Part shown: piece by piece, positions 1 through 36,181 of the stretch
Position numbering within the stretch: the first letter of the stretch is position 1
Layout of the letters: each line of letters begins with the position of its first letter
DNA from: Octopus bimaculoides
Taxonomy: Eukaryota
DNA length: 36,181 nucleotides
Direction of reading: 5' to 3'
Assembly: GCF_001194135.2 (NCBI RefSeq)
Contig: NC_068989.1
Coordinates: 30,113,708-30,149,888, forward strand
Translations under genes and position numbers: made by a program
Notes under the pieces: model-generated
Databases searched by the model: none
Told to the model about the DNA's origin: nothing
The model's input: only the letters and a program-made list of their open reading frames with translations

Positions 1-195
1 AACAGGTCTTGTGATAATTTTGAAGCTTTAATAAAAAATATGTGTGTGTGTGTGTGTGTGTGTATCTATAAGTGTATTATATATATATATATATATATAT
101 AAAATACATGTTTATTATGGATTTCCTATAATGCATGCACAATAATATACAGTTACCAGCCATTGTTAGCTGAAGCATACCATCACATATATATG

Positions 196-1140
196 TCCCA
201 ATGAATTTCTTCCCTAACTCAGAGTCATGGATATTTTTTAATGAAGTTTTCTACAAATATGTTTCAGATGGTGTAAATTCAGATTATATTGGAGTTTGTT
301 GTGATTATAAATTTTTTGAAAAAAATGTGGTAAATGTCAGTATGTAAGTGTGCTATCCCACCAATTTTTATTTCCATATTAAATCTAATCATAATCTACA
401 TGCTCTGAAAGGTTTTTGTTGAAATCTTCATTTAAAAATATCCACTTTTCCAAAAGTTATGAGGAAAGAAAGCCAACTTATGTGAATCTTCTGAATCTCC
501 TCTCTCCATTCCCCTTGAATACATTTTTTCACAACTAATTCAGACAAAACTGGAATAGTCATCATCCTAAGCATATTTGTAAAAAATTTCAATGCAAAAT
601 ATCCATTTTCTGGAAGTTATGAGGAAGCAAAGTCAGTGGAGAACATTTGAGTATGTATATCCATTGCTTTATGCATGTATATATGTACATGTATGAGGCA
701 AATAGAAAGACCTCTACATGGTAGCTAGATCTTATAGCAATAGCATCACAATATCCCTCAAATCTAAGTAAGCAGCATACTTCACATATGTGGCCCAATG
801 AATTTCTTTTCTCACAACTTTCAGAAACATGGATATTTTTTTAAGGAAATATTCAACAAATACTGTTTACATGGTGTAAATTCAAATTATATCAGAATTT
901 GTTGTGAACTAAATTTTTTGAAGAAAAACAAAATGTGTGATACTATGTATGTGTGCTGTCCCACCAGTTTGTATTTCCACATTAAATTCTGGTATAATCT
1001 TACTCTACATACTCAGAAATATATTTGTTGAAATTTTCATTTCAAAATACCCGCTTTCAAAAAGTTATGAAGAGACAAAGCTGACTCATGTGAATACTCT
1101 GAATATCCACTCCTCACACTCGAAAACATTTTTTTCATGA
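196..1140. repeat. Diverged direct duplication (about 196-510 vs 793-1120, partial third unit about 585-640)
   Basis: Shared blocks cccaatgaatttctt, catggatatttttt, atggtgtaaattca.attatat, gtgtgct.tcccacca, aaaagttatga.ga, atgtgaat..tctgaat at about 600-bp spacing. Confidence 0.7.
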
Positions 1141-1299
1141 CAAATGCAGATATAATTGAATCTCCTGCAAGACAACATGGGAACCTTTGACGGCAATGTA
1201 AACTTCTTTCGATTAAAGTATCTTTGGCCCAAAGCTTACTAACTTCCTACACCTTGATCCTTGGATCATACCTTTACACACACACACATATATATGTAC

Positions 1300-1305
<6 letters not shown>

Positions 1306-1359
<54 letters not shown>

Positions 1360-1596
1360 NNNNNNNNNNNNNNNNNNNNNNNNNNNNNNNNNNNNNNNNN
1401 NNNNNNNNNNNNNNNNNNNNNNNNNNNNNNNNNNNNNNNNNNNNNNNNNNNNNNNNNNNNNNNNNNNNNNNNNNNNNNNNNNNNNNNNNNNNNNNNNNNN
1501 NNNNNNNNNNNNNNNNNNNNNNNNNNNNNNNNNNNNNNNNNNNNNNNNNNNNNNNNNNNNNNNNNNNNNNNNNNNNNNNNNNNNNNNNNNNNNNNN

Positions 1597-1634
<38 letters not shown>
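1306..1634. repeat. (AT)n microsatellite spanning an N gap
   Basis: Direct reading; N at 1360-1596. Confidence 0.95.
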
Positions 1635-1643
<9 letters not shown>

Positions 1644-1815
1644 AACATACATACATAAACACATATAGCTTTTTTTTATACAGGGGTTTATCACATGCCT
1701 TTGTACATACATATATATATATTTATGTATATATACACACAAAATTATCTAAATCCATACATATTTCTGAGAGTGGCTTTTATCCTTCAAACTCTGTACA
1801 CAATTTCTTATGTAC

Positions 1816-2103
1816 TGTCATGTGTGGGAAAATGAAAAGAGGTTCACCTACCTTCTTCTCGTTGACTCCTGTTTAGCAGTAATCTCTCCAATGGTTCTGC
1901 CCTACCCCTGTCACCCAGCATAAGCAGCTGCTATATAACCAAACCTGGGAGCGAATTCACCAACGTCCATCCATGACACCTCCGACAGGGCAAAAGAGGC
2001 CGATGCTCACCCCTCTGCCCTCACTTCCCCTCTCACGCTTCCTCTTCCACTCAGCTCTTTGACCATTCGCATCATGACCTTCTTCTTCCAGCTCATCTCC
2101 ACA
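1816..2103 (-). repeat. 3' LTR of the Gypsy element
   Basis: Direct repeat of 5713-6000 at a constant offset of 3897; TGT...ACA termini. Confidence 0.96.
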
Positions 2104-2133
2104 TGCCCCGCTGATCTCAAAAATCACCTCACT

Positions 2134-4958
2134 TCACTCCAAGTTGAAATCTACCATCCACCTGGGTGGGTGCCTTGAATGTTGAGATCTTCTTAAGCTG
2201 GGAACCTTTTTCTCTTCCTCTTCTCCACAATCATCATCCAATGAAGCGACAATCCTATGAACATCTAAGATGTGATGTGGCATTCCATTCACAGAAATGT
2301 TGTTCTTGGAATCGACAGCCATCACTATTCCTCTGTTCCACTGAGTTGTGCAGCGACTTGATCCAAACTTCATCTCCCACCTCCATGAAGATGAGCCCTC
2401 TCTCTTCCACAGAGCATTCCAATGGTTTACTCGGATGCTGCCATTAATATTTGAATATCACTCTATGTAGCACGGACTCTTTGGCCTGTCCCGATCGGGG
2501 CAACATGTTGTACCAGAATACTGCTTCCAGCGGCAAAATGTGTCCACTCTCCACCATGGCCTTGATTGTTCGATGATGTCTCACCATGGTCCCATTTCCA
2601 CTTGGCCTGTATGCTGCTCTGAAAAAGCAGTGCACTTTCCACCTGTCAAGCATCTCTTTCAGCACCTCTGAATGAAACGCTGTGCTGTTGTCTATCAGCA
2701 ATTCATTCACAGGGCCCTGCTCTAAGAATACCTCGTTTAGAATATATGCAATCTCGTCTACAGAGCCTGCTTTCAATTCCCTCCAAATGGTCATCTGGCC
2801 CAGCCCACAGTTGACCATTGAGAGATATGTTCCCTGCCAGTAGTGCGTCACATCCACTGCCAGTCATCTCTAGTTGTACTCTACTGAAATATTTCCCTGC
2901 TCATGCACACTTGGAGCAGAATCGATGGATTGACACCTATCACAGTTTCCGACCACCTTTTGGATGCTCCATCTAGTAACATTGAAATCACTCTTCCTGG
3001 AGAGATACAGGGTTCTATTCATGCCCATATGATGCATGACATGCAGTCTCCTTAGTTTGGAGTCATTTAACCGACACACCCCAGCTACCCCTTGCTTTGA
3101 TTGTTCTGGTTCCTCTAACCAGGCCTTTTTCACCCTGGTTAGAATGTCTGCCTTGTTTCTCTCTGAAGGCACAAAAATCACATTCAGCTTCTGGCCAAAC
3201 TTGGCAACTAGCTCTCCTAGAACCCCTAGGTGGCACTTTGCTAACATTTCCACAGCCCCTTTGGCTCGAACTCTCTTCTCATTGGTGATCACCAATCCTA
3301 TCTAGCCAAGCACGGTGGCTTAATCCATCTGGATTTTGATGGAGTGCAGCCCCCATTTCAAGGCCAAATCCACTCCCTTCAGTACTGCATCCAACTCAGT
3401 GACATTGATGTGGTAGTAATCGTCTGCTTTTCGAAGCCAGGCCACGTCCTCCTCTTTGGCATCTTCAATTTCCAACACAACTCCTATCACAATGCTGTTA
3501 GTATCACACCATACGGTCCCATTATCCGATTTGGGCACACACCAGTTCCCTCAGACTGGGTCTTCTGCTCTCGTCCTCTCCAGAATTTCTTGCATCATCA
3601 CCACTGTCACCCCAGTTCTCCCCTTCTGTTCGTCTCTTATGTAACTGCATGCTGTATGCAGCCACCCCATATTAGGGTAGTGACCTACAAATTTCCCGCA
3701 CATCAAGAACAGTTCTCTCCTACTGACATTCATACCCAAATCTGGGAACTCTCCCCTTCCAAAACACCAACATGCCTGTTCTGTCTCTTTGAAGCTTCAG
3801 CCCCAAGGCAGCTCTTCCAGCCATTGGTTCCAGTAGTTTTGAAATCAGCCCAAATTTCTTCAAATGTCTCACAACCTCTGTGGCAGGCACTACAGTCTTG
3901 TCCACAAAAATGTCATCTATATAGGAATTGATGACCCTTCTTATCCTATTCACCTTTCCCAGGATAGATTTGAGTACTGTCGCCATGATCTTTGGCACAG
4001 AATTCAGCCCGAAACCCAGCCTTGTCAGACAATATGTCTGACCCTTGTATCACACCAGTTTGATACTACCACAGTTTGTCACTCACATGGAGCTGCAAAT
4101 ATGTTGACTTCAAGTTGACAATCATTGCTGCCTTAGTTGACTGTCTCCATACATGCAGCATCTCACCACAGACATCAATCGCCTCACCATCTGGGTGGCA
4201 TGATACCTAGCCATTCATTTCCTGAAAGTCCAGCACAGGTCTGACTTTGCCTTTGTTGGCTGCTTCACTGCCATTAGCAGTAGCACTCTGCTCACCACCT
4301 CCTCCTTCCATGGGATAAGGACACCCTCCTTAATCCACCTATCTACCCCTTCTTCAAACTCACTCCTGGCATGTCCTTTCAGGGTATGCTGGTAGCAGCT
4401 CACCCTGTTTTTCAGCCTCTGGGGCTCCTCTTTCCAGCACCACTTTATTGTCCACTGCTGACCATCGAATGCCACCTGAAAATCCTTGTCTTTAGTTGTG
4501 TAGGCAGTGCAGATCCTCACGGAGCTTTGCTCCCTCTCACATTCCTGACTCACAGTGCATGGCACCCCCATGCCACCAAACAAAATCATGTCTAGTCCAA
4601 CACTGACACCTCCAAGGTGGTTGATTGCATCCATTCCCATTACCACATCAATCCCATCTACTATGTGGTCAATCATGATTGTCTGCAGCCTTAGTGTTGT
4701 GTCTTGCACCACTATCTCCATGTTGCCACTACCCTTGTATTCAATTTCACTGCTGTCGACCACCCAAACACCACTCATCCCCTTCCATTTCTTTATCACC
4801 TTCAGGGCCATGAGAGATGTCATGCAGCTCGTATCCATGAGGGCCTTTAATATCTTTCCCCTGACCACGGCCTCAACTACTGGCAGTGGCTGCACAAGCA
4901 CCTTTACTCATTCATGAGGGAAGTTTGAGAGGCAGCAACTTCACTGCGGTCTTTTCCC
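2134..4958 (-). pseudogene. pol: Gypsy pol pseudogene: aspartic protease, RT, RNase H, integrase
   Basis: ALMDTSC (protease DTG-like), LTRLGFGL...YIDDI (RT), WCDT...HINVTELDAVLKG (RNase H), HVMHHMG...CDRC (integrase HHCC), LLIDNSTAF...GNGTMVRHHRTIK (integrase core, catalytic E apparently mutated). Broken across frames. Confidence 0.92.
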
Positions 4959-5668
4959 TAACCACAATTTCGGGCGATATGCCCAGTTTGTTTGCACCAG
5001 TAGCAAACGGGTTTGGGCTCTGCACAGTCCCTAGCCATGTGTGGTCCCTGGCACTTAAAACACCAGCCTGTGAATGGCTGCTGTCGTTCCACGGCAGGTT
5101 TCTTTTTGTCTTTCACCAGCCATCACGCAATGTTGCGGGCTTCTGCAACCACTACCATTACTGCCTTCTGCTTGGTGTTTTGTCTCAACACACGGGCTTA
5201 AACGATGAGCTCACTCGTCACCATTTTTTTGCTGCCAGGCAATTGTTGTAGCTGCACTGACACATTGTCAGGAAAGCCATTCACAAAAGCCAGTCATGCT
5301 GCCTTTTCCAGCCTCTCTCTGATAAAACCAAACAGCATAGCCAGCTTCTGTACATCTGCAGTATATTTGTCAACCTGTTCCTCTGTCCACCTGACCATTT
5401 CCAGCTTAGCAAAAGCAGTGTACTCTCCCTCTGTGTAAGCCTCTCTCAAGCACTGCTTGATCTTTGCTACACTCAATTGTTCTTCATTCATTTTGGGGTA
5501 GAGTGCTAGTGCATTCCCCTCCAAATACAGCACTATGAGGTTTGCTACATCGTCGATGCTATGTAGCCTGACCACAACTTCGACCTTTCATATCCAAATT
5601 ACTATGTCTCCTTTGCCATAGAAAGGTCTGATGACATCATTGCCGATCCTTATCTTCACTGCCATCAT
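4904..5668 (-). pseudogene. gag: Gypsy gag pseudogene (255 codons, internal stops) with two zinc knuckles
   Basis: One frame from ATG 5668 (MMAVKIRIGNDVIRPFYGKGDIVIWI*KVEVVVRLHSIDD...) to TAA 4904-4906, with CFKCQGPHMARDC and CYWCKQTGHIARNC at 5062-4964. Confidence 0.88.
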
Positions 5669-5700
5669 GTAGTAGGGGACAACAACATCTGTATATGACT

Positions 5701-5712
5701 GCCGAAATAGCT
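5701..5712 (-). promoter_or_regulatory. Putative primer-binding site AGCTATTTCGGC, complementary to tRNA-Phe(GAA) nt 1-12
   Basis: Plus strand reads GCCGAAATAGCT immediately abutting the 5' LTR. This equals the 5' end of metazoan cytosolic tRNA-Phe as I recall it (GCCGAAATAGCTCAGTTGGGAGAG...). There is no TGG-type PBS at this position. Confidence 0.75.
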
Positions 5713-6000
5713 TGTCGTGCATGGGAAAATAAAAAGAGGTTCACCTACCTTCCTCTTGTCGATGCCTGTCTAGCAGTAATCTCTCCGATGGTCCTGCCCT
5801 ACTCCTGTCACCCAGTATAAGCAGCTGCTATATAACCAAAGCTGAGAGTGAATTCACTAACGTCTGTTCACAACACCTCTGACGGGGCAAAAAAGGCTGA
5901 TGCTTGCCCCTCTGCCCCCACTTCCCCTCTTGCGCTTCCTCTTCCGGTCAGCCCCTTGACCATTCACGTCATGACCCTCTTCTTCCAGCTCATCCCCACA
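5713..6000 (-). repeat. 5' LTR of the Gypsy element
   Basis: TGT...ACA, 288 bp; manual ungapped alignment to 1816-2103 gives 40 mismatches (about 86% identity). Confidence 0.96.
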
Positions 6001-6182
6001 TGTACTTTAAAATTTATTAAGGCTTTCCCAAATAAAATTTTAGAAGCTTTGAGGAAATTAAAAGGTGGTACACAAACACACTCAGTTATGGGTGCACTAT
6101 ATCTGTAAGCTAATAAAATTCACTACATAATTTCCAGTTCACTTGTTATTTATTAATCTCATGTGTGTGAGTGTGTGTGTGT

Positions 6183-7560
6183 ATCATCATCATCATCATC
6201 ATCATTATCTTTTAATGTCCATTGTCCATACTGGCATGGGCTGGATGGTTTGACCAGGGCTGGTAAGCTGAAGGGCTGCACCAGACTCCAGTCTGATTTG
6301 GCATGGTTCCTATGGCTGGATGTCCTTCCTAACACCAACCACTCCAAGAGTGTAGTAGAAGCTTCTATGTGCCACCAGCACGAGTGCCAGTTGTGTGACA
6401 CCAGTATCTGTCATGACGACAACTTCACTTGGCTTTATGGGTCTTCTTCTCAAGCAAGGCATATTGTCAAGGGTCTTGGTCATTTGTCAATGTCTCCATG
6501 AAGCTCAATGCTCAAAATGTGCTTTTTACATGCCAGTTACGCAACATTGGTATTGACCACATTGCCTCCGTGAGGCCCCACACTCGCCAGGTGCTTTTTA
6601 TGTGCCAGTTACTTCTGTGAGGCCCAATGCTCGAAAGGTACATAACTGGTGCCAGTTATGCAACACTGGCATCAGCCACACTGCCTCCGTGAGGCCCAAC
6701 ACATGATAGGTACTTTTTACAAGACACTAGCATCAGGTACTCTGCCTCCGTGAGGCCCAATGCTTGAAAGGTGCGCTTTACATGCCAGTAACATGACACT
6801 GGCATTGGCCACGACAATGGTTTCACTTAGCTTGACAGGTCTTCTCAAATATAGCATATTGCCAAAGATCTTGGTCACTAGTCATTGCTTCTGTGAGGCC
6901 CAACATTCGAAGATCATGCTTCACCACCTTGTCCTATGTCTTCCTGGGTCTCCCTCTTCCACAGGTTCTTCCCACAGCTAGAGATCAGCACTTCTTTACA
7001 CAGCTGTCCTCGTCCATATGCATCACATGACCATATCAGCACAGTCGCCTCTCTTGCACACCACATCTGATGCCTCTTATGTCTAACTTTTCTCTCAAGA
7101 TGTTTGCACTCTGTTGTACATGTACACTGACATTGCATATCTAATGAAGCATGCTAGCTTCATTTCTTTCAAGACTACACATGTTCTTGCTGGTCACAGC
7201 CCCTGTATCACTGCTGTGTAGCACAGCTGTTCATATACAGGCATCATACAATCTGCTTTTCACTCTGAGGGAGGGCCCTTTCTTGCCAACAGAGGTAAGA
7301 GCTCTCTGAACTTTCCCAGCCTATTCTTATTCTTGCATCTATGCTCTTGGAGCATCCACCTCCGCTACTGACTTGGTCACCTAGATAATGGAAGCTATCA
7401 AATACCTCTAGTTTATCCCACTGGCATTTGATAGAGTCTATTTTCTGTACATTTTTAGTGTTTATTGTACCTGTGCAACTTCCACACAGAAAACCTATTT
7501 TCCTAGTTAACCTTGCTGCTGGCAAATTTTTCTGCAATAACATGGATGTTTTATCCTGTT
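6183..7560 (-). mobile_element. 5'-truncated RTE-like LINE (RT C-terminus, 3' UTR with internal repeats, (GAT)n tail)
   Basis: LEVFDSFHYLGDQVSSGGGCSKSIDARIRIGW in ORF 7244-7543(-); the 3' UTR ends in an ATG/GAT repeat at 6183-6205. Homologous to 16704-17640. Confidence 0.85.
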
Positions 7561-7644
7561 CGTGCTATTCTGTTAGCATTATTCTGAGTTTGAGAATCAA
7601 TTATTTTTGTGTGTATGTATGTATGTATGTATGTATGTATGTAT

Positions 7645-8297
7645 GTATGTATAAACAATATTGAATACACACAAGGTATGTGTTTTGCAAGTTTGTGGGT
7701 AGGCTATGCTTGTAGGCATGAACGTGCCTGGTGTAGAAACACCTCGAAGTCATAGACAAGTGATACAACTCACATCAGATCTCATTCAGGAGCAATAGAC
7801 ATTGATGTTTTGTCATGCTTGTAACGTGTCAATACTGCATACCTGAATGAGGTCCAATGCAAGCTAAATCGCCTGTAGGTGCAGCCTACCCATGAACTAG
7901 CAAAACATATACCTTGTGCATGTGTGTTCGATATTGTTTATAACCCTCCAGCTGCTTCTAATTTATATTTGAATTTTTTTCCACGGTATGAAACGTTGGT
8001 TCTTACACTATTTTGCATATAGTCATTGACAGCAATTTAGCTTGCATCAGGCCTCGTTTGAGTATGCAGTATTGACAAGTCACAAAAAAGGACGAAACGT
8101 CTATCACACCTGAATATGATCTGATGCAAGTTATCTCACTTGTCTATAACTTCCAGGTGTTTTAACACCAGGTGCGTTGACGAGAATATATTGTCTTATT
8201 CCTGTAAGTGCAGCCTACCCACAAACTAGCAAAACGCATACCTTGTGTATATGTGTTCAATATTGTTTATATCCCTCGAGCTGCTCCTAATTCATAT

Positions 8298-8300
<3 letters not shown>
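7645..8300. mobile_element. Foldback/MITE-like element with long inverted arms and an extra internal arm copy
   Basis: 7645-7716 is the reverse complement of 7872-7942 and of 8201-8270; 7729-7869 is the reverse complement of 8035-8168. Confidence 0.8.
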
Positions 8301-8340
<40 letters not shown>

Positions 8341-8727
8341 TAATTAGCACATCTAATTGCTTTTAATGTCCAGAGAGTCCATCTCATGTTGATGACATGT
8401 GCTAATTAATATTCAAAACACAAAGTAAGAGATACAAAGAGAAGAAGAGGAGAGAGAGAGAGGTTGAAGTGACAGGCAGTGTAAGAGAGAAAGACAGAGA
8501 AAGAGAGAGGGAGGGAGAGGGAGGAAAGAAATTGAAAGGAAGTATAAGTGAGAGAGAGAAGGGGAAAACAAAAGTAGAGATTGAAATAGCTACAACCAGG
8601 AAGGTAAAAGAAATAACAAGGAAAGAAAGAGAATATAAATGTGCATGGTGGGAATAAATAATACAGTAATGGTGAACTGTGATATATTATTTTCCACAGT
8701 ATTCTTTCCTTAAAACATATAATTCAA

Positions 8728-8765
<38 letters not shown>

Positions 8766-8784
8766 AAGCATTTGGAGCCACCAA

Positions 8785-9245
8785 GTCTATCTCCTTCCAG
8801 GTTGCTTCCTGAAGAGGCTGTACCTAATGTAAAGTCTTCTTGCCTCTGCCATGGTAACCAAACATACTCATCTTTCATTTCTCACTTCTGATCCAAACTT
8901 CCCAACATATTTCTCTCTCTGTTGTCTTTTTTCAACCTTTGTGTTGAAATCTCTCATCACTACAACATAAATGGATTTGTGAGCTGGCACTTCCTCAAGT
9001 TTTTAGTACAGCTCTTCCATTTCAATCGTCTTTGCTAGTATTTTTGGGAGCATAGGTCAGAATGATCTTTAGGGTGGCATTTCCTGAGAGATAAACATCT
9101 AGCACTTCAATCTGTGAAGAAGACAATTGGCAGGAAATGATTTTCGAAGCATATTCTTTGTTTATGATGAATCCTATACTGTTTGTTGCTCTTGCACTTT
9201 TTGCTTTTTCCAGTCTCACAACACTTCCATCTGACCATCTCACAT
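8785..9245 (-). mobile_element. LINE apurinic-type endonuclease fragment
   Basis: IGFIINKEY...LKIILTYAP, then across stops VVVMRDFNTKV...VGKFGSEVRNER, resembling APE domain motifs (GVG....K, YAP, GDFN, G.RN.RG). Confidence 0.75.
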
Positions 9246-9254
9246 TTATTTCTT

Positions 9255-9425
9255 TCCTTCAATATAATAATGAAGTACCAATTGCTAAATGTGGTCAGAA
9301 CTAGTGGAAGAGAGAGACCCATAACATGGGATGAAGTGGTTAAGGCTGACCTCAGGATCTTGATCTTGGTGGAAGAGATGACAAGGAACCAGGATGTCTG
9401 GTGACATGATGTTCTCAAAAAAGAC
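9255..9425 (+). mobile_element. Short RTE-like LINE fragment (end of ORF) in opposite orientation
   Basis: GRERPITWDEVVKADLRIL...EEMTRNQDVW parallels GRSRPRKMWDEVVRKDLR in the RTE copy at 17073-17140. Confidence 0.7.
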
Positions 9426-9994
9426 TTTCTCTCATCAGCGAAACTGACAATACATAGTACTTCTGGAAGTGCTATGTATTGTGCTCACCACCCATGTTAC
9501 AGGAACTCAACCCCTTCCTCCCATGTATTAGACCTGCCTCGTTTTCCCCCCACCTCCTGTAGACTATCCAACTATGTCATCCTTCTCTCTTGTCCTCCAC
9601 ACTGACAACTGTATCATCTTTACTGCTCCTGCTGCTCACCGCAACCACTCTCTACTCCCATAACTCATAGCTCTTTGCTCATCTATCTTTGAACTCTACC
9701 CATTTTGAACCCTACCTATTTTCCTTCCCACACATTTTTGCAAATTGATTCTTTAGCTCACCTTGTACCTTGTGCAACTACCTAGGCACTTCATCACCAT
9801 TATCTATCTCTTGCTAATCCTACTGTTCATTTTCTGTTTCCATACCCTTCGCCTACTAGATGTGAGTAGCCATGCAAATACCCTTCAACAACCTGCATTG
9901 CTACTCCACACTTGTTCAATCCCCTTGTTCCCTAGCATGAAGCTCTCCACCTGCTGGGGTTTGTAGTGGTGTAATCTGCATGGTGACCTCAATA

Positions 9995-10727
9995 ATGTAT
10001 GAATTTGGTTACCCTCAAAATAATTTGACAGAGCTTCAAAATAATCACCCCAGAGTTTCAAAATAAAAAAAGCATCCAGTCCATGATGACATGTGTTTGG
10101 TGTTAGAAGGGCATCCAACCATAGAAACCATGCAAAAACAGACATCAGAGCACTATGTAATCCTTGAACACATTGGATCCAGTCAAACCATCCAACTCAT
10201 GCCAGCATGGAGCATGAATGTTAAATGATGATGATGATGATGATGAGCACTGTTACATCAAAATTTGATTTTCTTGTATGCAAGTGAGATGCGCACAGTA
10301 AAAAACATAAAAAAACGAGATAGTAATTTTGAAATTTTTTCATAAAATCTAATTTCCTATGTTAAAAACAGAATTCAGAAAAAAAAATTCAAAAATGAAA
10401 AAGCTACAGCAGAAAAATGAAAAATTGAAATTTTGAAAGTATTCTTTTCCAGAATCATTATCTCAATGTTTAAAATATGTAAATCAGAAAAAAATCTTGA
10501 GACATGGGCAAAAATGAAAATGGTTGTGCACTCTAAAATGGAAGAGCAGTGATAAAAAACCCCCTGAAATTTCAAAAGACAATTTTTGCAGACCTCACTC
10601 CAATGTTTAAAGCATGGAAATCTGAAATAGTTGTCCTCTTTCCCCAAAAAATTTTTAGGGTGGTGTTAGTTGGTTGATTATTTTGAAACTCTGTCAAATT
10701 ATTTTGGGGATAACCAAATTCATACAT
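9995..10727. mobile_element. MITE / non-autonomous DNA transposon with about 55-bp terminal inverted repeats
   Basis: atgtatgaatttggttaccctcaaaataatttgacagagcttcaaaataatcaccc (9995-10050) is the near reverse complement of ggttgattattttgaaactctgtcaaattattttggggataaccaaattcatacat (about 10672-10727). No clear TSD. Confidence 0.8.
10073..10246 (+). mobile_element. SINE or LINE-tail fragment with RTE-type 3' end, nested in the MITE
   Basis: ggtgttagaagggcatccaaccatagaaacc...caaaccatccaactcatgccagcatgga...(gat)n matches the reverse complement of the RTE 3' ends at 6183-6350 and 16704-16840. Confidence 0.75.
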
Positions 10728-11643
10728 AAAAGTTTTTCTTAGTTTTTACTACAGAGAATGTATAAAAGGAATTATAAGATGAGCACCAAATAAAAATTAG
10801 ATGCATGTCTCCAAGTTGATGCATGTTGAAATTGCTGTGGAAGTCATTAATCACAATAACTTTATATTAGAAATATTTGCCTTTATATTTTAGAATTTAC
10901 TTCATCATAAATATTGTATGGTACAAAATATAAGTACTCTATGTCTTGTTCAACACAATATGTGATATACACACACATACACACACACACACACACACAT
11001 TCATACACACTTGCACACACACACCACTTGTTTAATCAATTTCAGTATCCACATTGAAATAATGTGTAAGTAAATCTATGCACCTTTAATTCAATTTTCA
11101 AGCTGTATCAGCATACACCTATAGTAAATGACACTTAAACAAAACATTATGCAGTAAAATATAACAAAAGGCCAAATGATTACCAAGCAAACTTCTTAAC
11201 TGCTCGACCATACCTGCAACCCCATACATATATACACATGTGCATATGTGTGATTTTATTGAAAGCTGAAAACTCCAATAATCTTTACTCTGAGTTTCTT
11301 GCTTCTAATCATCAGATGAAAATCATCTGATGAAATAGAATATTTAGAAAATATTTGAAAGCAACTGTAACAGATATACAACAATCAAAGTGAATATTAT
11401 ATATTGATTGGGTGGATCTTGTCTAGGGGAGTTCATCACATGACTCAGAAGAGGCTGTTTTATTAATAAAATTGTTGACAAAAGCGAAAACATTATACAA
11501 TCTCATTTTCCTCCCTTGATAAATCTGAAGCCTTGTGATATGTAAGAGAGAGACTAATATTAAGCCCTGCTAACTCAGTAAGGACTAAATATAATCAGAG
11601 AAGATAAGGAAGGTGACTGTTACATGTGTGTGAACTAACTTAC

Positions 11644-11832
11644 CTATAATAATTTAAAAAAAATCCTAAGCTGTACATATCTGAGGAAGATAAAAATCAT
11701 CCTAAACAGCAGCAAATGGATAATTTCTTTCTTTTTCCAAAATGCATGTTTTCAGATGTAGTATGTTCCATGCTGTAAATTTGCATTAGACAACTTTTGT
11801 GGAAACAACTCTCTTCTACAGGCATGCTGATG
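11644..11832 (-). CDS. Candidate alternative, stop-containing exon downstream of exon C
   Basis: TTTTGTTTTAATATTTAG acceptor at 11833 and TAG/GTAAGT donor at 11643. Spliced to exon C (phase 2) it reads in frame S-ISMPVEESCFHKSCLMQIYSMEHTTSENMHFGKRKKLSICCCLG-stop (TGA 11699-11697). I recognise no homology. Confidence 0.25.
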
Positions 11833-12552
11833 CTAAATATTAAAACAAAAGTAGGAACAGGAGTTGCTATTTGCAAATTATTTCCCAGGATATTAGTGAT
11901 ATGGCATGCCTGCATGGTTAACAAGTCTGCTTTTACCATAGTCTCAGGATGAGCCAAGCCTTGTGAATGAAGTTAGTTAGACAGAAGGTCTGAATTTGTG
12001 ATATATTGTGTCACACTGATTCTACCCTAGAATTATGTAAAGAGTACATGTCTCTGTAGAATATTCAGCCCCTTACATGCATATTCAATGAGTAGGTAGT
12101 TCAGTTGACTGAACAACTGAATACTCCTCATCAAAAAGATATGTTGAAGATCTATTTCTTTACTAGATGTTGACACTTAATGACAGACTTGTTTTCAGTA
12201 ATTCTGCGACTCTCACTTGATGAACTAAAACTTGTTTTGAAATGTTATTACTAAGTACAGAGATATAGTTAACCAAATCAAATTTGTTATTAGATATTTT
12301 TTTATATAGAACTTATCTAATTTAATGCTTCAAACTAAGCATGATAAAGATAGTGCTACATACTCAATATACTCAACTTTGAAAGCCATTTTACTTTTGG
12401 ATCAAGCAAATGTTTGTTATACATGAAGTGAAGATGTGATAAGAGCTTATATATGTAACATCATAACTACTTAACTACATGTTTTTGACTACTCCATTTC
12501 TGGAGGTGTTACTAATAATAGCATTAGTATCTTAAACAATAGTTTCAACTTG

Positions 12553-12730
12553 AGTACTGATTTCAAATTTTGGCACAAGGCCAGTTAGTTTGGTGGGAGG
12601 GGAAAGTCAATTATATAAACCCCAATGCTTAACTTGTACTTATTTTATCAACTCTGAAAGAATGAAAGGCAAAGACAACCATCCTTGGAATTTGAACTCA
12701 GAACATAAAGGTGGATGAAATGCTGCTAGC
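12553..12730 (-). mobile_element. Old tRNA-derived SINE (same family as 18237-18459)
   Basis: Contains tacttattttatcaactctgaaagaatgaaaggcaaagacaacc...ggaatttgaactcagaac, shared with the young copy. Confidence 0.75.
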
Positions 12731-13619
12731 CTTAGCTTCAACTGTAATATTGAATACAACACAAGATAGATGTTCTATCAAGTGTTGGACTATATTAGTA
12801 TAACAGTGTAATAGTACAGTGGTTTAACAACATTTGTTTTCTAAAATGTAATTTAATAACAATATTGATTCTCTATTAATTACTGAGAACAATAACATTG
12901 GCATTCAAGGAGCTAATGAAGACAACACTACACAGTTATATAATACTGTGTTGGCATTAAAAAGTTTTTGTAACTGATAAAATAAATGGCTTAGTAATTC
13001 TGTATGCTGTTGTAAAGCAATACTAGAAGCTCTATAACCACTGTAACTAACAGAGTGCAAGTAAGTTATAAACTATTGAAAAACAATAGTTGTATGATTT
13101 TATCAGTAATACAATGTAGTTTCACCAGCTTTGCAAGAAATTTATTTCAAATAATTTACAAGTTATCAGCAATGTTGGTGAAATTTAGTGAAATGTAAAG
13201 ACTAATATAGACAATATTGTTCAATGTGCCATGGATTATTACATACAACACAACAGAAGTGATCCACTCACTAGCAGTTATACTGAAGAACACATCACAG
13301 AAGACATTAAAATAAAAGAAGTACTCTTTAGAAACTCCAAAAATTATATATAATACATATCTTCAAGCAAAGGGATGATACTAAGTAATACCGATCTACA
13401 AATGTGCAGAACTAATGTAAATATACTTGGACAAATTTCAACAACATAAACTAGGTAATTTATCAAGGTAATTGTTCTTTCAAACAAATCTTCAACCAGA
13501 GAACTTAATCTTACCTCAAATGTTTATATATTTTTAAAAAATTTCATTTGTATTATTCCTATATCAAAAGGTAAACAACTGCTTTCTTTTACCCTTACTA
13601 CAGCCATTACCTATATTTT

Positions 13620-13622
<3 letters not shown>

Positions 13623-13661
<39 letters not shown>
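13623..13661. repeat. (AAT)n microsatellite
   Basis: Direct reading. Confidence 0.95.
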
Positions 13662-13662
<1 letters not shown>

Positions 13663-14221
13663 TAGCTGCTGCAATTACTTTCATTACAATCATCACTAGC
13701 ACTATCACTACAACAACAATAGAAATTTTTACAATAGCAACAACTGTAATCTATACTAAAAAAAACCCACTATTAACAATTATAATTTCTTTTCACTAAG
13801 CATCATACTCTTTTTGTTAAGTAAGTCGATTGAAGCAACTCCAGAATATATATCAATGATACTTATTTTATTAATTCTACATGTATAAAGAGCAATATTA
13901 ACTCTGCTGAGATCTGAATAAGACAGCAAAATATTGAACAAAAACAACAGAGTAAATCTTCAAGGACTGCCACAACAACAAAAATAACTACATTGTTGGT
14001 AGAGGTAAAATTAGTAGTACTAGTACCAACAACAGCAATGGAAATATATTTTACTTTTGTGTTGCATGAGGAATGTTTTGCAGATAGAAGTGCATAAACT
14101 GAGTTGAGTAGTTTGCAAGGTATTTAATGCTGGGGTAGGTAACATCTGCAAAATCTATTGCACTTATATACTAGGGAACACTATATGGACAGATAAGGGG
14201 TCTACGTGAATGTAGGTGTAC

Positions 14222-14305
14222 CTTTTCAGAGTGAACAGTGTGCCTGTTAGCTTCTTGCAACGTCGCAAAGCTGACTCCAGTCGTTCAGGCTGATCTTTGA
14301 GAAAT
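14222..14305 (-). CDS. SRCIN1/KIAA1217-like: Internal coding exon C (84 nt) of the SRCIN1/KIAA1217-like gene
   Basis: TTTCTTTTCATTTTCAG acceptor and AG/GTACAC donor. Encodes FLKDQPERLESALRRCKKLTGTLFTLK(R), matching the recalled family motif FLKEEP.RL...L.RC..lT.TL..lkR. Confidence 0.9.
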
Positions 14306-15194
14306 CTGAAAATGAAAAGAAACGAAGGAAAGGGATATAATTAATAATAAGTTTGAAAGAAAAGAAAGATGAATGTGTTATTGGCAATGGTACATGTTTG
14401 TTACAGCTTCTAGAGTCACAAGAATGCCATTGCTTAGCCCCTGTTTCATGGTATTATATATTGGTGAGAGATATCTCTCTAGACAAGTGAATTGAGTAAA
14501 GTTGAATGAAATGTCTTTTATCCAGAGGTCTGACAAAATATCTGCAGTATATAGAACTTATGACCCATAAACCAATAGTTCACATATATTATTAACTTAA
14601 TCTTTCTTTTACTCATAATATTCTTAAGTTGAGAGTAGCTATTGGTTGGAAATCATTTTAGGAAATCATTTTCCATCTGAAGAGTTACTAATTCATTTCT
14701 TATCACTTATATTGTTCCTATACTTTATAAACTTTCAATGGTTTTGTTAACCTAGCTTTAAATAGATACTACAAAGAAGAAGTCAGCCAGCTAGTGTTGT
14801 GAAAATTATTAAAAAATGCTTTTATTGAAGTTGTTAGATATTGAGATGCTATTAAGGTGCATAAATACAGACAATGCTGATACCTCTTTCAAAAAGAATC
14901 ATAACTGATCATTTGCAATAATTAATTCATTTGTTCACTCATTCATCTTATGTCCCTTTTCCCATGCTTGCATGGCATAAATATGCTATTTGAAGAATTG
15001 TTTTACAACTGGATGCTTCTTGATGCTAACCCTTTATTCCACTTAGCTTTGAGGACACAAAGTGATGGGGTAGTTTGTTGGCAGGTGAGAAACTGCCAAC
15101 AAGTGACTGCAGATGTAAACAAACAAACAAACACACGTACACACACACACACATACACACGTGCATGCACACACACACACATGCTCACATGCAC

Positions 15195-15355
15195 ATGATA
15201 GTTTTCTTTCAGTTTCCATCTATGAAATCCACTGACAAGGCTTAGGTCAGCTTCAGGCTATAACAGAAGAAACATTTACCCAAGATGTCATGCAGTAAGG
15301 CCAAATCTAAAGGCACATGGTTGGGAAGTGAACTTCTCAACCACTCAGCTATACA
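15195..15355 (-). mobile_element. tRNA-derived SINE 5' part (second family, same as the host SINE at 17990-18600)
   Basis: tttcagtttccatcta...aggctataacagaagaaacatttacccaagatgtcatgcag...atggttgggaagtgaacttct parallels 18474-18600. Confidence 0.65.
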
Positions 15356-15789
15356 TGTACCTTAACTTTCATTGTAACAAACATACATAGGAGTGGCCCA
15401 GGAAGAAAAAAAGTACAAAAAAAAAGTAATGACCAGAAGTGACATTATTATGAGTGTATGAATGTGTAATGGTGGACAGGGAGTAAGTGGAATAAAGGAT
15501 TTCTAACAGAAAAGAGCAAGGAAAATAGAGGGTGGGAAGCTGATGTGTATTGCTGTTAAGCATAGTTGTAAGTTGTATCTTTGTATGCATGTGTGTGAGA
15601 AACATTGCAGAAAAATTGTGTGTGAGTGAATTGCAAATATATGAATGTATGTGTGGGTATTTGAATGTTTAACAGGTCATAATCAATCCCTGTGTAAGTC
15701 TACGTATGTGTGAGAGAGTTTGTGTGAGAATGTATGCATGAGTACATGAGGTTTGAGCAGGGAATGAAGTAAGTGAATGTATGTTCATG

Positions 15790-15792
<3 letters not shown>

Positions 15793-15880
<88 letters not shown>
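15793..15880. repeat. (TG)n microsatellite
   Basis: Direct reading; about 88 bp of TG repeat. Confidence 0.98.
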
Positions 15881-15886
<6 letters not shown>

Positions 15887-16703
15887 AAAAAACCAGACAG
15901 AGAAGATGTATTCAAGAAAAATGATAATTATTATGGAATTTAATAACACAGAAGACATAGAGATGCAGGTGGGAATGGCTTGGAAAATTGAAGAGACAGG
16001 TAAGAAGCTTTTTGTGATCTGGTATTATTTGTAGCTTAATTGTAAGATTTCATTTCTATGTGATCAGATTTGTGGGAAGATGGCATCAACAATCCACAAG
16101 AGCTATAGAAATGATAATAAGCTATCACTTGGTGCAGATGTAAGCTGGGCAAAATAGAAATTCCTTAATTGATTGACAACCTGAGCCAAAAGTGGTATCA
16201 GTGGACAGGAACACAATGTGTAGCACCACAAACTATAAAATAACTGTTGAAATTCCCTTCCTTAGTCAGAACTTTCAGCTGAACACTTTACTAAACTAGC
16301 AAATGTAACTAATGTGAATATATGAAGCTGAAGATCTGATTGAAGAATACAACAGAACATCATAGAGTTTGAGAAACATAAGCTCACACAGTATTATTTC
16401 AAGCACACTTGGTTAATAAGTCTAAAGTCCTTGACTTAACAGGCTCTCAGAAAATAATATTCGGAAATCTAAGTTTAGAGTATAGAAAGAGTCCACTAAA
16501 ATACATAAAAAATACTTTTGAATATTCATGCATATACCTATATGTCTGTTGAGGATTACAGTATTTTTGTATAACGATGTTTCTAATCAACATTTTCATT
16601 AATGACGCAAATTTGAATATTTTTCAGATATTTGTATGACAATTAAGGCTACAGTTATCATGTGTATTTGTGTGTGTGTGTGCGCGCGCGCATGCATGTG
16701 TGT

Positions 16704-17640
16704 ATCATCATCATCATTTACGTCACATCCATTTTCCATGCTGGCAAGGGTTGGATGGTTTGACAGGAGCTGGCCAGCTCCAATTGTCTGTTTGGCATGG
16801 TTTATACAGCTGGATGCCCTTCTTAACACTAACCGCTTTATAGAGTATGCTAAGTGTTTTTACATGCCACCAGCCTGAGTGCATTTATGTAGTACTGGCA
16901 TGCATGCATTTTACATGGCACTGGCACTTCAAGACAAAGACTTCTTAGCTGAGAGTGGGAATGAGGGCATTGCCATAAAAGACATGCCTGTAATTTTATT
17001 TAGCTTGGCATGTCTTCTCAAGTACAGTGAATCACCACAAATGCTGGTCCTTTGTCATCATCTCAGTGAAGCTCAGCATCTGAGATCCTTTCTCACCACT
17101 TCATCCCACATCTTCCTGGGTCTACTCCTTCCACAGGCTCCCTCTATAATTAGAAATTGGCACTTTTTAAAGCAGCTGTCCTCATCTATATGCATTACAT
17201 GCACACAACATCTGATGCCTCTTATACTTAGTCTTCCTCTTAAATAATTTACACTCTGTTGTATGTGCACACTGATATTACTCATGCTGGCTTCATCTCT
17301 TTCAAGCCTTTGCAAATCCTCTGTAGTCATAGCCATACATAGGCAGGTGTCATACAATCTGCCTTTCACTCTGAGGGAGAGGCTCTTAGTTACCAACAAT
17401 GGTAGGAACTCTCTGAACTTTGCCCAGCCAGTACTTATTCTAGCAACTATGCTTTCAGAACATCGTCATCCACTGCTAACTTAGGCACCTATGTAACAAA
17501 AACTGTCTACTACTTCTAAGGACCCCATCCCAGCCCCAAGCATTTGAGGAAGTCTATGCTCTGGGTATTTTTTAGTGCTTATTGTACCTGCACATTTTCA
17601 CATGCAAAGACTATTTCCTGTGATACCACTACATCTCTTA
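16704..17640 (-). mobile_element. Second 5'-truncated RTE-like LINE copy
   Basis: ORF 17073-17399(-) LVTKSLSLRVKGRLYDTC...EDLQRLERDEASM...GRSRPRKMWDEVV; colinear with 6183-7560; (GAT)n tail at about 16704-16717. Confidence 0.85.
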
Positions 17641-17989
17641 TGTGTCCAAAGCTTGCATTGGGTACAACATACGGAATTTCTACCAACACCCTTCTTACAT
17701 ATCGAGCAGGGCCATCTCTCTGAAGGGGCTTGTTAGGTTAAATAAAATGGAGCCCTCCATCATAAAATGGGAACTAATCCTTGGTTTTACTCATCAGTAG
17801 CCAATAATTTTCTCTAGAGATTCCATAATAGGAACTAATCCCAGTTTATCAAACAGCCATAATGTTGGCTAAAATAATTTATTATAGCAGCTTACCAGCT
17901 AGATAACTCTGTTTCAAGTAATGAGAAATTGCAGCAGAATGCTGAAGTGGAAAATGTTTCTACATCGTTGTACATACACCTTGATTATA

Positions 17990-18600
17990 TATTTTATTTG
18001 TTTCTGTCATTTGACTGTTACTATGCTGGGCCACCACCTTGAAGGTTTTTAGTCAAACAAATTGACTTCAGGGCTTATATCTTTTAAGCCTAGTACTTAT
18101 TCTATCAATCTCTTTTGCTGAACCACTAAATTATGGGTACATAAATACACCAGCACCAGTTGTCAAACAGTGGTTTGAGCAAACATAGACACAAAGACAC
18201 GCACGTAGACATATATACGATGGGCTTCTGTCAGTTACTTATTTCTTTATTTCCCACAAGGGGCTAAACATAGAGGAGACAAACAAGGACAGCCAAAGTC
18301 GATTACATTGACCCCAGTGCGTAACTGGTACTTAATTTATCGAACCCGAAAGGATGAAAGGCAAAGTCGACCTCGGCGGAATTTGAACTCAGAACGTAAC
18401 GGCAGATGAAATACCACTAAGCATTTCGCCCAGCGCGCTAGCGATTCTGCCAGCTCGCTGGCTTCTGTCAGTTTCTGTCTACCAAAACCACTCACTTTGG
18501 TCAGCCTGAGGCTATAGTAGAAGACATTTGCCCGAGATGCCATGTAGTGGGACTGAACCCAGGACTATGTGGTTGGGAAGCAAGCTTCTTACCATGCAGC
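17990..18600 (-). mobile_element. Older SINE interrupted by a younger SINE
   Basis: tagtacttattctatcaatctcttttgctgaaccactaaattatggg...cagttgtcaa body and a tRNA-like head at 18540-18600 (gggactgaaccc = reverse-complement B box). Rejoining 18236 to 18474 restores it. Confidence 0.75.
18237..18459 (-). mobile_element. Young tRNA-derived SINE with 14-bp target-site duplication
   Basis: Flanked by ggcttctgtcagtt at 18223-18236 and 18460-18473. Minus strand has A-box-like TGGCAGAATCG and B-box-like GAGTTCAAATTCC; many CpGs retained. Confidence 0.9.
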
Positions 18601-18655
18601 CATGTTTCAGCCACAACTATCAATATTTACCTTAGTAACAAGTTATTGTACTTAC

Positions 18656-18731
18656 TTCTCTTCTTGGATAATTATATCCATTTCTTCAGACATAATCTTT
18701 TTCATTTTGTCCTGCAGCTGTGGAAACTGGG
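18656..18731 (-). CDS. SRCIN1/KIAA1217-like: Internal coding exon B (76 nt) of the SRCIN1/KIAA1217-like gene
   Basis: TTGTCTTTTGTGTTAATAG acceptor and GTAAGT donor. Phase 1 in, phase 2 out; encodes (T)QFPQLQDKMKKIMSEEMDIIIQEE(K), bridging exons A and C without frameshift. Confidence 0.88.
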
Positions 18732-19767
18732 CTATTAACACAAAAGACAAGAGTTAACATTAGCTTCAACATAGTTGCTTCATCTGCTTAATATAGTAGA
18801 AAAACCATCTACAAAAAATGTAAATCACATTTGTCATTTTATAAATTATGGTTACAGTATGAAGATAAACAATACAGGATGGCTATCGCTAAAACACCAC
18901 TTGATCAGTATTGTGTATTTTATTGCATACTGCTGAACTATAGAGCTTCAGTAGAAATAACTGAGGCTTCACAAGAATGATAAGAACAGTGAACAAAACA
19001 TCACACAGAAGACTGAAAATAAAACAATTTGAAGTATAAATTTTCTTTAGCAGCAATGAATATGGTTTCACTCTTTAAGATCGTCTGATATTCAGGATTT
19101 CAAAGTGCAAGTGGTTTCAGATGGATATAACTAGTGGTAAAAACTCAAGGGAACTGAACAGCGGAAGGTCTCCAGACAAGAAGCCCCACTGAGACAAATG
19201 TTTTGGCTGTTCCCATTTAAGAACTGAATCCAGGTCATTACTTCTAAGTACCTTTCTGCTGGCACTTTTTAGTCACTTGGATATCAGAGACTTGTGAATT
19301 TAAACCATCTGAAGATTTCATCTAGTTGGAACTTTTCTACATTGACTCAGCTTTCAAACTTTTTGTTATTCAGCTGAATGAAGAAGCATCTCATGCTGCT
19401 TGAAGAACAAAAATATGATCAACAGTAAATCTCCTGATATCAATAAATATAACTAATTGCAGATTATTCCTCAGCTCTAAACAATTTTACAGTCCATCTT
19501 AGTGCTAGATTTATGGTATTAAAATGCTCAAAGTGCTTTTTAACAAAATCTTTGAACTGGTAACCTAATAATACTTCACAGATTGATATAAAATACTTCT
19601 TTCTATCTACTAATATGGATATTCACATTGGTAGAGTGACTGCATACCTTTAGCTTTCTGATCAGAGTCAGAGTCAGAGTAAAAAATATCCTACTGCAGC
19701 TGAGGTTCATACATACGCAATCCCCATGAAACTTCTCATGGGCATAACGAAACAAAAGAAAAGTCAG

Positions 19768-19770
<3 letters not shown>

Positions 19771-19815
<45 letters not shown>

Positions 19816-19888
19816 GAGAGAGACAGAGAGAGAAACAGACAGACAGAGAGACAGACAGAGAGAGACAGAGAGAGAGAGAGAGAGTGAG
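19771..19888. repeat. (AG)n/(AGAC)n compound microsatellite
   Basis: Direct reading. Confidence 0.97.
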
Positions 19889-20106
19889 AGGACTTTAGGC
19901 CTTTTCAGCTTTCTCAAATTGAGGTATAGAGATATATGGGTGTGATCAAGGGTGCTAATGTTCTGTTGGCAAAGTTTTTACAGATGATTTTTGGTAACTT
20001 GTATTTTCATCATTAATTTGATATAATCGTTGCTGAATTGTTTATTCTTTATTTTTATATTTAACATAAATGTTAATTGTTTATTCCTTATTTCACATCT
20101 TTGATA

Positions 20107-21093
20107 ATGAGTGGTAAAGAAATTGCAATTAGAGCCATTTTGCACTACTTGAGGAAAAGAGGATTGAGTACAAGGATTGTAGCAAAAGAAATTAACGATG
20201 TAGAAGGCACAAATACTGTCGATGAACATGTGGCCCAAAAATTCATTCAGATGTTTCAAGAAAGTGATACCAACCTCAAAAACAAACCAAGGTCAGGGAG
20301 ACCTCCTTTGTTTGAAATGGTTGAACAACAGCAAAGCACAAGCATCCGTATATGGTTGGCAGAACTTGGTCAATAAAGCCCCATCAATTGACACTGCCAT
20401 AAGCTCGGTCTTGTAAACAGATACTGTTGAAAAAATCCTCATGACCAATGGCCAGGCTCAATAGTGTGTGAACATTTGCACACAACTGAAGACTTACCAG
20501 CTGTTTTTGGTGTCAAATTGTAACTGGGGTTGAAAAATGGAACTATTTTCATAACCTTAATAGGAGAAATCAGTGGCTTCATTCCAGCCAGCTTCAAAAC
20601 TTGTAGTTAAACAAGGGTGCTTTGAACAGGTCATGTTGGATGTTTGGTGGAATTTCGATGGGGTGTTGCATGCTGAGCTTGTCCCAGATAGTGATACTGT
20701 GAATGTTAAACTTTATACTCAACAACTGCAGTGAGTACATGATATTTTGAAAGCTTACTACCTGGCATTGATCAATCAAAGACATGCACTTCTATAGCTT
20801 GACAATGCTTCAACACACACTATCAATGTGACCAATTGCAAACTTGAATGGGTGGAAGTGCTGCCTCACCCTGCCTAAAGTCCAGACCATGCACCATCAG
20901 AATATTACCTTTTCTAAGCTAAGGCTTATTTCCTGCACAGATGGAGACTCGACAATGTAGATGGGGTTGAAAATGGGTGTAGGGAGGATTTTGCTGCTTC
21001 TAAACCAGCCAAATGTTATAAGCATGGAATTGACTTCTGGTACAATGATAACAACAGACAATAGAATATGATGGCATATATTTTGATGAGTAA
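20107..21093 (+). mobile_element. Decayed mariner (Tc1/mariner) transposase
   Basis: MSGKEIAIRAILHY...PRSGRP, VTGVEKW (from TGDEKW), VMLDVWW, LDNAST, VLPHPA*SPDHAPSEYYLF (from YSPDLAPSDY), ending YFDE*. Multiple stops and frameshifts; TIRs not resolved. Confidence 0.92.
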
Positions 21094-21263
21094 ATGCCTT
21101 TTGTATGTAATTTGTTTGAACTATTAAAATTTGAAATATGAAAAAACAGTTGGCTCAACCATGTATATACTAGAATGTATACACTTTCCATTAAAAAATA
21201 CACATAATATACATTCATAACAATCTGCATTTATATTCTTATAAAGAAAAAGAAATCACTTAC

Positions 21264-21394
21264 TTTTTTGCTCTGCAATAGCTTTTGATAGTTGACTTAG
21301 AGTTAGTGCCATCTTTTCAACGTCAGTTGAGTTTACACGACAGTGCTTTGAGATTACATCAGTGCGTACTTCTTCAACAGAATCTTCGAGTTTA
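21264..21394 (-). CDS. SRCIN1/KIAA1217-like: Internal coding exon A (131 nt) of an SRCIN1/KIAA1217/CG32809-family coiled-coil (AIP3-like domain) gene
   Basis: Minus strand: pyrimidine-rich tract plus TTCTAG acceptor, exon T-AAA-CTC...CAA-AAA-A, GTAAGT donor. Encodes KLEDSVEEVRTDVISKHCRVNSTDVEKMALTLSQLSKAIAEQK, resembling the LEKSVE..DV....RV....E..AL.L motif I recall for this family. Phase is compatible with the next exon. Family assignment is from recall, not a search. Confidence 0.88.
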
Positions 21395-22779
21395 CTAGAA
21401 TTTTGGAGGAGGAAGAAATGAAAAATAACAATGACATTAGTAAGTTTAAAACATTTAGAGAAACATTTCAGAGACTATTTTAAATACTATAGTTACTTGT
21501 GGTAGATTACAGAATATATTGAGGTATTGGACTATATCATGATGATTATAATGGTATATATATTAATAGATTATAATAAACAAACTATGATTTTGAAATG
21601 AGAGTGAAGATTCAATCTAAATAAATTAGGGTTATCAATGACCAGCATACCAATCCTCAACAATCACTCAAGAAAAGGTTGTAGATAACTTAAAATAAAT
21701 TTCTACATGCTGTTTGCTTGTGATTCTCTAACCCTGATTAGCATATGAGACCCATGTTAGGCATGAACTATATCAGTGTGATAACTCATCTTGCACTCGG
21801 TTGTGAAACCTATATACGACATGAAGCAGTGAGATACTCTCCTGCTATAAGGACATTGAACAATGTAACCAACACAAGTAAAAGGCATCTCCTCACCTGG
21901 CAGAGATTTAGGTTATACAAAATCTACCAAGCAAAAAAAAAAAAAAATCAGAAACTGACTTTATTTGGAAGAGTGTCATAAAGTAATTACTCAGAGGATA
22001 TAAAGTACAACAGTCTGTAACACTTAGTAAATACACATGCACACATACACACGTACACACACACACACACACATTTACATGCATTAGCACCAGATAAACT
22101 GTAAACAAAATAAAAAATGAAAGTGTTCTTAGTTTATCACGCTGATAAAATATACTATTTATAACTGGAATTGTGTCATGGGTATGGTTAGGCCTGTGGT
22201 ATGACTGGCTTGTACATAAGTATGCTAAAGAATTATGCAAAAAAAGAAACAATAAAATATAGATGAGTCTTCAGACTATCTAAGATTTTACATAAGCTTG
22301 AAATAGATGTGTTAATTTTACTATGCTATTAAGCTTCTGCACAGGAAAAAGTTCATTTCTAACATGTTTATATCATATATAATGATTATCGTGATTTAAC
22401 CTAAATTTCAACAATTTAAGTGATGTTAAAATGATAGAAACAAATTAAGAAAAAGAGGTTTTAAAATGGTGAAGACATTAAAGTGATGTATGAAATATTT
22501 CATATTGTTTACTTGGTTATGTGTTTGAATTTTTCTGGTTCAACTTTGTTGGTTATTTCCTTGAGGTTAAAAAATTAAATACTAGTAAAAAATTTGGATT
22601 TCTTCAATAAGTTTTACTTCAGACAGAATCATTAGAGAGTCAGAAAAATACCTTGTGTTATTTCTTCCAGTTTGCTATGTCTTAAATTCAAATGTAATTG
22701 TCTTTCCCTCCCTTCAAAACTGCTTGCCTTGAGCCCAAAATTTGAAAGAATTATTATTGCTATTATTGAGCGTGGTGGA

Positions 22780-23051
22780 TTGACAGAATCTTTAGAGTGT
22801 TGGACAAAAGTGTCATTCAGATTTGTTCTGGTTATTTTGAGTTAAATCCTGCTGAAGGCAACTTTACCCTTCATTTTTCCATGGCTAATAAAATAAAGTA
22901 CCAGTCAAGTACTGCAGTCAGTTTGTGCTTGTGTCAGAAATTATCATCATCATCATCATCATCATCATCGTCATTATCATCATCATCATTGATTTGATTT
23001 GTTTTAACTCACGAGCTGTGGCCTTGCTGAGGCACAACCACCACCACCACC

Positions 23052-23085
<34 letters not shown>

Positions 23086-23288
23086 TCATCATCATTATTA
23101 TTATTATAAAGGTAGTGCTGAGTGCAAATTTCACAGAGGTTGACTTTATCTTTCATCCTTTCAGGGTCGATAAAATAAGTACCAGTTTAACACTGGGGTC
23201 AATGTAATCAACTCATCCCCTCCCCCAAAATTGCTGCCCTTGTGGCAAAATTTGAAACCATTATTGTTATTATTATTGTTGCTGCTGC

Positions 23289-23361
<73 letters not shown>

Positions 23362-24110
23362 ATTATTATTATTATTATTATTACTACTACTACTACTACT
23401 ACTACTACTATTACTATTATTGTAAAGGCAGTGCTGAGTTCAAATTCTGTCAAGGCTGACTTTGCCTTTCAGCCTTTTGGGGTCAATAAATTAAGTACTA
23501 GTCAAGTACTGGGGTCAATGTGATCAATTTTTCCTTCCCCCCAAATTTCAGGCTTTGTGCCTATAGTACAAAGGGTTATTTTAAAGACAGTAGATTAGCA
23601 TATTCATAGGATGTTGGACAAAATGCTTGTGGTAATTCTTTCAGTTCTTTACATTTTGAATTCAAATTCTGCCAAGGTTAATTTTGCCTTTTATCTTGCT
23701 AGGATCAATGAGATAAGTACCAGTCAAGTACATACCAAAGTTGATATAAACAAGTAACAGTCCAGTCTCAAATTTGCTGGCATTGTGCTTAAATAGAAAT
23801 AATAATTATTATTATAGGGTAAAATCTACCATAAATTAGAAATTCTCAGTGAATTAGTCAAATTTCAATTCTCATTTCTTCTGTCTTTATGTTCTAAGTT
23901 CAAATTCTGCTGAGGTTGACTTTCGGGGCTGATAAAATAAGTACCAGTTGAGCACTTGGGTTGATGTAATTGACTTACCCATCCCCCTAAATTGCTGGCC
24001 TTGTGCCAAAATTTGAAACCAGTATTTAGCTATGCTTCTTTACTTTCTGAGTTCAAATCCCACAAGGATTGACTCTGCTTTTCATTCATCATGGATGAAT
24101 AAAATATATA
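22780..24110 (+). mobile_element. Head-to-tail cluster of about six same-strand SINE copies separated by trinucleotide tracts
   Basis: The core gagttcaaatt...tttcatccttt..gggtcgataaaataagtaccagt recurs at about 22780-22925, 23107-23265, 23421-23575, 23595-23790, 23880-24022 and (truncated) 24035-24110. Confidence 0.85.
22943..23420. repeat. Compound trinucleotide tracts (CAT, CAC, TAT, GCT, GTT, ATT, ACT) interleaved with SINEs
   Basis: Direct reading at about 22943-22990, 23038-23106 and 23260-23420. Confidence 0.95.
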
Positions 24111-24281
24111 CATTAATTTAGGGATAACCATACACCTACTCTACAACTGCAAACTAGTTCGAATCCATACTGTTATACTTTTGATTTCTCAACACCCTAC
24201 ATAAATCCACCTCCCTTTCTACTGTAATCCTGCTCAGTCAAAGAAGCTCTTTAGTCTTAAGAGTTATATGGCAACCTTACT

Positions 24282-24470
24282 AGTACTGGTGCCATGAAAA
24301 AAAAAAGCAGTACACTCTGTAAAGTGGTTGATATTAGGAAGGTTACCCAGCCATACAAACCATGCCAAAGCTGAGACATTGGAGCAAGATGTGATCCTCC
24401 AGCCCACTGGATCCTGTCAAACTGTCCAATGCACACCAGCATGGATGATGGACATGAAATGATGATGATG
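24282..24470 (+). mobile_element. SINE or LINE-tail fragment with RTE-type 3' end
   Basis: gtacactctgtaaagtggttgatattaggaagg...ctgtcaaactgtccaatgcacaccagcatgga...(gat)n. Confidence 0.7.
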
Positions 24471-24514
24471 TTCTCTACCAAAACATTCATGGCCTAATAA
24501 GTAAGAATTCAGTG

Positions 24515-27500
24515 TTGTTGTTATTATTATTATTAAGCTAGTGCATGTTAATTTAATTATCAGGAATTTTATCTTGAGGTGACAAGCCTTCTCAAATCTC
24601 AAGAATTTTTTTTAGGATTCTTACAGAATATAGGATGGTACTTTCCGTAGATTGACAGCCTCTTGTGTAGCATTTTGGATGTTGTGCAAAGTGCACCAAT
24701 TACCATCAGAATAACTGCTGTCTTAGTCTTCTTCAGTCACTTCAGCTCTGGCCAGATCCTGATATTTCTCAATTTTTTCAATTTCTTTGGTATCAACTCT
24801 GTTACCATAGAGAATTGCAAAGTCTATGATCTTATACTGTTTCTTTTATTTTGTACTCTGTAATTATATCTGGTCTTTTTGCTTCAATAATATGGTCATT
24901 CTTTATGAGGAAAGTCCCATAAAATCCTGTAATTCTCATTCTCTATCACAGCCTCTGGTTCATGTTCATTGCACTTTTCTGTTATTCTGAAGCCACACAC
25001 TCAGCTAACATCCCAATGCACTCTTTTGCCTACACAGTCATACTTGTACTTATACTTTTTTGTGCTAGCTTACTGCACTCACTCAAAAGATGATTGTCTC
25101 CTTTCCTGCAGATCTTTTGTTGATCTTTGCCTTAATCAGGTTTATTCTAATAGCTTGTTCTTGAGTAGCTATAATTAGCATTTCAGCCTCTCATTTCAGA
25201 CTCCTGTCTGTCAGCCAGAGCCAAGATTCTTTACTTCCAACTTTCTTGGTTTGTTATATGAACTGGCTACGTAATTCTGTTTCTTTCTACTTGTTTGTTC
25301 TGTTGCTCTTTCTCTCCTTAAATTCTCCTATTGTTTCAGTAGGTTTGGGGCATCTCTAGTTGCCAATATATCCTCTCTTTACTCTGCACAACATAATTTT
25401 TCAGTCCCAATATTGCAATACTTATAGTATCTTCTGTGTTCAGTAATGCTCAGCCACTTTCTTTTCTTAGTAGGTAGAGTCTGTCAGTTTACTTTTAGGA
25501 TGGTATTGTTCATCATGAGCAGTTTTCTAGTTCTGTAACTCAGCCTTGGTCTATTTCAGAAAGGGAGTATCTCAGTATTGGCATAGCCCTTATATTTATT
25601 GCTTTAATGATATTCCCTCCATTTAATTTTGTTTTGAGCATCTTCCTAATTCTCCCCATGTACTCTTTAGTGATTTTCTGTCTCACTTCTACTTCCATTA
25701 TTCTATCATTTTGTAGCACTCCTAGATATTTGTATCCTTAATTATTCTGCGACAGTTATGGTCTTTCTTATCTTTTTTTATTTTGTATATAGCTTGAAGT
25801 CATACATATAAAGAAGGTGATTTATTTTCATGTTGGTTTTAGTAAACTCATAGGCAGGCATGAATTAAAGTCTCTTTTAGATTTCATGTTGAATACAGAG
25901 TATATTATCAAGACATAATAATGAAGAATGGAGAGTTATACATCTTTGAAATTTATTTATTGAAAAGCAGACTAGCAGTCCCCCTTGATTTCTTTCTACA
26001 CCATTTTTGTTCCTCTGGCAATAAATTCCCCTTCTCCAGAAAATTATATACTTCATCTGCTATGAGGCCAGTTAATAACTTTCAGAGTAATTGTAAACAA
26101 GTAATAGGTCTATAATTATTACTTCACCTTTCTTTTCTTTCTCCTTCTTTTGTCATCCATGTTGGCATTCTATTTTCTATGCAGTAAAAAATGGTCATAT
26201 ATAACTGCATACATGAGAGATTTTTGAATCAGAATCCCTGAACACCATCTGGTCCAGGGGCTTTCTAGTTTGGTATTTTCTTGATCATCTCTTTTATTTT
26301 CTAATCTGTAATTGTTATATTTTCTTGTGCCACTCCATCTTCCATTTCTCTTTTAAAATTCCACAGCTAGCCTGATTTTATATTATGCTGGACTTCTTTG
26401 CTCCTGATTTCTGCTGCTTCAGCACTGGGCATATGATTTTCTTGATGCTCCTCTTCATTGTCAGAATTTTCTTTTGTTGTTCTTCAAAAGTCTATTCTGC
26501 TGGTACTGATTTGTTCTCTGTTGGTATTTGTCTTTTTTACCTAATAGCGCTTTGATTTTTTTGTTTTAGTTCTACTTTAACTACTTGCAGTCTTTCAAGT
26601 CTCATGTTGCACTTCATTTGCAGTTGCTACTGTCTTTCCTTCACTCTCTGTTTTTTTTATGGTTGAACATATCCATCCAAGATCTCTCTTGAGCTGTTCA
26701 ATTTGGTTCTCAAGCTTTTGTTTCCACCATGGGACTTTTTCCTTTGGCTTAGAATTTGCACGACAGAAGAAGCTGTGTAGCCTATAAGGTTGTTCAGATC
26801 TGTTATGTTTTCACTGTAGATTTTTGTTAATAGCTTTTTCACTTAGTTTTCCTCTTTTGATTTCTCTCAGAGCAGGAAGCCTTTTCCTTTCACAATTTTG
26901 TGCTTCATTCAGGTGTTGTAAACTCCTTCCCTTCTCTGTAACAATCTTCCTTTCCATGAAGTAAAATTTGTCTTCAACCAGGCAGCTGTTTCTTTTGTGG
27001 GGATCTATTGGTCCTTCTAATAATCCCTGTTCTTCTGTTTCCTTTTCTTTGTACTCAGCATAGTCATGTTAAAACTCTTTCACTATTGTGGAAATCTCCT
27101 CCAGTCCCAACTGGGATAGCCACTATCTTTTCACAATGAGATTTTTTTTTGTCTAGAAGTCTGTGTTTTACGGTAGGGAATGTGTTTCTCTGTCTATTTT
27201 TTTGTGCATTCTTTTCCTGTACTCTATTTTGGTGTGCTCACGTCTGTAATAGCATTCCATTACAGTTTTATTGTTGCCTTGAGTTCATATTCTCCTAACC
27301 TTTGTAGCAGTATTTGGATAATGGCCAGGCTCACCCAGCTGTGCAGTAGAACACTTGCCATGCAAAGACCTTCACTTGGGGTTCAGGTCTCACGAACACA
27401 GTTGTGATGATTTTTGTTGGATACTGCATTCATAAGTTACAACCACCAGTTGTTTTTATTGAGAAACCATTTCTAGTGGGTTGCCAGCCATAGCTAAAGA

Positions 27501-27740
27501 TACCCTCTTCCCACAGTGGGAGATTTATCCCCATCAAGATGTTCTCTGCTGTTTTGTTCTTGGGATATTCATTTGTTATTACTGCTGTCCTAAGTGGTAA
27601 TGACTTCATCAGCAGTACTACTAGTAAAGAAATACTATTAGGATGGCTGTTGACACTTCAGAGTTCATCTTCTTTTTCATTCTGCAGGGTAATGAAATAG
27701 CAAGAAAAAGCACCCTCCTCACAAAACACACTCTGTGGGG
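24515..27740 (-). mobile_element. Decayed near-full-length R4/Dong-like non-LTR retrotransposon (RT plus restriction-like endonuclease)
   Basis: Minus-strand pseudo-translation gives LLPEEQKWCRKKSRG, KINHLLYMYDFKL (from YMDD), YKYLGVL, EAEMLIIATQEQAIR, a CCHC-like HLLSEC, ENENYRILWDF, IEAKRPDII, IIDF, EKIEKYQDL, ending in a (TAA)n tail at about 24515-24535. The 5' boundary is approximate. Confidence 0.85.
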
Positions 27741-29056
27741 CTGCTGTTTTAGTCACCAATGGCTCAACTTTCATCATCATCATCATCATCATCATCATTA
27801 TATGTTTAGCTTTTGCTTTGTATTTGCACAAGTTTTTTCTTTGTTTTTGTTATCTACGTAGGAAAATACAGAAATTACGAATCTGGGAAATACATATATT
27901 TTTTATACTTCAATTTTTCTTGAAGAAACACTCAATGCCCCTTCCCCCACCTCGTTCACCCATCACCTACTTGCTTTCACTTTTGTCTGATGTTTCCCAC
28001 ATGCTTAGAATTCTACTGAAGTAGCAAACTTAAAAAATACCAGACCACTGTCAGAAAACCCGACTTGCTAGAAACAACAGGTAAATTACATTATTTCTGA
28101 AGAAACTTCCCTGCTTTTCAGAAAGCTAAAAGTGAAACATTGGGAGTGTGTAGCTTTTTGAAAGTGGTGAGGTGATGGGTAAAATTCTTAAAGATTCGTA
28201 CTCTCTGTTTTTTCTCCATGGATTACCAAGAAAAAATATTTGAAAAAAGTAAAAAATGAATTTGGTGTGGAGAGGGAAAAAATTAAAATATTGAGAACGT
28301 GTTTTGTGGGTGAAATCCTAATGCCTTGTATCGCAAACATAAGAATCAGAAGAAATTTAGGAAAAAAATAAGGCAAGGGAGCAGAAATGTCAACTTGGAC
28401 ATGCTAGAAAGAAGAGGTAAAGGACAGGATTTCTGGGAAAACTTTCTTTTAAGTTTATATCAACGATCAAAGGTTTTTATATCAAAGGTTTTTAAATACG
28501 CTCATCACAAACACAAATTACACAATAGAAAAAGATAATTTTAATTGGATTTGAGCTTTAAATTTGCGCATGCACACTGCAAGAAATAACATAATTTGCA
28601 CAGAGGTTTTACCTAGAGTGTGTGTATGTGTCAAAGGAAGTTATTTTCCTTCGTTTGAAGAAACAAAGTTGTTAACTCAGCATATATGGAATCATATGAT
28701 TGTTCATTAATTTCCGTAAAATTCTTTTAATTTATTTATGCTTTGAAGAGAGCAGAAATTGAAAGAGAGGATAAAGAGAAAAGGCGACATTTACTTTGAA
28801 GTGAGAGGATAAAGTAAAAGAGAGGAGAAAGTGAAAGATGTATGTGTATATGAAATGGACGTGTGTGTGAGAGAGAGAGAGTGAGTGAATGAGTGAAGGT
28901 GTGTGTTGTGATGTATGAATTTTTTGCATGTATGTGTAAGCATCAGGCAGAGGTAAAGAATATGTACACCACCCGTTTTTGGCATAACCCTAACCCTAAA
29001 CACCGGGTATGTGTATTCTTTACCTTCGCCCATAAATACATATGCATACATTTTTT

Positions 29057-29094
<38 letters not shown>

Positions 29095-29616
29095 AATTTT
29101 CTCATAACATATAGCGAAATGGATGTCTTTTAAGGCAATTTTTTTTTGTGGCTTATTTTAATACAATATTTATGTGTACATTTTCATAAATGTTTGTCTG
29201 AGTAGATTTCTACGCATGCGTGAAACATCAGACGAAAGTGAAACATTAGAAGCAAATTGAAATACTGTCCGAAAATGACCTCAAAATTGTGGAACTCAAC
29301 GTAGTTACCGAAGTTTTTTTAGTTGTGAAAAAGAGTTGTTGAGTGAAAAACATAGTTTATTTGGTAGATAGATAATAAACAGCAGCAGCCATGTTTTGTT
29401 ATAACTCTCAAAGTTGTCAACGAACTGTCATCTGATCAGCTGTTTTGTTCGCTAATTTTTTTTAAAGTGAAAGAGAGGAGAAAGTGAAAAATGTATGAAT
29501 TTGTATATGAAATAGATGTGTGTGTGTGNNNNNNNNNNNNNNNNNNNNNNNNNNNNNNNNNNNNNNNNNNNNNNNNNNNNNNNNNNNNNNNNNNNNNNNN
29601 NNNNNNNNNNNNNNNN

Positions 29617-29651
<35 letters not shown>

Positions 29652-29739
29652 ACATGTACATACAAAAAAGATGTATGCATATGTATTGATATGTATGTAT
29701 ACATGACAACACATCCCTTCAGTCACTCTCTTTCCTCAC

Positions 29740-29790
<51 letters not shown>

Positions 29791-31524
29791 TTTTCTCTCT
29801 CCCTTCCTCTCTCTCCCTTCCTCTCTCCCTTCCCCTCTCTCCCTTCCTCTCTCTCTCTCTTTCTCCCCCCCTCTCTCTCTCTCACACACACACATCCATT
29901 TTATATACACATACATACATCTTACATTTTCTCTTCTCTTTCACTTTTAAACAAAAGTAAATGAATAAAAATTTTTTTACAGAAATTAACGAACACACAT
30001 GACAGTTCTGAAAGTCAAAACGAAAGATCACCTAAGCAACTTTCAGATGGATGGGACTAATTCGGAGAAACATTACTTTCATTATTCACACATTGTCAGT
30101 CTTGTAATCGAACACTGCAATTTTGGTTCAGCTTGAAAATGTGAAACTATTTTCACTTTCTAATGAAACCTGGTCATTGTAACTATCAATATCAGTGTGT
30201 TTCACTGTTGGGTGAAGGGCAAAGTCACAAACATGTACTAAGACTCACAGACATACATTAATACACACTTCAAGCCTATCTCTGTTCCTGTGTGTGTCTG
30301 TCTGTGTCTTTAGGTGTGTGTGTTTGTGTGTGTGTGTCAGTCGTCACAAAAATGTATGTATACTGACAGGTACAAACACCGTCACACACATATACTTGTC
30401 AGTGATTGGCCTAATGTATGTAACGAATGCACGAACACATTCATATAGAAAATGTGACGTCATTGTCGTTGTGGTGTTGGTAAAAGATGTTGTTTACGAT
30501 AGGTGATTAAAAGAAAAATGATAATGTTAAATTTTTGTAATGCAAATATGTGAATGAAAATATAGTTTAGTTGGTAGCCAAAAGCTTACTGAATCTTTTG
30601 ATACCCCATACGTCAAAATCGGCAACTCGGTTTGGAATGCATAAGGAACATATGCACACACACATACACACATACAAACTCTCTTTTATATATATATATA
30701 TATATATAGATAGACCTGTATGGGTGTGCATTTGCTTTTCATGCAAAAATAGCTGTGTGAATTGCTTCCATATTTGGGATATATAATAGGGTCTTCAATT
30801 TATTTTTATTATTAAAAATAAACAATATTGCTTTACATATATGATTCACTTCTTTAAAAAGGTTTCTCAATGTCAACTTCTGGTATTGATGGCGAAATTT
30901 TCTGTTTTCATTTGTAAGATCTCTCACTCTCTATTTTAATGTTTTCATTTCAAGTTTTAATTTGCTATTTGCAAACAAGTATGATAAATTACTGAAAGAA
31001 ATATTTAAGTTCACAAATTTAAATATTCAGTACAGGATTGTTTTTAATGAGCTTTTATTTATACGATTTTTTCATTTCATTCATTGTTTGCAAAGTTCTC
31101 TCTACCCCACTCTCTGTCTTTCTCTCTCTCTCCCTGACACACACACTATCTCTCTAATCACACTAGATCTGTAATATAAATACAGACATACACACATACT
31201 CTTGGGTTGATTTCATTATTACACAAATGTCACATTAGAATTTTGCAATTCAACATGGTGAGTGCAGAAAACTATGGGTATTTTTCGCTTGAACCTGCCC
31301 ATTTTGTTAATTTCCATAAATTTTTTTTATCTATCTACTTTTTGCATGCTGTGTTCAGCTCTATGTATTTGTAGTCAATCACACACTCCCACATGTGTTT
31401 TTGTATGTGCATTTTTATACATTTATGTATGTGTGTATGAGAGAGAGAGAAAGAGAGTGGGTCAGTCAAGGAGTGTGTTGTCATGTATATGTACATACAT
31501 AAATACATATACATACATCTTTGT

Positions 31525-32120
31525 CAGGGATGTCACTAAGCTCCTGCAATCCCTGCAGTTGCAGGGGGCCTCCGCAGTTGAGGGGCCCCATGTTAAGATC
31601 AAAGTACGTAGATGAGTCATCTATTTGCTTTGGTTAAGATGTTGAACATGAATTAAACTATCTATGTTAACTGAAAATTTCAAGAAATTAAATGGTAATA
31701 AATTTTACCAGCAAAAGTTCTTGTAAAAATATTACATTGTACCATGAACATGTACCAGACTTTGTGGATTGTCTATGATATCTATTGAACATGAACTCAG
31801 CTCTCAGCTTGATTATTCTGAACTGATCAATGATTTCATGAAGCGAAAAGTGCGTTTGTCTTTGGAAGTTGCCTGGATTATAAAAGTGCTCTTTTATTTA
31901 TATCTGGAAGTTTTACTTATTGAAATTTGTAATAGACCTAAATAAATTTAACTTGTACTTTTAAATATGTTCTTTTGGATAACGTGAAATAAACTTCTGA
32001 CAGAATAAAGTAAAATATAGCTATGAATAAAAGGTGCATAGATAATGAATTTTGATTGAAGGGATGGGGCCTCAAAACAAAAAGTTGCAGGGAGCCTCTA
32101 AAAGTCATGCGACAGAGCTG
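31525..32120 (+). mobile_element. Internally deleted hAT transposon derivative (596 bp) with 8-bp TSD
   Basis: CAG...CTG termini (CAGGGATGTCAC vs CAGCTCTGTCGC); flanks atctttgt (31517-31524) and atatttgt (32121-32128). Internal RLCGLSMISIEHELSSQLDYSELINDFMKRKVR (from 31757) resembles the hAT C-terminal dimerisation region. Confidence 0.85.
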
Positions 32121-32196
32121 ATATTTGTATGTATGCGTGTGTGTATGTATGAGAGAGAAAGAGAGAGAGAGAGTGATGCCTAAGTGGTGCTCAGTT

Positions 32197-32228
<32 letters not shown>

Positions 32229-32619
32229 GTACACATACATACAAAAAGATGTATGCATATTTAAGTATGTATGTATACATGACAACACACCTCTTTGCTC
32301 TCTTTCTCTCTCTCTCTCTCTCACAGACACACACATACACACACATCCATTTCATCTGATGTTTGATACTTTATGTATGTATGTGTGTGTGTGTGTGTGT
32401 GTGTGTGCATGCACGTGTGCATGCACGTGTGCATGGGGCATTCTGCAATCGCCATTTATTTCAATCACTTTTGTGAAGATATTCATGTAACTCAATTTTT
32501 CATTTAATCCCCATTTTAATTTTCCAAAATAGTTTCTGAGAACAATGTTCTCACTCTCCAGGAGAGGAGACATGGTAGATGTAGATGATCAATATTCTAC
32601 AGTGAAGCAAGGATGAGTA

Positions 32620-35240
32620 CAGGTAGCAAGATTCAATGTTGAATTCTGCAACTCTGTTAACTCTATTAAGTATGTTTGCAAATATATAAACTTAGATGCT
32701 GCAATATAAACTCTTATGCAGAATGGCAGTCAGCAGATAAATAAAAATGACAAAGGTGCACAGTATGACAGAAGATACATCAGTACCAATGAGGTTTTTG
32801 GCGCATCTTCAATTTTCCCATTCATAAGCGGCACCCAGCCATCATTCATCTGAGTGTCCATCTGGAGAATGGCCACAAGGTTATCTTTACAAAACAAACA
32901 GCCTTGCAGCAAGCACTTTGTCTGAAAGAAACTACCATTATTGCCTTTTTAAAGTTGTGTCAAATAGATGAAGGTGCAAGAAAACTCCATTACCCACAAT
33001 TACCCAAGTATTACATGTGGAGGAACAATAAATGATGCAAGAGGAAACGTGGGGCTGACACTCTTGCAAGAATTTACAGTGTCCCCCACAAGTCTAGCAG
33101 AATGCTAACACTTATAGCTCCTTTTGCATGAAATACGTGGTCTCAAATCATTCCAAGATTTGAGGTGGGTAAATGGTCACGTGTGTGAAACTTATAGGGA
33201 AGCATGCTATCAACAAGGTTTATTAGTAAATGATGAGCATTAGGACCTTGCATTGACTGAAGCATCAGTATCAGATTCGCTAAGGAAACTCTGTAACCTT
33301 TTGCAATTATATTAAACATGTGTCAACTTGGCAGTCCCCTACAGGTTTAGATGAAGCATGACTGAGGGCTTAAAGTATGCAGTTCAACAGGCAAACCCAG
33401 ATATCAATATTCAATTCTCTGAAACAATTTTTAACCAAGCATTGATTGAAAATGAGGATCAAGTTTTGGCCATGGGAGGCAAAAATTTGAAAGAGTCTGG
33501 CTCTGGACTGCCAAAAATAAACCATTAAATTAGTGATTTAACTTCAAGAGACATAGCAAGGGAGACAAATTATGACATCACAGAGCTGGCTGCATTTGTG
33601 AATGAACATGAACCTAAACTTCTTCCAGAACAACACTGCATATGATAAAATTATTTCGTCAGTCAGAGGAAAAAGGAGAGGAATTTTCTTTCTTAATGCT
33701 CCTGGTGGCACAGGTAAAGCTAAGGCAACAAAAAAGAATTGCAGTTGCTGTAGCATCATGTGGCATTGCTGCTACCCTTCTCACAGGAGGACGAACAGCT
33801 CATTCTGCTTTAAATTACTGCTAAACCTGGTCACAAATGATAGTTCAATTTGTAACATTAGCAAAGGTTCAGGTTCAGCATGTCACATACAAGTGCAATG
33901 GAAGCTCTTGATAAGACCTTAGAGGACATCAGAGGCAAAAATAAATCTATGGGAGGAGTTACATTAGTTTTATCAAGAGACTTCAGACAGACATCATCAG
34001 TCATCCCGAGACAAAAAAATCTGATGAAATAAAAGCATGCATTAAGTCTTCACACCCATGGAATAAAGTACAGAAATTCTCCTTCAATACTAACATGTGA
34101 GCTTTATTACATGGGAACCAGTATGCAAAACAGTTTTCAACATAGCTCCTGCAATTAAGAAACGGGGAAAGTACCATTTGATGGGAATGGTGATATAGAT
34201 TTGGCTCATATTGCTATCATGGTGAATTCCCCAGCTGAATTGAATAACAGGGTATTTCTAGACTTAAGTAATGATTATAATTCACATAAATGGTTGCATG
34301 AAAGGGCGTTTCNNNNNNNNNNNNNNNNNNNNNNNNNNNNNNNNNNNNNNNNNNNNNNNNNNNNNNNNNNNNNNNNNNNNNNNNNNNNNNNNNNNNNNNN
34401 NNNNNNNNNNNNNNNNNNNNNNNNNNNNNNNNNNNNNNNNNNNNNNNNNNNNNNNNNNNNNNNNNNNNNNNNNNNNNNNNNNNNNNNNNNNNNNNNNNNN
34501 NNNNNNNNNNNNNNNNNNNNNNNNNNNNNNNNNNNNNNNNNNNNNNNNNNNNNNNNNNNNNNNNNNNNNNNNNNNNNNNNNNNNNNNNNNNNNNNNNNNN
34601 NNNNNNNNNNNNNNNNNNNNNNNNNNNNNNNNNNNNNNNNNNNNNNNNNNNNNNNNNNNNNNNNNNNCACATAATGTGACAGAAGCTACCATCATCACTG
34701 GATGTGCCACTGGGGAAAAGGATTTCATTCCAAGAATTTCAATCAAACTAACAGACATGTGATTTGAGTTCAAATGAACACAATTCCCAGTGTGACTTTG
34801 CTTTGCAATGTCTATTAATAAAACTAAAGGTCAGACTTTGAAATCTACTTGCTTGCATTTAACTGAGTCTTGCTTTTCATATGGTCAACTTTAAGTTGGT
34901 TGCTCCAGGGTTGGTAGTTTGCAAGACCTGTTTGTCTATGCTCCAAACCAGAAAACAAAGAATGTTGTTTACCCAAAAACTCTTATGTAATTTCCTTCAA
35001 CATATATGATAGAATTTATCTCCCTTCATAAAAGTAGTAAATTTTGTATTTTCATTTATTATTATTATTATTTGTATTATGAATTCAGAGTTCATTTCCC
35101 AACTGAAAAATAAATTGTATCCTGATTGAAAAATAAGATGAATTTAGAATAACAAATTTCTATACAACATATTTTGCTTTTTTTTTCCCAATATATAAAG
35201 AACAATTTCATTCATGAGCAATGCCAGATGCCTCTGCTAG
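32620..35240 (+). mobile_element. Decayed Helitron (Rep C-terminal part, PIF1-like helicase, 3' CTAG terminus)
   Basis: FNVEFCNSVNSIKYVCKYIN (Rep YxxKY motif), RYISTNE...HPAIIHLSVHLENG, LNAPGGTGK (Walker A), GIAATLLTGGRTAHS, GGVTLVLSRDFRQ, FAMSINKTKGQTL, VYPKTLM* at 34990. Candidate 3' end ...tctgCTAG/T at 35237-35241. 5' end not identified; spans an N gap. Confidence 0.93.
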
Positions 35241-35278
35241 TTTAATATAGAGGAAAGAAAAATGGAGATGGAAACAGG

Positions 35279-35321
<43 letters not shown>

Positions 35322-35432
35322 NNNNNNNNNNNNNNNNNNNNNNNNNNNNNNNNNNNNNNNNNNNNNNNNNNNNNNNNNNNNNNNNNNNNNNNNNNNNNNN
35401 NNNNNNNNNNNNNNNNNNNNNNNNNNNNNNNN

Positions 35433-35478
<46 letters not shown>

Positions 35479-36141
35479 CTAAATAGCAACAATGGCAACA
35501 TGCACGTGTGCTTAAAAAGAGATAGGTGGGGGAAATAAAATCTGCATGGCATCTTTTATAACAGGAGAAAGAGCAGGAATAGTTCTTAGGAGATGATGAG
35601 GAACAAGCAAAAATAGAAAAACTGGAAACTTTATAGATCAGAGGGACAATATAAATAAAAAGAAAAGAAAGATGGAAATGGAAACAGCAAATATATAAAT
35701 ATATAGCAGTGTTTGAAACTAAAATGGCTTACAGTTCTAGGAGTGATTTACGTAGTGTTTTCTGATTAGTGAACAAGTGAAAGTTGAAGGGGTCTGAGAG
35801 AGAGAGAGGTACCTAAATAACAACAATAGCAGCCACAGCATGCATATGTACTTAGAAAGAAAGAGATGGTTGTCTTTATTATTATTATAATTATAATTTT
35901 TGTCATCATTATTAATATATCAGAGCAGTGAGTGGGGGGTGGGGGTCATCATTCTACATTCTAAATTCAAATTTTTTCAAGGTTCACCTGTCATTCCACC
36001 AAGATTCATTAAAACAAGTAATGGTTAAGTAATAATTCATTCAATTGACTTCCCTCCTTTTCAAATTTACGAGCTTATGCCAACTATTACTTGCTCAATA
36101 TTCACATATGTGCTCATTGTATAAACCTTACACACATACAC

Positions 36142-36181
<40 letters not shown>

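Follow-up and report, generated by a model that had tools for sequence, protein, structure and literature searches.

How does an LTR retrotransposon begin reverse transcription if the sequence next to its 5' LTR pairs with the 5' end of a tRNA? In canonical priming by retroviruses and Ty3/gypsy elements, 8–18 nt of the tRNA 3' end, including the CCA, anneal to a primer-binding site (PBS) that begins with TGG. The window considered here, the whole stretch of 36,181 nucleotides that was analysed, raises this question because the first 12 nt after the 5' LTR of its only LTR retrotransposon complement the start of tRNA-Phe. The sections below describe the element, the relatives that share the layout, and the reading of the site to which they point.

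The Element in the Window

A single LTR retrotransposon lies in the window, on the minus strand at 1816–6000 (Table 1). It is degenerate, and no second copy was detected with tblastn. The initial marker of the element was a direct-repeat pair at 1816–2105 and 5713–6002, and the limits of the LTRs were set by aligning both ends with their flanks and reading the sequence, independently of the 12-mer. The features by which LTR retrotransposons are recognized are all present: LTR ends of the TG..CA type with a short target-site duplication (TSD), a gag with CCHC knuckles, the domain order protease, reverse transcriptase (RT), RNase H, and integrase (PR-RT-RH-IN), and a polypurine tract (PPT).

This copy of the element is old and dead, with LTRs that are 14% diverged and many stops. 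In the gag remnant there are in-frame stops near 5296 and 5200 and a frameshift near 5122. The pol remnant has frameshifts near 4215, 4050, 3750, and 2440 and stops near 4209, 4068, 3551, 3320, 3302, 2870, 2864, and 2444.

Table 1. Parts of the LTR retrotransposon in the window, in element order
Feature	Position	Strand	Remarks
TSD GTACA, upstream copy (element sense)	6001..6005	-	identical 5-mer flanking both LTRs
5' LTR, 288 bp, TGTGG...GACA, TATATAG near middle	5713..6000	-	~86% identity to 1816–2103
Candidate primer-binding site AGCTATTTCGGC, flush with LTR	5701..5712	-	complement of tRNA-Phe(GAA) nt 1–12; AGCTAT-NNN-GGC in relatives
gag remnant, ATG at 5668, conserved N-terminus (..IRPFYGKGD..)	4958..5668	-	two CCHC knuckles at 4958–5116 (zf-CCHC, E=8.5e-9)
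pol remnant: protease, RT, DUF7047, RNase H, integrase	2134..4907	-	tblastn to intact relative P0043 covers residues 3–935
RT motif YIDD	~3925	-	
DUF7047	~3554–3739	-	
RNase H	3323–3550	-	
Integrase	2447–3301	-	
PPT region GAGATCAGCGGGGCA, purine-rich, adjoins 3' LTR	2104..2118	-	relatives have ATCA(A/G)GGGGG here
3' LTR, 288 bp	1816..2103	-	paired with 5713–6000
TSD GTACA, downstream copy	1811..1815	-	same 5-mer as 6001–6005

The GC content of the window is 36.7%. Runs of N that mark assembly gaps (1360–1596, 29529–29616, 34313–34667, and 35322–35432) lie within microsatellite-rich DNA; (TA)n/(TATG)n arrays are found beside the 3' end of the element and (CT)n(CA)n arrays around 29.5–32.4 kb. 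Two dispersed repeat pairs (10140–10236 with 24374–24470, and 7055–7134 with 17200–17279) share 76–78% identity over 80–97 bp. Neither pair is related to the LTR element, and both are probably pieces of other interspersed repeats.

A 12-mer Complementary to the 5' End of tRNA-Phe

A first-pass annotation, made from the letters alone, had described the 12-mer as abutting the LTR without a spacer and had noted the lack of a TGG-type PBS. Both observations stand. The LTR edge is fixed by the TSD GTACA and by reading of the sequence, and the 12-mer (GCCGAAATAGCT on the plus strand; AGCTATTTCGGC in element sense, read from 5712 to 5701) comes right after the last base of the 5' LTR at 5713. The window element has no TGG-type site after its 5' LTR, and its gag ATG is 32 nt beyond the 12-mer.

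The 12-mer is the exact complement, at 12 of 12 positions, of nt 1–12 of human and Drosophila tRNA-Phe(GAA). The tRNA sequence given in the annotation agrees with published sources: human tRNA-Phe(GAA) begins with GCCGAAATAGCTCAGTTGGGAGAGCG (PMC11706605), and a Northern probe for the 5' end of Drosophila tRNA-Phe matches the reverse complement of these 25 nt exactly (PMC7038984). Since a deuterostome and an ecdysozoan have this 5' end in common, it is likely to be the molluscan state too, and by such bracketing the tRNA-Phe of the window host would begin in the same way. The match starts at tRNA nt 1 and stops at the LTR edge, just as had been claimed; pairing runs through nt 12, and for it to extend to nt 13, a C, the A of the LTR would have to be a G. 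The perfect 12-bp duplex is calculated at about -19 to -23 kcal/mol. By chance alone, a given site would match the 5' terminus of some member of ~50 tRNA families flush and at 12/12 positions with a probability of the order of 1e-5 to 1e-6. ARAGORN found no tRNA gene in the window, and an Rfam search of the window gave no matches.

Relatives Carrying the Same Layout

A homologue search with the stitched Pol translation returned 585 homologues, mostly on ~4 kb contigs from ENA, Logan, and JGI. Homologues among annotated proteins come from Argonauta hians, Petrolisthes manimaculis, and Oratosquilla oratoria. Genomic loci were examined for these named hosts and for one long ENA contig, and a scan of metagenome contigs with the Pol alignment added 72 loci. 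The assemblies with intact copies are GCA_054771915.1 for Argonauta hians, GCA_034508575.1 for Petrolisthes manimaculis, and GCA_046742065.1 for Oratosquilla oratoria, and locus L003 derives from a contig of 187 kb. No relatives were found in a viral contig collection.

Among the loci with a readable LTR/gag junction, AGCTAT-NNN-GGC directly follows the LTR in 36 exact cases, including the window. The set comprises two loci from Argonauta hians (L001 and L078), one from Petrolisthes (L002), two from Oratosquilla (L076 and L077), and ~30 metagenome contigs, and the LTR ends with ACA in nearly all junctions. Near variants are found in L026 (position 234), which has AGCTATTTCGTC with one mismatch, and in L042 (upstream of 874), which has AGCTATCACGCG with GCG for GGC and an ATG immediately after. 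One further junction, at the end of contig L012, is ambiguous; it reads ACA followed by AGCTATTCTTTC and is possibly either an additional class of site beyond the five described below or a false junction.

Pol identity among the relatives is only 40–60%. The flush 12-mer is therefore kept across a large, old family, as the first-pass annotation had suggested should be checked, and the search that it proposed for sister copies with a normal TGG-type PBS found none in the window element or in the 36-case junction set. In an alignment anchored at the junction, the 22 nt upstream of ACA, position 13, and the positions beyond have an information content near zero. This absence of conservation past the 12-mer, position 13 included, means that complementarity ends at nt 1 of the partner, as would be expected for the 5' end of an RNA. 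In many elements the gag ATG comes 1–5 nt past the 12-mer (the overall range is 1–40 nt), which leaves no room for another primer site.

The age of the window copy could invite the view that the likeness to tRNA-Phe is a chance resemblance in a decayed element. This view is refuted by the family-wide conservation of the 12-mer and is barely credible. Against it stand the exact, flush match at all 12 positions, the presence of the same motif in the 36-case set with flanks that are otherwise unalignable, and the lack of any further occurrence of the exact pattern across ~330 kb of related loci.

Several elements that carry the site have moved recently. In three complete elements (L001, L002, and L003) of 4.0–4.4 kb, the two LTRs are 100% identical, the TSDs are 5 bp long, and the pol ORFs are intact; the two Oratosquilla elements share ~97% Pol identity while residing on different chromosomes. 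These attributes indicate recent transposition.

Two side observations concern the surroundings of individual relatives. In L021, two site/internal units (positions 55 and 4116) occur in tandem as LTR-internal-LTR-internal, which represents either an array sharing an LTR or the assembly of circular or concatemeric forms. In L076, a tRNA-Val(CAC) gene (1595–1667, minus strand) lies ~200 bp upstream of the Oratosquilla 5' LTR, and none is found near the sister copy L077; this proximity could be chance or a hint of targeting to Pol III genes.

Five Site Classes and Their Linkage to the Host

Within the 12-mer, the three bases facing tRNA nt 4–6 are the only ones that vary, and they fall into five discrete classes. 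Class TTC, with the complement GCCGAAAUAGCU of metazoan tRNA-Phe, is found in the window, in both Argonauta lineages, and in 12 metagenome contigs. Classes CGC (complement GCCGCGAUAGCU), CAC (GCCGUGAUAGCU), and CCC (GCCGGGAUAGCU) come from metagenome contigs, and class CTA (GCCUAGAUAGCU) is found in the crab and mantis shrimp and in no other element. The invariant parts of the site correspond to tRNA G1–C3 and A7–U12, the latter consisting of A7, U8, and A9 together with the three bases that open the D-stem. These bases are conserved across a wide range of tRNAs, and they partly coincide with the beginning of the Pol III A box.

On a neighbour-joining tree of Pol, the classes are intermixed. 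The CTA elements of crab and mantis shrimp are sisters in 0 of 200 bootstraps; 69% of the replicates place the crab element with a CCC element, and the mantis-shrimp elements are nearest to the TTC elements of Argonauta. Class TTC is found in each of the three cephalopod-type lineages and in three lineages of a single WGS project (CAJIBL01). In the sample series Ga01877xx, two lineages with only 46% identity to each other both carry CCC. As judged by these comparisons, the site class tracks the host or sample and not the phylogeny of the elements, as would be predicted for a site that has to pair with an RNA supplied by the host and having a group-specific acceptor stem.

The predicted partner of the TTC class is tRNA-Phe(GAA), by exact identity with the human and Drosophila sequence. 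For the CTA class, a variant of tRNA-Phe is a plausible partner. A 134-kb contig classed as viral (L083, IMG/VR UViG_3300046655_000646) carries a eukaryote-type tRNA-Phe(GAA) at 2377–2402 on the minus strand that starts with GCCTAGATAGCT, and its acceptor stem begins with GCCTAGA, the 5' end implied by the malacostracan CTA class. A scan of a genome contig collection for GCCTAGATAGCTCAGTNGG returned only bacterial tRNAs, mostly tRNA-Phe. Together, the tRNA-Phe of L083 and the mostly Phe-type bacterial tRNAs with this 5' end make such a variant plausible in Malacostraca. Drosophila, a pancrustacean, keeps GCCGAAA, and this counts against a simple tRNA-Phe reading of the CTA class; a lineage-specific change in malacostracan tRNA-Phe or a different tRNA would be needed. 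Scans of IMG/VR for 5' ends of the CGC, CAC, and CCC types gave only prokaryote-type or phage tRNAs, for Phe and Thr. ARAGORN searches for host tRNAs in the window and ~40 loci found only the tRNA-Val in L076.

Self-Priming and Additional tRNA Contacts

With self-priming of the Tf1/sushi type, the site would pair with the 5' bases of the element's own transcript, RNase H would free the primer, and the likeness to tRNA-Phe would be incidental. The length of the duplex, 12 nt, resembles the 11 nt of Tf1, and the LTRs of L001 contain GCCGTGATAGCA (2834–2845 and 6890–6901), which could pair imperfectly with the site of the same element at -15.2 kcal/mol. The first-pass annotation had set self-priming aside after seeing no complement of the 12-mer in the LTR, and scans of the window and of the relatives bear this out. 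The 12-mer is unique in the window, and its sole match at two or fewer mismatches lies at 30743, far outside the element, so the LTR of the window element holds no complement. Among 32 junctions scanned, complete LTRs included, there were 0 complements at two or fewer mismatches; L001 was covered by the duplex and pattern scans. RNA duplex scans of four complete LTRs gave pairing no stronger than that of shuffled sites. Over ~330 kb, the sense pattern GCCNNNATAGC was found in a single element (L001), against ~5 occurrences expected per strand by chance, and no LTR sequence covaries with the five site classes. With complement, duplex, and family-wide pattern scans all negative, Tf1-type self-priming is effectively refuted and can be considered very improbable.

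The GCCGTGATAGCA of L001 is a near-complement of the CAC class, and it agrees with the complement of the TTC site of the same element at 9 of 12 positions. Among ~36 elements no other case resembles a self-primer, and this one is within chance. A separate candidate, additional tRNA-Phe contacts of the bipartite Ty1/Ty3 type, was also rejected, as the TTC-class elements have no recurrent complementary word of at least 9 nt outside nt 1–12.

A Proposed Priming Mechanism

The 12-mer is probably the minus-strand PBS of a ~4.2 kb retrovirus-like LTR family, predicted from its sequence to pair with the 5'-terminal 12 nt of a host tRNA, which would be tRNA-Phe(GAA) for the window element and its cephalopod relatives. 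A different role for the same 12 nt has to be weighed, namely that of a cis element (a packaging or dimerisation signal, a control of translation, or a decoy or binding site for tRNA-Phe) in an element that primes elsewhere or otherwise. The distance of 1–40 nt to the gag start codon would suit such a role, tRNA-like and tRNA-binding elements are known in retroviral 5' leaders such as that of HIV-1, and priming itself is something that we infer. However, the 12-mer occupies the canonical position of a primer site, flush with U5 in every element, with no other candidate site and often no other noncoding base between the LTR and gag. Its sharp 12-nt limits, free 13th base, and discrete host-linked classes are the signature of pairing with the 5' end of a host RNA. 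A purely cis-acting role is thus quite unlikely.

If the 12-mer is a PBS, the steps of priming can be outlined. The nucleocapsid, with its CCHC knuckles, would open the acceptor and D stems so that tRNA nt 1–12 anneal to the site, pairing the 5' strand of the acceptor stem (nt 1–7), U8, A9, and D-stem nt 10–12. The remainder of the tRNA, nt 13–76, would overhang U5, and a cut between nt 12 and 13 would be needed to provide a 3'-OH. Since the duplex ends at nt 12 on the U5 edge, a 3'-OH at nt 12 would be required, whether from a cut tRNA or from a short 5' fragment. By analogy with Tf1, the nuclease would most likely be the cellular-type RNase H of the element itself acting in trans; alternatively, the primer would be a 5' tRNA fragment made beforehand. 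Two points count against these steps: known 5' tRNA fragments are usually at least 14 nt, and we know of no described nuclease that cuts inside the D-stem.

The proposed mechanism would also offer a way to maintain the site. Plus-strand synthesis would copy the 12-nt primer, and the site would be re-templated from the host tRNA with each cycle. Re-templating of this kind would account for the perfection of the site, the restriction of differences to positions opposite nt 4–6, and the host-linked classes. Retroviruses are known to copy their tRNA primer during plus-strand strong-stop synthesis (PMC7472051).

The first-pass annotation had gone as far as proposing that a short 5' fragment of tRNA-Phe primes minus-strand synthesis. 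Its sequence basis holds, with a flush, conserved 12-mer, no TGG-type site, and no self-complement, and from this basis we infer priming and the cut at nt 12. The choice of tRNA-Phe as the partner is supported for the TTC class only. A related explanation needs no cut directed by the element. The site might pair with the 3' end of some other pre-existing small host RNA that ends with ...GCCGNNAUAGCU-3', such as an abortive or processed Pol III product or a fragment of a tRNA-derived SINE transcript. Short 5' tRNA fragments are known in many animals, and UAGCU, at the start of the Pol III A box, is common to several Pol III transcripts. The Argonauta locus L078 even carries a tRNA-like SINE head with GAAATAGCTCAGTTGG, but this head lacks the GCC start. 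No 12-nt RNA species of this kind is known, and the complementarity of the site starts exactly at nt 1 of mature tRNA-Phe, which makes this explanation unlikely.

The tRNA-like head (..TGAAATAGCTCAGTTGGATGAGCATTAGACTGGAGATTCAATCC..) lies at ~9100–9165 on the minus strand of L078, in a RabGAP-TBC intron of Argonauta hians, and probably belongs to a tRNA-derived SINE. It shares nt 4–19 with tRNA-Phe and was not called by ARAGORN.

Returning to the 5' end of tRNA-Phe as the primer, a broader proposal can be made tentatively, with doubt slightly outweighing confidence. A retrovirus-like lineage that is widespread and still active in marine and soil invertebrates, and possibly in protists, would prime from a 12-nt 5' piece of tRNA-Phe cut in trans by a Tf1-like RNase H. 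The site would track the acceptor stem of the host, and the process would constitute a fourth LTR priming mode.

Classification of the Family

The family had been labelled Gypsy in the first-pass annotation, and the label fits in part. The domain order, PR-RT-RH-IN, is that of Ty3/gypsy elements. There is, however, no match to a Ty3-type RNase H; DUF7047 and a cellular-type RNase H are found, and the nearest structures are retroviral-like. Pfam matches in the intact relatives are limited to a weak RVT_1, DUF7047, and RVT_3/RNase_H, with neither RT_RNaseH nor RT_RNaseH_2. In a PDB search, the nearest matches were the integrases of retroviruses (MMTV and lentiviruses) and the PR-RT of foamy virus, not those of Ty3. 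Going by these domain matches and the PDB search, the family would be placed outside Ty3/gypsy (Metaviridae) in the strict sense.

DUF7047 gives the strongest and most constant domain match (P0038, P0043, and P0054, as well as the window). It sits between the RT and the cellular-type RNase H, where retroviruses have their connection or tether domain. In its domains the family can be likened to Odin retrotransposons, lokiretroviruses, and retroviruses, the group with a dual RNase H. The likeness consists of a coding capacity of gag-pol only, a weak RVT_1 match, an extra domain between RT and RNase H, and a retroviral-like integrase. The dual-RNase-H Odin and lokiretrovirus lineages have been described (PMC9040795); Odin is reported only from sea anemones, and its paper is silent on the primer site (PMC9040795).

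Novelty and Significance

Priming of LTR elements is known from three sources, namely a tRNA 3' end, a half-tRNA, and a self-primer (PMC6317226; PMC7175516), and a large plant survey found no category beyond these (PMC6317226). A full-text search of the literature, with many subscription papers outside its coverage, found no description of a PBS complementary to the 5' terminus of a tRNA. An article by Goodwin & Poulter (2001, Yeast 18:865), as cited in another paper (PMC7175516), proposed "novel mechanisms of priming" for Cryptococcus Tcn2-5. The layout of the site would represent a start of reverse transcription that is apparently undescribed.

If the proposal is true, a new mode of priming would exist in a lineage with enzymes that look closest to those of retroviruses. 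It would also give 5' tRNA fragments a second link to retroelements, as primers besides their role as inhibitors. For annotation, pipelines that seek only complements of tRNA 3' ends, of which a search for a 12-nt tRNA 3'-end PBS is an example (PMC13524379), would label the whole family as having no PBS. The 12-mer could additionally serve as a mark of host lineage for elements that move horizontally or vertically. The idea is directly testable with the intact copies in genomes that are already sequenced.

Comparison with Known Priming Modes

The layout shares several attributes with canonical priming, including a host tRNA as the partner, a site immediately 3' of U5, a PPT at the 3' LTR, and a 5-bp TSD. 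It differs in that the site does not begin with TGG and the opposite end of the tRNA is bound, leaving the natural 3'-OH of the tRNA unusable.

Half-tRNA sites are complementary to a region that ends in the anticodon stem-loop of tRNA-iMet or tRNA-Ile, and the primer is a fragment of ~39 nt. The half-tRNA primer of copia is reported to pair with its site at the anticodon-stem end of such a fragment (Kikuchi et al. 1986, Nature 323:824), and half-tRNA priming was reportedly also treated by Ke et al. (1999, RNA 5:929). The family described here resembles the half-tRNA elements (copia, Ty5, and plant Ty1/copia elements of the Osser/Bianca type) in that the proposed primer is a 5'-derived fragment of a host tRNA and not an intact CCA end, so that cleavage would be needed. 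In contrast to those elements, the site complements nt 1–12 only, ending in the D-stem of tRNA-Phe and not in an internal segment that reaches the anticodon stem-loop, and the PR-RT-RH-IN order is not of the copia type. A "1/2 tRNA" category has been used in the plant survey (PMC6317226).

Reverse transcription is self-primed in Tf1, Tf2, and Tj1 (PMC7175516; PMC4600332), and in Tf1 RNase H cuts an 11-bp RNA/RNA primer duplex between nt 11 and 12 (PMC7175516). The family is like these elements in its very short duplex (11 nt in Tf1, 12 nt here), its use of the 5'-terminal bases of an RNA, and a site that directly abuts the LTR. In Tf1 the primer 3'-OH depends on an endonucleolytic cut where the duplex ends, and by analogy such a cut would be needed here. 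The Tf1 primer is taken from the element's own transcript, whereas the predicted primer here is a host RNA matching tRNA-Phe nt 1–12. The Pol is also different, as it does not resemble that of chromoviruses and, among solved structures, has its nearest relatives in retroviruses. If the proposal holds, the family would add a further solution to the priming problem, one that joins the Tf1 trick of cutting a short RNA duplex with the use of a tRNA.
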